A stretch of DNA of 64,000 nt, taken from the NCBI GenBank assembly GCA_002794035.1, contig PCXQ01000001.1:3256-67255 (forward strand). Direction: 5' to 3'. The number at the start of each line of letters is the position of its first letter. Position 1 is the stretch's first letter. A model generated the notes under the pieces. That model saw only the letters and a program-made list of their open reading frames with translations. It was not told where the DNA came from and did no database searches. Both the position numbers and the translations under genes were made by a program. Positions 1-64,000 of the stretch are shown piece after piece. The DNA comes from Candidatus Yanofskybacteria bacterium CG10_big_fil_rev_8_21_14_0_10_36_16. Lineage in GTDB: Bacteria; Patescibacteriota; Minisyncoccia; 2-02-FULL-40-12; IGHO2-01-FULL-4-A.

Positions 1-756
1 GTTTGAAATATTGGAATGAGCAACAATATTAGCATTTTGATCTACTATAAAAGTAATGCCTTCTTTACCTATTTTTATTTCTTCAATCCATTTTTGGAAT
101 TTACTCAGCTTTATTTGAAAGAGAAGTATGCCGGCAGGACTACCAAAAGAATTTTTTATAGGAAAAACAAAGGAGGCAACATTATAAGCTGGACTGGTTG
201 ATCTAGTATATATCTCAGAAAGATGGGGCTCCCAATCAGTTATGATATTACGATACCAATTTCTATGAATTAAGCTTGAGCCCAATATTCCGCTTTCAGG
301 GAAGGATGCTTTAGCTATTCCCTCAGTATCGGCAAGGCCTATCAATTCAATAGCTTCGTTGCTTTCTTGAATTGCGGGCGTTATTAATGAGGTTGCTTCT
401 TGCCATTTTCTTTCAATAACTAAATTTGTAATATCTCTGCGAGTAGAATAGTGGTTTCCTATAGTCTTAATTTTTTCTAATTGATTTCTTAGTACCTGAG
501 AAGCTAAAAGTGCTACTGTTTCATTTTTTGTAATAACAGCTGCACTTACGTTTATTCTGGAATGCTCATCTTCTGTGATTAATCCTCCTTCATCTTTTTC
601 TTTGTTAAGCAAAAAATAACTAATACCCACAGATGAAGCAGAAAGCAATATAAAAATTAAAACAGCAGACATTATTATCCCTGTTTTGCCTTTGGTTTTT
701 TCTGAATCGTTTGAGATTAGTGTAGAATTACTTTTTTGCTGACTCTGGTATTCCAT
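1..756 (-). CDS. Cache-like sensor domain protein, N-terminal part (gene runs off the left window edge)
   Basis: Not in ORF track. My reverse-strand translation from ATG at 756 stays open to base 1 (252 codons): MEYQSQQKSNST..., one TM helix (AVLIFILLSASSVGISYFLL), then Cache-like pattern (FVFPIKNSFGSPAGILLFQIKL, IGKEGITFIVDQNANIVAH). Confidence 0.6.
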   Translation of the reverse strand, partial: MEYQSQQKSNSTLISNDSEKTKGKTGIIMSAVLIFILLSASSVGISYFLLNKEKDEGGLITEDEHSRINVSAAVITKNETVALLASQVLRNQLEKIKTIGNHYSTRRDITNLVIERKWQEATSLITPAIQESNEAIELIGLADTEGIAKASFPESGILGSSLIHRNWYRNIITDWEPHLSEIYTRSTSPAYNVASFVFPIKNSFGSPAGILLFQIKLSKFQKWIEEIKIGKEGITFIVDQNANIVAHSNISN

Positions 757-892
757 TTAAATTTATTAATCTTTTACTAATCGACATTCCGACAATGCTT
801 TGTTTTTAAAGGGTTTGTCGGATGTTTTTACTTTAACATATTATTGCTTAAATACGTTATTAAATATTGTGGATATTAATAAAAAATGTTTA

Positions 893-2362
893 TTACAGTT
901 CATAACTATCTCCATCTTTTGGTACTACAGCATCAACTACTAGAATATCTTTTATTTTGCTTGCAAGAACTTCTGATACTTCTCTTTCCCCTTGAACCAC
1001 AAACACTTTTTTTAATCTATGTTCTCCTTCATCTTTATTTTGTTCATTTTGTCTTTGTGTTGTCTCATTAGAACAGCTTTCATCACTCTCAAGGTAGCTA
1101 TTTGCTGCTTTTACCCAGCGCAAAAGCCCTAGTTGGTCTGCATGTGCTGAATATCCTCCTATGGCCACAATGTTGCAGTTTACAGGGATTTCATTTCCAA
1201 AAATTCTTACAGAATTCGATTTTTTACCGACTTTTCTTTTGTCTTTTATTTCAAGAATTGCTCTGCCTAAGGTTCCTATTACCTGATATCCTACAAAAAG
1301 CATGGTTGATTTTGGATCGGGTAAGTATTTTCTTTCGTGGTGCAATATTCTTCCTCCAACACTCATTCCTGATCCTGCAATTATTATTTTGGGTGGAGGC
1401 ACTTCATTTATTGATTTTGATTCATTTACTGTTCTTGTCATCTTTAGTCCTGGGAAATGGAATATGTCATCTCCTGACTCAATAAGCTCTGATGCTTGTT
1501 TATTAAAGTTTTTCTGGTATTTTCTGTATACTTCTGTGATCTTTATTGCCAACGGGCTGTCAACAAATACAGGAATGCGGGGTATTCTTTTGTTTTCTAT
1601 TAATTCATTTAATTCAAAAAGAAGTTCTTGGGTTCTTTCAACTGCAAACGAGGGAATAATCAGTGCCCCGCCTTCCTTAACTGTATTTTCTACGGCGTCT
1701 TCTAGTTTCCCTTTCCTTAGCTCTCTGTCTTCGTGGACCCTATCACCATAAGCTGACTCTATAACCACATAATCAGCATTTCTGACTAATTCAGTAGGAT
1801 TTAAAAATGGTGTAGGCGGATTTCCTAGATCCCCTGAAAAATATATTCTTTTGTATTTCTCTCCTTCTTTCCACTTTATTTCAATTATAGATGACCCCAA
1901 AATATGTCCTGCGTCATGTAATTGTGCCTCGACATCTCCTTGTAAATCAACCTTTTCGTGGAAATCAAGACTTTGTACTAATTCAAGCATTCCTTTAATA
2001 TCTTTTCCTTCATAAAGAGGAGGATGTCCATCTTCTTTTGCTTCTCTTTCAATATGACTTAAGGAATCTGGCAAAGATGCAGTCATCAAGTCTTTTGCAG
2101 GGGTATTTGCATATATTTTACCTCTAAAGCCGTCTTTGTACAATTTGGGTAAGCGCCCCATATGATCTATGTGGCTGTGGGTTATGAAGACAAAATCTAC
2201 TTGGGAAGGATCATAAGAAAAATCTGCATAATTAAAATCTTCTGCGTATTTACTACCCTGGCTTAGACCGCAATCAATTACTATTTTTTGTCCGGAGTCA
2301 GTTTCAAGCAAATAATTAGCTCCAGTAACCTGACCAGCACCTCCGAAAAATGATAATTTCAT
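893..2362 (-). CDS. MBL-fold beta-CASP family hydrolase (RNA-processing nuclease-like)
   Basis: 489 aa. HSHIDH metallo-beta-lactamase motif near N-terminus; overall CPSF/RNase J-like layout. Confidence 0.8.
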   Translation of the reverse strand: MKLSFFGGAGQVTGANYLLETDSGQKIVIDCGLSQGSKYAEDFNYADFSYDPSQVDFVFITHSHIDHMGRLPKLYKDGFRGKIYANTPAKDLMTASLPDSLSHIEREAKEDGHPPLYEGKDIKGMLELVQSLDFHEKVDLQGDVEAQLHDAGHILGSSIIEIKWKEGEKYKRIYFSGDLGNPPTPFLNPTELVRNADYVVIESAYGDRVHEDRELRKGKLEDAVENTVKEGGALIIPSFAVERTQELLFELNELIENKRIPRIPVFVDSPLAIKITEVYRKYQKNFNKQASELIESGDDIFHFPGLKMTRTVNESKSINEVPPPKIIIAGSGMSVGGRILHHERKYLPDPKSTMLFVGYQVIGTLGRAILEIKDKRKVGKKSNSVRIFGNEIPVNCNIVAIGGYSAHADQLGLLRWVKAANSYLESDESCSNETTQRQNEQNKDEGEHRLKKVFVVQGEREVSEVLASKIKDILVVDAVVPKDGDSYEL

Positions 2363-2413
2363 TTACAAATCATATCGACATAACCAATAAAACAAGGGTT
2401 TGTCGGAATATTA

Positions 2414-3259
2414 TTAAATTATTATGTAAAAAATTAAGTAACCTATTATACTTAAAGCAGCAATTGGTGGCAGTGCTGCCATTGGCCGTTTTTTATTTTG
2501 GTTCGTGAATATTAGATGTGTTAAGAAAAGCCCCGCAAGTGAAAATATTAATACAATCACTGATCCTGCAAGTGATGTTTTGGCTACAGATGATGTGAGT
2601 ATCAAGGGCATTACTATATCCCCTGAACCTAATATCATAAAATTATCTCCTGGAGTAACGTTGTTTAATCTTTCTGTGACAAGATTTAATTTTGATGGAA
2701 TTACAAAACCAAATATTGCTTTTGATTCAATCATTGCTTTTGCCATGCTAATCATGTGTTTTGTTTTGTAAACAGCTATTATGTCATAAATTGAAAGAAC
2801 AGCTAGTAAAATAACGGCGAACAAAGGCGTCACAGTAAGGCCAAATAAGGCTCCTATTCCTGCAATAGCGATTACCATTACTATATTTTGAATTATAACA
2901 TTATTCCTATATAAAAATAATCCTATTAATACCAAAGAGACAATGAGAGAGATGTAAGGGTTTAGAAATGATCCTAGGGATAGCTGTAAACCGCTAAAGA
3001 CAGCTAGTGTTAAAAATACTTTAAAAAAAATAGTTCCTGCTTTGCCGCCCTTTTTACTAAAAAATATAAAAAGAACTAATATGACTGCCAATATGATTAT
3101 GTCTAAAAGATTAAAGCTTAGCCCTTCAGACATGGCAACTGTTTCTTCTGGGGGTAATGCCAGTAGTTTTAATGTTACGGCTAATCCGAGGATTTGAGTG
3201 GCCAAGAAAGGTATTAATTCTTTTATGTATGAGCCAAGGTTTAGGTTTATATCCTTCAT
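2414..3259 (-). CDS. Presenilin / signal-peptide-peptidase-like intramembrane aspartyl protease (A22-like)
   Basis: 281 aa polytopic membrane protein with YD (SIYDIIAVY), GxGD (LGSGDIVMPL, close to SPP GLGDIVMPG) and a PAL-like AALPP near the C-terminus. Confidence 0.65.
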   Translation of the reverse strand: MKDINLNLGSYIKELIPFLATQILGLAVTLKLLALPPEETVAMSEGLSFNLLDIIILAVILVLFIFFSKKGGKAGTIFFKVFLTLAVFSGLQLSLGSFLNPYISLIVSLVLIGLFLYRNNVIIQNIVMVIAIAGIGALFGLTVTPLFAVILLAVLSIYDIIAVYKTKHMISMAKAMIESKAIFGFVIPSKLNLVTERLNNVTPGDNFMILGSGDIVMPLILTSSVAKTSLAGSVIVLIFSLAGLFLTHLIFTNQNKKRPMAALPPIAALSIIGYLIFYIII

Positions 3260-3322
3260 AAAGGTTAATAATTATTATTATATTTTAACAAATTTAGACA
3301 AATAAATTTAGCATTATAAGTT

Positions 3323-3760
3323 TTATAAGTCTCTTACAATTACTGTACCCCTCTCTAATTCATTATAAAAATTGTGATAACTAAATATTCCTGATTTTGA
3401 AAATCTATAAATGTATGATTCTCCAACCTTGACATCATTTATGCTATCGAGGCCAGAGAGTACTTCCTCGCCGTTATCGCCAATGTCTGAAATAACTCGT
3501 AATGATGTTAGTCCATCGTTTTGAAATTTAACAGTATCGCCTACTCGTATTCTTAGGTTGGTTGGGCTAAAAACTCCTGCCTTATAAAAAACAGAATAAA
3601 TCCTCGGTTTCCTGTTGTTTATTAAAGAGCCATTCGCAGTAACGTTAGTTGTTTGAAGTTGTGAAGTGGTTTCTCCAAAGTGAATTAATGCCAAAATAAA
3701 AACTGCCAGCACTAGCATTATTTCAAACCACATTAATCCATTATTGGATCTTTGTTCCAT
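3323..3760 (-). CDS. Type IV pilin-like N-terminus fused to a small beta-sandwich (cupredoxin-like) domain
   Basis: 145 aa. MEQRSNNG|LMWFEIMLVLAVFILAL resembles a prepilin cleavage site with Glu at +5. C-terminal part resembles a cupredoxin fold (RIRVGDTVKFQNDG), but no clear Cu ligands. Confidence 0.45.
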   Translation of the reverse strand: MEQRSNNGLMWFEIMLVLAVFILALIHFGETTSQLQTTNVTANGSLINNRKPRIYSVFYKAGVFSPTNLRIRVGDTVKFQNDGLTSLRVISDIGDNGEEVLSGLDSINDVKVGESYIYRFSKSGIFSYHNFYNELERGTVIVRDL

Positions 3761-3810
3761 GTAATTATTTTAACACCTACTGCCTGAGTAAGCAAAAAAA
3801 AGCCCCGATA

Positions 3811-4287
3811 TTAATATCGAGGAAGAACATTGTTTATGGTTTTGATCAGATCTACAACTGAATCAGAATGGGTTGTTATGATTTTTATAATGAAGCTGTT
3901 GCACTGTACAACCCGCAGGTCTTGATTAAATGATAGTTTTGGTTGTGTTCTTTTTTTTCTTTTTGCATCCCATCCATTTTCTGCATCACGTAAGAAATTT
4001 TTATCTCTGGTGACTATAAAAAATTTAGTTTTCGGAGTTATTAGTTTAGGAGGAGTATGGGTTAGTTTCCATATAAAATCTAGAATTACTTGAAAGTCAG
4101 ATAAGTGGAGAAAGCTAAGCTCACCGGAATGTCGAAAGATTAGTGGATTAGGAGATCTCAAACGATGGCGGCACATGTATTCTTTGTTGTTTCGGCAACT
4201 GTTCGTACATGGTTTGAGTCTAGATGCACATGCATCAAAATATAATACTAAATCATAAGGTTGCTTTTTCTTTCCCCTGTTCCTCAA
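3811..4287 (-). CDS. Hypothetical protein, weak PIN-like signature
   Basis: 158 aa. TTG start preceded by AAGGAG at about 8 nt. YDLVLYFDAC and FFIVTRDKNFL resemble PIN N- and C-terminal acidic motifs. Confidence 0.35.
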   Translation of the reverse strand: MRNRGKKKQPYDLVLYFDACASRLKPCTNSCRNNKEYMCRHRLRSPNPLIFRHSGELSFLHLSDFQVILDFIWKLTHTPPKLITPKTKFFIVTRDKNFLRDAENGWDAKRKKRTQPKLSFNQDLRVVQCNSFIIKIITTHSDSVVDLIKTINNVLPRY

Positions 4288-4331
4288 GTATAATCTCCTT
4301 TTTAAAGATCTTTATTTCTGCTTTTATGTTA

Positions 4332-5570
4332 TCAATATTTAAGAAACTCTTCAACCACAGCCTTGTCAGACCACTGAATCTTCTTGTTATTTGATACTGC
4401 CATGGATGTTTCAGACCCTTTGCCTGTTATTATTACTGTATCGTCTTTTTTTGCTAGCGATAAAGCTTTTTTGATCGCATCTTGTCTGTTTATTATTAAA
4501 TTATAACCATTGTTCAAATTTGAAAAACCCGACACAATTTCTTGCAAAATTTCCTCAGGATTTTCATCGTAGGGATCCTCGTTTGTAAGTACGATTTCAT
4601 CACAATATTTTTCGGCAATGCGTCCAAAAGAGGATCTCTTCCATTTGTCTCTCCCTCCTCCTGCAGCTCCAAGTACACAAACAAGTTTAGAATTGTCCTT
4701 TTTGAGGGTCTGATAAACTTTTTCTAAACTGTCTGGTGTATGGGCGTAATCAACAACAACATCAAACGGTTGTCCCTTTTTTATGAATTCCATTCTACCG
4801 GGAACCTTTTCTATTTTTTCAAGTTCATTTTTCGCTTCTTTTGGGTTAATGCCATATGCTTTCGAGATGGCTAGTGCTGCCAGACCATTATAAATATTAA
4901 AATTGCCAACAAGTTTTAATTTGAGCTCAGTGTCTTTTTGATTGACATCTCCTTCTTGCATCCCGAAGGTTATTTTTTGGTCTGATTTAATTTCAATGAA
5001 GTCTTTAGATTGTTTGTCATCTATGTTTATTATATGTATAGCGTTTGTCTTAAAAAATAATTTTTGCTTTGCTTGCAAATAGTTTTCAAATGAGCCATGA
5101 CTCTCAATGTGTTCTTTGTGTATTCCTGTGAAAACAGCACAATTTACATTTATGCCTGCAAGACGATTTTGGGCCAGTCCCTCAGAAGTTGCTTCAAGTA
5201 TTACATATTTTGCTCCTGATTTTTTTGCATTATATAAAAATTTTTGCAACTTCATTCTGCCCGGCATCGTCATCTTTAGAGAGTTTGGCCATGTTTTATC
5301 CTTTATTTTAAAACCAAGTGATCCAATTGATGCGACGGGAATTCCAGCTTTTTCAAATATTCTTGTTGTCATATATACAACAGTTGACTTACCTTTTGTG
5401 CCGGTTACCGCTATTATTTTAAGGTTTTTTGAAGGAAATCCATAAAATATTCCTCCTAGTATAGATAAAAATCCATGGTAATATGGCTGAGTAAATTTAA
5501 ATATTGATCTAGGAATTAACTTACGTCCAATATCTAAAACCTTATTTAAGATATATAATTCTTTAAACAT
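4332..5570 (-). CDS. murE: Mur ligase, MurE-like (UDP-MurNAc-L-Ala-D-Glu:diamino acid ligase)
   Basis: 412 aa. P-loop VTGTKGKST, DYAHTPDSLEKV and NEDPYDENP motifs typical of MurE. Short N-terminal domain. Confidence 0.8.
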   Translation of the reverse strand: MFKELYILNKVLDIGRKLIPRSIFKFTQPYYHGFLSILGGIFYGFPSKNLKIIAVTGTKGKSTVVYMTTRIFEKAGIPVASIGSLGFKIKDKTWPNSLKMTMPGRMKLQKFLYNAKKSGAKYVILEATSEGLAQNRLAGINVNCAVFTGIHKEHIESHGSFENYLQAKQKLFFKTNAIHIINIDDKQSKDFIEIKSDQKITFGMQEGDVNQKDTELKLKLVGNFNIYNGLAALAISKAYGINPKEAKNELEKIEKVPGRMEFIKKGQPFDVVVDYAHTPDSLEKVYQTLKKDNSKLVCVLGAAGGGRDKWKRSSFGRIAEKYCDEIVLTNEDPYDENPEEILQEIVSGFSNLNNGYNLIINRQDAIKKALSLAKKDDTVIITGKGSETSMAVSNNKKIQWSDKAVVEEFLKY

Positions 5571-5593
5571 GTTATATTAATGATTATTAATGT

Positions 5594-6514
5594 TTATAAT
5601 ACCTTCTTGCCTATAATATAAAGCCAGTACCACAGCTTATTTATAGGTAAATCAAAAGAACCAAAATACTCAATTTCACTACCTCCCCAACCTTTTTTAA
5701 ATCTTGTAACTCCGGGCCACTTTTTTTCATCAATCCCCCAAAAATCATAATGTTTTAATCCTGCTGATTTTAAAAATTTTATAATTTCCCAATGAAGCAC
5801 GAAGGGTGCCATGGCGGCTCTCATATTATAGTCAGATGCTCCATGAAGATAATAGCCGGTTTCTTTAAAAATTAATATTAAAGCAGAAGCTACAGGTTTT
5901 GAATTAAATTCAGCCGTAAAGATTTTGATTTGTATATCATCACTATTTTTAAAGTAGTCTATAAGCTTATGGTAGTAATTTTCAGAATGAGTGCTGAATT
6001 TGTCTTTAATAGATGTTTTTTTGAGAAGTTGCCAAAAAGTTTCTACATTATTATGTTGCTCTACTATTATAGAATGTTTTTTAGCAACGCGAATGTTGTA
6101 ACGAGTTTTAGAGTGCATTTCTGATAAAAGCTCATCTTCAGTTTTTTCTAAATTTAAAATCTGGGTCTTGTTGGGTTGAATTTGTTTTTTTGATTTTCTA
6201 AAACCTGATTCAATAAGTTTATCCGAAATTTTTTTAGACAATGGTTCTGCTTTTATGTAAATATATTTTTTTTCTTTTGAAATTTTTTTTAAATAAGATA
6301 CAAAATTTTCCGGAGAGAATTTGTCCTCATTGACAGCTAATGGTCCATGGGGTATATATAAATAATTTTTATTGACATATGGCATGTCGTGTTCTATTAT
6401 TTCAGCCCTAATTTCTCCCTCATGGTATTCAAAAACATTCCTGCCAATGTGCCTTTGGAATTCTAACCACGATTTTGATTGTAAAAATGACTCCATGTTT
6501 GAATTGAACATCAA
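5594..6514 (-). CDS. FemAB-family peptidoglycan interpeptide-bridge peptidyltransferase
   Basis: 306 aa. N-terminal FLQSKSWLEFQ and overall FemX-like pattern. Directly upstream of murE on the same strand. Confidence 0.75.
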   Translation of the reverse strand: MMFNSNMESFLQSKSWLEFQRHIGRNVFEYHEGEIRAEIIEHDMPYVNKNYLYIPHGPLAVNEDKFSPENFVSYLKKISKEKKYIYIKAEPLSKKISDKLIESGFRKSKKQIQPNKTQILNLEKTEDELLSEMHSKTRYNIRVAKKHSIIVEQHNNVETFWQLLKKTSIKDKFSTHSENYYHKLIDYFKNSDDIQIKIFTAEFNSKPVASALILIFKETGYYLHGASDYNMRAAMAPFVLHWEIIKFLKSAGLKHYDFWGIDEKKWPGVTRFKKGWGGSEIEYFGSFDLPINKLWYWLYIIGKKVL

Positions 6515-6642
6515 TAAATATTTATTCCTAAGTTATTTTTAATAGTCTAGTTAAAATATGTTAAATATGCACGTATTTCCTTACTAGAATATCTTATTAA
6601 ATAGATAAATTGACCCTAGACAGGGTCAATTTTGGGAGGTTT

Positions 6643-7227
6643 CTACTTCCCTAATATTTTGAGTGCATTAGTTATTTTTTCTTCTATAGTAGTGGCTTCT
6701 TTTGATGATTTTAGGGCTTCTATCGCTTGGTGTTGAGAATATCCTAGAGTCATTAAGGCATCGGCTGCCTCTCCTTCAAGAGCTAGGTTTCTCCCCGACT
6801 CATTGCTTGATTCACCAATTGTGATGACTTTATTTTTAAGTTCTAGAATTAGTCTTTGGGCAGTTTTGAGTCCAATGCTTGCTGTCTTGCTTAAGTATTT
6901 ATGGTCTCCTTGTATTATGCCTAGTTGAAGCGTGGCAAGATCAACAGAAGATAATATTGATTGGGCAGACTTTGGACCTATGCCAGAAACCGTGGTCAGC
7001 AGTTCAAAGAAATTTAACTCTTCGGGCGTGTTAAAACCATAAAGCTCAACGCTCCCGTCTCTAGGATTTAGTGTAAAGTGGGTGTAAAACTTGACTTTGT
7101 CTCCTATATTTGATAGAATATTTCTGTTTTTTTCAGATATGGCCACTCTGTAGCCTACTCCATTTACGTCAATTATTGCATATTTTTCCCCTAAAGATAT
7201 TAATTTTCCTTCAACATAACCAATCAT
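6643..7227 (-). CDS. ruvA: Holliday junction branch migration protein RuvA
   Basis: 194 aa. MIGYVEGKL start, HhH region (VSGIGPKSAQSIL), C-terminal domain III. Confidence 0.9.
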   Translation of the reverse strand: MIGYVEGKLISLGEKYAIIDVNGVGYRVAISEKNRNILSNIGDKVKFYTHFTLNPRDGSVELYGFNTPEELNFFELLTTVSGIGPKSAQSILSSVDLATLQLGIIQGDHKYLSKTASIGLKTAQRLILELKNKVITIGESSNESGRNLALEGEAADALMTLGYSQHQAIEALKSSKEATTIEEKITNALKILGK

Positions 7228-7280
7228 GCTTTTATATTATCCCTTTTGGTTATATTTTTCAATCTATACAGAACTTACAC

Positions 7281-7350
7281 GCTTGAGCATAAGCCCCCAA
7301 AATAAAGGGCTTATCTTGCTCAAGCCACAAGGGTTTGGCCAAACGCGTAA
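7281..7350. repeat. Palindromic repeat unit (cttgagca-taagccc / gggcttatcttgctcaag) plus gtttggccaaac palindrome
   Basis: Imperfect hairpin in the ruvA-uvrB divergent intergenic region. The arm gggcttatcYtgctcaag recurs at 16529-16546. Confidence 0.5.
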
Positions 7351-7380
7351 GCCTTACTATAATAATTTAACCTTAAATAA

Positions 7381-9423
7381 TTGTTTAAATTAAGCTCAAA
7401 ATTTAAGCCTACAGGCGACCAGCCCCAAGCAATAGATAGGCTGATACGAGGAATTAAAACAGGCGAAAAACACCAGACGCTTTTAGGCGTGACGGGTTCC
7501 GGCAAGACCTTTACTATTGCAAACGTAATCGCGAATGTTAAAAAGCCAACTCTTGTAATATCTCATAATAAGACCCTTGCAGCCCAGTTATATCAGGAGT
7601 TTAAAGAGTTTTTTCCGGAAAATGCCGTTCATTATTTTGTTAGTTACTATGATTATTATCAGCCAGAGGCCTATATTCCCCATTCAGACACGTATATTGA
7701 AAAAGATGCCAAAATAAACGAAGAAATAGACCGTCTTAGACATGCTTCAACCCAAGCTCTTATAAGTCGAGACGATGTTATTGTTGTGGCCTCGGTTTCT
7801 TGTATTTATAACCTTGGTTCTCCTGAAGATTATGATAATTTGTGTTTGGATGTTGTTGAGGGTCAAAAAGTAAGGCCGGGAGAAATTGCTGGGCATCTTG
7901 CCAGATTGCAATACGGATATGAACTTGAGCTTAAAAGAGGTACTTTCAGGAAATCAACAAAAGAAATAGAAGTAGCATCAGCTACCGGCGATAGGATTAC
8001 AAAAATAAAATTTAAGGGCAATGTTGTAGAAAAAATATCAGTTGCTGACAACGTTGAATTAGATGACATATTTTATAAAGATCCTAAGTTTGAGAAGGTT
8101 GTTGAAACAAAAATATTCCCTGCAAAGTATTGGATTGCCACAAATGACAAAACTGATTTGGCTATACAAAACATAAGGGCAGAACTGCAAAAACACATTA
8201 AAAAACTAGACAAGGAGGGGCTTTATGTAGAAGCAGAGCGTCTTAAATCAAGAACCGAATATGATATGGATATGATCAAAACCGCCGGTTATTGTCATGG
8301 AATTGAAAACTACTCAAGCCATCTTGATTTTAGAAAACCCGGAGAACCTCCATATACACTATTGAACTTTTTTTCCGCCAAAGGTGGATCCGCCTCCGGA
8401 GGAAAGACTAAGGGAGATTTTTTAACAATAATAGATGAATCTCACATGACTATTCCTCAAATAAGAGGTATGTATGGCGGGGATCATTCAAGGAAGACAA
8501 CATTGGTTAAGCATGGATTCCGCTTGCCTTCTGCCATTGATAATAGGCCTTTAAAGTTTGATGAGTTTGAAAAAAAAATTGATCAGAGAATATATGTATC
8601 TGCGACCCCTGGTCCCTATGAGCTTAAAAAAACAAAGAAAAGCAACGTTGTGGAGCAGTTTGTTAGACCCACAGGACTTCTTGATCCAGTTGTAGAAATT
8701 AAGCCAACAAAAAACCAGATCCCCCATTTAATATCTGAGATAAAGAAAAGAAACGATAATAACCAAAGAACTCTTGTCACAACCATTACAAAAAGGATGG
8801 CGGAAGACTTGTCAGAACATTTGGCGGACGAAGGCATAAAAGTAAATTATATTCATTCGGAGATCAAAACTTTAGATAGGCTTGAAATCATAAGGGATTT
8901 GCGTCTTGGCAGATACGATGTTGTTGTAGGGGTTAATTTGTTGAGAGAGGGTTTGGATTTGCCCGAGGTATCTCTTATCGCTATTCTTGATGCAGACAAA
9001 GAGGGCTTTTTAAGAAATGCGACAACCCTGGTTCAGACAATGGGCAGAGCAGCAAGGCATATTGAGGGAAGAATCATAATGTATGCTGACAAGATAACAA
9101 AATCTATGCAATTTGCTATTGATGAGACAGAAAGACGTAGAAAAATTCAAGAGACCCATAATAAAAAACACGGAATAACGCCAAAAACTATCATAAAGGA
9201 GATAGGTCAAAATTATTTGCCGGCAGGAAAAGGAAAAAAAGAAAAGATAAGCCGTTGGACTAGTTATGATCCTAAAGACGAAGAAGAACCAGAGAAAATG
9301 CTTCCTGAACAGCGTCTTGAATATCTTGAAAAAGAGATGAAGAATGCGGCTAAAAGACTACAATTTGAAAAGGCTATGATTATGCGTGAAGAGGTTTTAA
9401 GGTTAAGAAAAGAAGTTGGCTAG
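7381..9423 (+). CDS. uvrB: Excinuclease ABC subunit B
   Basis: 680 aa. GVTGSGKTF Walker A, IIDESH, helicase motifs, C-terminal UVR domain (FEKAMIMREEV). TTG start. Confidence 0.95.
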   Translation: MFKLSSKFKPTGDQPQAIDRLIRGIKTGEKHQTLLGVTGSGKTFTIANVIANVKKPTLVISHNKTLAAQLYQEFKEFFPENAVHYFVSYYDYYQPEAYIPHSDTYIEKDAKINEEIDRLRHASTQALISRDDVIVVASVSCIYNLGSPEDYDNLCLDVVEGQKVRPGEIAGHLARLQYGYELELKRGTFRKSTKEIEVASATGDRITKIKFKGNVVEKISVADNVELDDIFYKDPKFEKVVETKIFPAKYWIATNDKTDLAIQNIRAELQKHIKKLDKEGLYVEAERLKSRTEYDMDMIKTAGYCHGIENYSSHLDFRKPGEPPYTLLNFFSAKGGSASGGKTKGDFLTIIDESHMTIPQIRGMYGGDHSRKTTLVKHGFRLPSAIDNRPLKFDEFEKKIDQRIYVSATPGPYELKKTKKSNVVEQFVRPTGLLDPVVEIKPTKNQIPHLISEIKKRNDNNQRTLVTTITKRMAEDLSEHLADEGIKVNYIHSEIKTLDRLEIIRDLRLGRYDVVVGVNLLREGLDLPEVSLIAILDADKEGFLRNATTLVQTMGRAARHIEGRIIMYADKITKSMQFAIDETERRRKIQETHNKKHGITPKTIIKEIGQNYLPAGKGKKEKISRWTSYDPKDEEEPEKMLPEQRLEYLEKEMKNAAKRLQFEKAMIMREEVLRLRKEVG

Positions 9424-9446
9424 ATATAAACAATAAACAAAACAAT

Positions 9447-9479
9447 CCCCCGCAATTGCGGGGGGTTTGTGTTTTTTTT
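9447..9479 (+). terminator. Rho-independent terminator after uvrB
   Basis: cccccgc-aatt-gcggggg stem-loop followed by a T-rich run. Confidence 0.7.
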
Positions 9480-9714
9480 ACTTTACTCTAATTAGAATAA
9501 TATCATCTGCTCTTTCAACTTCTCCAAGAATGGCGCTATTGCCTAGTTTTAATCTTAATCCTTCAACGGAATTTCCTCTGGATTCTTTGCAAGAAAAGCC
9601 ACAGCCTCTCTTTGTCTTTTTTTGGAGTACCCACATTTTAAGGTTTTCCTCGATTCCAACAGCAGCGTCTATTAAGTCGCCACAATGCCCTTGGTGTAAA
9701 ATTCCTGCATACAT
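9478..9714 (-). CDS. Small Cys-containing hypothetical protein
   Basis: AAGGAG 5 nt upstream of the ATG at 9714 (MYAGILHQGHCGD...GCG). CGD-x24-GCG spacing faintly recalls IscU/NifU scaffolds; not assignable. Confidence 0.45.
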   Translation of the reverse strand: MYAGILHQGHCGDLIDAAVGIEENLKMWVLQKKTKRGCGFSCKESRGNSVEGLRLKLGNSAILGEVERADDIILIRVK

Positions 9715-9797
9715 AAGCACTCCTTATAAAAAATATTCGCGAAAGGTGCTTGTTGTATAATAATACAAAATTATGTTTTGGTCAATACTATTGTTGT

Positions 9798-10946
9798 TTA
9801 ATCTAATTCTTCCGCTAGTTCTTCCACCAATTTCTTTGCTTTTTTATTTAATTTATTGGGCATTTTTATATTTACTTTGACTATCTGGTCACCGGCTCTA
9901 TACCCTCCAAATCCTGATTGGCCATAAATTCCCAAACCTTTTAGGCGTATTTCTTGACCATCGTGGGTCCCAGGTTCTATTTTAATTTTTGATTTGCCAT
10001 CAATTGTAGGAACGGTAGTTTCTGTGCCAAGAAGAGCGTCCGTTAGTTTGAGTGGCATTTCGTATAGGATATCATTGCCTACGCGTTTAAAGTTTTCATC
10101 GGTGGTTGCATTAATGTGTAAATATAGATCTCCTGCTGAAGCACCTCTCAATCCTGCTTGGCCGGCACCTTTAACTGCCAATACTTCGCCGTTTTTGATA
10201 CCTGCAGGAATATTTATTTCCAAGACTTGTTTTTCTTTGTTTTTACCTGTGCCTTTGCAATGAGGACATTTTTCTTTTGGTATTTTGCCGCTACCCTGAC
10301 ATGCCTCGCATGCGGTGACTCTTATAAAGTTGCCAAAAAATGAGCCGGTAGATTCCTTTACTTGCCCTCTTCCTTTACATGTTGGACACTCATCCAAGGG
10401 CGTGCCTTTTTTGGCGCCCAACCCGTCACATTCTTTGCATGCTATATCTTTTTTTATTTCTATTTTTTTAAGTCCACCTCTTGCTATATCGTAAAAACTA
10501 ACCGATAGATTTACGTGAATATCTTCTCCTCGGCCTGCTTGTTGCCTGCTTCCTCTTTGACGAAATCCAAAAGCATCTCCGAACATGTCAAAGATATCAT
10601 CAAAATCAACATTTTGATATTGCCTGTCCTGAGACCCTCCGAAGGGTTGACCTCCCTGAGCGCCTCTGAAGAAATCGCTAAAATCGCCTTGTCTGAAGTC
10701 GAAACCGCCAAAACCTCCTCCACCCCCAGGTTGGCCTCCTTCGTTGAATGTAGAGCCAAATTTATCGTATTGGGAGCGTTTTTGAGGGTTAGACAAGACT
10801 TGATAGGCCTCATTTACCTCTTTGAACTTTTTTTCGTCTCCGCCCTTCTTGTCAGGATGATATTTGTGGGCCATTTTTCTGTATGCCTTCTTTATTTCAT
10901 CCTGAGAAGCGGACCTGTCTATGTCTAGTATTTTGTAGTAATCCAT
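9798..10946 (-). CDS. dnaJ: Chaperone DnaJ
   Basis: 382 aa. J domain with HPD, G/F-rich region, four CxxCxGxG zinc-finger repeats. Confidence 0.95.
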
Positions 10947-11054
10947 GTTTTAAATTTCTAATTTCTCTCCCTACGGGAGATCTGCCGTAGGCATGATAAT
11001 TTTTAATTTCAAATACAATACGAAATTTTTAATTTTAAAATTTTGTTTTTTTAT

Positions 11055-11185
11055 TATCTAAAAATCCAAAGTCCAAAACCCAAAGCCCAAACCAGTATTG
11101 AAATCCAAAACGTTATTATGCCTTTTGGATTTTGTTTATTTTTAGATTTGGTTGGGATTTTGGATTTTAGATTTTGGATTTTCTA
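11055..11185. repeat. Long imperfect palindrome built of CCAAA / TTTGG units
   Basis: aaaatccaaagtccaaaacccaaagcccaaacc ... ggttgggattttggattttagattttggatttt, immediately upstream of dnaJ. Confidence 0.6.
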
Positions 11186-11971
11186 AAACTCTAACTGTTC
11201 TGCTTCAATTTGCACTATTTTGATTTTTGCTAGGCCGGTTCGTTTTGCCAGCCACACCCAAAACATGGTGATTGGTATTGTAAGCCACACGAATATAAAA
11301 CTCAATCCTTCAAGAACAAGAAATAAACCAAATGCTAAAATTGGAGGCATAAATTGGAAGTATGGCCCAACAAATTCTATGAACTGGTTTGTTACCTGCG
11401 TTATTAGTTGGTTTAGTGCCGATTCTCTTTCTTCTTCAGGCAACTCTCTTATTTCATCTCCCAAAAAAGTGCTTACAGTTCTTTCTATCACTTCATTTAC
11501 TGTGGGAGGAAGTTCTTTATTTGCTGCCTGGCTTTGTATTTTGGGGCTAAAGTAATATCCAAAAGATATCATAATAAAAAGAGGCATCATAACAATCGGC
11601 AACCCTCTTCTCATGATAAGGTGGGTATTTACTACATTTCTTTGTTCTTCCTCGTCTTTGATGATTTTGCCCGCATATAAATGGACCAAAAGGGATAACC
11701 CAACACCTATAAAGAAAAAGTAATTAAAGCCGAAAACTAAGAAAAATGGCAATACAACTGCAAGGGATATCCCTAGTCTTTCAAGGGACTTTCTCATTAA
11801 AAGAAAAGACATAGCTACTAGAGACGACAATACGAGGAGTCCCACTAGAGGTTGAATCCAAGCTTCAGCAACAGCAAAAAGAGATGAACCATAAAGCCAG
11901 GGTTTTGTAACAGCCCAAAACCAAGTAGATAGCGCAAGAATTATTATAAGTGTAATTGGTTTTTTATACAT
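11183..11971 (-). CDS. Polytopic membrane protein, unknown function
   Basis: 262 aa with several hydrophobic helices. No recognisable motif. Confidence 0.55.
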   Translation of the reverse strand: MYKKPITLIIILALSTWFWAVTKPWLYGSSLFAVAEAWIQPLVGLLVLSSLVAMSFLLMRKSLERLGISLAVVLPFFLVFGFNYFFFIGVGLSLLVHLYAGKIIKDEEEQRNVVNTHLIMRRGLPIVMMPLFIMISFGYYFSPKIQSQAANKELPPTVNEVIERTVSTFLGDEIRELPEEERESALNQLITQVTNQFIEFVGPYFQFMPPILAFGLFLVLEGLSFIFVWLTIPITMFWVWLAKRTGLAKIKIVQIEAEQLEF

Positions 11972-12111
11972 GCTTATATTTTAACACAATTTAATTTTTG
12001 CAGCTTCAACAATTACAACATTTTTATCAGCATCAGCGCCTTTATCGGTGAGTATGGTTTATAACATCCCAGCCCCGCCGAAGCAGAGCTGGGATGTTAG
12101 GGTTTTTTGTT

Positions 12112-14052
12112 TTATTCATTTTCTTGCCCTGGGTTTGTTTGTGGTGAGGAATCAGAATCTGTCGAAGGGTTTTCTTCTTTTGATGTTTTGGTTTCCTTAT
12201 TGCCTTCTGCCTCGCCATTTTTGGGCTCGGCATCTCCGGCACTTCCAGCACCTCCGGCATACATTGCTTGGCCTACTTTTTGAACTGATTGTGATAATTC
12301 TTCTGTAGTTTTTTTGATTTCATCTGTGTTATCGCTGTCCTTTGCTTTCTTTAGGGCCTCAATTTTTTCTTCAATTTCTTTTTTGTCTTCTTCTTTTAAT
12401 TTGTCGCCTGCGTCTTTAAGGGCTTTTTCAGACGAGTAAATCAAAGTTTCGGCCATATTTTTTGTTTCAACTGCTTCTTTTTTCTTTTTATCTTCCTCTG
12501 CGTGTTTTGCTGCTTCTTCTGTCATTCTTTTCTTTTCTTCATCAGTTAAACCTGATGAACCTTCAATCTTTATTGATTGTTCTTTGCCTGTGGCTTTGTC
12601 CTTTGCTTTTACGTTTAGTATTCCGTTGGCATCAATATCAAAGGATACTTCAATTTGAGGAACGCCACGAGGTGCTGGAGGAATACCGTCAAGAATAAAC
12701 CTACCTAAGGTTTTGTTATCAGCAGACATTGGTCGTTCACCTTGCAAGACGTGTATTTCAACAGACGGCTGATTGTCAGCGGCAGTTGAATAGGTTTGTG
12801 TTTTTGAAGTCGGCACAGTGGTGTTTTTCTCTATCATTCTTGTCATCACACCGCCCAATGTTTCAATACCAAGTGATAAAGGCGTAACATCAAGCAAAAG
12901 TACGTCTTTGACATCACCTTGCATAATTCCTCCTTGAATAGCTGCTCCCATTGCCACAACTTCATCAGGATTAATATCTTTGTGGGGCTCTTTGCCAAAA
13001 AGTTCTCTTACAGCACTAACTATTGCAGGCATTCTGGTTTGTCCCCCAACAAGTATCACTTCGTTAATATCTGATGGTTTAAATCCAGCGTCTTCAATTA
13101 CTTTATTGGTAATATCAATTGATTTTTTAATATGCCCCTCAACTAATGATTCAAGCTTTGCTCTTGTGAAATTAATGTTAAAATGCTTGGGTCCTGATGA
13201 ATCAGCAGTCAAGAAAGGTATATTGACGTCGCTTTGGTTTGTGGTTGATAGTTCGTGCTTGGCTTTTTCTGCAGCATCTTTTAAGCGCTGTAGAGCCATT
13301 TGGTCTTTTGAGACATCGATTCCTTGGTCTTTTTTAAATTCTTCAGCAAAATAATCAATTATGTGCTGATCAAAGTCATCTCCCCCAAGGTGAGTATCGC
13401 CTCCTGTTGATTTTACTTCTATTGTGTCTTCAGATACTTCAAGCACGGAAACGTCGAAAGTTCCTCCACCAAAGTCGTAAACAACTATTTTTTCATCTTT
13501 TTTCTTGTTAAAACCGTAAGCTAAAGCAGCGGCTGTTGGCTCGTTGATTACCCTTTTTACTTTAAGGCCTGCAATTTCGCCCGCATCTTTTGTGGCTTTT
13601 CTTTGAGAGTCGTCAAAGTATGCCGGTACAGTAATAATGGCTTCTTCTATTTTTTCACCTAGTTTGTCTTCGGCATCTGCTTTTAATTTTTGCAAAATCA
13701 TAGCTGATATTTCAGCAGGCTTGTAGTTTTTGTCAGCCATTTTTATTTCTACTGCACCATGAGAACCCTCATGGATGTCATAAGGTAATGTTTTCTTGTC
13801 ATGTTGGACTTCGGGGTCTGAAAATCTGCGTCCAATAAGGCGCTTGGCAGAAAATATAGTGTTAGTAGGATTTGTTACCGCCTGTCTTTTTGCTGTAATT
13901 CCTGCATAACGATCTCCGTTCTTACCTATGGCTACTATTGAAGGCGTTGTTCTCATGCCTTCCTTGTTTTCTAAAATTCTTGGCTGGCCTGCGTCTACTA
14001 TAGCCATGGCGCTGTTTGTTGTTCCTAGGTCTATTCCTAATATCTTGGGCAT
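12112..14052 (-). CDS. dnaK: Chaperone DnaK (Hsp70)
   Basis: 646 aa. [24 protein letters not shown]-type motifs. Long acidic/Lys-rich C-terminal tail. Confidence 0.97.
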
Positions 14053-14256
14053 ATGTTTTAAAAACTTCTTTATGTGGCGGACTAAATCCTTGTCCGCGAC
14101 GCAATTTCAGAAAGTTTTTTTGTTTAGTTTTTTGTTTAAGAAAGAGTCCCCTGCGGACGATGCTATACCATCCGCAGAAACTCTTTCCTTTGTTGACAAA
14201 TAATAGTTTTGGGGGTATTCTATAGTTAGTTATCCAAACAGAAGGAGTGTGCACCT

Positions 14257-14436
14257 ATGGGTTTAATGATCAATTCAGTGCTGGGTTCTTTTATTGCCGG
14301 CTATGCTTTTCATGGCTTGTTGGAAGCTATTTCTAGCACTGCCACTGCTTGGTATTCTATTGGTTTAATAATTGGTTTGTTTTATATGGTCATTAACATT
14401 TACTTATTTCATTGTCAGCAATTAAGTTTGGATTAA
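14257..14436 (+). CDS. Small hydrophobic protein (59 aa), below the ORF-track cutoff
   Basis: TTGACA-like -35 at 14194, AAGGAG RBS about 9 nt before ATG 14257. MGLMINSVLGSFIAGYAF...; two predicted TM helices. Confidence 0.45.
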   Translation: MGLMINSVLGSFIAGYAFHGLLEAISSTATAWYSIGLIIGLFYMVINIYLFHCQQLSLD

Positions 14437-14534
14437 CTATTTAATGGCTCGGTCCGGCAATATAGCTGGCCCGGGTTTTTTTATTTACAGATTTTTTCCT
14501 TGTTATTGGTTACTAATTTTTAAAACCAAAGATT

Positions 14535-14963
14535 TTATTTAACTTCTACGTCTATTTTTTTAGGTTCCTTAACCTCTGCCTTTGGAACCACAATTTTTAA
14601 TACTCCATCTTCGTGAGTTGCCTTAACCTCGGTTTCCTTTATTCCTGCAGGTAGAGAAATTGCTCTTGAGAAGTGGCCTCTCCTAATCTCTTTTCGGTAA
14701 TAATTTTTGCCCTCTTTTTCCTCTTCTTGTTCTGATCCGCCTTCAATTCTCAATACCCCATCTTCTACAGAAATGTTTACTTTGTCTGCTTCTGATTTTG
14801 GGATTTGTAGTTCTACAACAATATTGTTGTCTTTTTCATAGACATCTATTGCCGGCGCCCAATGTCTTTTTACTGCCGGCCAGAAGTTGAGGGGCGTAAC
14901 ATCATCCCAGTCGTCAAACAATCTTTCCATTTCTTTGAAGGGATCATATTTTATGATGGACAT
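14535..14963 (-). CDS. Small heat shock protein (Hsp20/alpha-crystallin)
   Basis: 142 aa. Alpha-crystallin domain (PAIDVYEKDN..., GVLKIVVPK). Confidence 0.9.
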   Translation of the reverse strand: MSIIKYDPFKEMERLFDDWDDVTPLNFWPAVKRHWAPAIDVYEKDNNIVVELQIPKSEADKVNISVEDGVLRIEGGSEQEEEKEGKNYYRKEIRRGHFSRAISLPAGIKETEVKATHEDGVLKIVVPKAEVKEPKKIDVEVK

Positions 14964-15049
14964 AAATTATATACTCATCACATGTCTTCGATACCAACCA
15001 CGCTCAAGGTGTTTGATAGAAGCCAGATGATAAGTGTTATGTTTTAAGG

Positions 15050-15175
15050 TCAAAACTCAAAATTCAAAATCTCAACTAAACCCAAATATTTAAAATTCAA
15101 ATACAGGAAAGCTTAACTTTAGTTTTGGATTTAAATATTGGTTTGGATTTTGGGCTTTGGATTTAGGATTTTTTA
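15050..15175. repeat. Second CCAAA / TTTGG palindromic array
   Basis: caaaactcaaaattcaaaatctcaactaaacccaaa ... tttggatttaaatattggtttggattttgggctttggattt, upstream of hsp20 and downstream of grpE. Confidence 0.55.
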
Positions 15176-15209
15176 AAGATAATTTAATTAAGATAACTTT
15201 TTTTCTAAT

Positions 15210-15686
15210 CTACTTGCTTATTCTTACTTTTGCTGCCCTTATTATTTTTCCTCCTATTTCATATCCCGGCTGAACTTCTTCAACGACTGTGCCAGATTTT
15301 CCTCCTTCAGATTCGCCTATCGACTCATGTCTTAAGGGATCAAAATCTTCACCAATTGTTTCAATCTTTGTGACGCCATTTTTACTTAGAAAACTTATAA
15401 ATTTGCTTTTTATGTTTTCAAGACCTGTTACCCATTCACTGTTTTCATCCCGCACTTTCTCAGGCAAATGACTAAGGGCAATATCAAATTCATCTATAAA
15501 TGATACAAGCTGGATGACCAAGTCTTCGTTTGCAAACTTTATAGCTGATTCAATTCTGCTGGACTCTTCTTTTTTGTAATTTAAAAGGTCAGCTTGGGCT
15601 CTTTTCCAACCGCCAAGATATTCCCCAGCTTGTTTTTCGCATTCCTCAAGTTTTTTTTGGTTTTTTTGAATTTCCTTTTCAGACAT
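15210..15686 (-). CDS. grpE: Nucleotide exchange factor GrpE
   Basis: 158 aa. RAQADLLNYKKE coiled coil and C-terminal beta domain (FDPLRHESI). Confidence 0.9.
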   Translation of the reverse strand: MSEKEIQKNQKKLEECEKQAGEYLGGWKRAQADLLNYKKEESSRIESAIKFANEDLVIQLVSFIDEFDIALSHLPEKVRDENSEWVTGLENIKSKFISFLSKNGVTKIETIGEDFDPLRHESIGESEGGKSGTVVEEVQPGYEIGGKIIRAAKVRISK

Positions 15687-15692
15687 AATTTT

Positions 15693-16487
15693 TTATTCCA
15701 ACAGTAATGGTCTATTAGCTGTTAGGTTTAAATATTTTGTTGCAAATTTTACAAGGCCTAAGTTTCTTTCATAATCCATTCTCATAGGTCCTACTAGAGT
15801 TAGTGATCCTATATAGTTTTGTGGCAAGAGATATCTGCTAATAATCACTGTTTCCCCGGACATTTCCTCTAGAGGGTTTTCTTTTCCTATTAGAATTTTT
15901 ATATCTTTTCCAATATCCCCTGTCCCTACGCGTATGGTCGGTATTATGTTTTCTGAACCAAATATTTCTCCGGCCATTTTTTCAAAAATTTCGTCAAATT
16001 CATCAAAAAAACTTGTAATATTAAATATCCTGTCTATTTCTCTAAATTCGGGTAATGACATTAGTGCTGAAATTCCCGTTTTGTGAAATTCATTTTTTCC
16101 GATAATGCCAGTCATTATCATGTTGCCCGAAAGTCCCGAGAGAACTTTAGCTAACGCCTTATTTATATCGGATGGGTTGTTGAAATTTTTTTCTAGCTCT
16201 TCCTGAATTAATTCAGCTTCATTAATATCTATGCGTGGTGTGTTCTGTATTATATTATCTACAAAATATCTGAAGGCTTTGTGAGTGGGCACTCTGCCTG
16301 AAGATGTGTGGGGGTGTGTTAGATACCCAAGATCTTCAAGGTCATGCATATCTGCCCTAATAGTTGCGGAACTTACGCCAAGATTACCTCTGTTTTCAAG
16401 AAGCTTAGAACCTACAGGTTCAGCTGTTTGGGTGTATTCACGTATAATTGTTGACAATATTGCCTCTTGGCGTCCTGTTAAATCCAT
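15693..16487 (-). CDS. hrcA: Heat-inducible transcription repressor HrcA (short form)
   Basis: 264 aa. N-terminal winged helix (RQEAILSTIIREYTQTAEPVGSKLL). 6 nt upstream of grpE. Confidence 0.9.
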   Translation of the reverse strand: MDLTGRQEAILSTIIREYTQTAEPVGSKLLENRGNLGVSSATIRADMHDLEDLGYLTHPHTSSGRVPTHKAFRYFVDNIIQNTPRIDINEAELIQEELEKNFNNPSDINKALAKVLSGLSGNMIMTGIIGKNEFHKTGISALMSLPEFREIDRIFNITSFFDEFDEIFEKMAGEIFGSENIIPTIRVGTGDIGKDIKILIGKENPLEEMSGETVIISRYLLPQNYIGSLTLVGPMRMDYERNLGLVKFATKYLNLTANRPLLLE

Positions 16488-16493
16488 AAAAAC

Positions 16494-16668
16494 AAATCAT
16501 CGCTTTCGCAGGAAGTCCCCTACACAAATGGGCTTATCCTGCTCAAGTCTAAGAAGGTTAGCTCAATTTCTTTGTTAGTCACTCCGGTACTCCCTCAACG
16601 TATTATATATATGCTTCGGTTCGTTCCTCGTGCCCGCCTCGAACTTGAGCAAACGATGATTTTTTTGT
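16494..16668. repeat. MITE-like palindromic element in the hrcA upstream region
   Basis: Ends aaatcatcg...tgctcaag (left) and cttgagcaaacgatgattt (right) are inverted copies. Interior carries gggcttatcctgctcaag, shared with the 7.3 kb locus. Confidence 0.5.
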
Positions 16669-16689
16669 TATATTCCTATTATATTACTG

Positions 16690-16716
16690 TTAGCACTCTC
16701 AAGTCAAGAGTGCTAA
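16690..16716. promoter_or_regulatory. CIRCE operator (HrcA binding site)
   Basis: Perfect TTAGCACTC-N9-GAGTGCTAA, about 200 nt upstream of hrcA-grpE. Confidence 0.9.
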
Positions 16717-16794
16717 TTTCATTATATACAGACGTTAAAATAATGCAAGGGGTTTCATATAAATAAAAACCCCGCTGTTGCGAGGTTGCGTTGT

Positions 16795-17139
16795 TTAATA
16801 ACGGCCTATTGAGAATTCTTCTATATATTTCATTAAATAATCCGATGCTGTAATTTGTTTTGATCGAAGTTCTGGGCAAAATTCTTTTACTCTCCTATCT
16901 ATGTGTTCACATGTTGGTATTAATTTTTTAAGTTCTTCCTGAACTGAATAATTTTCATCGTCAGTACAAACATCGTCTATTCTTTCTTTCAAGTCAAAAT
17001 ATTCGAATACAACTTGCAGTTTTCTTTCCAAAACCCGAACTTCATTATACAAAAAGAATATTGCTAATATTCCGATTGCTATGATGATTCCGAGGCTCAT
17101 GATCACCTCCTTGTAGGTGTGCTTGTTTAAAATTAACAA
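16795..17139 (-). CDS. Hypothetical membrane-anchored protein
   Basis: 114 aa with one N-terminal TM helix. No motif recognised. Confidence 0.45.
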   Translation of the reverse strand: MLILNKHTYKEVIMSLGIIIAIGILAIFFLYNEVRVLERKLQVVFEYFDLKERIDDVCTDDENYSVQEELKKLIPTCEHIDRRVKEFCPELRSKQITASDYLMKYIEEFSIGRY

Positions 17140-17169
17140 AACGTTAATTAACTTGCAATAAAAAAGGGC

Positions 17170-17454
17170 TTATTGCCCTTTTGGATATACTTCTACAGGG
17201 TACCAATTCTTCCCTATAACAGGATGACATACCTTACAATCACAGCATTGATATAGATCCCTGGATAACTGATAGAATTGAATTGAACCACAGATACAGC
17301 CAAGCTTGTGTTCTTTAGGATGTCCTAATTCAGATTTCCATACCACATATACTTTTAAGGGCGAGGATACTTCGGTGTGGAAGCCTTTTACCATTTCTGG
17401 ATCGTCTAGTATGCGTTGCCATCCTTCATCTGGTTGTATTAGTGCAAAATTCAT
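17170..17454 (-). CDS. Hypothetical Cys-rich small protein
   Basis: 94 aa. CICG...CCDCKVCH cluster. Confidence 0.45.
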   Translation of the reverse strand: MNFALIQPDEGWQRILDDPEMVKGFHTEVSSPLKVYVVWKSELGHPKEHKLGCICGSIQFYQLSRDLYQCCDCKVCHPVIGKNWYPVEVYPKGQ

Positions 17455-17518
17455 TTTGTTATCCTTCTTGTTTTTATATGTACTGACTAAAAAGTATCAA
17501 AATGGTAAAATAATATCA

Positions 17519-18796
17519 ATGCATGACAAGTTTAAAAAATTCTGGAAGTCATTAGGTCCCGGATTAATTACGGGAGCATCAGATGATGATCCTTCGGGAA
17601 TCGCTACATATTCTATTGCAGGAGCAAAGTTCGGGCTGTCTGTTTTGTGGATGGCCATTTTTACGCTTCCGTTCATGATAACGATTCAGAGAATGGCGGG
17701 CCGAATTGGTCTTATTTCCGGCAAGGGCATAGCGGGTAATATGAAAAAACATTATCCACGTTTTGTCTTGGTGTCTGTGGCTTTGATGGCCGTTGCTCAA
17801 AATATAATAAATATAGGCGCAGATATTTCGGGCATGGCAGCCACCTTTGTGCTAACTGTTCCAATATCACCCCTGCTTTATTCTGTCATATTGGTTGCCG
17901 GTATCGTGCTTGCTTTGGTTTTTATCCCCTATTATAAATTAGCTTCATATTTAAAATGGGTTGCAATCGTTATGTTTTCATACGTTATGGCGGCATTTTT
18001 TGTTCAGCATGACTGGTCAGAGGTGTTTAAGAGAACTGTTATTCCAGAAATTCATTTTTCTAAAGATTACTTTCTTATGATTATAGCTATTTTGGGCACA
18101 ACTATTTCTCCCTATCTTTTCTTTTGGCAGGCATCTGAACAGGTAGAGGAAGAAAGAGTCCATGTAGATAAAAAGCTGTCTCCTAAGCATCAGCATCACA
18201 AGAGACACCCTTCAAACATAGTGGTTGGAAGAGAGATTAATGTTATGTATAAGGATATAAAGTCAGGAATGTTTTTCTCTAATTTAATAATGTTTTTTGT
18301 AATTGTTATGGCCGCGTCTACTTTATTTAATACAGGCCATTTTGAAGTTGAGACCATGGAACAGGTGGCATCAGTCTTAAAGCCTCTTGCTGGTCAATAT
18401 GCTAATATATTATTTTTGATAGGCATAACAGCGGCAGGTGTCTTAGCGATACCTGTTTTGGCAGGGTCAGCTGCATATGTAATGGCAGAAACATTTGGCT
18501 GGAAAGATGGCCTGAATCATAGGTTTGACAAGGCAAAAGCTTTTTATACGGTTATAGCTGGGTCAACTGTTTTGGGTTTATTGATTCCTGTTTTTGGTTT
18601 TGACCCCGTTAAAGCATTGTTCTATACTGCTATTTTGCATGGTATAACAGCGCCTTTTTTGATTTTTGCCATAATTCATATGGCAAATAACCCCAAAATT
18701 ATGGGTAAATATATAAATAGGCACAGATCTAATGTTGTGGGATATATTTTATTTTTAATTATGTCTGCTTCAACTATTTTGTTATTTTTCCTGTAG
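17519..18796 (+). CDS. NRAMP-related divalent metal cation transporter
   Basis: Start moved to MHDKFKKFW (the track ORF has a 71-codon upstream extension overlapping the minus-strand gene). GLITGASDDDPSGIATYS motif; about 11 TM helices. Confidence 0.8.
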   Translation: MHDKFKKFWKSLGPGLITGASDDDPSGIATYSIAGAKFGLSVLWMAIFTLPFMITIQRMAGRIGLISGKGIAGNMKKHYPRFVLVSVALMAVAQNIINIGADISGMAATFVLTVPISPLLYSVILVAGIVLALVFIPYYKLASYLKWVAIVMFSYVMAAFFVQHDWSEVFKRTVIPEIHFSKDYFLMIIAILGTTISPYLFFWQASEQVEEERVHVDKKLSPKHQHHKRHPSNIVVGREINVMYKDIKSGMFFSNLIMFFVIVMAASTLFNTGHFEVETMEQVASVLKPLAGQYANILFLIGITAAGVLAIPVLAGSAAYVMAETFGWKDGLNHRFDKAKAFYTVIAGSTVLGLLIPVFGFDPVKALFYTAILHGITAPFLIFAIIHMANNPKIMGKYINRHRSNVVGYILFLIMSASTILLFFL

Positions 18797-18808
18797 TTAT
18801 TTATAAAT

Positions 18809-20239
18809 TTGAAAATATTTAACACTCTTACAAAGAAAAAGGAATCATTTAATTTACCCGATAAAAAAGTTCGGATGTTTGTTTGTGGTCCTACAGTTTA
18901 TGACTACCCTCATATAGGACACGCCCGTACTTATATAATGTTTGACGTTGTTGCTAAGTATCTTCGCCACGAAGGGTACGATGTTTTTTATTTACAAAAT
19001 ATCACAGATATTGATGATAAAATAATTGCCAGAGCTAAGGAGCAAGGCAGAGAGATAAAAGAACTTACAGAAGAATTTGAAAAAATATATATGGAGGATA
19101 TGGTAGCCCTTGGTATTAATTCAGTTGATAAATACGCCAGAGCCACAGAGCACATATCAGAGATTGTTGCGCAAGTTAAAAAGTTAATAGACAAAGGTCA
19201 TGCGTATAAAATAGATCCTTCGGCAGAGCTCAGGACAAGCGGCCTCGCTTCTTCAGACGGGGCAGGCGGTTATTATTTTGATTTATCTACTTTTGAAGAT
19301 TATGGTAAATTATCAGGCAGAACGGCGGCACAAGCCGAGGATTCAGTGTCTAGAATAGATGAAAGCGTGGGTAAACGAAACAAGGGTGACTTCGTGTTAT
19401 GGAAACTGTCTAAGGAGGGCGAATCTGGTTGGGAATCAGAATTGGGTTACGGTAGACCCGGTTGGCATATTGAAGATACTGCAATAAGCGAGAAGTATCT
19501 AGGAGATCAATATGAAATTCATTGTGGCGCACAGGATTTGATGTTTCCTCATCATGAATCAGAAATAGCCCAACAGGAAGCGGCTTCAGGCAAAAAGCCC
19601 TTTGTTAAGTATTGGTTGCATTCAGGACTGCTAACTGTAGAAGGAAAGAAGATGTCAAAGTCTCTTGGTAATTTTGTGACCATAAGAGATATATTAGAAA
19701 AATATCCTGCCGAAGCAGTTAGGATGATGTTCTTGATGAGTAATTATCGATCCCCTGTTGATTATAGTGAACAAAATTTAAAACAGGCAGAGGCAGCAGT
19801 TCAAAGAATTTCCGAATTTGTAAATAGGCTTAATTTATCTAGCAGCCCAGGTGATAGTGGTTTAGATCGCATCATCTTAAATGATTCAAAAGAGCAGTTT
19901 GAAAAAGAAATGGACGATGATTTTAATACGCCGAAAGCTGTAGCTGTAATTTTTGATTTGATTAAGAAAATTAATCCAATGATTGACGAAGGCAAAATTA
20001 GCAAAGATGATGCAGAAATAACCTTAGGTATATTAAATGAATTTAACGATGTTTTAGGGGTGGTTCCTGCAGAATATTCTAGTGTTCCTGATGAAATTAA
20101 AAAGCTTGCAAAAGAGCGCGAAGAATTAAGAAAAGACAAAAAATTTGAGGAAGCAGACAAAGCTCGGGATGAATTAAAAGAAAAAGGATTTAAAGTAGAA
20201 GATACAGAATGGGGCCCTTTGATTAAAAAGATTAAATAA
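18809..20239 (+). CDS. cysS: Cysteine--tRNA ligase
   Basis: 476 aa. HIGH (PHIGHARTY) and KMSKS motifs. TTG start. Confidence 0.95.
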   Translation: MKIFNTLTKKKESFNLPDKKVRMFVCGPTVYDYPHIGHARTYIMFDVVAKYLRHEGYDVFYLQNITDIDDKIIARAKEQGREIKELTEEFEKIYMEDMVALGINSVDKYARATEHISEIVAQVKKLIDKGHAYKIDPSAELRTSGLASSDGAGGYYFDLSTFEDYGKLSGRTAAQAEDSVSRIDESVGKRNKGDFVLWKLSKEGESGWESELGYGRPGWHIEDTAISEKYLGDQYEIHCGAQDLMFPHHESEIAQQEAASGKKPFVKYWLHSGLLTVEGKKMSKSLGNFVTIRDILEKYPAEAVRMMFLMSNYRSPVDYSEQNLKQAEAAVQRISEFVNRLNLSSSPGDSGLDRIILNDSKEQFEKEMDDDFNTPKAVAVIFDLIKKINPMIDEGKISKDDAEITLGILNEFNDVLGVVPAEYSSVPDEIKKLAKEREELRKDKKFEEADKARDELKEKGFKVEDTEWGPLIKKIK

Positions 20240-20289
20240 AAACCCCGTGCTTTTTATACAAAAAGTTCGGGGTGGGTGGATTCCGTAGT

Positions 20290-20526
20290 TTAAGGTTGTT
20301 TTTGTCTTTTAAGTAGTTTTTTTTCTAATTCCTGCAGATCATCTAAGGCCAATTCTAATTGTGGGAGTTCAAATTTTCTACCGCATTTGTTGCATTTATA
20401 ACCGTCACTGATGCCCGGTCCCATAACAAAGTCAAGCGGATTACTTGGCGGGGGTTGCACAACAAACACTTCCCAGATGTCACCGCCGCATTTACACTTT
20501 CCCCCATATTCTGGTTTCCTTGCCAT
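20290..20526 (-). CDS. Small zinc-ribbon protein
   Basis: Start at the second Met (MARKPEYGG), with AGGAGGAGG 3 nt upstream. CKCG...CNKCG pairs. Confidence 0.55.
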   Translation of the reverse strand: MARKPEYGGKCKCGGDIWEVFVVQPPPSNPLDFVMGPGISDGYKCNKCGRKFELPQLELALDDLQELEKKLLKRQKQP

Positions 20527-20544
20527 AATCCTCCTCCTTTTCAA

Positions 20545-22317
20545 ATGTTAAACATCAAAGTACAACTAATAGCTATAATTATAATAACAGCTTCTGTTGC
20601 TTTGTCAATGGCGTCTGTTTGGAATGATTCGGTGATTGTTGATGAAGTGCCTCACATTGGCGCTGGTTACTCATATCTTAAAAAGCAGGATATGAGAATT
20701 AATCCCGAACATCCCCCCCTAGTTAAAGACTTAGCTGCAATTCCGCTTTTATTTCAAGACATAAACCAAGATGCTTTTAAAGATCCTTCTTGGGCGGAGG
20801 CTTTAAACGGTCAGTGGGTGTTTGGCCGTAATGTTATATTTGGCCAGGGCAATGATTCTCAAAAAATAACTCGTAGTGCAAAAATGCCGATGCTTGTGTT
20901 CTTTGTGCTGTCAGCTATTTTAGTGTTTCAATGGAGTCGTAAGCTTTATGGAGACAAAGCTGGTCTAATGGCTTTGTTTTTATTTTCTTTTTCAACAACT
21001 ATAATGGCTCATTCTCGCTTTGTTACGACAGATGTGGCAGCTATGTTCGGTATCGTTTCAGCTACTTACTTCTATGTTAAATGGCTTGAAGAACACTCTA
21101 ATAAAAATTTATGGATTGCAGGTCTTGTTTTGGGTGTTGCTTTAATTACAAAATTTTCAACTTTTCTACTCCTTCCCTTCTTTTTTATCTTAGCTTTTAT
21201 TTACGGAATTTTATCAACAAATAGGTTTCATACTACCTGCTACTTACTGCTTGTTACCATGGTGATAATTATTATTGCTTTTGTCTTTATCGTTTGGCCT
21301 GTATATTATTTCCACACAATAGGCTATCCAACTGAACGCCAATTGTCTGATACCGTAGAAAACCTAAGCACATATGGTAATCGTAATTTTGCCGATATCG
21401 TGATTTGGATGGCGGATAAACCAGTTTTGCGAGCTTTGGGCCAGTATGGGCTCGGTCTTTTAATGGTTGTCCAGCGTTCTGTTGGAGGCAATACTACGTT
21501 TTTCCTTGGCGAAACATCAAAATATGGCTGGTGGTATTACTTCCCTGTTGTTTATTTCATAAAGGAAACTTTGGCATGGTGGGGACTCGTAATTATGGCT
21601 GTAATTACATTTGTAATAACTAAAACTCTAAGGCCTAGAATCGGACTTAAGGATTTTTTAAAGTCCAACTTCACTCAATTTGCGATGTTTCTTTGGCTCG
21701 TTGTTTATTGGTATACAAGTATGGACAGTACTTTAAATATTGGGGTCAGGCACTTATTACCAGTTTATCCATTTACGATTATTTTGGTGTCAGGACAAAT
21801 AAGCCAAATTGCAGGCAGAATTAAGAGAGAGACACAAACTTTGATTTTTACTTCTAACTTATTGATTATGATTTTGTTTACTTGGTATTTTGTTGAGAAT
21901 ATTCGTGTTTATCCTTATTATCTCACATACTTCAATCAAGCAGTTGGTGGTCCCTTAAATGGATATAAATATGTCGTTGATTCTAATCTTGATTGGGGTC
22001 AGGATTTGAAGCGACTTTCAGATTGGATTGAAAAAAATAATATTAAAAAAATTGAGGTTGATTACTTTGGTTGGGCTGATCAATCATATTATCTTGGTGA
22101 TAAAGTTGTGTGGCTTTCGTCTGAAAAATATGGAGGATATGATGATTTTATCGCTAGAAATAAAACCGACGGCTGGATAGCTGTATCTGCCTCGTTTCTC
22201 CAAGGATCAGAGGGTCCAAAAGAAGAAGGTTTTAAACAGCCAAATTATTTGTGGCTTCATGAGCTTAAGCCAGTAACTGTTATAGGAAATTCAATTTTGA
22301 TATACAATATTAAATAA
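20545..22317 (+). CDS. GT39/ArnT-like lipid-carrier-dependent glycosyltransferase
   Basis: Start moved to MLNIKVQL. N-terminal DEVPHIGAGYSY loop, many TM helices, large C-terminal periplasmic domain. Confidence 0.7.
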   Translation: MLNIKVQLIAIIIITASVALSMASVWNDSVIVDEVPHIGAGYSYLKKQDMRINPEHPPLVKDLAAIPLLFQDINQDAFKDPSWAEALNGQWVFGRNVIFGQGNDSQKITRSAKMPMLVFFVLSAILVFQWSRKLYGDKAGLMALFLFSFSTTIMAHSRFVTTDVAAMFGIVSATYFYVKWLEEHSNKNLWIAGLVLGVALITKFSTFLLLPFFFILAFIYGILSTNRFHTTCYLLLVTMVIIIIAFVFIVWPVYYFHTIGYPTERQLSDTVENLSTYGNRNFADIVIWMADKPVLRALGQYGLGLLMVVQRSVGGNTTFFLGETSKYGWWYYFPVVYFIKETLAWWGLVIMAVITFVITKTLRPRIGLKDFLKSNFTQFAMFLWLVVYWYTSMDSTLNIGVRHLLPVYPFTIILVSGQISQIAGRIKRETQTLIFTSNLLIMILFTWYFVENIRVYPYYLTYFNQAVGGPLNGYKYVVDSNLDWGQDLKRLSDWIEKNNIKKIEVDYFGWADQSYYLGDKVVWLSSEKYGGYDDFIARNKTDGWIAVSASFLQGSEGPKEEGFKQPNYLWLHELKPVTVIGNSILIYNIK

Positions 22318-22404
22318 ATCTATTTAATATTAGGCATATAAAAAACAACACTATGTGTTGTTTTTTGATAAATTCTGTAAAGATATTGTTACAATGGTCT
22401 GAAA

Positions 22405-22962
22405 CTAGGTTTTCATTAATTCATCTTCTTTCTTTTTTTCCATTTCTTCAATTTTTTTATTGTAGCTGTCTACCAATTCTTGCAAATCTTCTTTTGATTT
22501 GAACTTTTCATCTTCACCTATTTCCTTGTTTTTTTCTAACTTTTGTATTTCATTCCAAGCATCTTCCCTGATTCGTCTTATTTTGATTCGTGTTTCTTCA
22601 GTTTTATTTTTTAATACCTTAACAAATTCTTTGCGCCGTTCTTCTGTTAGGGGCGGAATGTTTAGGCGGATTGTTTGGCCGTCTACCGCAGGATTAAGGC
22701 CTAAATCGCTTTTAGATATGGCACCTCTTATGGCTTCAATTGCATTTGCATCCCATGGTTGAATCATTAATGTCCTAGGCTCAGGCGTTGTTATTGAAGC
22801 AAGCTCTTTTATGTGCATTTTTTGGCCATAAAAATCAACTTGTATATCTTCAACTAAAGACGGGGTTGCCCTTCCAGTCCTAACGGTGCCAACTTCTTTA
22901 TGATAGAAATCTACAGCAGATTCTAAGTTTTGTTTTGTTTTGGATAAAACTTCTTTTAACAT
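22405..22962 (-). CDS. frr: Ribosome recycling factor
   Basis: 185 aa with typical Frr pattern (TGRATPSLVEDIQVDFYG, PPLTEERRKE). Confidence 0.95.
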   Translation of the reverse strand: MLKEVLSKTKQNLESAVDFYHKEVGTVRTGRATPSLVEDIQVDFYGQKMHIKELASITTPEPRTLMIQPWDANAIEAIRGAISKSDLGLNPAVDGQTIRLNIPPLTEERRKEFVKVLKNKTEETRIKIRRIREDAWNEIQKLEKNKEIGEDEKFKSKEDLQELVDSYNKKIEEMEKKKEDELMKT

Positions 22963-22971
22963 GTTTGTAAA

Positions 22972-23850
22972 TTATAGTGTTAATACAAAATTTTCCATTG
23001 CTAGTCTCTTATTATAATGTGGGTTTGAAATCGTGTAGTGTAATTTTAACAAATTCTTTGCCATTCTGACAACATCGGCTTTGCTTTTGCCGTCATTGTC
23101 TTGTGTTAACTTTGGTCTTAAATAAAGCATCCAGTATAGTATTGTTTTTTCAAGCTCGCCAGCTTTTGATTTATCGACGATATTGGCTACAAACAAAAAT
23201 CTTTCATGGATGTCAGATGATATTAGATCTGATAATTTTTGAACAGCTTTTTTGATATCCTTAAATGAATTTTCTTTTAAAATATTAAAAACCATGCCCG
23301 TTCGGCCATTTGAGAAATCAGATACAAATTTTATCTGTTCTTCAGATAATCCAGTATTGTTATCGTTTAATATCTTGCTGATTACTTGTGGTGAGTGAGC
23401 CGGGAAATAAAATTTTTGGCATCGTGAGAGAATCGTCGGCAATATGGTGTCTGTTTTGTGGCTTATTAATATCATAATTGCGTATGATGGCGGCTCTTCT
23501 ATTATTTTGAGGATTGAGTTTTGGGCCTCCTCTTGCATTTCATGTGCATTGTCTATAATTACGAATTTTAGTTTACCTCCAAATGGGCTTAATGAAAGGA
23601 ATTTCTTTGCCTCCCTTATTTTATCAATGGAAATAGTTTGTCCGCTGTCGGAATGAGAGCTGTCAATAAAAAGAAGATCGTGGGTTGCTGATCCCCCGCT
23701 TCGGGTTATGTGTTTGTTTGCCAACTCCAAGGCTAGTGTTTTTTTGCCTATCATTTCTTGGCCATGAAACAAAAAACTCCCTGAAGGATATTCGGATTTA
23801 AAATAATTATCCAGTATCTTTTTTTGGTTGTTGAATCCAAATATGGTCAC
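22972..23850 (-). CDS. holB: DNA polymerase III delta-prime subunit-like clamp loader protein
   Basis: 292 aa. FHGQEMIGKKTLA P-loop variant, IIDNAHEM, AQNSILKIIEEPP, SRCQ sensor motif. Confidence 0.7.
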   Translation of the reverse strand: MTIFGFNNQKKILDNYFKSEYPSGSFLFHGQEMIGKKTLALELANKHITRSGGSATHDLLFIDSSHSDSGQTISIDKIREAKKFLSLSPFGGKLKFVIIDNAHEMQEEAQNSILKIIEEPPSYAIMILISHKTDTILPTILSRCQKFYFPAHSPQVISKILNDNNTGLSEEQIKFVSDFSNGRTGMVFNILKENSFKDIKKAVQKLSDLISSDIHERFLFVANIVDKSKAGELEKTILYWMLYLRPKLTQDNDGKSKADVVRMAKNLLKLHYTISNPHYNKRLAMENFVLTL

Positions 23851-24026
23851 TACTTTAATACTTTAGCACTTAAATATTCCGATATAAACCCCACCCTTGG
23901 AAATCCACCATAGATCTAGATTAGCAAGTGAAACTGAATTTTCAAGTACAGGTTGAGTACTTTTCTGTTTTTTAATATTGTGGTATATTCACGAAGGTTA
24001 TTTTAAAATTTTTGTGAAGGCTAACA

Positions 24027-24362
24027 ATGTTCACAATGACTGAAAAAGCTGTGGGGGTAGCTTTAAAAGTAATGGCAGAACATTATGTAAATCAGAAATA
24101 TTTACGGATCGGTGTTGTTGGCGGAGGATGTTCAGGATTTCAGTATAGTATGAAATTTGAAGATAAAAAAATTCCTCTTGATAAGGAATATAAATTTAAA
24201 AGCGGACAAAAGGTATTAAAGGTGTTGATTGATTCAGCAAGCATGGTTTTTTTAGAAAATTGTGAAGTTGATTATGTTGAGACACTTGAAAGTTCAGGTT
24301 TTAAGTTTAATAACATAAACGTTAAATCTACTTGCGGATGCGGAAGCTCATTCAGTATATAA
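24027..24362 (+). CDS. Iron-sulfur cluster insertion protein (IscA/HesB/ErpA family)
   Basis: 111 aa. GGGCSGFQY and C-terminal CGCGSSF motifs. Confidence 0.85.
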   Translation: MFTMTEKAVGVALKVMAEHYVNQKYLRIGVVGGGCSGFQYSMKFEDKKIPLDKEYKFKSGQKVLKVLIDSASMVFLENCEVDYVETLESSGFKFNNINVKSTCGCGSSFSI

Positions 24363-24417
24363 TATGCGCGACGTCCTGACACTGCTGTGGAATGGGCGGA
24401 AGCTCATTCAGTATATA
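24340..24417. repeat. 22-nt perfect direct repeat of the iscA-like 3' end flanking a 34-nt GC-rich insert
   Basis: gcggaagctcattcagtatata at 24340-24361 and 24396-24417. Insert is atatgcgcgacgtcctgacactgctgtggaatgg. Confidence 0.8.
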
Positions 24418-24481
24418 TTTTTTTTTTAATTTAAAACCCCTTGGGTAGTATCCAAGGGGTTTTGTGCTTTTGAGACAATAT

Positions 24482-24739
24482 TTAACTCATTGAAGGTGGT
24501 GTAGGACCTTGAGGAGAAGAATTGTTGTCATTCATTGATCCTTCGTCTGAAGAAGGTGTAGAGTCTTGAGGGGCTCCTCCCCCCATTGATTCCCCGCTTG
24601 ATGGAGGTTGCGTCATTGAAGACATGTCTGAAGATCCTGAGTCAGAATCTGAACTGCCGCCTCCTTTTTTGCTCTTTTTAAGCCAGAAATAAACTACTAT
24701 TAAAACGACCAACAGAACTAAACCAATTACAAGTTGCAT
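24482..24739 (-). CDS. Small membrane-anchored Ser/Gly/Pro-rich protein
   Basis: 85 aa. N-terminal TM helix, then a low-complexity tail. Confidence 0.4.
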   Translation of the reverse strand: MQLVIGLVLLVVLIVVYFWLKKSKKGGGSSDSDSGSSDMSSMTQPPSSGESMGGGAPQDSTPSSDEGSMNDNNSSPQGPTPPSMS

Positions 24740-24932
24740 AATTAAAAACTATAATCACACATAAGACCGGTATTTAAATAAATACACGGTTTATTAGTAA
24801 TTATAAGCCAAAAATCTAGTTATTAATTTAAAATTATAATTTAATATATGGCACTAAACCAAATATTAAATCCTTTTTAAGTATATCACTTTTTGTGGAT
24901 AATTTATCCACTTTTAACCTCATTTTTTATGG

Positions 24933-26060
24933 CTAAGCCATCGCAAGCAGTTTTTGGGCTATTATTTTTGCAGCTTCAGGCTTGGCGAAAGCTTTAATTC
25001 TAGATGCTAACTCTTCTTTCTTGCTTAAAACATTATCCACTGCGTTTATTAGCAGGTTTGTTGTTAGATTGTGTTCTTCTATTATAGTAGCTCCAAATTT
25101 AGATATTTCCATGGCATTTTTTAACTGGTGATTTGAGGGAGAATTCTTTATTGGTACAATTATTGCCGGTTTGCCTAAAAGAGCAATTTCAAAAAGGCTT
25201 CCTGCTCCTGCTCTGGAAACAACAATGTCTGATGCAGCATAAGCTAGTTTCATTTGGTCTGCATTAAAATACGGATAAAGGCGGTAATTACTTCTTACGC
25301 TTGGTGCATAAGTGTTTTCGCCTTCTTTAAGCATAAAATCAACCTGTTCCTGTACTTCTTTTGCCTTGTCTTGACCGCACTGGTGAATTATTTGATACTT
25401 GTAACTCATTTTTACTAGGGACAGCAATACTATCTTGTTTATTGCGCTTGCTCCCTGACTGCCACCCATAAAAAGTATTATGGGTTTTGAATTGTTTAAA
25501 CCAAATGATTTCATTGATCTTTCTTTATCCCCTTCTAGAAGATCTTTTCTAACAGGATTTCCAACAAGCTCTGTTCTTTTAGCCGGGAAATATCCATATG
25601 CTTCTTCAAATGACACAAATATTTTTTTAGCAAATTTAGCCGACCAAGTATTTACTTGTCCCGGTATCGAATCAGATTCGTGGATAACGACAGGAATAAA
25701 AAACAGCCGAGCAGCTAAAAGCGGGGGTACGGCATCATAAGCTCCTTTACTGAACACTATATCAGGCATGTATAGCCACATATAAAAAACAGATTGCAAA
25801 AATCCAAGAGGAAGTTTGATAAGGTCTAGAATGATTTTAATACCACGGTAACTTCTCAATTTACCGCTTAAAACTCTAAGAAAAGGAATTTTGTATTGTC
25901 TTGAAACTTCAGTAAGGTATCCTTTGTTATCGCCCATTAATATTAGTTCAATGTTTTGATTTTGGGACTCGCTTTCTTTTTGGAGTTCCTTAGCTACGGC
26001 AGCCAGAGGAAAAGCGTGTCCTCCGCTTGAGCCGCCAATTAAAAATATTCTTGTACTCAT
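24933..26060 (-). CDS. murG: Lipid II synthase MurG (UDP-GlcNAc transferase)
   Basis: 375 aa. GGSSGGHAFP N-terminal motif and C-terminal GT28 pattern. Confidence 0.9.
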   Translation of the reverse strand: MSTRIFLIGGSSGGHAFPLAAVAKELQKESESQNQNIELILMGDNKGYLTEVSRQYKIPFLRVLSGKLRSYRGIKIILDLIKLPLGFLQSVFYMWLYMPDIVFSKGAYDAVPPLLAARLFFIPVVIHESDSIPGQVNTWSAKFAKKIFVSFEEAYGYFPAKRTELVGNPVRKDLLEGDKERSMKSFGLNNSKPIILFMGGSQGASAINKIVLLSLVKMSYKYQIIHQCGQDKAKEVQEQVDFMLKEGENTYAPSVRSNYRLYPYFNADQMKLAYAASDIVVSRAGAGSLFEIALLGKPAIIVPIKNSPSNHQLKNAMEISKFGATIIEEHNLTTNLLINAVDNVLSKKEELASRIKAFAKPEAAKIIAQKLLAMA

Positions 26061-26150
26061 GTTTTAAATTATACTATAAAAAGTAATTATAATTAAGCGC
26101 ATAATTGAAAATAACCAATAAAAGTGATAGAATACATCTAATATTTTAAG

Positions 26151-26232
26151 GGGCGAGTGATGAAATTGGCAAACATGCACGACTCAAAATCGTGTGCCGC
26201 AAGGCTTGAGGGTTCGAGTCCCTCCTCGCCCA
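26151..26232 (+). tRNA. tRNA-Leu (anticodon CAA)
   Basis: Acceptor gggcgag/ctcgccc, anticodon stem cacga/tcgtg with loop ctCAAaa, 13-nt variable arm, T arm gaggg-ttcgagt-ccctc. No encoded CCA. Confidence 0.9.
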
Positions 26233-26283
26233 CTTTTTATAGCTTATCATAGGGTGCTTAAAATAAATTCAGACAGAAATTAG

Positions 26284-26388
26284 AGAGCATATGTAGCGGG
26301 GTTAGCCATCGGTGATGGTAATTTGTTTAACCCAAATGGTAGAGCGACAAGATTGAGAATAATTTTAGTAATTTTTCGTATTTTTTAA
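26284..26388 (+). pseudogene. Possible remnant of a LAGLIDADG homing endonuclease
   Basis: 34-codon start-less frame RAYVAGLAIGDGNLFNPNGRATRLRI... bounded by stop codons. VAGLAIGDG resembles the LAGLIDADG motif. Confidence 0.3.
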
Positions 26389-26428
26389 CAATAAAACAGC
26401 CCCGCCACGGCGGGGCTGTTTTATTGTT
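26387..26428. terminator. Bidirectional terminator, 19-bp perfect stem
   Basis: aacaataaaacagccccgc-cacg-gcggggctgttttattgtt. Confidence 0.8.
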
Positions 26429-26438
26429 AAAAAAGTTT

Positions 26439-28874
26439 TTATTGAATAGAGTAAATATATTTTAGTACAGCATTAGCTACTCTTTCTAGACTTTGGGCAC
26501 TACATTTATCAAGCGTATCGCCTGTGGTATGAAATGGCGGATAGTTAAAATCAATTACTAAAAAGCTTGGTATGCCAGCATTGTTAAGCGGTGTGTGGTC
26601 GTCTCTTATTGTTTGTTCCACTTTATCACCAAAAGATTCATTACTTATGTTTTTCGCTATATTCCAAAAGAATTCTACTTGTTTTGGAGCGTTTTTAACT
26701 GATGATTCTTCTTTATATATTTTTAAGTTTTTATCGCATACCATATCAAGAACAAGTGCAGATGTTGGTTTGTTGTTTTTGTATGTACCATTTAAGTGTT
26801 CCGAAAAATATGTAGAGCCAAGGGGTACCCAGTTTCTGTAATTGCCGTTTTGTTTTATGTCCCCTTCCTCCCCATCAAAGAAAACTATATCAATACCAAT
26901 ACTCGGTATTTTGTTGTTATTGTTTAATATCCTTGCAATCTCTACAAGAACGGATACTCCTGAGGCTGAATCATTAGCTCCCGGTACCGGCTTGTCTTTA
27001 TGCATTAAGTCTAAATCGGCAAACTCTTTGCTGTCATAATGTGTTGCCAAGATAAGGCGTTTTTCTTTGTTTGGATAAAAACGGCCGATAATATTCATTA
27101 ATCCATAATTGTTTTTATCCTTATCTTCGTGGTTCCACGATTGTATTATTGTTTCGTGGGCCAGTTCTTTTATTTCAGCATTTAAAAAATCCTGGGTTTT
27201 TTTGTGGCCGGTAGATCCTATATAACGTGGCGCATAGCTTAGTTGTTGTTCTATTGTGGCCAGCATTTCGTCGCCATCGACTAGTTCGGGTTCATTAAAT
27301 GTTCGCTGTATGATGTCTGCTGTCATATAATCAACCGGGGCATAATTATCTGTAAGTATTGGATATAAATCTAAATTATATCTATCAAGGTTAATTAATT
27401 TATCCCCCATCGAACTGATTATGGGGTTTTTGTTTTGTAAAATTTGATTGGCACTTAGATCAATTTGCTTATCGCTGTTATGTCCTACAAAAATAATATT
27501 TTGTGAACCTGTTTTATTTGGGTTTTCGGTTGCAAAAAAGTAGCTGTTAGGAAAAACGCTTCTGAATGTTCTTATTTCCGAAAAAATAAGAGAAGGTTTT
27601 TGTCTTGATAAATTGCCAATCAAATTAGCTATAAATACGCCATTATCAGATAGTTTTTCTTTTGCTGTAATAAAAAATTCCTGCGTGGTGAAGTGAGCAG
27701 GAATGGAAAAAAGTGAATAATACACGTCGCTGAATATCAAGTCATATTTTTTATTAGAATCTCGCAGTAATCGCCGGCCATCCTCGGTGTAGTTATGAAA
27801 ATTGAGATTGTCTTTAAGATCGAAATATTGTTTAGCAAGATTGAAAAGCGATGGTTCTATTTCAGAAATATCAATTGTTGCATTTGGTAATTCTGCAGAA
27901 AGTGCTTTTGGTATAGAATATGCACCGCCTCCTATGACTAAGGCATTTTTGACTTCAGGATTGAATATTTTGTACAGAGAGTAGTATCTGGTGTAGTTAT
28001 ATACCAAATCAGTGGGGTCATTTGAATCAAGAAACATTGCCCCCGATAAACTTTTGTCCTGCTTGAAAACTCTTATTGGTCTTCCTCCGCTTAAGGTGTC
28101 AAAAATGGTTATATTTTCATATATGCCATCTTTGCTGTATAAAACATCTGCTTTAGTTTGGTTAATGATAAAAATGGTGGCCCCGGTTAAAGATATAACT
28201 GCAACAATAGATTTTATTATCCACTTTTTATTAATTCCTAAAAAAACAAGTGGTATAAAACCTAATAAAAATAGAGCTATTCCTGTGCCAATGAAAATAT
28301 AATCAATACCAAAATTTGGTATAAGAACAAATCCTGCAAGCAAGCTTCCCAGAATACTACCAAGTGTAGACCAAAAAAACACTTTGCCTGATATGCTGCC
28401 GATACCCTGTTCGGGCACTTGGACGCTTTGTAATTTTATTGCGTAAGGCGATAGCGTGCCCAACAGAAGAGCTGGTATAAGAAAAAGCAACAAAGAGGAA
28501 ATCAGAGGCCCAGTTATAAGAGAAAAATTGACGCTTAAAATCGGTAAAATTATAGCACCTATAAAATGTATAGTAATAACTAGCAAGCCACTGACAAGAA
28601 TTATTCCAAAAAACCACCTTAATACAGGATATTTGTCGGCAAATTTACCGCCTATGTAATATCCAATGCTTAAAGCTGCCAATATAACGCTTATAACACT
28701 TGATACGGTAAAAATAGTATTGCCATAATGAGGAGACAAAACACGTACAGCAACAACCTCAATGATTAATACGCAAGCTCCTGTAATAAAAACAGAAAGT
28801 GGGAGTAAATTTTGTTTTAGGAATTTATTCATGTATCTTGTTGTAATTGTAACAGGTTGCAAATATTTGCTCAA
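26439..28874 (-). CDS. Fusion protein: polytopic membrane domain + spermidine-synthase-like domain + M28 peptidase / glutaminyl-cyclase-like domain
   Basis: 811 aa. N-terminal multi-TM region, Rossmann-like ALVIGGGAYSIP and DLIFSDVY, C-terminal HYDS...GANDSASG...FFDGEE zinc-peptidase motifs. Confidence 0.75.
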   Translation of the reverse strand: MSKYLQPVTITTRYMNKFLKQNLLPLSVFITGACVLIIEVVAVRVLSPHYGNTIFTVSSVISVILAALSIGYYIGGKFADKYPVLRWFFGIILVSGLLVITIHFIGAIILPILSVNFSLITGPLISSLLLFLIPALLLGTLSPYAIKLQSVQVPEQGIGSISGKVFFWSTLGSILGSLLAGFVLIPNFGIDYIFIGTGIALFLLGFIPLVFLGINKKWIIKSIVAVISLTGATIFIINQTKADVLYSKDGIYENITIFDTLSGGRPIRVFKQDKSLSGAMFLDSNDPTDLVYNYTRYYSLYKIFNPEVKNALVIGGGAYSIPKALSAELPNATIDISEIEPSLFNLAKQYFDLKDNLNFHNYTEDGRRLLRDSNKKYDLIFSDVYYSLFSIPAHFTTQEFFITAKEKLSDNGVFIANLIGNLSRQKPSLIFSEIRTFRSVFPNSYFFATENPNKTGSQNIIFVGHNSDKQIDLSANQILQNKNPIISSMGDKLINLDRYNLDLYPILTDNYAPVDYMTADIIQRTFNEPELVDGDEMLATIEQQLSYAPRYIGSTGHKKTQDFLNAEIKELAHETIIQSWNHEDKDKNNYGLMNIIGRFYPNKEKRLILATHYDSKEFADLDLMHKDKPVPGANDSASGVSVLVEIARILNNNNKIPSIGIDIVFFDGEEGDIKQNGNYRNWVPLGSTYFSEHLNGTYKNNKPTSALVLDMVCDKNLKIYKEESSVKNAPKQVEFFWNIAKNISNESFGDKVEQTIRDDHTPLNNAGIPSFLVIDFNYPPFHTTGDTLDKCSAQSLERVANAVLKYIYSIQ

Positions 28875-28925
28875 TTTATTGAATAAAAAACGGCCTGTTG
28901 GCCGTTTTTTGACAGTGGGTATATT

Positions 28926-29711
28926 TTAAGACAATAAGAATTTGATTAGTTTTTTAGTATCCTTTGTATCCTTAACTTTATAAGCAGGAACGGTGGTTTT
29001 AAGTACTGCGCTATCATTTCCTCCTTCAAACAATGCATCACCGACAAACAGCATGCTGTCATAAGGAATTTTTAGGGTTTTCTTTATTTGTTCAATGCCA
29101 TATTTTTTATCAATTCCCTCTCTTGTTACATCTATGGAGGTTAACCCACCTGCCTTAACTTCCATCTTGGGAAGTTCTTTTTGCAGCATTTTGATCATTT
29201 TCATCCTGGTTTTATTATTTTTTTTCTTCCAATCTTCTTTTGCTTTTACAGGAGCTTTTTGACCAACAGCGGAGAATGTAATTTGAGTTCCTCTGTCTTC
29301 TATTACTTTTCCGTATGCTTTTTTAGGATTTGAGTATCCCAGATCCTCAAATACTTTTTTAAATGCACTAAAAATCTTTTCTTTTTGATCCGGTGTAAAA
29401 TCATAAGAATAAATTTGCTTCCATTTGTTGCCTAAATAACGATAAAAAGTAGTTGAGGTTGTTGGGAATAAAAATAACTTTTCGAGTAATTTTTCGGGGG
29501 CTTTTAGCCTTGATACTAACTGATCACTGAACTGTTTATAGGTTCCTCCTCCAATAACCGCAACATGTTTAGATTCTAAAAGCTTTTTTAGTAATTCCGC
29601 CATTTCTTTATCTAGATTAGATTTGCTCACAGTCAGTGTGCCGTCTAAATCAAAAACAATCAAACTTTTATCTTTTGGTACCTCGCTTAGCTTTATAATT
29701 GGTTTTTTCAT
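28926..29711 (-). CDS. HAD-IIB hydrolase, phosphomannomutase-like
   Basis: 261 aa. DLDGTLT motif I, VIGGGTY, C-terminal GDALFEGGND. Confidence 0.7.
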   Translation of the reverse strand: MKKPIIKLSEVPKDKSLIVFDLDGTLTVSKSNLDKEMAELLKKLLESKHVAVIGGGTYKQFSDQLVSRLKAPEKLLEKLFLFPTTSTTFYRYLGNKWKQIYSYDFTPDQKEKIFSAFKKVFEDLGYSNPKKAYGKVIEDRGTQITFSAVGQKAPVKAKEDWKKKNNKTRMKMIKMLQKELPKMEVKAGGLTSIDVTREGIDKKYGIEQIKKTLKIPYDSMLFVGDALFEGGNDSAVLKTTVPAYKVKDTKDTKKLIKFLLS

Positions 29712-29773
29712 TTTATTTTTGCTATCTTTTTCTTAATGATATTAATTAATAATCTTTAAGAAAAAATAAGTTT

Positions 29774-31255
29774 ATGGATAAAAAAATAATAGATTTAAGC
29801 AAAATTAGAAATATTTACATGATAGGTATTAAGGGTACTGGAATGGCGCCTTTGGCGGTTAATCTTAAAAATATGGGCAAAATAATTACTGGCTCAGATA
29901 GCAGTCAGGTATTTTTTACAGATGAATTGCTTAAAAAACAAAAGATAAACATACTTTCCCCTTTTAAGGCCGGCAATATTCCTAGTGATGTAGATTTGGT
30001 AATTACCTCTACCGCATATGATAGCAAAAACCCGGAAATAAAAGAAGCTGAAACAAGAGGCCTTTCTGTTTTGGGATATCCCGAAGTTATTGGACTTCTA
30101 AGTAATTCAATGAAATCTGTGGCAGTGTGCGGAAGTCACGGAAAAACCACAACAACTGCTGTCCTTTCATATATATTATCAAGGTCAAACATCGGTGTTC
30201 TGCCAAATGTCGGTTCAATAGTTCCCCAACTTATCAATTACAAACCGGATTTCCCTTCAGGGCTTATTAATTTGGAAAAGTCCGAGGCAAAATCAAGCAT
30301 TGATACGAGGCGTACAGATGGTACGTCGAGTGTTAATGCGAAGATTTTAACGAAGGAATTCGTCAAACCCGAAGGGATTGGCTCAAAAGATCTTGCTTTA
30401 GCAGGTCATAATTTGAGCCAAGTTAATATGCCGTGGTTTGTGTTTGAGGCTGATGAATATCAAAACAAACTAAGGCATTATAGTGCCGACATTGTAATAC
30501 TCACTAATATTGATTATGACCACCCTGATTTTTTTAAGACGCTAAATGAGTATAAAAAGGTTTTTGTTGATTTTGTAAAAAGAATTCCCAAGGACGGACT
30601 TTTGATATATTGTTCGGATGATAAAGAGGCATCAAAGATTTCCATATACGCAAAATGTCCCAAAATTGCTTATAATTTAGAATTATTAGATTTAAGTAAG
30701 TGGGAAATAAAACTTGCGGGCCAGCATAATATTCTTAATACAATGGCAGCTATTTTGGCTGCCAAACATCTCGGTGTAGATGAGGATACAATTAAAAAAG
30801 CTGTGGCAAATTTTCAGGGTGTTAAACGCCGTCTTGAGTTTATAAAAAATACCCGCATAAACGGGCAGGACTGTGTTTTAATAGATGATTATGGCCACCA
30901 CCCTACTGAGATCAAGGCTTCAATAAAAGCCATTAAAGAAAAATATCCCAACAAAGTTTTGTGGACTGTTTTTCAACCGCATACTTTTAGCAGGACAAGC
31001 GCATTGTTTGATGATTTTGCAAAATCATTTAAAGAATCTGATAAGACAGTTGTTTTGGATATTTATACTTCTGCAAGAGAAAAAAGTGGTTCTATACATT
31101 CTCGAGACTTGGTTAAACAAATGAATAGTTCAAATGTTTTTTATAAAAAAGACATTCAGCAAACAGCTAAATTTTTAAAACAAAAAATAAATTCTCCCAG
31201 TGTCATAATGACAATAGGAGCAAGCAATGTCTGGGAATTGCATGAGTTGGTTTAG
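29774..31255 (+). CDS. murC: UDP-N-acetylmuramate--L-alanine ligase
   Basis: 493 aa. GIKGTGMAPLA, GSHGKTTTT P-loop, EADEY, DDYGHHP. Carries an internal insertion of about 65 aa. Confidence 0.9.
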   Translation: MDKKIIDLSKIRNIYMIGIKGTGMAPLAVNLKNMGKIITGSDSSQVFFTDELLKKQKINILSPFKAGNIPSDVDLVITSTAYDSKNPEIKEAETRGLSVLGYPEVIGLLSNSMKSVAVCGSHGKTTTTAVLSYILSRSNIGVLPNVGSIVPQLINYKPDFPSGLINLEKSEAKSSIDTRRTDGTSSVNAKILTKEFVKPEGIGSKDLALAGHNLSQVNMPWFVFEADEYQNKLRHYSADIVILTNIDYDHPDFFKTLNEYKKVFVDFVKRIPKDGLLIYCSDDKEASKISIYAKCPKIAYNLELLDLSKWEIKLAGQHNILNTMAAILAAKHLGVDEDTIKKAVANFQGVKRRLEFIKNTRINGQDCVLIDDYGHHPTEIKASIKAIKEKYPNKVLWTVFQPHTFSRTSALFDDFAKSFKESDKTVVLDIYTSAREKSGSIHSRDLVKQMNSSNVFYKKDIQQTAKFLKQKINSPSVIMTIGASNVWELHELV

Positions 31256-31547
31256 TTAAAAATTAATAAGACTTTGTTTGTATTCTCATAGATTTCTGCT
31301 ACTATATTTCCATGCTTAGTATAGGTATGGTATGAACGCAATAGAACACAAGGAGGCCAAGTTTATTCCCTTCTCTTTTGTTATAAACCTGCCAAAACCG
31401 CGTTATGAGCGTATTATTGTAAACAGAGACCGGCAAGGTAGAATATTGAGATCAATGGCTCCCAAATAAAAGTTTGTAGCTCAAGAATTAAACTAACTGG
31501 GCTAAATTGAAAAATATGGTTCAGAAAATTTAATTCTTGTTTATATT

Positions 31548-31745
31548 ATGGAGACCTGTAACAGGTGTGACAAAGAATACCCCAAAGATTCAGAAAAGTG
31601 GCATCAAAGCACCGGTGGCATACAAACCGGTGGTGGCGATACGGATGAAAAAGGAGACTACACAGTGAAACCGGCAAAAATGTGCCACGAATGTTTTGAG
31701 AAACTACCAGAAGACCAAAAACATAGCTGGCCAGAAATAAACTAA
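31548..31745 (+). CDS. Small zinc-ribbon protein
   Basis: 65 aa. CNRC...CHEC pairs. Confidence 0.4.
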   Translation: METCNRCDKEYPKDSEKWHQSTGGIQTGGGDTDEKGDYTVKPAKMCHECFEKLPEDQKHSWPEIN

Positions 31746-31809
31746 CATGATTTAGGCAATATAAAATACTCCGGCAAGAGTATTTTATATTTTTATTATT
31801 TGAACTAGC

Positions 31810-32115
31810 TTACGCTATTCTGATTTCAAACTTCCTTCTGGTTGGAGCTAATGCCGCCCATCTCATGAAGGCAGTTTTTTGGAGCAAGGCATGGCTAGAA
31901 TTTAATGAATCAGATGTTTCTATCTCTACTACATATTCATAACCATTATGGGTTGCATAAACATCCGGTAGATGGCCATTAATTAGCGGCGGTTTGACAT
32001 TGCCCGGTAAATCTGACCAGACATTACTCCATCCGGCCGCAGTTATTTGTCTTGCCCAAGAAGCTACACCAGCATCGTGTTTTTGCTGATTAGCTTTCAA
32101 TCTTATATATGGCAA
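31810..32115 (-). CDS. Hypothetical protein, possible restriction-endonuclease-like fold
   Basis: 101 aa. LPDVYA...YVVEIET resembles a degenerate PD-(D/E)xK core. Confidence 0.35.
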   Translation of the reverse strand: MPYIRLKANQQKHDAGVASWARQITAAGWSNVWSDLPGNVKPPLINGHLPDVYATHNGYEYVVEIETSDSLNSSHALLQKTAFMRWAALAPTRRKFEIRIA

Positions 32116-32252
32116 TTTAAATTAAAAAGGGGTCTCTTGACTATAAATTTAATGGATGATAAGTTTCTGGGAACTGTTTATAACTTATTTTCATAATAAC
32201 TTATAAGTAGTTATAATTATTATTACTTACGTAAAAAGCTAAAAACTTTTGT

Positions 32253-32286
32253 AAAACATGCCTTTTGCCGAAGGCGTGTTTTATTT
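32253..32286 (-). terminator. Strong stem-loop terminator closing the defence operon and its tail
   Basis: aaaacatgcctt-ttgccg-aaggcgtgtttt, a 12-bp stem with A/T runs on both sides. Confidence 0.7.
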
Positions 32287-32671
32287 TCACATGGCTTCCA
32301 GACATTCTACTTATCGTCTTGAGCCCCCTCCCTTTCTTGGCCCTAATTTTAACAATTACTGCTTTGCAATTCTGCTTGCGATTTGGCCATTTTCACAAAC
32401 TGAAAAACAAAAAATCCTTTGGCCGAGACTTAAACGAGAACTGCAATAAGTTTCCTTATTGGTGTTCCCATCCAGATGGACATCTAGCTGGAACAACTAG
32501 TGCTCCCGCTAAAGTCCCTGCCAAAGGATTTCAAGGCTTTATTGTCTCGGCCGCTCTTTTAATGTCCGGCTGTCCAAACCGAACGAGCATTTTACTAATT
32601 ATTAAGTCTTAAACTAATTTCATTATAGGTTACCGTAAGATAGATTCAAGTAGCCCTTTTGTGGATAACGC

Positions 32672-33718
32672 TTATTTCTTTAACATTTTTTCAGCAAGCG
32701 CTTTTAGGGCTTCTTCGCCTTCTACGCCGCGGAGGCGGCCGGCAAGAAAGCCGAGTTTGTAATTTATATCATCGGCTATTAAACGCCAATTTGTGTCAGC
32801 TAAGGTTTTTTTGAGTAACCTGCGAAGATCATATACACTACTCCGATCTTGCCGACCGGGTTTATTATCCTGCAATGAAAAACCCACGGTTAAATCCCGC
32901 CCTGCTTCCGGCTTATCAAAATCAAGTTTAGAATACCCAGCTTTTTTAATAGCGGGGTTGAGGTGATTCTGTAGTTCTACAATGGTAAGTTTTTTAATTT
33001 TAGCAACAGCATCATAAATCTCCTTGTTCTCCTCGTGGTCTTTCATCCATTCCGCTATTTCTTTAAGGTTGGCAGTCCATGAAATGTAATCCGTACCCTC
33101 TTTGTCAGATATACAATATTTTCTTCTATTTGCCTCAAAGTTTGGATCAACCTCTTCTCTCTTGTCTAAATCCCAGGTATCAGTTTCTTTCTGGCCACAC
33201 CCCGGACAATTATAAGCTGTCGTTATGATATTACCCTTCCGGTTATGGACGGATGTTCTATTCGCATGGCACTTAGGACAAGGGTTTTTATATTCCCACT
33301 CTTGACCGTTTTCCCAGTAAGCACGTCGGCTATTACAGTTACTGCAGTCAAAGAAAAAGAGAACCCTGTCGTTTTTATCATTAATATCGGTATGTAAGTC
33401 TTTAGATTCTACTTGCATTAAATGGCTACAACTAAGGCAGCGGATTCCTTTCGGCTCAATGGCGTTATTAATCCTATCGTCTTTGTCCTGATCGCGTTCC
33501 ATCCATTTATGTATGGTTTCTGATTTATTTCTATATCGCTCTCCTTTTTTGAAATATAGGCCAATTTCTGTAAAAGCACCGGTTATTGAGCCGGCTTTTT
33601 TATACTTATCTCTTGAAGAGATATGATTCACAGAGTTAACCCATTCTTCGCATTCTTTAATGGTTAGGCGGTCATAAAGTTCGTGATAATAACTTTCGTC
33701 TTTTAGATACTTATACAT
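32672..33718 (-). CDS. Hypothetical protein with four CxxC pairs (two zinc ribbons)
   Basis: 348 aa. CLSC, CSNC, CPKC, CPGC in the central region. 3 nt downstream of the NERD gene. Confidence 0.6.
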   Translation of the reverse strand: MYKYLKDESYYHELYDRLTIKECEEWVNSVNHISSRDKYKKAGSITGAFTEIGLYFKKGERYRNKSETIHKWMERDQDKDDRINNAIEPKGIRCLSCSHLMQVESKDLHTDINDKNDRVLFFFDCSNCNSRRAYWENGQEWEYKNPCPKCHANRTSVHNRKGNIITTAYNCPGCGQKETDTWDLDKREEVDPNFEANRRKYCISDKEGTDYISWTANLKEIAEWMKDHEENKEIYDAVAKIKKLTIVELQNHLNPAIKKAGYSKLDFDKPEAGRDLTVGFSLQDNKPGRQDRSSVYDLRRLLKKTLADTNWRLIADDINYKLGFLAGRLRGVEGEEALKALAEKMLKK

Positions 33719-33721
33719 TTA

Positions 33722-34366
33722 TTAAGAATCGTTTAATCTTTTGAGGCCCTTGGCGCTTTCAATATGTGACCTCCGGCTCTTTTTGTCCTTTATATCGGCG
33801 TTTTTGATAATGCTACAAATCTCGTCCCTTTCACTGTCAGACAATACCAAATCAGTATATTGTCTGATTTTTTCTACAGTATCCCTGCCATTACCGACTG
33901 TATCCGTACCAGTAATTTTAAGCTTATCCGCAGACGGGAAAATTATAAATGAATAAATGGGAGTATTTTGAAATCGCGGCTTTATTAGTGCCTCTATTGC
34001 TTTGGTGTGGGCGTAATTTTGCCTTAATGGATTATAGAATCTGCTCTTTCGTCTATAAATAACTTGGGTCCAGTATTGATCGCTGGCTTTACCGAAAATC
34101 CATCCAGAATAATCTTTCGTTTCAATGCAAAAAATTCCAAATCTTGAAACTATGATGTGATCAATTTGAGTTGTGCTTGTATTGCCGGTTGAAGGCAACA
34201 AAACGTCGCTTAGATTTATATACTGTTTAGGATCCAGCCCTGTCAGTTTTTTGTTTACAAATCTTTCGCCTAGCCAACCTTTCCATTGCGGAAACTTATA
34301 TTTAACCCACTGAACAATGAGATAAAGAAATCCAAACCAAATTAGTAAATATATAATGTTTTTCAA
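33722..34366 (-). CDS. Membrane-anchored NERD (nuclease-related domain) protein
   Basis: 214 aa. N-terminal TM helix, then GERFVNKKL...QIDHIIVSRFGIFCIETKDYSGWIFG...WTQ pattern typical of NERD. Confidence 0.8.
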   Translation of the reverse strand: MKNIIYLLIWFGFLYLIVQWVKYKFPQWKGWLGERFVNKKLTGLDPKQYINLSDVLLPSTGNTSTTQIDHIIVSRFGIFCIETKDYSGWIFGKASDQYWTQVIYRRKSRFYNPLRQNYAHTKAIEALIKPRFQNTPIYSFIIFPSADKLKITGTDTVGNGRDTVEKIRQYTDLVLSDSERDEICSIIKNADIKDKKSRRSHIESAKGLKRLNDS

Positions 34367-34389
34367 TTTATAGTTATTGATGTATTTAG

Positions 34390-35724
34390 TTAGAAGGCAT
34401 GTCGCTCATTTTTTGTGATTTTTTGTAAAAACATTTTTTGTTGTTTTTTCTTTTGTAACCAACCCAACTTACACAAATCAGTTACTACTGACTGGGATAT
34501 TTTATATAGTTGTTTATCTAAATCAATCACCGTATTATCAACTTGTAATGCCAAATCATTCAAGCCCATTAATTTGATACCATTTAGTGTTCTAACGCGG
34601 GATAGAGCCACATAACCCATCCCGTAAGTAAATGACTTGCTAAGGTCAATTTCTGCAGCGTCTAAGCTCATCCCTTGGCTCTTGTGGACCGTAATAGCCC
34701 AAGCAAGCCGCAGGGGTACTTGGCTTATCTCCGCTTTTATAAGGTCATTTTCTTCAACGGTCCAACTTGTTGGCCGAGCTGCCACTTCTTTGCCTTTAAT
34801 TGTTTTGATAATAGGATAACTATCACCATCAAAATCAATTACTTTGCCCAATGTTCCATTAACATATCCTTTATCAAAATTGTTCTTTACAAACATTACT
34901 ACGGCATCCTTTTTTAAGGTAAGCTCTTCCGGAGCCAAGCAGCCTTTTTTCAATGATTCTACAAGATATTTTTCACCCCTGCATTGCATTTTATAAGTTT
35001 TTGGTTCGCTTTCAATTTTATTAAGTTCAAAGTTATTAATTGCATCCACATCAACATTATGAGTATAAAGTTTGGTAGGAGTTATATTAGTAACGGCCGG
35101 TTTGTTAAACCGGCTTGTTAAAAGACCAAGTGATGTGTCAGATGTTTTGCCAGCTCTTATATCATTTAACACATTAAGAAAATTAAGATCTTGTTGCCGG
35201 TATTGTTCTGTCAGATAGCAAATCTTTATATTCATGTTCTCCCAAGCTTTAGATGTGTGTATAAAACTATCATCTTCACCATTTTTTGATACTGGCGGTA
35301 ATTGAAAAAAGTCTCCGGATAAAATTACCTGCAAACCGCCAAATGGCAAATCATTTTTCTTAAACGCTTTGCAAACCTTATCTACCATGTCTAATCGGAA
35401 TGAGTGAAGCATTGAAACCTCGTCTATTATTAAAACTTTTGTTTTTAGGAATCTTGCTCGGAAGTTAATATTTTTAAGTAACTTTGATAAATGATCATCG
35501 GTAATCTCGTTTTGTATTCCTAATCCCGCCCAAGAGTGTATTGTCCGGCCATTCATATGAGTTGCGGCAATGCCGGTTGAGGCGGTTATACCAACGCCAA
35601 TATTTTTCCCTTTCAGAAAGTTGATATACTTGTTTAATAAAAAAGTTTTCCCGCTTCCAGCGGGACCAGTTAGATACACATTATGTCCAAGTTTTAATAT
35701 ATCTAAAGCTTCCTGTTGGGTCAT
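34390..35724 (-). CDS. SF1 helicase, PIF1/RecD-like
   Basis: 444 aa. GPAGSGKTF, TIHSWAGLG, LIIDEVSM, GDFFQLPPV, ITVHKSQGMSLD. Confidence 0.85.
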   Translation of the reverse strand: MTQQEALDILKLGHNVYLTGPAGSGKTFLLNKYINFLKGKNIGVGITASTGIAATHMNGRTIHSWAGLGIQNEITDDHLSKLLKNINFRARFLKTKVLIIDEVSMLHSFRLDMVDKVCKAFKKNDLPFGGLQVILSGDFFQLPPVSKNGEDDSFIHTSKAWENMNIKICYLTEQYRQQDLNFLNVLNDIRAGKTSDTSLGLLTSRFNKPAVTNITPTKLYTHNVDVDAINNFELNKIESEPKTYKMQCRGEKYLVESLKKGCLAPEELTLKKDAVVMFVKNNFDKGYVNGTLGKVIDFDGDSYPIIKTIKGKEVAARPTSWTVEENDLIKAEISQVPLRLAWAITVHKSQGMSLDAAEIDLSKSFTYGMGYVALSRVRTLNGIKLMGLNDLALQVDNTVIDLDKQLYKISQSVVTDLCKLGWLQKKKQQKMFLQKITKNERHAF

Positions 35725-35743
35725 AAATTAAAAACTTAAAAAC

Positions 35744-37531
35744 TTAAAAACTTTGATAATACTCCCTTATCATATTAGCCATTAATTTTTGTCTTTCTTC
35801 CAGAAATTTTTGATAATCAGTAACTTCCATATCTAACACACTTACTGGTATGGCATTTTCTTTCAAGTTGTTTTCAAGCTCATTCTTGTCTTTAATGCCA
35901 CTGTATTTGAAAACCCCATTTTCAAGATGTTCCAATATTTCAGTAAAGTATTGTTTGGGTGATTTTGCTCCGATTTTGATATTAATTTCACTTTGTGTGT
36001 AGGCAAAATTGGCTATTTGGTTGTAATCTCTCTGTTTTAGCTTGTTGCTTTCAAGATATTTTTTGGGAAATATATGGTGTATATCTCCACGATGTATAAT
36101 CATATCTCGTACTTTTATATCAGTGGAAAGAAAACCTCTTTTTCCTAATTTTACTTGTGCTGCCCAAAAAAGTTTTAAGTACGGACTGGATATACTAGAT
36201 TTAACTAAATCGCGCACCAGACCTTCTGACCAGAATGTATCTGATAATTCAGCCCTCTCTATTCCTTCAAGATATTTTTCAGCACGCTGCTCAACGATGT
36301 TTCTTATATCTGTATCAAATTGGCTTTCGGGAGACCCAGAGTATCTTCCTATTAGCAGCGACATTATGAGCCACTTGCTAACTATACGCTCTATTTCAGA
36401 ATCATTGTATTCTTGTGATCTCAATTTGAGATATAAAATATAAGCAAAGTTTAAAGCATTTTTTGAACGAATTAACCCGCTTACTTCAAACCCCGCTGCC
36501 TTAACTATCATAGAAAAGCGTTCATAATGAGTTTTGTTTACAAAATCTAATACGCCGTTTTTTAATTTATTATAAGAATCCTCAACGATGGCTTCTTCGT
36601 AAGCCCTTGTTTCAAAGTTTCTACCAGATAGTAAACTTACCAAATCCCTCAACCTTCCGCGATTAAACTCTTTAGTAAAGCCAACCCTAATAATATCGGT
36701 ATAATCTGGTTGATAAATGTCATCCTGCAAGTTTTTGGCCCAAAGTATTTTTTGATAATATTCTGTATTAGTAAAGTCATCACTGGCGGATTTAATATTT
36801 TCAATAAACTCCGGATGTCGCAGAGTATGCGCAAAGTAATCTATTGCTTTTCTTAGATTTATCCCAAAATCTCCAAATGCTGCGATTCGTGACATTGCAA
36901 AGTCGGCCTGACTTAACACAACCCCCTCGGAGTTAATCCTGATAAATATTTCAGTAACCGTTTCTATATCAAGATTTTCTTTTAACTCTATAAATCCGAG
37001 CTGCTTATCTTTGATAGAATAAAGCTTGTCAATGTTGTTTTGAATGGTTTGTAAGTCTGCTTTTGGATTTCTTTTTTTGTATTCGTCTACAAGCGCAAAA
37101 ATACCTCCCTCATTTTTCAAAAACTCCGAAATATCACCAATCCAATTAACATCTTTTTCAATCGCGGGTGTTAATGTTTCAAACTTTTCCTCAATGGGAT
37201 TGAAGGCAATCCTGATTCTCATTTTTCTATATTCCTTGTCTAAAACTTCTTCTCCGAGAATGGCTGCTCTTAGTGCCGTAATTCGCTGCTGTCCGTCTAT
37301 AACAATTTTTTTACCGGATGATAAACTGCCATCTTTTAGACGAATAGATGGGTTACGCCATACAATTATGTAGCCAACAGGAAAGCCTTTATAGATAGAA
37401 TCCATCAAATCCCTCACTTTAATTGAACTCCACACAAAGGGTCGTTGAATCTCTGGTATAGCAATTTCATTGGACTGAACCCAGCTTAAAATGTCTTTAA
37501 TAAAATATTGATTTATAATGTATTGTTGCAT
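35744..37531 (-). CDS. DUF262/DUF1524 protein (GmrSD-like Type IV restriction family)
   Basis: Start moved to MQQYIINQ, 4 nt after the res stop. EIQRPFVW and IDGQQR (ParB-like NTPase) N-terminal; HRGDIHHIFPKKYL His-Me finger C-terminal. Confidence 0.85.
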   Translation of the reverse strand: MQQYIINQYFIKDILSWVQSNEIAIPEIQRPFVWSSIKVRDLMDSIYKGFPVGYIIVWRNPSIRLKDGSLSSGKKIVIDGQQRITALRAAILGEEVLDKEYRKMRIRIAFNPIEEKFETLTPAIEKDVNWIGDISEFLKNEGGIFALVDEYKKRNPKADLQTIQNNIDKLYSIKDKQLGFIELKENLDIETVTEIFIRINSEGVVLSQADFAMSRIAAFGDFGINLRKAIDYFAHTLRHPEFIENIKSASDDFTNTEYYQKILWAKNLQDDIYQPDYTDIIRVGFTKEFNRGRLRDLVSLLSGRNFETRAYEEAIVEDSYNKLKNGVLDFVNKTHYERFSMIVKAAGFEVSGLIRSKNALNFAYILYLKLRSQEYNDSEIERIVSKWLIMSLLIGRYSGSPESQFDTDIRNIVEQRAEKYLEGIERAELSDTFWSEGLVRDLVKSSISSPYLKLFWAAQVKLGKRGFLSTDIKVRDMIIHRGDIHHIFPKKYLESNKLKQRDYNQIANFAYTQSEINIKIGAKSPKQYFTEILEHLENGVFKYSGIKDKNELENNLKENAIPVSVLDMEVTDYQKFLEERQKLMANMIREYYQSF

Positions 37532-37535
37532 AAAT

Positions 37536-40217
37536 CTATTTTTCCCAAAGTCGGGCCGCTTCATCAAAGCTTTTCGGCTTCTGTGATAGCTTATCCCAAT
37601 CTTCTTGTTTAATATAAAGCATTTTGTATTTAACGTCGTTCTGAATACTATTAACATCTTTTATCCATTGTTCCAAGCGTTTTATTTTCTCAACATCGTC
37701 TAAGTCTTCGCGGCCTTTGGTTTCTATGATGTACACTTCTTTTTCTGAAACCTTTACGAAAAAGTCCGGGTAGTAATTTGAAATATCACCACTGGCATTT
37801 CGGTAATCAATCCTAAAATTAACTGCGAAGTAGTTTTTAGCATAAGAAATTATATCTTCCACTCCATCAAGAAAACCGGCAAACTCAAGTTCAAAATGCC
37901 CATCTCCAACTATTTTATTAAATGCGCTTTTCTTCGGTACAAGATATGCTTGATCCTTCACGACAAATGGTCGGCTCTTACTAATCTTAATATAATTTTG
38001 GATCTCGGCCTCGCCCTTATCTACCACGGTCAATTCGTTTATCTTCTTCTTAAATGTTTCTGTTACTGTTTTGCTGGCTTCAAGCTCTGACAAATTACGC
38101 AAAGCATTAAGATCGTCCAACTGTATTTTTTTATCAAAAAGGTTGTTTTCAATAAACTCTTTTACTTGGCCGTATAGAATATCATAACCGCTAAATAACC
38201 GAAGCTCTTTCATAATAACATTGGTAAAATACCCTATAACACTTTGGTAATCTGGTATGAAATTACTATCTAACTCTGTCTTGTGAGTTATATCACCGCT
38301 GGTAATATCCCTGAATATAATTTCGCGCTTTTCTTCTTCTGAAAACTCCTTTAATTTAACTTTCTTGTGACCAAATGTTGAAACATCAAGGTCTGAAAGG
38401 TTTTTATATTCCCGATAAATACGCGGTGTAAGAATGGGTATTTGAATATCTAACCTCGGTATATCTTTTTTGGTGTTTTCATTATCAACCTCAACAACCA
38501 AAGGAGCTTTAGGTTCTGTGCCTTCTCCCATTTTTCTGTGCTCAAGCTCAACACCTTCACTTTTAATAGATTCCACAAAATCCATAAAAGCATCTGTGCC
38601 CACTACACTAACTAATTCCGGCACTTCTTCGTTGCGATACATTCGTCTTAACCCTCTTCCAAGTGTTTGTTCTGGCAATATGTTGCTCTTTGAAGAATAA
38701 GGCCGCAATCCAACAATGGTTGTAACATTACGGACATCCCAACCTTCTTTAAGCATTAACACGGAAACTATGGCCTTATAAGGATTATCAAAATTATCAA
38801 TCTTGTTTGCTGCTTCCCGCAGCTTTTTTAATTCCTCCTCATTTTTCCCAGTTGCGCTTTCGGATATTTCACCGTTATTTTTTGTATGAATTACTAATAC
38901 AGAGTTTTTAAACTCCGGATAAGTATTTTCAAGATATTCAGCAACTTCATCACCGTTCTTAGTATCGTCGGTCATTAAAAACAAAACTGCTTTTTTGCCC
39001 AGTTTTATATGTTCATCATAAACCTTTTTCCACTCCAAATAACCGAGATGGACATAGTCCTTGTATTTCTCACTGAACTTTGAACTTTTATGCTCTTGTA
39101 GCTTGGCTCGGCTTGCAGAATCGGGCAGGACCGGACGCTTTACTACGTTTTGGTGAATGGCTTCAACCAATGGGTAATCGCTTATTGTTTGAACAAATAT
39201 AGCTCCGTTATTATGTCTTGGGGTAGCTGTTACATCAATTTGTAAAGATAATTCTTTGCCTTTCATCTTGAGACGATTGTGTATATCTTCTATGGACTTA
39301 AACCACGCTAAACGGCCATCGTGGATATGGTGCGCTTCATCATTTAGTACAACCAGCTCATCTATATCTCTAACTATTACCCCAAGATCAACTTTTGATT
39401 CATTTGTTGCGCCAACTGGTTTTTCGCCAAGAAAATATCGGGCCGTGTTTTCATCTTCAAAACTCGCAGCACTGCTATTACTCTCATAAACCCGATGAAT
39501 GTTAGTTAGAAAAATGTTTCCAGTTTTTTTAACTACACCTATTTCGTCTTGAATATGCAAAGTTAATTGAAAATCATCCCGCCAATTTTGGCCTGCAAAA
39601 CCATTATCCGGAAGTACCGGGTCTTCAAAAAATATCTTTAAGCCGTCAAAATCAGACCTGATACGGTCTAAAACAATAATGTTGGGGGTGATAACCAAAA
39701 AGTTTCGGGCTAATTTTGAATCCTCTTCATAAAGTTTATGAAAGAAGCTCCAAGCAAGAAGTAAACTTAACACCTTTGTCTTGCCGCTTCCGGTTGCCAT
39801 TTTTATTACGAAACGTAACCAGGATTCTTCAAACATTCCTGCTGAAACTGCTCCGGAACTATCAAATCTTATAAGGTCGTATTTATCTTTTACTTTTGCT
39901 ACTTCGTGGAGATAAATGGTTGTTTCTACTGCTTCTCTCTGTCCAAAATAGTATTGAAAAAGAAAGGTCTCTCCATCTGTATTTTCTCTTGGGTGGTCTA
40001 TTTTAAACCACCATTTAAGTAACGCTTTACTTGTTTCACTTGCCCCTTCATAATCAGCATCTCGCCATTCTTTGACCTTCCTACGAAGTTGATCCACTAA
40101 AGGCGGTAAAAGCCGAGCATAGCCCTGTTCTCTTAATGTCTCGTCTGCCGGAAACCACCGGAGGTCCGGGTTTAAAATCTCGTGAGGTGATTGTGGAAAC
40201 TTAGGGTGTAGTGCCAT
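37536..40217 (-). CDS. res: Type III restriction enzyme Res subunit
   Basis: 893 aa. MATGSGKTKV, LNDEAHH (DEAH), helicase C motifs, C-terminal YYPDFFV...YIIETKG PD-ExK nuclease. Confidence 0.9.
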   Translation of the reverse strand: MALHPKFPQSPHEILNPDLRWFPADETLREQGYARLLPPLVDQLRRKVKEWRDADYEGASETSKALLKWWFKIDHPRENTDGETFLFQYYFGQREAVETTIYLHEVAKVKDKYDLIRFDSSGAVSAGMFEESWLRFVIKMATGSGKTKVLSLLLAWSFFHKLYEEDSKLARNFLVITPNIIVLDRIRSDFDGLKIFFEDPVLPDNGFAGQNWRDDFQLTLHIQDEIGVVKKTGNIFLTNIHRVYESNSSAASFEDENTARYFLGEKPVGATNESKVDLGVIVRDIDELVVLNDEAHHIHDGRLAWFKSIEDIHNRLKMKGKELSLQIDVTATPRHNNGAIFVQTISDYPLVEAIHQNVVKRPVLPDSASRAKLQEHKSSKFSEKYKDYVHLGYLEWKKVYDEHIKLGKKAVLFLMTDDTKNGDEVAEYLENTYPEFKNSVLVIHTKNNGEISESATGKNEEELKKLREAANKIDNFDNPYKAIVSVLMLKEGWDVRNVTTIVGLRPYSSKSNILPEQTLGRGLRRMYRNEEVPELVSVVGTDAFMDFVESIKSEGVELEHRKMGEGTEPKAPLVVEVDNENTKKDIPRLDIQIPILTPRIYREYKNLSDLDVSTFGHKKVKLKEFSEEEKREIIFRDITSGDITHKTELDSNFIPDYQSVIGYFTNVIMKELRLFSGYDILYGQVKEFIENNLFDKKIQLDDLNALRNLSELEASKTVTETFKKKINELTVVDKGEAEIQNYIKISKSRPFVVKDQAYLVPKKSAFNKIVGDGHFELEFAGFLDGVEDIISYAKNYFAVNFRIDYRNASGDISNYYPDFFVKVSEKEVYIIETKGREDLDDVEKIKRLEQWIKDVNSIQNDVKYKMLYIKQEDWDKLSQKPKSFDEAARLWEK

Positions 40218-40218
40218 A

Positions 40219-40614
40219 TTAGGTCAATCTGTAGATATATGCGTCTTTAATAAAAATACCGTTAATGATGTTTGATTTAAATCTAATACCTGCTTTTGAC
40301 TGTTTTGATGTTTTTATCATTGTTCTCAAAAGTTTCAGAAAGTCATTATCGTGATGAAGTATTGTTATATTTGAAAGTCCGATGTCTTTTACTGTTTTTT
40401 CTTCCCCGAATTGATTGATGAAATCATTATAATTTTGCCGCGTATTTTTAATACGGTCATATTTTTTTGATGAAATTAATAATCTCCAAGCATCTGACTC
40501 GGGAACAAGTATCCAAAGAAAAACCGTTGGATTTATTTTTTGTTTATCCATCAAATCTAATAAGGTTTTTCCACTTTCAATTTTTGGTTCTTCTACCATA
40601 ATTTTTTTATCCAA
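40219..40614 (-). CDS. 131-aa orphan protein paired with HEPN (no nucleotidyltransferase motif)
   Basis: Overlaps the HEPN gene by 22 nt and ends 1 nt before the res start. No GSx10DxD MNT signature. Confidence 0.55.
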   Translation of the reverse strand: MDKKIMVEEPKIESGKTLLDLMDKQKINPTVFLWILVPESDAWRLLISSKKYDRIKNTRQNYNDFINQFGEEKTVKDIGLSNITILHHDNDFLKLLRTMIKTSKQSKAGIRFKSNIINGIFIKDAYIYRLT

Positions 40615-41030
40615 ACTAAAATACCCTTACGCCTATCTTTTATTGAGTTGATTAAAGCTTCTGCGTCAGTTTTCTTGCATATTCCATATCTGCTTTCTTC
40701 GGTCCAATCTTTAACCGTGCTCCAATTTGACTCAAAGCCCTTATCTTTGCCTGCTCTCTTATCAAAGGCCCACTTGATACCACTTACACTCAATAAGTCG
40801 TTTAAATCGTGACTATAGAGTTTCTGATAAACACTCTTTTTTGGAGGGAAGCTCTTTTCTTTGACATTTTTGCAATAGCAAGCCTTGAGGGCAAGTTCAA
40901 CGGCATAACCTGCTAAATAGTAAGCACCACTATACTCCTTATTATTAAAAAGGGTTATCGCTTCTCTGATGCGCCTCAATGCTAACTTTTTAAAATCACC
41001 GTATTCTGGATTGTCCCAAAATAAAGCCAT
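40593..41030 (-). CDS. HEPN domain protein
   Basis: 145 aa. AYYLAGYAVELALKAC...SHDLNDLL...EESRYG pattern of HEPN (PF05168-like). Confidence 0.7.
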   Translation of the reverse strand: MALFWDNPEYGDFKKLALRRIREAITLFNNKEYSGAYYLAGYAVELALKACYCKNVKEKSFPPKKSVYQKLYSHDLNDLLSVSGIKWAFDKRAGKDKGFESNWSTVKDWTEESRYGICKKTDAEALINSIKDRRKGILVWIKKLW

Positions 41031-41033
41031 ACT

Positions 41034-43283
41034 TTATATACTAATCTCAATTATTTTCATTGTATCGTTACCGAAAATATCTACGACCTTTATGGCAATT
41101 TTACGTCTGCCTTTTGGTAATTCTTTATAAGCGGTTATAAACTCAAGGTTTCTGTCCTTTTTGGTTCTAAATGATTGCCATTCGTTTTCAAAAATGTAAT
41201 CGCCGGTCCATTGTTCTTCAATTTCTTCCTTTTCGTTTTTTATAGCCACAACTTCTTTTTTGCTTTCAAAGTTAAAGTCAACGGACCAGTAATCAATCCA
41301 ATCACTCCATTTTTCAGTCAAAACATCCCTTGTAACTACACCCTCTTTGTCTTTTGAGATTTTAATAATTTTACCATTTTCTACTACAAGCTTTTTGCTG
41401 CCGTTTTTGAGGCTTTCTTCTACCTCTTTAATTGAATCTTGATTATAAAAAACTGAAAAATCAGTTAACTCAATGGCCAATGAGTTCTTTTTTATATGAG
41501 GCTTAACTTCAATGTAAGATACGTCGTGAAAAACAACTTGGTTTTTTTCTACAGCCCGTTTGTCAAATACATCTCGTGGAATATATTTAAGGGCCAAATC
41601 AACACCTTGATTTTTGGCATCTTCTTGTATTCTCGGAAATAATCCCATTTCAAACTCAAAAGCCAATATGTCTACTTTAGTTATTTTCTTTTCAACTGCT
41701 TCTTTAATTACTTCTTCAACAAATAACCGAGTAACTGGCAAGTTAATTGGGCCAACAGATACTAATCTTGCAGATTTTTTACCGAAAAAGGTTTTGAAAT
41801 TATTAATTGGTTCTGCTTTGTATGCTGACAGGATTAAAGAAACAAAATCTTTTTCTTTCTGTGCGATTTGTTTTTGCTTTTGCTCGTCCCGAAGATTGGG
41901 GTTTATACCAACGTAATGCTGCCTTTCATATTTACCAAGATTTAATACTTCAAATGCCCGATAATCTTTCCCAGTCTTTTTAAGTTCTCGTTGCACTCCA
42001 ATCATTCTCTTGCGTGTTGTGTGAATTGAGAACTTACCCAAGTCAGAACCAATCCATTTGCGGCTTAGTTTTTCAGCTGCAGCAAGGGTGGTACCAGAAC
42101 CGACAAAGAAGTCGGCAACAAGATCGTCCTCGTTTGAAGAGGCCTTTATTATGCGCTCAAGTAAGGACTCTGGTTTTTGGGTTGGATAATTATTACGTTC
42201 TTTAGCCATTGGATTAACTGGATTTATATCTAGCCAAATATCTTCAGAAACATTTCCTTTAGTATCTTCGTAAAACCTTTTTACATATGGTAACCCACTT
42301 TCAGAAAAAACAATAAGTCCCCGTTTCATTCCTTCATCTATTCTTTCTTGAGACCATATCCAGTGTTTGCCTGCCGGTGGATACAGCAACTTTTCACCGA
42401 ATTTTTTTGCTTCACCTTGTCCCTTTTGAGTAAAATCAGCCAAAGAATATCTTTTTCCCGTTTGCTCATCGGTGTACCTGTAATGAGTTTTTAATAATTT
42501 TTCCGATTTCGGTAAAAATTGAGTATTAAAAATAGTCTTCTCTTTATCTTTTGAATAAAAGAAGACTGTATCATGTACGTTTGGATAAGTTTTTGACTGT
42601 GGCTTAGCCGATGTCAGTTTTTGCCAAATAATTTCATTTTTAAAATTATTAGTTCCAAATATCTCATCTAATACCAACCTCATGTAGCTGTTAACCCTCC
42701 AATCACAATGTACATAAATACTCCCGTTTGCGGCCAACAAATCTCGCATCAGTGAAAGTCGCTCGTAAATCATAGAGATAAAACTATCTGCTCCCTTGCC
42801 CCAAGTATCCCGATATGCTAATTCCTCTAATACTGTTGGTTGTTTCTTAAACTCTTCGCCCCCAACCTCAATATCCATAGAAAAATCTGCCCCAACATCA
42901 AAAGGCGGATCAATGTAGATAAGTTTAATGCCCCCATTAGCTTCAATTTCTTCTCGTAGGGGTCCATTTTTTAAGCTTGATAGGATTAGTTTGTTGTCAC
43001 CCCAAATAAGTTTATTAGTCCAGCCCTTGATTTGGCGGCCGCGCTGGTCAAAATCAAACAACACCTGCTGGCGCTTTACTTCCTTCTCACTTCTCGGCTC
43101 ATCAACCTGTTCAATAACCTGAAATGGCAAGATAACATTGGTGACTTCATTTGTCTTGCCGTTCCAGACAAGCTCAACCTCTCGTTTGTCCTCAAACAAA
43201 AGAAACCGGTACTTATCGGGAAGAGGTTTACCGGCTTCAATAAACTTTATAGCATCGCGTTTTTCATTGTCAGTTAGATCCAT
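41034..43283 (-). CDS. mod: Type III R-M Mod subunit (beta-class N6-adenine/N4-cytosine DNA methyltransferase)
   Basis: 749 aa. IYIDPPFDVGADF (motif IV) precedes DFFVGSGTTLAAA (motif I). C-terminal extension of about 330 aa. Confidence 0.9.
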   Translation of the reverse strand: MDLTDNEKRDAIKFIEAGKPLPDKYRFLLFEDKREVELVWNGKTNEVTNVILPFQVIEQVDEPRSEKEVKRQQVLFDFDQRGRQIKGWTNKLIWGDNKLILSSLKNGPLREEIEANGGIKLIYIDPPFDVGADFSMDIEVGGEEFKKQPTVLEELAYRDTWGKGADSFISMIYERLSLMRDLLAANGSIYVHCDWRVNSYMRLVLDEIFGTNNFKNEIIWQKLTSAKPQSKTYPNVHDTVFFYSKDKEKTIFNTQFLPKSEKLLKTHYRYTDEQTGKRYSLADFTQKGQGEAKKFGEKLLYPPAGKHWIWSQERIDEGMKRGLIVFSESGLPYVKRFYEDTKGNVSEDIWLDINPVNPMAKERNNYPTQKPESLLERIIKASSNEDDLVADFFVGSGTTLAAAEKLSRKWIGSDLGKFSIHTTRKRMIGVQRELKKTGKDYRAFEVLNLGKYERQHYVGINPNLRDEQKQKQIAQKEKDFVSLILSAYKAEPINNFKTFFGKKSARLVSVGPINLPVTRLFVEEVIKEAVEKKITKVDILAFEFEMGLFPRIQEDAKNQGVDLALKYIPRDVFDKRAVEKNQVVFHDVSYIEVKPHIKKNSLAIELTDFSVFYNQDSIKEVEESLKNGSKKLVVENGKIIKISKDKEGVVTRDVLTEKWSDWIDYWSVDFNFESKKEVVAIKNEKEEIEEQWTGDYIFENEWQSFRTKKDRNLEFITAYKELPKGRRKIAIKVVDIFGNDTMKIIEISI

Positions 43284-43371
43284 GGGCCATAGTAAGATAA
43301 CTTTTACTTAAAGGGTATCACTTTTGTGCTGTTTTTTAAAGGTCTGAAAAAGAGCGTTGAGGGCGTTGACA

Positions 43372-43785
43372 CTAAACGAGAAATTGAGCGACAAACCAGA
43401 TGCCGGCAGTAATTAAAAACCATATCAACTGATTGGCTTCCCTAAAATCTCCGGAGCGGTAGTAGCGGCCAACTTGGGTTACGGTAAATATCGCGGCAGT
43501 CATCGGGATAAAGTTAAATGGAATATCAAATCTAAAGGACACGAGATAATATACGATTATTAAAGCTACCGCTTCGGAAAAACCCGAAAAGCGTGATTTT
43601 AAAATATCGCTATGTTTATCTAACAACCCTTTGAATGGGGCATAAATGAACATAGCAATAATTGGACTAATGGCTGCGATATAAAACAATGAGAATAAGG
43701 CCCATAAGAATGGCAAAAATATAAAAGAAGAAATAATAACTATACCCCATAGCAGTAAACTAATTTTTGATTTTATTACATCCAT
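43372..43785 (-). CDS. Small four-helix membrane protein, unknown function
   Basis: Start moved to MDVIKSKISLLLWG (137 aa). 88 nt upstream of mod on the same strand. Confidence 0.55.
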   Translation of the reverse strand: MDVIKSKISLLLWGIVIISSFIFLPFLWALFSLFYIAAISPIIAMFIYAPFKGLLDKHSDILKSRFSGFSEAVALIIVYYLVSFRFDIPFNFIPMTAAIFTVTQVGRYYRSGDFREANQLIWFLITAGIWFVAQFLV

Positions 43786-43810
43786 AAAATTACAAAACCC
43801 GCCGCTAGGC

Positions 43811-43897
43811 GATGGATTTCTCCACCTGTTACCCTTTCGGGTAACAACCACTGCTGGTGCTCCTAAACGACGGGTTTAGTACCCAGCAGTGGTTTTT
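43811..43897. promoter_or_regulatory. Cluster of GC-rich hairpins (candidate structured leader or small RNA)
   Basis: gatgga-tttc-tccacc, gttaccc-tttc-gggtaac (GAAA loops on the minus strand), and a 10-bp stem ccactgctgg/ccagcagtgg enclosing ctaaac-gacgg-gtttag, then TTTTT. Confidence 0.4.
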
Positions 43898-44012
43898 ACG
43901 TCATACCTCAAATGTTGACATTTTGAGGGTTAGGCAATTTTTAGTTGTTAGACCAATATTATCACAAAACCTTGAAAATCTCCATAATTTTCGTTTTACT
44001 TAAATTAATACT

Positions 44013-44768
44013 ATGGCCTTAATTAACGACAAACAATTTAAACAATTTTTAGAACTCCTAATAAATAAGGTTGAATTAAGAAACGATATTCATTTGGGAA
44101 TACAATACCGTGAATTAATCCAAATATTTTTAGATGATAACGCTATCAAAGATTATTTGCGCTATTCTGAAAATAAGAAGTTGTTAAAATTAATAGGCAT
44201 ATCTAAATATAAAGAAAAGGAAGATCCTTACCCTGATGATTATTATATAAACGAGATAACGCCTAACAATGATTTTATAGGCCCGAAAAGATATTATGCC
44301 GTAAAGAGGTATATACGGTATAATTTCTACCCAAAGGACAACTTTATACTTGATGTGTCTGATAAAAAAATTAAAGGTTTTTATAAGCAGTATCAAAAAG
44401 AAGGTCCGGGGCAAGACCCAAAACGGCTAATTTCCAAAAATAAAAGTGCTTATTTTTATAAATCAAAACAAATAGTTTTTGACAGTGAAGAAACTGACTA
44501 CTTCAGAGTATTTGATGTCCTTTACGAAAATAGTGGGCAAGACAACTTTTTGTCATATGAAAATATAGATAAAGAAATGGTCCGAAGGGGCTCGCCAAAA
44601 CTTATAGATGATCAACAAAAAATTAAACGTATTCATAATGCAGTTAAGAACTTATTTTTATATTCTCGTTGCGGAAGTGAAAAGCTAAAAAATACTACGC
44701 CCAATAAAACTGAACTAATAAAAAAGGTTAGAGGGAGAGGGTGTGTTTTCAATAACCCTCTAATTTAA
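44013..44768 (+). CDS. Hypothetical protein, possible C-terminal winged-helix
   Basis: 251 aa. C-terminal KKVRGRGCVFNNP resembles OmpR/PhoB-type wing endings. Confidence 0.45.
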   Translation: MALINDKQFKQFLELLINKVELRNDIHLGIQYRELIQIFLDDNAIKDYLRYSENKKLLKLIGISKYKEKEDPYPDDYYINEITPNNDFIGPKRYYAVKRYIRYNFYPKDNFILDVSDKKIKGFYKQYQKEGPGQDPKRLISKNKSAYFYKSKQIVFDSEETDYFRVFDVLYENSGQDNFLSYENIDKEMVRRGSPKLIDDQQKIKRIHNAVKNLFLYSRCGSEKLKNTTPNKTELIKKVRGRGCVFNNPLI

Positions 44769-44899
44769 TAAGTTATCTCTCAATTTCTTGTGGACAGCCA
44801 AATATCGGCTGTCTTTTTTTCTTTTTTTACTTGGTTTTAGCGGCCAAAGAGATAAACGGAGAAATTAAAAGATATTAAATATTGATTCAAAATTAAATT

Positions 44900-45526
44900 A
44901 TGCAACCAATAATTAAAACTTTTACTGAACCGGATTGGGATTATCTGTTTTGGACTTGGGATTTAGAAAAACAATGGCAGGAGTCATTGCCAAGGCCAAC
45001 TGAACGAGAGTTGTTAGGTATTTTCCCGGAAGCAAAAAAGATATTGCCGGCATTATTAAGGGACTGGCAACAAAGAAAAAGTGAATTAACCAAAGAACTG
45101 GCTCGGAAATTAAAAATAGTAAAACTTGGCGCGGATAGCGACAGCGAAAGATTTTTCTGGACTGAATGGCTGAAAACAAAATATTTAGGAGAAATTACTG
45201 AAATCGTTAATGACATTAAAAAGTTCAAGAGAATGATGGCTATATCAAACAACCGGGGCCGAGCCTTACGAAGCGAAGAGTCATTGCAAAAGGCTTTAGC
45301 TGTGCCAATAGCATCGGCTATCCGAATTAAACTAAGAAAATTGGGTAATAAACTTGTTGGGCTGTGTCCCCTACATAACGAGAGTAACCCATCATTTTAT
45401 ATCTATACCGATACTAATTCCTTTTATTGCTACGGATGTGGCAAGGGTGGAAATGTAATCAACTTGGTTAGATTTCTACACGATTACACATTCCCAGAAG
45501 CAATAAAGTATTTAACTAATTTATAA
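44900..45526 (+). CDS. CHC2 zinc-finger protein (DnaG-primase-type finger)
   Basis: 208 aa. CPLHNESNPSFYIYTDTNSFYCYGCGKGGNVINLVRFL. Confidence 0.65.
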   Translation: MQPIIKTFTEPDWDYLFWTWDLEKQWQESLPRPTERELLGIFPEAKKILPALLRDWQQRKSELTKELARKLKIVKLGADSDSERFFWTEWLKTKYLGEITEIVNDIKKFKRMMAISNNRGRALRSEESLQKALAVPIASAIRIKLRKLGNKLVGLCPLHNESNPSFYIYTDTNSFYCYGCGKGGNVINLVRFLHDYTFPEAIKYLTNL

Positions 45527-45609
45527 CTTTTGTTTCTTGTTCGGGCTCTTGGCAAAGGCCATAGTAAGCTCCGGCCAGGAGCTCAAACAAGAAACGCGGA
45601 GCTTACTTT

Positions 45610-47154
45610 ATGTCAAACAACCAAAACAATGAAAAACAAAATAAGGAAGGGCGGAAACCACAAGCAACCAAAATCGTAGAATTGGTCAGTGAAAGCAACA
45701 TAACCCTATTCCATAACGAGTTAAAACAGCCCTATGCCTATATTGAAATAAATAACCATAGCGAAATATGGCCCTGTGAAAGCAGGCAATTTAAGGACTG
45801 GCTGGGACACATATTTTGGAATAACGAAGGAAAATCTGCCTATCCTAATGCGATAAACGGTGCGCTATCAACATTAAGAGCCAAGGCGCTTTACGAAGGA
45901 CAGAAGTATAAACTAAACAACCGAGTAGCAATCAAAGACGGTGCAATTTGGTATGACCTTTCTAACAATAACTGGGAAGCGGTCCGTATAAGCAAAAATG
46001 GATGGCGAATCATAGGCAACCCTCCTATCATATTTCAGCGCTTTTCTCATCAGCAAGAACAATTAACCCCGGTACCAGAAGGAAATATAAAGGATGTCTT
46101 ATCGCTAATCAATGTAAAAAAAGAACACCAACTGCTTTTATTGGTTTACTTAGTATCCTGTTTTATTCCGGACTTTCCCCATCCGATATTGGTGGTTCAC
46201 GGGCCTCAAGGCTCATCAAAATCAATGCTATCCAAAGTTCTTAAAAGCTTAGTTGATCCATCTGTATTAGAAACTTGCGACTTCCCTGCAAGTAAAGCGG
46301 AACTGGCTCAAATACTATCCCACCATCACTATGTTGTCTTTGATAATCTCTCGTACCTATCAGATTCAAATTCCGACATTCTATGCCGTGCTGTTACCGG
46401 AGGAGGATTTTCAAAACGGGAACTCTACACGAACGACGAAGACGTAATACACCTATTTAAGCGTTGCATAAACCTCAACGGCATAAATCCGGTGGCAACA
46501 AAACCAGACCTGCTAGAACGAAGCATATTACTGGAATTAGAAAGGATACCCAATGAAAAAAGGAAAAAAGAGACAGATATTTTGCAGCAATTTGAAACCA
46601 AGAGACCAGAAATATTAGGGGCAATCCTAAACACAGTTGCCAAAGCAATGGAGATTAAAGAATCAATAAAAGTAACTGGATTGCCGCGGATGGCGGATTT
46701 TACAGAGTGGGGTTGCGCTATCGCTGAAGCAATAGGACATCCAAAAGAAGAGTTTTTATCTTCTTATTTTGAAAACATAAAGTCGCAAAATGACCAGGTT
46801 ATTTATGATAGCCCTGTTTGCAGTACTCTTTTGAGCTTAATGAAGGAGCGAGAGCAATGGAATGGAACAGCAACGCAACTTTTATCTGAGTTAATTGAAG
46901 AGGCGGAAAGGTTAAATATCAACACAAAAGAAAAAGGCTGGCCCAAATCAGCAGCGTCATTAAGCGGTAAATTAAATAACTATAAAACCAATCTTGAAGA
47001 AGCCGGTATAAAAATAAATCGTTTTGATGAAAACAGGCAAAGACAATTATCTATCAGCAATGATTCTGCTATTGAGAGCCAGGCCGGCAACGGATTAGCC
47101 GAAGAAGACGATAGAGACGCTGCAACGCTCTCAACGCTCTTTCCCGAGCATTAA
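45610..47154 (+). CDS. P-loop NTPase, putative element replication helicase (phage/plasmid primase-associated type)
   Basis: 514 aa. VVHGPQGSSKSMLSKVL Walker A and VVFDNLS Walker B-like. Follows the CHC2 gene. Confidence 0.55.
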   Translation: MSNNQNNEKQNKEGRKPQATKIVELVSESNITLFHNELKQPYAYIEINNHSEIWPCESRQFKDWLGHIFWNNEGKSAYPNAINGALSTLRAKALYEGQKYKLNNRVAIKDGAIWYDLSNNNWEAVRISKNGWRIIGNPPIIFQRFSHQQEQLTPVPEGNIKDVLSLINVKKEHQLLLLVYLVSCFIPDFPHPILVVHGPQGSSKSMLSKVLKSLVDPSVLETCDFPASKAELAQILSHHHYVVFDNLSYLSDSNSDILCRAVTGGGFSKRELYTNDEDVIHLFKRCINLNGINPVATKPDLLERSILLELERIPNEKRKKETDILQQFETKRPEILGAILNTVAKAMEIKESIKVTGLPRMADFTEWGCAIAEAIGHPKEEFLSSYFENIKSQNDQVIYDSPVCSTLLSLMKEREQWNGTATQLLSELIEEAERLNINTKEKGWPKSAASLSGKLNNYKTNLEEAGIKINRFDENRQRQLSISNDSAIESQAGNGLAEEDDRDAATLSTLFPEH

Positions 47155-47186
47155 TAAAACAAGGGGTACTACCCATAACTTAAGTT

Positions 47187-47558
47187 ATGCAGTGTAAATA
47201 CATAAAAAATAATAAAAAACAGTGCGGAGCAAACGCAATGCTCAAAAACAGTTATTGCTTTTATCATAATCCGGATGTCAAAAAAGCAGATAAAAAAGAG
47301 GCTCAATCAAGAGGTGGTAAGGGCAATAAAAGTAGAGTTAGTGAAACTCTTCCGCCAATAACTTTCAAGAAGTCCCGAAACGTCGTCGGATTGCTTGAGG
47401 AAACTATTAATTTGGTTAGGGCAGGAAAAATGGAAATACGAGTTGCTAACTGCATAGGATACTTGTCGGGCCACATCATCAAGGCAATTGAGGTTTCAGA
47501 GCTTACGCAACGCCTACAGGAAGTTGAGAAAAAAATAGAAATAAAATGGCAGGAATAA
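47187..47558 (+). CDS. Hypothetical protein (mobile-element small ORF)
   Basis: 123 aa, basic N-terminus with Cys pairs. Overlaps the next ORF by 13 nt. Confidence 0.5.
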   Translation: MQCKYIKNNKKQCGANAMLKNSYCFYHNPDVKKADKKEAQSRGGKGNKSRVSETLPPITFKKSRNVVGLLEETINLVRAGKMEIRVANCIGYLSGHIIKAIEVSELTQRLQEVEKKIEIKWQE

Positions 47559-47836
47559 CTTTATCTACAATAAAAAGATTAGAGAAAAAAGCCGAAGAAT
47601 TAAGGGCGGCAAATCCAATAGTGGACCGGGTCATAACTGTTCCTTGGCCTTTAGAGATTTATAGCGAAGAGGGAGAAAGATTTATCCAAGAGGAAATTGA
47701 GCGGCGAAATCAAATTAGGAAAGAATCCGGTATTTATTCCGAAGGTCCTTTCTACGTGATTATGCCGGGTAGAATGCCTCAATGGGTGGCCGAAGAAGAA
47801 TGGAGGAAACAAGAAGAGGCAGAGAAACTTAAATAA
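47546..47836 (+). CDS. Hypothetical protein (mobile-element small ORF)
   Basis: 96 aa, charged. Translationally coupled to the upstream ORF. Confidence 0.5.
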   Translation: MAGITLSTIKRLEKKAEELRAANPIVDRVITVPWPLEIYSEEGERFIQEEIERRNQIRKESGIYSEGPFYVIMPGRMPQWVAEEEWRKQEEAEKLK

Positions 47837-47866
47837 TTTCCAATTTTAAGTTATAATGAGTAAACT

Positions 47867-47959
47867 ACACAAAAACCCAAATAGTAGTCAAGACCTTGAA
47901 CATAACGAGGGGCAACGAGGGTTTTTGTGTAGTAACAAAACTTCTTGTCGTTGCCCCTC
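47867..47959. promoter_or_regulatory. Two interlocked perfect 12-bp inverted repeats upstream of the recombinase gene
   Basis: A: acacaaaaaccc (47867-47878) pairs with gggtttttgtgt (47919-47930). B: gaggggcaacga (47907-47918) pairs with tcgttgcccctc (47948-47959). Confidence 0.6.
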
Positions 47960-48058
47960 TTTGTGCTATAAGGCGTCCTCTGTTTTAGATCCCAAGTCAT
48001 TAGAACAAGCATATTTTAGAATTTTTGACTGGGTTTTAGAAAACAAGGACAGTAAATT

Positions 48059-49702
48059 ATGGAAAAAACAAAAAGATTAGCTGCTCTATATGGTAGAGTA
48101 AGCACATCAAACCAAGAGGACCAGAAAACAATTGAGAACCAAGTTGATGCTCTTAATGAGTTAGCGAACAAAAATGATTTTACCATTGTTCAAGAATATA
48201 AAGATGATGGTTGGTCCGGAGATATTTTAGCCAGACCGGCCCTTGATCAGCTAAGGCAAGATGCAAAAAGTAAAATATGGGATACTTTGTTAATTTACGA
48301 TCCGGATAGGTTGGCCCGAAGATACTCATACCAGGAGTTGATTATGGACGAGTTAAAAGAGGCCGGGGTTGAAGTGATATTTATTACTGTATCTGCACCA
48401 AAAAATCCTGAAGATAAGATTTTGCATGGAGTTCGGGGGTTATTTGCAGAATATGAGAGGGTACGGATTACAGAACGTTTTCGTTTAGGAAAGCTCCGCA
48501 AGGTAAAAAACGGCCATGTATTAACAACGGAAGCCCCTTATGGCTATAACTACATAAGAGGAGACAGAGAAAGGCAAATACACGGTTATTATAAAATTAA
48601 CCCCGAGGAAGCAGAGGTTGTAAAAAAGATTTTTCAGTGGATTGGGGATGAAAAACTAAATATCAGAGCTGTTGTAAGAAAATTAAAAGAAGTAGGAATT
48701 AAACCAAGAAAAGCCAAAAGAGGTGTTTGGGCTACGAGCACAATATCAACAATGCTAAAAAACGGGGCTTATATTGGAGAGGCACATTGGGGTAGTTCGT
48801 ATGCAGTAGTACCCGAAAATCCAATCAAAAAAGAGAAGTATAAAAAAATGAAAAAAAGTAGCCGGAGAATAAAACCGAAAGAAGATTGGATAGCATCTAA
48901 AATACCTGTACCTGCCATAATAACCAAGGAGCTGTTTGCAAAGGTACAAAAACAACTAAAAACAAATTCCTCTCTATGTCCAAGAAATAAAAAATATACA
49001 TATCTACTAGGCGGCAAAATACATTGTGTATGCGGTAAAACCAGAAGTGGAGTAGGCCCACAGCGCGGTAAGCATCTATACTATCGCTGTAATGACAGGA
49101 TTTATAGCTTTCCTATACCTCCTACCTGTAAAGAACAAGCCATCAATGCAAGGATAGCTGATGAATTAGTTTGGAATAAAATAGCAAATCTTATGAGTTC
49201 ACCGGAATTGTTAAAAAACCAAGCAGAAAAATGGTCTGATTCTCGCAAGGTGGGGGCAAGATCTCATATTGGCGATATAGAAACAACAGAAAAGGAAATA
49301 TTAAAGTTAAAAGCACAGGAGGATCGCTATAATAAAGCATATGGTGCCGGGGTGTTTGATATAAACCAATTAAAAGAGTATGTTGCTCCGGTAAGAGAAC
49401 GAATAGAATTGTTAAAATCCCAAATAGTCAAAATCAAACAGGAAGAAAACCAGTCGCAAGACAATGCCCTCCCCTCGCTAGATGAAATCCGGTCATTTAC
49501 GAAAGTAACAAGAAATGCTTTATTTAACTTGAATTTTGAAATGAAAAGAGCCACAATTTTAAATGTTATAGATAAAATTATCGGTACACAAAAACAATTG
49601 AAGGTGTATGGTCAAGTGCCGATAACACAAAATTATGTCACATACAAAACTAGCTATCGGTATAGTCGGGTTGCCCAATGTTGGAAAATCAACATTATTT
49701 AA
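48059..49702 (+). CDS. Large serine recombinase (integrase)
   Basis: 547 aa. N-terminal resolvase domain (AALYGRVSTSNQ), recombinase domain, Cys-rich zinc ribbon (CVCG...YYRC), coiled coil. The last 68 nt overlap ychF. Confidence 0.9.
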   Translation: MEKTKRLAALYGRVSTSNQEDQKTIENQVDALNELANKNDFTIVQEYKDDGWSGDILARPALDQLRQDAKSKIWDTLLIYDPDRLARRYSYQELIMDELKEAGVEVIFITVSAPKNPEDKILHGVRGLFAEYERVRITERFRLGKLRKVKNGHVLTTEAPYGYNYIRGDRERQIHGYYKINPEEAEVVKKIFQWIGDEKLNIRAVVRKLKEVGIKPRKAKRGVWATSTISTMLKNGAYIGEAHWGSSYAVVPENPIKKEKYKKMKKSSRRIKPKEDWIASKIPVPAIITKELFAKVQKQLKTNSSLCPRNKKYTYLLGGKIHCVCGKTRSGVGPQRGKHLYYRCNDRIYSFPIPPTCKEQAINARIADELVWNKIANLMSSPELLKNQAEKWSDSRKVGARSHIGDIETTEKEILKLKAQEDRYNKAYGAGVFDINQLKEYVAPVRERIELLKSQIVKIKQEENQSQDNALPSLDEIRSFTKVTRNALFNLNFEMKRATILNVIDKIIGTQKQLKVYGQVPITQNYVTYKTSYRYSRVAQCWKINII

Positions 49703-50783
49703 TGCCCTGACTAAAAAACAAGTAGATATTTCTAATTATGCTTTTACAACGATCGACCCAAATGTCGGGGTTGTTGGGGTACCTGATGAAAGATTAGATA
49801 AATTGGCCAAGATGTCTAATTCCGAGAAAATTACCCCTACGGCCATTGAATTTATTGATATCGCAGGTCTTATTAAGGGCGCAGCAGAAGGAGAAGGGTT
49901 GGGTAATAAGTTTTTAGCTAATATTCGTGAAGTAGATGCCATTGCTCACGTAGTAAGGGTTTTTCCCGCCGGAGGCGGGTCCGCTCATGGCGGAGAAATA
50001 CAGCATGTGCACAAAAATATTGATCCGGTAAATGATATTGAAATAATCAATCTGGAATTAATAATGGCTGATTTGCAGACTATTGAAAGAAGATTAAGGG
50101 AGACAAAAGGCAATGACCCTGCCAAGACTTTTGAAAAAGAGGTGTTAAACAAACTTAAAGAAAATTTAGAAAAAGAAATTCTTGCAATAAACATTTTATT
50201 TACTGAAAAAGAACAAGAAATTGTTCGTGGGTTACATCTTTTAACCAACAAAAAAGTTATATATGCCTTTAATGTGGCAGAACAACAGTTGAAAGACAAT
50301 TGGCAGCCTAACAAAGAATTGCTTGATGTTATAAAAAACAATGAATTTGTTGTTGTCTCAAATACGTTTGAACAATTGCTATCTGAATCAGACCCTGAAG
50401 AAAAAAAGGTTTATCTTGAAGAACTAGGTTTAAAATATAGCGGTTTAGATCAGCTTATAAAAAAAGGATACAAGGCTCTTGGTTTAATTACATTTTTGAC
50501 AACTGGTCCTAAAGAAACACGTGCTTGGACAGCTCATGAGGGTGATTCTATCCCCCGTGCGTCATCTGCTATCCATACTGATTTTGAAGAAAAATTTATT
50601 AAAGCCGATGTGATAAATTGGCAAACACTTTTAGATGTAGCGGTCCATTCGGCGGATTCGGGTTCCTCATCACAAGCAGGCTCAGGCCAAGCTTGGTCTA
50701 AAGCAAAAGAGCTTGGCAAGATGAGAACAGTTGGTAAAGATTACATAATTCAAGAAGGTGATGTAGTCGAGATTAAAATTTGA
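49635..50783 (+). CDS. ychF: Ribosome-binding ATPase YchF
   Basis: 382 aa. GIVGLPNVGKSTLFNALT, DIAGLIKGA, C-terminal TGS-like domain. Two GC-rich in-frame insertions. Confidence 0.95.
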   Translation: MSHTKLAIGIVGLPNVGKSTLFNALTKKQVDISNYAFTTIDPNVGVVGVPDERLDKLAKMSNSEKITPTAIEFIDIAGLIKGAAEGEGLGNKFLANIREVDAIAHVVRVFPAGGGSAHGGEIQHVHKNIDPVNDIEIINLELIMADLQTIERRLRETKGNDPAKTFEKEVLNKLKENLEKEILAINILFTEKEQEIVRGLHLLTNKKVIYAFNVAEQQLKDNWQPNKELLDVIKNNEFVVVSNTFEQLLSESDPEEKKVYLEELGLKYSGLDQLIKKGYKALGLITFLTTGPKETRAWTAHEGDSIPRASSAIHTDFEEKFIKADVINWQTLLDVAVHSADSGSSSQAGSGQAWSKAKELGKMRTVGKDYIIQEGDVVEIKI

Positions 50784-50841
50784 TCTTGACTACATCACTG
50801 TAAGAAGGCCGAACATTTTCTTGGTTTTTTGTAGAAAATGT

Positions 50842-50897
50842 GAAGGTGTCGAAATAATTCAATTATTTCGACAGATGTTGTTGAAATTAAAATATAG
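50842..50897 (+). pseudogene. Displaced remnant of a second ychF 3' end, split by a 26-nt palindromic insert
   Basis: Removing tcgaaataattcaattatttcgacag leaves gaaggtgatgttgttgaaattaaaatatag (EGDVVEIKI*). This differs from the functional end (50754-50783) only at synonymous/stop positions. Confidence 0.6.
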
Positions 50898-50914
50898 AAT
50901 AAACAGTAGTTTTT

Positions 50915-50945
50915 AAAAACCCCGCCAAGGCGGGGTTTTTGATTT
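50915..50945. terminator. Bidirectional terminator
   Basis: aaaaaccccgcc-aa-ggcggggttttt. Confidence 0.8.
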
Positions 50946-50970
50946 TATTTAAGATTTGAACTCTTTATAA

Positions 50971-51513
50971 TTATAATTCATTACAGTAATTTTTTGTATT
51001 GCAGGAACCGGTTAAGTCCTGGAATTGCTTACATTTATCACCGTCTTTAGAAAACAGTTGGCAAAAACCTAAATAGTTTCCTTGATTATCAAAATGATAT
51101 ACTCCACCTTCAGATATGGGGCTTTCTACAACTTTCCAAATTGGGCTGCCATCTACTTCAACACAAAAAAATGCACTTTGCGATCCTCCTTGAAACAAAT
51201 GTGTTATGTTGTTTTGGTCCTTGAATTCATGTTCTCCCGATCGAGTGCACAATGTTTTAACAATTAAAGGCATTTTGTCGCCGACAATTTGTTGGCTGGT
51301 GCTTGCAGAAGTTTTATCTAGATGCCATCCAAAAGGTGTGTTTAGTGGCCAGATATTTTCGAGAAAAGCAAAAGCAAGCCAAGCAATAACAAAACCAGAA
51401 AGCAACAATAAAAATGATTCTAGTTTTGCACGTTGAACCTGCTCAAAACTATATCCGTCTTGAGGGAGGTTAGCAGAGGAAGAGCTTTCTTTTTGAGGAT
51501 TTTGATTATCCAC
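50971..51513 (-). CDS. Membrane-anchored Cys-rich hypothetical protein
   Basis: 180 aa with one TM helix. Extracytoplasmic domain has 6 Cys. Confidence 0.5.
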   Translation of the reverse strand: MDNQNPQKESSSSANLPQDGYSFEQVQRAKLESFLLLLSGFVIAWLAFAFLENIWPLNTPFGWHLDKTSASTSQQIVGDKMPLIVKTLCTRSGEHEFKDQNNITHLFQGGSQSAFFCVEVDGSPIWKVVESPISEGGVYHFDNQGNYLGFCQLFSKDGDKCKQFQDLTGSCNTKNYCNEL

Positions 51514-51893
51514 TTTATAAATGGCTAAAACACTTTAACAAAAGTGTGCATTAAATTAAAATAACCACTTGTGTTAAAGCGTTAGATTACTAATTAAAGT
51601 GTCAAAGTATCTTTTATACGAAAGGTGAGGCAAATGGCCACAGGTTGTTTATGTATGCGAATGCTACGTATGCGATCGCAAAACTGGTCAACATGAGCAT
51701 AAAAAACTCTGTTTTTATTCTCTTCGTGTTGTTTTGGGATTGGACCATGTAATTATTACTCAATATATTTGCATGATGCAAAATAAATAAAGAGCAGATT
51801 AGGAACTTTTTATTACTACTAATATTATATCACTAATATTTCAAAATATTATAAACAGTTATTAAAAAACCCGCTAAGGCGGGGTTTTTAATT

Positions 51894-52496
51894 TTATATT
51901 TTTAATTCTTGTGCTTTCCTAAATAATTCATTTGCTGCTTCCCAATTTAAATTCTTAAAGAAGTTGTCTATATAAGTTTTTCTATCAGAACCAGTATCCA
52001 TGAAGTATGAGTGTTCGTATACATCGCAGGTTATTATTGGTATTGCCCCCCATATTCCCCCATGGTTGTGGGCGTCACAGTTGAATACTCTAAGCTCGCC
52101 AACATTAGCGTCCCAAGCAAGAATTGTCCAACCTCGGGCTGCCATAGCACAGGCAGTAAAGTACTTTTGAAACTGTTCAACTGACCCATATTTAGCAGAA
52201 ATTGCTTCAGCTAGCTCCCCCGTTGACTTGCCATCGCCTCCCAAAATATCAAAATATTTTTCATGAAGGTAAACTCCGTTATTTGCAAAACTCTCGCCAT
52301 TTTTTAGAGAGCGCAGTTCGCTATAAGTTTGATTTCCTTCAGGGTTATCACTTTTGGCAATATCTGTCAGACGTTCTTTTATAGAATTGCTTTTATCAAC
52401 ATAGCCTTTGTATAGTTTGCCGTGGTGAGTTTCTATTGTTTTTGAGGAGATACCTTCTAGCTCTTTATCAAAAGGCAGTGGTTTGTGATTGTACAT
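51894..52496 (-). CDS. Fe/Mn superoxide dismutase
   Basis: 200 aa. HHGKLYKGY and DVYEHSYF motifs. Confidence 0.9.
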   Translation of the reverse strand: MYNHKPLPFDKELEGISSKTIETHHGKLYKGYVDKSNSIKERLTDIAKSDNPEGNQTYSELRSLKNGESFANNGVYLHEKYFDILGGDGKSTGELAEAISAKYGSVEQFQKYFTACAMAARGWTILAWDANVGELRVFNCDAHNHGGIWGAIPIITCDVYEHSYFMDTGSDRKTYIDNFFKNLNWEAANELFRKAQELKI

Positions 52497-52565
52497 GCTA
52501 ATTTGTCCAAGGGTATATCGATTGGGTAACTGTCTGTTCCCGTTCGTTTTATTGCGCTCGGACAG

Positions 52566-52805
52566 TTAGTTGGTTATGCCGAGGGCTTTATTTACTCTTT
52601 CTTTATCAAATCCTACTATAACTTTGTCATCTATAACTATTACGGGTACGGCCATTGAACCGCTTTTTTCTACCATTTCTTGCCTTTTTTGTGCATCTGA
52701 AACAACATCATATGCTTCATATGCAATATTTTTTTCATTGAAATATTCTTTTGCCATTTTGCAAAAATGACATGTAGGGGTGGTGTAAATTTGAACCTTA
52801 GCCAT
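52566..52805 (-). CDS. Glutaredoxin-like protein (NrdH/YruB type)
   Basis: 79 aa. TPTCHFCKMAKEYF active site and VPVIVIDDKVIVGF. Confidence 0.8.
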   Translation of the reverse strand: MAKVQIYTTPTCHFCKMAKEYFNEKNIAYEAYDVVSDAQKRQEMVEKSGSMAVPVIVIDDKVIVGFDKERVNKALGITN

Positions 52806-52979
52806 AATAAAATATTAGCCAACGAATTTTGTGTATATACTACAAGCTTAGTATAAACTTGCAATTCGTGGACATTAATTAAGTTTATTAATTATATCAC
52901 AGCTATCCTATTGTTGCCAAAAAGCAGTAAATGGGCAATAATACATCAATGTTCCTTAACACATATAGGTGGTATACAA

Positions 52980-53891
52980 ATGAAGACAAAGCTTGGTTTA
53001 TTGATTATATTAATTTGTTTTTTTAAAAATACTGTTTGGGCTATGACTGAAAGCGAAAGAGATAATAAAATAGATGAATTTGTGGTTCATTTTGGTAACA
53101 GTGAAGCTGAACTTGCCCTTGAGATAGCTGAAGATCTTTCCGCATCTTTTCCTGAAGATCCTTATTTTAATATTTTAAAATCAAGGGCTATAGGCCAACT
53201 GATTAAAAATAAGATTTTAGAGGGATACAAACTTAAGAACATAAGAAATGGTCCATATTTCCAAGAATTAAGTACAAGATTTTATGCGGAAATAGATAGT
53301 GGATTAAAAAAGTTAGAAGGAGACAATAGCGTAAAAGGCAAATATCTGAGAGGGGTTTTGTTGGGATCCAAAGGAACTTTTGTTCAAATATTTATTGCTG
53401 AATTTAATATATTATCTCCTATTAAATCGCGTAATAATTATCAGGCAGCAGATAAGCTTGGCGCTAATGGCTTGGAGTTAATAATGGAAGCCCTTGAGGA
53501 AGATCCTTCGCTTTGTCCTGCTAAGTTTGTGATAGCAAAGACAAAATATGAGATGTCCAAACTAGGTTTTGTTGAGAGAACAATAATAAGCAATTCTAAC
53601 TCCTTGACCTTTAAACTTCTAGGAAGAAATTTTGATGTAGGAGAGGCTTGGGATTGGATAAACCAAACTTATTGGTGTGCCTCCCCGTATTATTACCAGA
53701 AAGAAATTAATTGGGATAAAATATTTGTTTATAAAGAAATGACGATGGATTACTGTATTAATGGCAATTTAGACAAAGATGGCCATAAAAGGCTGTTAGA
53801 GATACTAGATGTGCTTTGCAATAAGTTTCCCAAGAATAACCAAATAAGGAAAGAGAAAAATATTGTTGAATTTCATCTTGATAGATTTTAA
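52980..53891 (+). CDS. Secreted hypothetical protein
   Basis: Start moved to MKTKLGLLIILICFFKNTVWA (signal peptide). Confidence 0.5.
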   Translation: MKTKLGLLIILICFFKNTVWAMTESERDNKIDEFVVHFGNSEAELALEIAEDLSASFPEDPYFNILKSRAIGQLIKNKILEGYKLKNIRNGPYFQELSTRFYAEIDSGLKKLEGDNSVKGKYLRGVLLGSKGTFVQIFIAEFNILSPIKSRNNYQAADKLGANGLELIMEALEEDPSLCPAKFVIAKTKYEMSKLGFVERTIISNSNSLTFKLLGRNFDVGEAWDWINQTYWCASPYYYQKEINWDKIFVYKEMTMDYCINGNLDKDGHKRLLEILDVLCNKFPKNNQIRKEKNIVEFHLDRF

Positions 53892-53974
53892 AATGTTAAA
53901 CCCGTCAAGGACACATTGGCGGGTTTTTGTTATAATTATATTTATTTTAGTGGTTTTTTATTAATGTAAAAATT

Positions 53975-54382
53975 ATGGGTTGGATAATTAAAATCGTTGC
54001 TTTTGTTGCCGTGGTTTCTTTAACTAGTGGTTTTGTTATAACTAAAGTTCCTGATCTAAAGCAAAAAGTGGTTGAATATATAAACCCAGCAGAAAAAGAA
54101 AGACGTATATTGGGAGAACTGGACCAGGTGCTTGAAGATTTGGAAGATACAGCAATGCAAGTAAGCGATTTTGACAGCCCTGAAGAGGTTCGGGAAAAAA
54201 TTTCTAAGGCGGCAGAACTTATAAACAAGGCTCAAGATTTAAGATTGCAGGCTCAGGAAGCAAATGATAAGGATCAAGGTCTTGTAAGATCCGGAATGAC
54301 TCGAATTATTGATTCCTTTACTAGCAAGACAATTCCTGAAATTACAGATGAGTTGAAAGCCGAGATATGCAAAGAGCAGTAG
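53975..54382 (+). CDS. Membrane-anchored coiled-coil hypothetical protein
   Basis: 135 aa. N-terminal TM helix, then a charged helical region. Confidence 0.5.
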   Translation: MGWIIKIVAFVAVVSLTSGFVITKVPDLKQKVVEYINPAEKERRILGELDQVLEDLEDTAMQVSDFDSPEEVREKISKAAELINKAQDLRLQAQEANDKDQGLVRSGMTRIIDSFTSKTIPEITDELKAEICKEQ

Positions 54383-54464
54383 TAAGTAGCATGTAGCAAG
54401 TATTATGCAAAAAAATCTAGATTTTAATCTAGATTTTTTATTCTTGCTACTGACTACTGGCTAC

Positions 54465-54763
54465 TAAAACAATAGTGGTGGGATTTTTGAGTCTACTAAA
54501 AATATTATAAGTCCGATTATCGCGCCAACGGCCGATATCAACACAAAAGTCGCGGGCCCCTCCCTCGCTGGCTAGGGATCCACTCCCGCTCCTTGAAACC
54601 TTGCGGTTTCAATACTTCCACTATGGGGAAACACCCAGTTTCCCCAGCCCCCCTTCTGATTTCGGATGATATCAGTTTTTTGTTGATTAAAACAATAGTG
54701 GTGGGATTTTTGAGTCTACTAAAAATATTATAAGTCCGATTATCGCGCCAACGGCCGATATCA
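54465..54763. repeat. 76-bp perfect direct repeat of the mraY 3' end flanking a 147-bp GC-rich insert
   Basis: Copies at 54465-54540 and 54688-54763. The insert (54541-54687) contains hairpins gaaacc-ttgc-ggtttc and ggggaaac-accca-gtttcccc. Confidence 0.85.
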
Positions 54764-55760
54764 TCCAAAATCTCATGGTGATTTGGGTTTCATGCCAGCC
54801 CTTGGCCTCGAAATGGTGGTGTATGGGAGTAGATAGGAAAATCTTTTTGCCTCGTAATTTTTTTGAGGTTATTTGAACTATCACAGATAAAGATTCACCA
54901 ACAAACACTAGGGCTATAATTGGTAAAAGCAAAGCGGTATTGGTTAGCATGGCAATAATACCCAGAACAACCCCCAAAGACATTGACCCCGTGTCGCCCA
55001 TAAAAAATTTGGCAGGATAAATATTGAACCACAAAAATGCTACAAGAGCTCCCATGATGGATGCTATAAACACAACGAGATCCATCCTTTCTTGAACAAA
55101 AGCTATTGCGCCATAAGCGGCAAACATGGTTAAGAAGGTTCCACCAGCAAGTCCATCAAGGCCATCAGTTTCATTTGCTGAAAATGCAGTCGCTACGATA
55201 ATAAATATAAAGAATGGAATGTACCACCACCCTATTGCCATGTCTCCTGCAAAAGGTATGTTTATTGAATTAAAGTCCAATTTAAAGAAGAACCACCATG
55301 CACCTCCTGTAGCAACAAGGAGGTAAAGACCTATTCTGTGGCGCATTTTAAGGCCTCCTCCGTTAGGTCCTATTCGAAATACTCCAAAAAGATCATCTGC
55401 CAACCCAAACATTGCAGCAACAAAAAGAGCGCCTAATGGCAACAGTGTCTGTGCACGAGATAGAAAATTCCAATCAGACCAAGTTCCGTTGTAAAGGCTG
55501 GCAAAAAAAGAAAAACCAAGAGTTACGATTATTACAGTTGCCCAAACTACTACCCCGCCCATAGTGGGTGTTCCTTCTTTTTTTTTGTGCAGTTTATTAA
55601 AAATGGGTGCCGAATCGCTTCCTTTTAATTGCTTGCCAAGATTGTTTTTTTGGATAACTTTATTCCATGCGGGTGTTAATATTATTGCAATAAAAAAAGA
55701 TAGTGTCGCCACCACGAAAACTCTGACAACGTTAAAAACAGTAAATGTTTCGCCTATCAA
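54687..55760 (-). CDS. mraY: Phospho-N-acetylmuramoyl-pentapeptide transferase
   Basis: 357 aa. Typical MraY motifs (NETDGLDGLA, GDTGSMSLG, PIHHHFE). Confidence 0.95.
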   Translation of the reverse strand: MIGETFTVFNVVRVFVVATLSFFIAIILTPAWNKVIQKNNLGKQLKGSDSAPIFNKLHKKKEGTPTMGGVVVWATVIIVTLGFSFFASLYNGTWSDWNFLSRAQTLLPLGALFVAAMFGLADDLFGVFRIGPNGGGLKMRHRIGLYLLVATGGAWWFFFKLDFNSINIPFAGDMAIGWWYIPFFIFIIVATAFSANETDGLDGLAGGTFLTMFAAYGAIAFVQERMDLVVFIASIMGALVAFLWFNIYPAKFFMGDTGSMSLGVVLGIIAMLTNTALLLPIIALVFVGESLSVIVQITSKKLRGKKIFLSTPIHHHFEAKGWHETQITMRFWMISAVGAIIGLIIFLVDSKIPPLLF

Positions 55761-55847
55761 TTAAGAAATATCTATACAAAAATAAAAATTTATACAAATA
55801 TACCGGTTTCAGTCTATATATTTGTAACAGATTTGTAATTTCGTAGA

Positions 55848-56831
55848 TTAATTATCCCACTTGTGAGCTGCTTTGCCCCATTCAATTAACTTCTCTGTTT
55901 CTCCGAATCTGTCATTGCTTCCAAGAACTATACTTAATAAAGTGTTTCCAGAGTGCCTTACCAACAAAAGCATTGATTCCCCCGCTCCATCAGTAAACCC
56001 AGTTTTGCCTCCGATTATGTTTTCTATTTTGGCAAGCAATTTATTCGTGTTGGTTAAGGGATGAATTATCAAACCATCAGTTGATTTAACTTCTGCAGAC
56101 TCAGTAAGTGTTGTTTTCCATATAGTATCATACCTTTCTGAATATTTCACTAGTTTTATTAGATCTGAAACCGTTGAGAACCCTTCGTCGTTTAAACCTG
56201 CTGGGTCTAAAAATCGAGTATCTATCATTCCAAGATCAAGGGCTTTCTTGTTCATTTCTAGCACAAAATCAATACTTTTTTTGTTAAGCATATCAGCAAG
56301 CGCCAGAGCCGAGTCATTTGAAGATTTAATCAATAACATTTTGAATAAATTTTCGGCACTTATTTCCTCGCCTTTATAAAGGTCAGCACCATTACCATCA
56401 ACATTTGTGTCTTCTGCTTTTATGGTTGTTGTTTCATCCAAGTTTAGGTGTTCCAACACTATAATCGCAGTCATTATTTTTGTTATGGAGGCTATCGGTA
56501 AGTGTTGTCCGATGTTTTTTTGAAATAAAAATTTGCCTGTATTAATATCATAAAGAGCTGCTGCTTTGGCGTTAATTTCGGGCAAAGGTATGTTAAAATC
56601 TCTTATTGGATAATAATTGGGTTCAGATGATGAAGTCAAATAAGTCGATGTTTCAGAAGGTGTGTTAGGGGCTATGCTTGTTTTGTTAGTATCTGCCGTT
56701 GTGTCAATTTCTTCTGCTATCGATGCTTTTAATCCTGTTTCCAATTGACTATTGTCATCCCAAATTAAAAAAACGGCCAGTCCCGTTAGTAATACCACAA
56801 GAGTTGTAAGAAATATTATGCGTTCAGGCAT
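55848..56831 (-). CDS. D-alanyl-D-alanine carboxypeptidase (S11, PBP5/6-like)
   Basis: 327 aa. SITK (SxxK), SSND (SxN), KTGFT (KTG). Confidence 0.85.
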   Translation of the reverse strand: MPERIIFLTTLVVLLTGLAVFLIWDDNSQLETGLKASIAEEIDTTADTNKTSIAPNTPSETSTYLTSSSEPNYYPIRDFNIPLPEINAKAAALYDINTGKFLFQKNIGQHLPIASITKIMTAIIVLEHLNLDETTTIKAEDTNVDGNGADLYKGEEISAENLFKMLLIKSSNDSALALADMLNKKSIDFVLEMNKKALDLGMIDTRFLDPAGLNDEGFSTVSDLIKLVKYSERYDTIWKTTLTESAEVKSTDGLIIHPLTNTNKLLAKIENIIGGKTGFTDGAGESMLLLVRHSGNTLLSIVLGSNDRFGETEKLIEWGKAAHKWDN

Positions 56832-56891
56832 TAATAAAATATCAAAATTTTAGATTTGTTGAGATTCTTATAAACAATTATTGTTTTATGT

Positions 56892-58307
56892 CTATTTTTT
56901 TTTAGACACTTGCAGATGCAATTCTTTTAATTGTTCTGATGTTAAGTCGCTTGGTGCGTCCATCATAAGGTCTCGGCCATCTCCGGTTTTGGTAAAAGCT
57001 ATGACTTCTCTAATGTTTGGTTCATTGGTAAAAATTGATATTAACCTATCAAAACCCCAAGCTATACCACCGTGGGGTGGAGCACCATATTCAAATGCTT
57101 CAAGCATGTGTCCGAAATTTTTAGATGCGGTATCAGCATCAAGGCCTATTATTTCAAAAACTTTTCTTAATATTTCAGGTTTGTGGCTTCTAATGCTTCC
57201 TCCCCCAATCTCAAGTCCGTTTAGAACAATGTCGTATTGGCTTGTGAGTATTTCGCCTATTTTTTCTTTTTTAAGTAGCCAATTCGTATGTGCTTTATTT
57301 GGCATTGAAAACGGATTATGAGTAAAAGTCCATTTCTTTTCCCCGCCAGAGTCGGGTCCGCCTTCGGCGGAAAAAAATGGGAAATCAATTACCCAACAAA
57401 AAGCCAAAAGATTTGGGTCTTCTTTGTCTTTGCGCAAATCAGGTCTGTCTGAATTATACTTTTCCATAGCTTCTTTATATGATATGCGCGGGAAAGGAAT
57501 CTCTTGAATTTTTTTGTCTGGTAGAAGATTTTTTACTATTTCAATTAACAGTTCCTCATTGACTTGCATAACATCTTCGCGTTCGACAAAAGACATTTCC
57601 ATGTCCATTTGGGTGAATTCGGGTTGTCTGTCCCCTCTGGTATCTTCGTCCCTGAAACATCTTGCCATTTGAAAATATTTTTCAATACCGGCGACCATTA
57701 AAAGTTGTTTATATTGCTGGGGTGCTTGGGGCAGAGCGTAAAATTTTCCTTCATGAACACGAGAAGGCACAACATAGTCTCGTGCTCCCTCCGGTGTAGA
57801 TTTTGATATTATCGGTGTTTCTACTTCTATAAAACCTTTCTCCGTTAGCCAATTTCTTATAAATTGACTGGTCTTGTGTCTTAATTGTAAATTTTTTCTC
57901 ATTCTTTCACGGCGTAAATCAAGATAGCGGTATTTCATTCTGTTTTCTTCTCCGATTTCTTTGCCATCAGAATCAATTTCAAAAGGCGGGGTTTTTGATT
58001 CGGAAAGTACTTCAAGCTCAATTGGTTTAAGTTCAACTTTGCCTGTTTCAATTTCTGGATTTACCATTTTTTCAGGCCTTTCAGTCATTTTGCCTTTTAT
58101 TTTGATAACCCATTCTGGTCTTAATTTCTCTGCTTTTTTATGGAGTTCCTCATCCTTGGGCGTAAAAACAACCTGAAGCAAACCGCTTCGGTCTCTAAGA
58201 TCAATAAAAATTAGTTTGCCGTGATCCCTTCTGGTGTGGACCCAGCCAGCAACCTCAACTTCTTTGTCTATGTTTTGGATTGTGTCCAATATAGAAATAC
58301 GTGTCAT
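56892..58307 (-). CDS. aspS: Aspartate--tRNA ligase, bacterial-type core without the GAD insertion domain
   Basis: 471 aa. OB anticodon-binding domain and class II motifs (FRDED, GGGSIR). SDRPDLR is followed almost directly by VIDFPFF. Confidence 0.9.
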   Translation of the reverse strand: MTRISILDTIQNIDKEVEVAGWVHTRRDHGKLIFIDLRDRSGLLQVVFTPKDEELHKKAEKLRPEWVIKIKGKMTERPEKMVNPEIETGKVELKPIELEVLSESKTPPFEIDSDGKEIGEENRMKYRYLDLRRERMRKNLQLRHKTSQFIRNWLTEKGFIEVETPIISKSTPEGARDYVVPSRVHEGKFYALPQAPQQYKQLLMVAGIEKYFQMARCFRDEDTRGDRQPEFTQMDMEMSFVEREDVMQVNEELLIEIVKNLLPDKKIQEIPFPRISYKEAMEKYNSDRPDLRKDKEDPNLLAFCWVIDFPFFSAEGGPDSGGEKKWTFTHNPFSMPNKAHTNWLLKKEKIGEILTSQYDIVLNGLEIGGGSIRSHKPEILRKVFEIIGLDADTASKNFGHMLEAFEYGAPPHGGIAWGFDRLISIFTNEPNIREVIAFTKTGDGRDLMMDAPSDLTSEQLKELHLQVSKKK

Positions 58308-58418
58308 AAACTTAATTTTAATACAATATTACACACAAATCAAAATCCCGCACTTCTTGACTTAATTAGACAATACATGCAGGATTTTTTAAATATTACA
58401 CTAAGTTTTAAAAAATTT

Positions 58419-58859
58419 TTAAATGAGGTTTAATAATTGTGTCGGGCTATCTTTTAAATACATGCCCCTTATCTCCTTCTTTATTTTGTCTCTTAATTGT
58501 TTGGGCAACTCATTTTTAAACTGGTTGATAATCTCGGGTGCACAAAATAGATATATTTCGTTTATGGCTCCTTTTTTGTCTACTTCTAATATATAGCTAG
58601 CTGCTTTTTTTATAAACTCTTTATGTATCTTTTCTTTTGGTATTTCGCGGGAAGAACCGCTTGAAATAATCCCAGCAGTTTTTGATCTAATTTCTGAAAA
58701 CCCTTCGTTATCTGAATATTTGGGAGTTATTACTTCTATCTTATTTACTTCCTCTATTAAACCATTCTCTGCTAAATAAAAAATGCCGCTTTGATTGCCG
58801 AAAACAGCTAATAGTGTTGGGTTATTTTTAAATTGTTGAAATTGTTTTGGAATTTGCAT
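58419..58859 (-). CDS. Hypothetical protein
   Basis: 146 aa. No confident motif. Confidence 0.45.
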   Translation of the reverse strand: MQIPKQFQQFKNNPTLLAVFGNQSGIFYLAENGLIEEVNKIEVITPKYSDNEGFSEIRSKTAGIISSGSSREIPKEKIHKEFIKKAASYILEVDKKGAINEIYLFCAPEIINQFKNELPKQLRDKIKKEIRGMYLKDSPTQLLNLI

Positions 58860-58880
58860 TATATAAATTTTAAATTAATT

Positions 58881-59246
58881 TTAAAAACTATAGTCTGGTG
58901 CTACTATTGGTGCGGGTGTAATTATGGGTTTTGGTGTGACGCTTTCATCTTTGAGGGGGTCTGTCCCTGCTTTTATTTCTTCCCCATCAAGAAATCCATC
59001 ACCATCGCTGTCAGGATTAAATGGGTCTGTATTATAATTAGATTCTTCAAAATCAGCAATGCCGTCAAAATCAGAATCTTTTGCTAGGGGGTTGTTGATA
59101 TTAGTCGTAGGGGTTTTGTTTAAGTTTAAATTGGTATTTGTGGCTTTATTGATTGTGTTATTGCTGGGTTTTTGTACTGCATCTGATACAAACAAAATAG
59201 CTACAAAAATGATCCCAGCCGATATTGTTATTAATATCCCCTTCAT
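58881..59246 (-). CDS. Secreted protein with thrombospondin type-3-like calcium-binding repeats
   Basis: 121 aa. Signal/TM helix, then DSDFDGIADFEE...DPFNPDSDGDGFLDGEE. Confidence 0.6.
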   Translation of the reverse strand: MKGILITISAGIIFVAILFVSDAVQKPSNNTINKATNTNLNLNKTPTTNINNPLAKDSDFDGIADFEESNYNTDPFNPDSDGDGFLDGEEIKAGTDPLKDESVTPKPIITPAPIVAPDYSF

Positions 59247-59330
59247 GTAATAAATATGCCAAAAATTAAGCTAAATTTCAAGTCACTCTAAATATTTATT
59301 ATGTTCTTATAACATTAAATTATGGTTAAG

Positions 59331-59364
59331 AAAAAGTAATGGCCCCGCACTTCTTGGTGCGGGG
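59331..59364 (-). terminator. Terminator of the GC-rich cassette
   Basis: ccccgcac-ttcttg-gtgcgggg, with a T-run on the minus strand. Confidence 0.65.
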
Positions 59365-59388
59365 CACGGGGTTGGAGGTTGGGGTCGC

Positions 59389-59619
59389 CTAGTGAAGGCG
59401 GCCGGCGTGAATGGGTTCAAACCGGATCGGATGAGCCCACAGAGATTCGATCGCGACGCTCCCAAGAGCTCGCGCCTCCTCGGACGAGATTGCCAGAAGC
59501 CCCAAGGGAACCTCCGGAAAAGACTGTTCCTCCTCCTCTGGAGTTCTTCGGCCTCGCCGTTTCTCGTTTCCCCTGACCTTGCGAGGCCAGGAGACATCAT
59601 CTCTCTGCATCTTCTGCAT
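59389..59619 (-). CDS. 76-aa ORF inside a ~60% GC island (unknown function; coding status uncertain)
   Basis: AGGAGG 7 nt upstream of the ATG. MQKMQRDDVSWPRKVRGNEKRRGRRTPEEEEQ...LAISSEEARALG... Three other ORFs overlap it because of the high GC. Confidence 0.4.
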   Translation of the reverse strand: MQKMQRDDVSWPRKVRGNEKRRGRRTPEEEEQSFPEVPLGLLAISSEEARALGSVAIESLWAHPIRFEPIHAGRLH

Positions 59620-59640
59620 GGGAAATCCTCCTACTATTTA

Positions 59641-59669
59641 AGTGTAGCATAATTAAAATGGCTTGTCAA
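59641..59669 (-). promoter_or_regulatory. Sigma-70-like promoter for the GC-rich cassette
   Basis: Minus strand reads TTGACA-17 nt-TACACT, about 20 nt upstream of the RBS. Confidence 0.5.
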
Positions 59670-59739
59670 ATATTAAAAAATGTGGTATTTTAAAATAATT
59701 AAAAAACCAGCCTCTTTTTAAAAAGCTGGTTTTTATCGA

Positions 59740-60108
59740 TTATTCCCATATATTTTCTAATTCTGCCAATATCTCATCAGGAATAGGTATTGCTTTGCCC
59801 ACAGGACTTATGCCGGGGTATCTCCATGCAGATATTATTGTTTTTTTATTTGTTAATGGTATTTCATTTTGTATTTTTCGTTTTAAATTTTTATTTTCCT
59901 GATACATTACCCAAATTTCCTGAGGAGTTTTGCTTGTAGCTTTTTGCATAACCGCCGTGGTCCCAGTCGCTACCCCCTCTTCAGTGCGATGAGGATGTCT
60001 TACCACTCTTTTTATTAAGCTTTCTGATATACCATAATAAACCATCTTGTCTTTAACATGGTTGGTCCACTTATATTTTTCGTTGTCTTTAGGTAATTTA
60101 AATTGCAT
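59740..60108 (-). CDS. Hypothetical protein, DUF4258-like (toxin-like) signature
   Basis: 122 aa. NHVKDKMVYYGISESLIKRVVRHP resembles the H-x3-RM-x2-RGI pattern of DUF4258. Confidence 0.4.
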   Translation of the reverse strand: MQFKLPKDNEKYKWTNHVKDKMVYYGISESLIKRVVRHPHRTEEGVATGTTAVMQKATSKTPQEIWVMYQENKNLKRKIQNEIPLTNKKTIISAWRYPGISPVGKAIPIPDEILAELENIWE

Positions 60109-60210
60109 GTTGTTGGGGTCTTTAATAGTAAATAGATAAATATAGATTAAATGATTTTGTTGTTTTCGTAAACTTAATAATTAAAAACCCCGCCTAGGCG
60201 GGGTTTTTGT

Positions 60211-60699
60211 TCAATCACAATACTCATATGAAAGATTATTATATTCTTCAGTGGTGTAAAGATAAATACCGTCTTTATGCCACAAAACAAAATTCGATAT
60301 GCCCGAATCAAGAGCCAGCTTACTGCAAATTGTGCAATATGGTTTGCCTGATCTTAATATGTTGCCGTTATTATCAATCCTGACAAAAAAGATGGTAGAG
60401 TTTCTAAGCGCTTTCTGTGAATGGCTGTTTATAGCTTCAAATATTGCTCTTTGTTCGGCATGCATACAGCACGTTTTGTCGGTTACCTTTTTATGCAACT
60501 TTGTTTTATCGCAAGAACATCTGCGTTGCGAATCAATATTCCCCGGAGGAGAATTATATCCTTGTCCTATAACTATGCCGCATTTTACAATTACGCTCCC
60601 GCATTTTGATCGCGAGCACGTTGATTTAGTAGCCACACTAGCGGCAGCTTCAAACCATTTTTTTAATGGCATTTCTTCTTCTTTGCTTAGTTTTTTCAT
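60211..60699 (-). CDS. Deoxycytidylate (dCMP) deaminase family protein
   Basis: 162 aa. CMHAEQRAI (HAE) and PYCTICSKL (PCxxC) zinc motifs. Confidence 0.85.
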   Translation of the reverse strand: MKKLSKEEEMPLKKWFEAAASVATKSTCSRSKCGSVIVKCGIVIGQGYNSPPGNIDSQRRCSCDKTKLHKKVTDKTCCMHAEQRAIFEAINSHSQKALRNSTIFFVRIDNNGNILRSGKPYCTICSKLALDSGISNFVLWHKDGIYLYTTEEYNNLSYEYCD

Positions 60700-60779
60700 T
60701 TCACACCTCTTGTTGATTTTAAAAAAGCTGGAATTATATTGCCATAAATAATAATAAATTTAAAGTAATTCAAATTAAT

Positions 60780-60836
60780 CCCCACACTCATGCATGAGTG
60801 TGGGGATTAAAAACCCCGCCTAGGCGGGGTTTTTAA
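60780..60836. terminator. Tandem hairpins: a 26-nt perfect palindrome plus a ccccgcc/ggcgggg terminator
   Basis: ccccacactcatgcatgagtgtgggg followed by aaaaaccccgcctaggcggggttttt. Confidence 0.7.
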
Positions 60837-60853
60837 TGATTTTATTTTAAGGA

Positions 60854-61885
60854 TTAAGGAGTGAAATATATAATCTTTCCATTTTCATAAACATGAAGGT
60901 CATTGGTTTCCTCTGAAACGGTAAAGACCGTTGTGCCTTTAAAGACATAAGATGCGCTTATTGCAGATAGGTGTCGTGTGTGGACTTTGTGCTGGAAGCC
61001 GAATTGGTCAGATAAATCTTTGAATTTGCCCGGGCTTACTTTATTGGCGACTGTTCTGGGGCGCATACCTTCCACCATAACCCCGGAATGTAAAATGTCT
61101 CCGCGCTCATCTATCAATATAGCGCCATCAAAATTTATGGTGGTTTCAATGTCGTGCCCTTTTGTTTTTTTATGTCCGAGATCTAATATACTAATTTTAT
61201 TTTTATCAAAAATATCTTGTTCGCTATCGGATATGTCTGTGTAATTGTTCCATTTATTTTTCCACCCTAAAATAATAAACAGGCCGAAATTTTTCTTACG
61301 ATTCGTGAGATCTATTATAAAATCAATCAATTTCATTTTAAAGTCATAAGGAAGTTTGGTTTTTGACTCTTTTAATGTTTTTGAACTTTCTGATAATTTT
61401 TTTACGGTTTGTGTTTTGATTGGGTTTTTTTTGCTACTGCCCATTATTTTGCCGTATCTATCAAGGAGCCATGAGCTTGATTGTATTTTACCGCCTGCTC
61501 CGGCATTGAATACCATTTTGCATCCTATCTCATTGCATACTTGGACTTCTGGGATGTTGTTTTTAAATCGGTCTCCCCCATTTACAAATATATCAGGCTT
61601 AATTGTTGCAAGCTCACTACACACACTCATGTCTTTAGGATTTTTTTTGTGCTTTGATAGGACAACCTCATCTACGCAGTTTATCGCTTCTATCATTTCG
61701 CGTCTTTCATTTTGGGGCATAAAAACAAAGCCCTTCTTTTTTTTGAGCCAGTTATCGTTATTTAAAATAACAACAAGCTTGTCGCCGAGTTTTTTTGCTG
61801 ATCGGAATAACCTTACGTGACCTATGTGTAGAGGGTCAAAACCCCCGCTGACTGTTACTACTTTTTTATTGCTTGATTTTTTCAT
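60854..61885 (-). CDS. Fusion: cytidylyl/adenylyltransferase (HIGH-type) domain + diadenylate-cyclase-like (DAC/DisA_N) domain
   Basis: 343 aa. N-terminal SGGFDPLHIGHVRLF. C-terminal FDGAILIDERGDILHSG and HTRHLSAISAS...FTVSEETNDLHVYENGK match DAC motifs (DGA; RHR changed to RHL). Confidence 0.7.
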   Translation of the reverse strand: MKKSSNKKVVTVSGGFDPLHIGHVRLFRSAKKLGDKLVVILNNDNWLKKKKGFVFMPQNERREMIEAINCVDEVVLSKHKKNPKDMSVCSELATIKPDIFVNGGDRFKNNIPEVQVCNEIGCKMVFNAGAGGKIQSSSWLLDRYGKIMGSSKKNPIKTQTVKKLSESSKTLKESKTKLPYDFKMKLIDFIIDLTNRKKNFGLFIILGWKNKWNNYTDISDSEQDIFDKNKISILDLGHKKTKGHDIETTINFDGAILIDERGDILHSGVMVEGMRPRTVANKVSPGKFKDLSDQFGFQHKVHTRHLSAISASYVFKGTTVFTVSEETNDLHVYENGKIIYFTP

Positions 61886-62358
61886 TGATTATTCTTAATA
61901 ATTTTTTGTCTTAGTGGTTCCAATCTTGAACCTATACTAATTGCCAGTGCTATCATAACTAGGTTTTTAATTATGTATTGTCCTTCAAGAGTTGGTGTCA
62001 TAAATTGTTGCCATGTAAATTTCGGTAGAAATATCAGTGGCATAAATGTGGTACCCATGTGCAATACTAATATGAATATTGCTATTCTTGTAAGTTTAGG
62101 AATTAAAAACATTACGCCTATTACCATTTCTAGGTATCCAAAAAACGCTATAAATGAAGACGGTTCAAGGAACGGTAGGGTTTTCATTTGAAGTTCTTGA
62201 ACCAAGGGATTTGCCGGGCTTGTGCTTATAACTTTTAGCAATCCGAACCAGAAAAAAATTATGCCAATAGATATCCGTGAAAGCCAAGGATTTATCTTTC
62301 TGATAAATTTCAAAATTTTTAGATCCGCATTGATTATGAAGTTGTTATACATATGCAT
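61882..62358 (-). CDS. DoxX-like small membrane protein
   Basis: 158 aa with four TM helices. ISIGIIFFWFGLLKV resembles the DoxX N-terminal motif. Overlaps the upstream gene end by 4 nt. Confidence 0.5.
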   Translation of the reverse strand: MHMYNNFIINADLKILKFIRKINPWLSRISIGIIFFWFGLLKVISTSPANPLVQELQMKTLPFLEPSSFIAFFGYLEMVIGVMFLIPKLTRIAIFILVLHMGTTFMPLIFLPKFTWQQFMTPTLEGQYIIKNLVMIALAISIGSRLEPLRQKIIKNNQ

Positions 62359-62469
62359 TTAATATATCATAAATAGTAAGAAATATTTAAGTAAAATGTA
62401 TATTGACTTAAACCAAAGTACTTATTATTCTGTTTAGTATAGTTATTTAAAAAATAATAAGGAGAATAT

Positions 62470-62685
62470 ATGACATTGAAACTTGCAGAAAATGGATGTA
62501 TTCAAAAATTCCTACTTTCACAGCCAGAAAGTGGAATGGGTTATCAAGAGATAAAACTTAAGTTAAGGGATGGGCGTGAAATTCCAAATCTTGTTGTAGT
62601 GAACGCAGAGTTAATTGAAATTCCAGATGAATATGGAAATGTAATGGAAGACGACATTCAAGCTGTTTATTTTAAAATTGTTTAA
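62470..62685 (+). CDS. Hypothetical small protein
   Basis: 71 aa. AAGGAG RBS upstream. Confidence 0.45.
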   Translation: MTLKLAENGCIQKFLLSQPESGMGYQEIKLKLRDGREIPNLVVVNAELIEIPDEYGNVMEDDIQAVYFKIV

Positions 62686-62708
62686 TCGGGAAATTCAAGG
62701 AACAGGCA

Positions 62709-62960
62709 ATGTCTAGAACAACTTCACAAGATCGAATGAATCAACTTCTTATAAAGCATTACCAAGGTCTTATGACAACAAGTGAACGTTTTGAGCTTCA
62801 TCGGTTATTGAAAGAAAAGTATGCATACGGGGTGCAAATGCTCGAGTATCGTTGTCCTAAATGTAACACACCATTAACCTTTTCTTGGGCTGATGGCCCA
62901 GCTTGTATGTGGTTTACCGGTGGTTGTGGGTGGACTCCTCACCGTGAAGATTTAGTTTAA
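62709..62960 (+). CDS. Hypothetical zinc-ribbon protein
   Basis: 83 aa. CPKC...GGCGW. Followed by the terminator ccccgc-tttc-gcgggg. Confidence 0.45.
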   Translation: MSRTTSQDRMNQLLIKHYQGLMTTSERFELHRLLKEKYAYGVQMLEYRCPKCNTPLTFSWADGPACMWFTGGCGWTPHREDLV

Positions 62961-63052
62961 ACCCCGCTTTCGCGGGGTTTTAATTTGCCATAATAATTAT
63001 TGCTCTCATGCTCCATGACACTTTGGGTTTTTATTCACTGTCACACATGATA

Positions 63053-63337
63053 TTAAGATTCTAATCGTGAAAGGATATCTAACATTTCCTGCGAAATTGG
63101 CCTTTGTCGTTCCCGCGTTTCAATTGTTTCCGCTGGAGTTTTTGCGTCCGTCTCCTTAGACGATTCTGATAATAGATATTCAGCGGTTCCTTGAAGTTGT
63201 TCTGTGATTTCTGGATTGTCTTGAACCAACTTTTTTAATTCAACTATTCTTTCTGCGACTTCTCTTAACAATTGATTTCCTTTTTGATATTCAGGCGACG
63301 GCTCTCTTGTATAATCTTTTTCAAATTCTTCTGACAT
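63053..63337 (-). CDS. Hypothetical acidic helical protein
   Basis: 94 aa. No motif recognised. Confidence 0.45.
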   Translation of the reverse strand: MSEEFEKDYTREPSPEYQKGNQLLREVAERIVELKKLVQDNPEITEQLQGTAEYLLSESSKETDAKTPAETIETRERQRPISQEMLDILSRLES

Positions 63338-63399
63338 AAATTTGTATTTTAATTTATTGTTTATTTAATTTCGACCTTCTCTCAAGGTATCACTTTTCC

Positions 63400-63590
63400 G
63401 CAAGAATTTCTATTCCTGCGTCATGTGGCACTTTTTATCCATTCGACTCCTCCTCGACAAGCTCGGAGCCGCTCAGGATAAACGTTGTCTCGGTCTAACG
63501 CTCGTGACAACGTTTATATCCCAGTACCAGAACCTGCGGTTCGGTACGGGACTGCACTCGCTAAATGTAGCTATATAAAATTTCAGCTCG
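63400..63590. repeat. Cluster of GC-rich palindromic repeat units downstream of secA
   Basis: ggataaacgttgtc...gacaacgtttatatcc and cccagtaccagaacc-tgc-ggttcggtacggg hairpins. The segment tccattcgactcctcctcgacaagctcggagccgctcagg resembles the in-frame inserts in ychF and cysS. Confidence 0.6.
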
Positions 63591-63598
63591 CTTGTTTT

Positions 63599-64000
63599 TT
63601 ATCCTTTATGATGAGGAGCATTTATCATTCCGCACTTTTTCCATTTATATAGTTGTCCTGTATTAGGATTGGTTGCTCCGCATGGACAGGGATCGTTTCG
63701 GCCTACCTTTTGAGTATTTTTGATCGGTTTAGAATTGTTTTGGTTTTGGTTGTTTGGATTTTGAGTTTGGGGTTTTGGATTTTCAAAAATGTTTGCTCTC
63801 CCTTCCTTTGTCTCTTGTCTCTGGGGTTTTTTTAATATTGTTACCTTAAATATTGTATTTGCGACTTGAGTACTTATTGTTTGTTGTAATTCTTTAAACA
63901 ATCTTTGCCCTTCAACTTTATACTCAACCAGAGGATCTTTTTGGCCATAAGCACGAAGGCGAACAGAATCACGAAGCTGTTCCATTGTTTCAATGTGATC
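63599..64000 (-). CDS. secA: Preprotein translocase SecA, C-terminal part (gene runs off the right window edge)
   Basis: DHIETMEQLRDSVRLRAYGQKDPLVEYK matches the SecA helical scaffold. C-terminal KVGRNDPCPCG zinc-finger motif. Frame is open to base 64000. Confidence 0.9.
   Translation of the reverse strand, partial: DHIETMEQLRDSVRLRAYGQKDPLVEYKVEGQRLFKELQQTISTQVANTIFKVTILKKPQRQETKEGRANIFENPKPQTQNPNNQNQNNSKPIKNTQKVGRNDPCPCGATNPNTGQLYKWKKCGMINAPHHKG

Follow-up and report, generated by a model that had tools for sequence, protein, structure and literature searches.

The locus considered here raises the question of how a short stretch of DNA with deviant composition and its own apparent expression signals should be read: as a gene for a small protein, as a gene for an RNA, or as inert foreign DNA. 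It lies on the minus strand of the window (the whole stretch of 64,000 nucleotides that was analysed), in a genome assigned by its name in a protein database to Candidatus Yanofskybacteria (CG10_big_fil_rev), within the Candidate Phyla Radiation (CPR). An initial annotation had offered a choice between a recently acquired small gene, possibly a toxin, an antitoxin or an HTH-like regulator, and a structured RNA gene whose GC content mimics an open reading frame (ORF). That dichotomy still stands, whereas its toxin-antitoxin and HTH specifics could not be upheld. The reading that we tentatively prefer, short of regarding it as probable, is that of a lineage-specific, stand-alone small RNA, non-coding or at most bifunctional.

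The compositional contrast is pronounced. A 250-bp stretch from 59341 reaches 63.2% GC, approximately 6 sd above the window mean of 36.1% (sd 4.4%), and the island is the sole place within the 64 kb where a stretch of this length exceeds 50% GC. The predicted transcript (59331-59634, minus strand, 304 nt) has 59% GC, against 18% in the 66 nt upstream of it, 20% in the 84 nt downstream and 35-38% in four neighbouring genes that were checked, which bears out the GC-rich island described initially. Its first 200 nt are G-rich and its last 100 nt C-rich. Other GC peaks of the window include RNA elements, namely a tRNA-Leu (56%) and a LOOT RNA (approximately 47-55%), a circumstance in favour of an RNA product; the 59-63% GC of the island is nevertheless above that of the known RNAs in the window, which counts against it. 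Long GC-rich intergenic regions in AT-rich genomes have been reported to be enriched for structured RNAs (PMC6429828). The LOOT RNA (RF03000) is itself a full-length element at 43811-43936 (minus strand; score 86 bits, gathering threshold 46), located directly upstream of an ORF at 43371-43785 on the same strand.

The same 490 bp were found, identical, in five contigs from independent assemblies of different runs produced by the JGI, ENA and Logan pipelines. Besides the CG10 'big_fil_rev' samples, the accessions concerned were JGI 3300004209, 3300004210 and 3300025850, ENA ERZ27293400 and ERZ27293414, and SRR6240789. About 600 bp from the island, one SNP and one indel set two of these five contigs apart from the window. 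Since independent contigs are identical over the island yet differ nearby, a chimeric join, which the initial annotation had wished to see checked, is excluded, and the SNP and the indel indicate that the island is present in more than one strain. The island is a real, sharply bounded orphan unit with its own predicted promoter and terminator and a foreign-looking composition.

All of its signals lie on the minus strand. A -35 hexamer TTGACA (59664..59669) is followed, after a spacer of 17 nt, by the extended -10 element TGcTACACT (59641..59649); a promoter scan recovered the pair with 10 of 12 matches, in agreement with the TTGACA-17-TACACT promoter already proposed, and transcription is predicted to start near 59634. 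The AGGAGG at 59627..59632, located 7 nt ahead of an ATG (59619), may be read either as a Shine-Dalgarno site or as the first member of a set of four copies of this motif. From the ATG to a TAG at 59391-59389 runs the 76-codon ORF (59389..59619), listed by NCBI as hypothetical protein COV29_00320; motif, spacing and ORF are as initially described. Two further, overlapping AGGAGG copies (59529..59537) read GAG GAG GAG in the ORF frame, and a fourth is found at 59475..59480. A C-rich tail of 21 nt, CCCCAACCUCCAACCCC (59366..59386), leads from the stop codon to the terminator and contains a CCUCC (59378-59374) which folding predictions designate as the partner of a GGAGG. The 3' end is terminator-like, with a GC-rich hairpin of 9 bp, GCCCCGCAC/GTGCGGGGC, followed by CAUUACUUUUU (59342..59365). 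The hairpin of the terminator claimed initially is present at 59365-59342, but as an intrinsic terminator it is borderline, owing to a U-run that begins 6 nt beyond the stem.

We infer transcription of the island from these matches of promoter and terminator to their consensus. The GC boundaries coincide with both signals, the GC-rich block starting 2 nt past the predicted transcription start and ending with the terminator stem, and a block delimited in this manner suggests selection on the transcript rather than an arbitrary foreign fragment. Composition, the agreement between its boundaries and the transcript ends, and uniqueness of the sequence all favour an RNA product.

Uniqueness was evaluated among relatives. 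Even the nearest ones in databases are remote, identity being 68-70% at most for aspartyl-tRNA synthetase (AspRS) and for the 122-aa protein encoded next to the island. Eighty AspRS-anchored loci from GTDB species and seven loci anchored on the 122-aa gene were scanned by blastn, nhmmer and GC-peak scans. None of the 87 contained a homologue of the island, and the sole GC peak, in locus L018, was a tRNA. The AspRS-peptidase S11 pair was conserved in 37 of the 80 AspRS-anchored loci and the 122-aa gene kept its upstream context in all seven of its own, while the island and the two genes that follow it, encoding a TSP3-repeat protein and a baeRF/Host_attach-like protein, were absent from these loci; neither of the two genes was found near AspRS or the 122-aa gene in relatives. 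As these three elements are missing between conserved blocks, the island sits where synteny breaks, in a segment of approximately 1.3 kb that is specific to the lineage.

Such a position, together with the unique sequence, would suit an inert remnant of foreign GC-rich DNA stranded at a synteny breakpoint, of which the promoter, the AGGAGG and the hairpin would be fortuitous features, and a second GC-rich block 5 kb away, enclosed by 83-nt direct repeats, indicates that such insertions do occur here. We nevertheless consider this explanation unlikely. Chance is unlikely to have placed a perfect -35 hexamer, an extended -10 at a spacing of 17 nt and a terminator hairpin together at the very edges of the block, a streamlined genome is expected to lose inert DNA, flanking repeats and insertion scars are lacking, and the open frames match no known protein, so that no gene fragment is recognisable. 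A mobile element (a MITE, or an insertion with target duplication) was considered as well and rejected, as the island has no flanking repeats and no second copy: terminal inverted and flanking direct repeats were short and at chance level, and no other copy was found within the window.

The second block is non-coding and extends from 54548 to 54687, with 54% GC, a peak of 61%, three hairpins and folding z-scores of -2.1 (minus strand) and -2.6 (plus strand). The repeats on both sides (54465-54547 and 54688-54770, 96% identical) are duplicates of the 3'-terminal part of mraY (minus strand, 54687-55760), and the block looks like an insertion that regenerated this gene end. It gave no Rfam match and has no similarity to the island.

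The upstream neighbour, a 122-aa gene at 59740-60108 (minus strand), had been qualified initially as a DUF4258-like gene of toxin type. Its match to DUF4258 is sub-threshold (E = 0.07, 13.8 bits for a cut-off of 25), and none of 28 members of its family had a Pfam match, DUF4258 included, so that only the toxin part of this claim retains some basis: the best PDB match of its AlphaFold2 model (pLDDT 75) was the BrnT ribonuclease toxin, with a probability of 0.95 but an E-value of 0.07. A RelE/BrnT-like fold is possible according to this model; it says nothing about the island. The family itself is widely conserved in Parcubacteria-group bacteria (686 matches), and certain of its His, Lys, Arg and Glu residues are invariant.

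Could the island encode the antitoxin or partner of this neighbour? Besides the structural match to BrnT, the gene order would be suitable, since in BrnT/BrnA systems the toxin gene comes first. A terminator of the 122-aa gene (59702..59734, minus strand) separates that gene from the island, and between 59734-59702 and the ORF the island promoter (59669-59641) intervenes as well, which argues against co-transcription. Pairing is not conserved either: in the seven relative loci fetched, genes for PPIase, PD-(D/E)XK or other unrelated proteins lie downstream of the 122-aa gene, never an island-like element, for a family of 686 members. Moreover, DUF4258 is matched by none of the 28 members, and the 76-aa ORF is devoid of RHH, HTH or AbrB domains according to Pfam, NCBIfam and an AlphaFold2 model with a single helix. 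The intervening terminator and promoter and the lack of a conserved partner rule out a toxin-antitoxin pair to the point that we regard it as close to refuted, and the toxin/antitoxin proposal of the initial annotation falls with it.

A few features of the upstream region deserve mention in their own right. In two of the arrangements seen among relatives (loci L089, L093 and L094), the 122-aa gene overlaps an upstream NUDIX hydrolase gene. The terminators of the 122-aa and dCMP deaminase genes have a 20-nt sequence in common, AATAATTAAAAA[A/C]CC.GCCT, at 59694-59713 and 60176-60195 (90% identical); both are palindromes made of an A-tract, a hairpin and a T-tract, and could terminate either way. 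Further upstream, a 343-aa protein (60854-61885, minus strand) has an N-terminal cytidylyltransferase-like domain, and its C-terminal region gave a weak match to DisA/DAC diadenylate cyclases (E = 6.5e-6, just below the cut-off).

On the downstream side, the TSP3-repeat gene (121 aa) and the Host_attach/baeRF family 12-like gene (146 aa) occupy 58419-59246 on the minus strand and AspRS follows. The 121-aa protein is secreted-looking and carries bacterial TSP3 calcium-binding repeats. The island shares its orientation with these three genes, one of which encodes an aminoacyl-tRNA synthetase, and the weak U-tract of its hairpin might permit read-through; it could accordingly be conceived as a riboswitch-like leader or attenuator acting in cis on the TSP3-baeRF-AspRS genes. 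No T-box or riboswitch match was obtained on the island even at E <= 10, and no such leader was seen upstream of AspRS in the 80 relatives. A promoter-like TTGAAA-17-CATATT (59253..59281, minus strand), similar in layout to the island promoter, ends 6 nt ahead of the TSP3 gene ATG (59246), which suggests that this gene has its own leaderless start, and AspRS is likewise preceded by a TAAAAT 7 nt ahead of its ATG. The promoter-like site of the TSP3 gene and the missing riboswitch and T-box matches weaken the leader model, which we hold to be highly improbable.

Leaderless starts are in line with the remainder of the window. Among its 48 ORFs of at least 120 codons, none had GGAGG or AGGAG upstream and 43 lacked any SD-like 4-mer, while a TANNNT box ended 4-9 nt ahead of the ATG in 16 of the 48, compared with 13.5% of all ATGs. 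This excess suggests that many mRNAs, and possibly a widespread class of them in this host, are leaderless.

Against this background, the island has much of the appearance of a protein gene. AGGAGG, 7 nt, ATG, 76 codons, stop, 23 nt and terminator follow one another, i.e. a translation start signal and a closed ORF that fit the predicted transcript. In 20,000 dinucleotide shuffles, the combination of an SD-like 5-mer, a gap of 4-10 nt and an ATG opening a closed ORF of 60 codons or more had a frequency of only 0.4%, and of 0.2% when the start lay in the first 40 nt. Strong AGGAGG Shine-Dalgarno sites also precede a few small native ORFs of the window (20290-20526 and 16795-17100), so that the island AGGAGG could work in this host. 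GC contents at the three codon positions (0.66/0.47/0.64) are lowest at position 2, which is coding-like. The layout, the use of Shine-Dalgarno sites in the host and the codon-position pattern count against an RNA product. They argue, together with the calls of the ORF in JGI and NCBI annotations and a predicted helix at residues 46-62 (AlphaFold2 pLDDT approximately 70-76), for an orphan gene that encodes a small protein, came recently from an unsampled GC-rich donor and is expressed from a host-type promoter. This alternative is a serious one, though on balance we find it rather doubtful.

Codon usage is the first reason for doubt. The codon adaptation index of the ORF is 0.477, compared with 0.726 +/- 0.029 for 48 host genes (minimum 0.661), i.e. 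8.6 sd low; the two native small ORFs with strong AGGAGG sites have values of 0.73 and 0.76 at 31-42% GC. Arginine and lysine amount to 13% and 4% of the predicted product, the reverse of the host (4% and 9%). Codon use and composition are not those of a native protein-coding gene, and a protein reading therefore requires a recent acquisition from an unsampled donor. A foreign fragment would moreover be expected to have arbitrary ends, whereas the GC block ends exactly where the predicted transcript does.

The open frame itself is of little help. Four overlapping ORFs are indeed present, as initially reported (two on the minus strand, of 97 and 76 aa, and two on the plus strand, of 65 and 86 aa), but they weigh little, given that stop-free runs of at least 65 codons occur in five of the six frames and that 6% of dinucleotide shuffles contain an ATG-initiated ORF of 76 codons or more. 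The total stop count is near the shuffle expectation; open frames are the rule for such a composition and the one in question is uninformative.

Gene calling was patchy. The 76-codon ORF was called in one of five assemblies checked (JGI 3300004210), on identical DNA, and is listed by NCBI, but ENA and Logan gene calls leave it out; by comparison, the 78-aa zinc-ribbon ORF at 20290-20526, preceded by a strong AGGAGG, was called in three of three assemblies (JGI, Logan, ENA). Furthermore, the AGGAGG ahead of the ATG was mostly paired in the folding prediction (P unpaired 0.16), as was the start region, its predicted partner being a nearby CUCC or the 3' CCUCC (P unpaired of CCUCC 0.0), and the Shine-Dalgarno site may thus be sequestered. 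The low codon adaptation index, the five open frames, the patchy calls and the paired start region favour an RNA. A separate JGI 'gene' was noticed on the contig of locus L006 (677-997, equivalent to window positions 59256-59576, plus strand), 321 nt long with a recorded product of 11 residues. Its interpretation as a tmRNA tag was rejected, since the translation passes three stop codons, and the call is a gene-calling artefact.

The predicted product, of which ALGSVAIESLWAHPIR is one peptide, is rich in charged residues; its N-terminal half is disordered, basic at first and then acidic, and a single helix lies towards the C-terminus. AlphaFold2, run on the single sequence, returned that one helix (residues 46-62) with an overall pLDDT of 66 and a pTM of 0.18. 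No match to it was found among Pfam, NCBIfam, PADLOC and PDB sequences; with one helix and none of these matches, the HTH-like motif proposed initially is not sustained. Protein searches had approximately 15 billion predicted proteins in scope. A word-indexed search of 5.8 billion clusters and an exhaustive phmmer search among 1.84 billion representatives returned only the ORF itself, so that no frame-conserving homologues, as would accompany a protein-coding gene, are available, and the other three ORFs of the island, concatenated as one query, had no homologue either. At the DNA level, blastn of the island found nothing in phages and one 35-nt chance match in plasmids; viral contigs yielded nothing, either in four k-mer scans or in a peptide-pattern scan. 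Genomes and metagenomes were covered by one k-mer scan each, and the 19-mer scan of metagenome contigs yielded a single chance match (L095). The similarity searches recommended by the initial annotation thus ended without protein or DNA homologues. That the ORF has no homologue, domain, fold or structure match, in so large a protein scope and in viral contigs, weakens the orphan protein and favours an RNA.

Known RNAs were not recovered either. Rfam 15, searched over the whole window at the gathering threshold, gave no match on the island, and at E <= 10 whatever matched was short, fortuitous and confined to the terminator hairpin; the families covered included RNase P, tmRNA, 6S, SRP, T-box, riboswitches and RsaE. 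ARAGORN detected no tmRNA in the window or in the four other island copies, and inspection of the island by eye revealed none of the conserved motifs of RNase P (P4), tmRNA (T-arm) and SRP (helix-8). The identification of a known RNA, which the initial annotation had regarded as fatal to its own proposal, did not result. By sequence comparison, the island belongs to none of the known RNA or protein families searched.

Folding predictions were moderately informative at best. With the terminator included, z-scores were -3.1 for the minus strand and -2.1 for the plus strand, and without it -1.6 and -0.6, with 13 of 200 shuffles folding as well as the minus strand. The RNA of the minus strand is thereby predicted to fold weakly better than chance, and better than that of the plus strand, which favours an RNA. 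A z-score of -1.6 without the terminator, which does not differ significantly from shuffles, the missing Rfam match, the lack of a second sequence and a GC content above that of known RNAs count against it. Every available island sequence is identical.

The preferred small RNA would be produced as follows. A host-type sigma-70 promoter would drive a GC-rich transcript of approximately 300 nt with a hairpin at its end, the RNA itself would be the product, and the 76-codon ORF would be mainly a by-product of the GC-rich composition. AGGAGG occurs four times in the G-rich 5' two-thirds of the transcript, and pairing is predicted between these copies and the CCUCC-bearing, C-rich tail before the terminator. 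Regulatory sRNAs that act by base pairing through a C-rich seed region typically have such a layout, which may be taken as a structural hint. The four copies of AGGAGG compare with 0.30 expected and were reached in none of 500 shuffles, an excess that fits an RNA and a protein equally, because the three internal copies represent in-frame GAG-GAG (Glu-Glu) codons. GGA is not enriched (9, against 9.5 in shuffles), and a sponge RNA of the CsrB/RsmZ type was rejected on the grounds that only the longer AGGAGG is in excess. CCCC is not enriched overall in the island compared with shuffles, and no target complementary to the C-rich tail was found in the 64 kb window.

A more specific proposal would be a regulatory RNA acting on translation initiation, in which the AGGAGG copies and the CCUCC tail mimic Shine-Dalgarno and anti-Shine-Dalgarno sequences and could titrate the 3' end of 16S rRNA or the few SD-bearing mRNAs. 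If true, this would take place in a bacterium whose genes mostly lack Shine-Dalgarno sites and appear leaderless; we consider it quite improbable.

Should the product be an RNA, the island would provide a first instance, limited to one lineage, of an unclassified sRNA in a CPR bacterium; to our knowledge, few regulatory RNAs have been described in these organisms. Should it encode a protein, it would be one more orphan micro-protein of foreign composition. One nearly clonal population without relatives does not lend itself to generalisation at present. As to annotation, some caution is advisable, since the sole basis of the COV29_00320 call is an open frame where five of six frames are open.

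Several known systems provide terms of comparison. In AT-rich genomes, annotation often mistakes RNase P RNA, tmRNA, 6S RNA and SRP RNA for hypothetical ORFs, and the island resembles these housekeeping RNAs in size, in GC excess, in having a predicted promoter and a predicted terminator of its own and in showing spurious ORFs in several of its frames; it differs from them in having neither an Rfam match at E <= 10 nor a tmRNA detected by ARAGORN. RsaE/RoxS of Firmicutes are base-pairing sRNAs with C-rich seed regions. The island shares with them an independent transcription, here a predicted one, and C-rich motifs (CCCC, CCUCC) just upstream of and inside the terminator, complementary to GGAGG-type sequences, but the island is approximately three times longer and lacks an Rfam match, an enrichment in CCCC and a target in the window. 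RNAIII/hld and SgrS/SgrT are bifunctional sRNAs that also encode a small protein. The island is similar to them in its predicted transcript of a few hundred nt and its short ORF behind a Shine-Dalgarno sequence, and differs in the absence of homology and in the putative character of both functions here. The closest counterparts may be sought among the GC-rich intergenic regions described by Stav et al. in 2019 (PMC6429828), many of which have no homologues and have stayed 'unnamed', as no consensus model can be built without homologues. Like them, the island is long, GC-rich, located in an AT-rich genome and without homologues; unlike them, it also has a clear promoter, a hairpin resembling a terminator and a plausible site for the start of translation.
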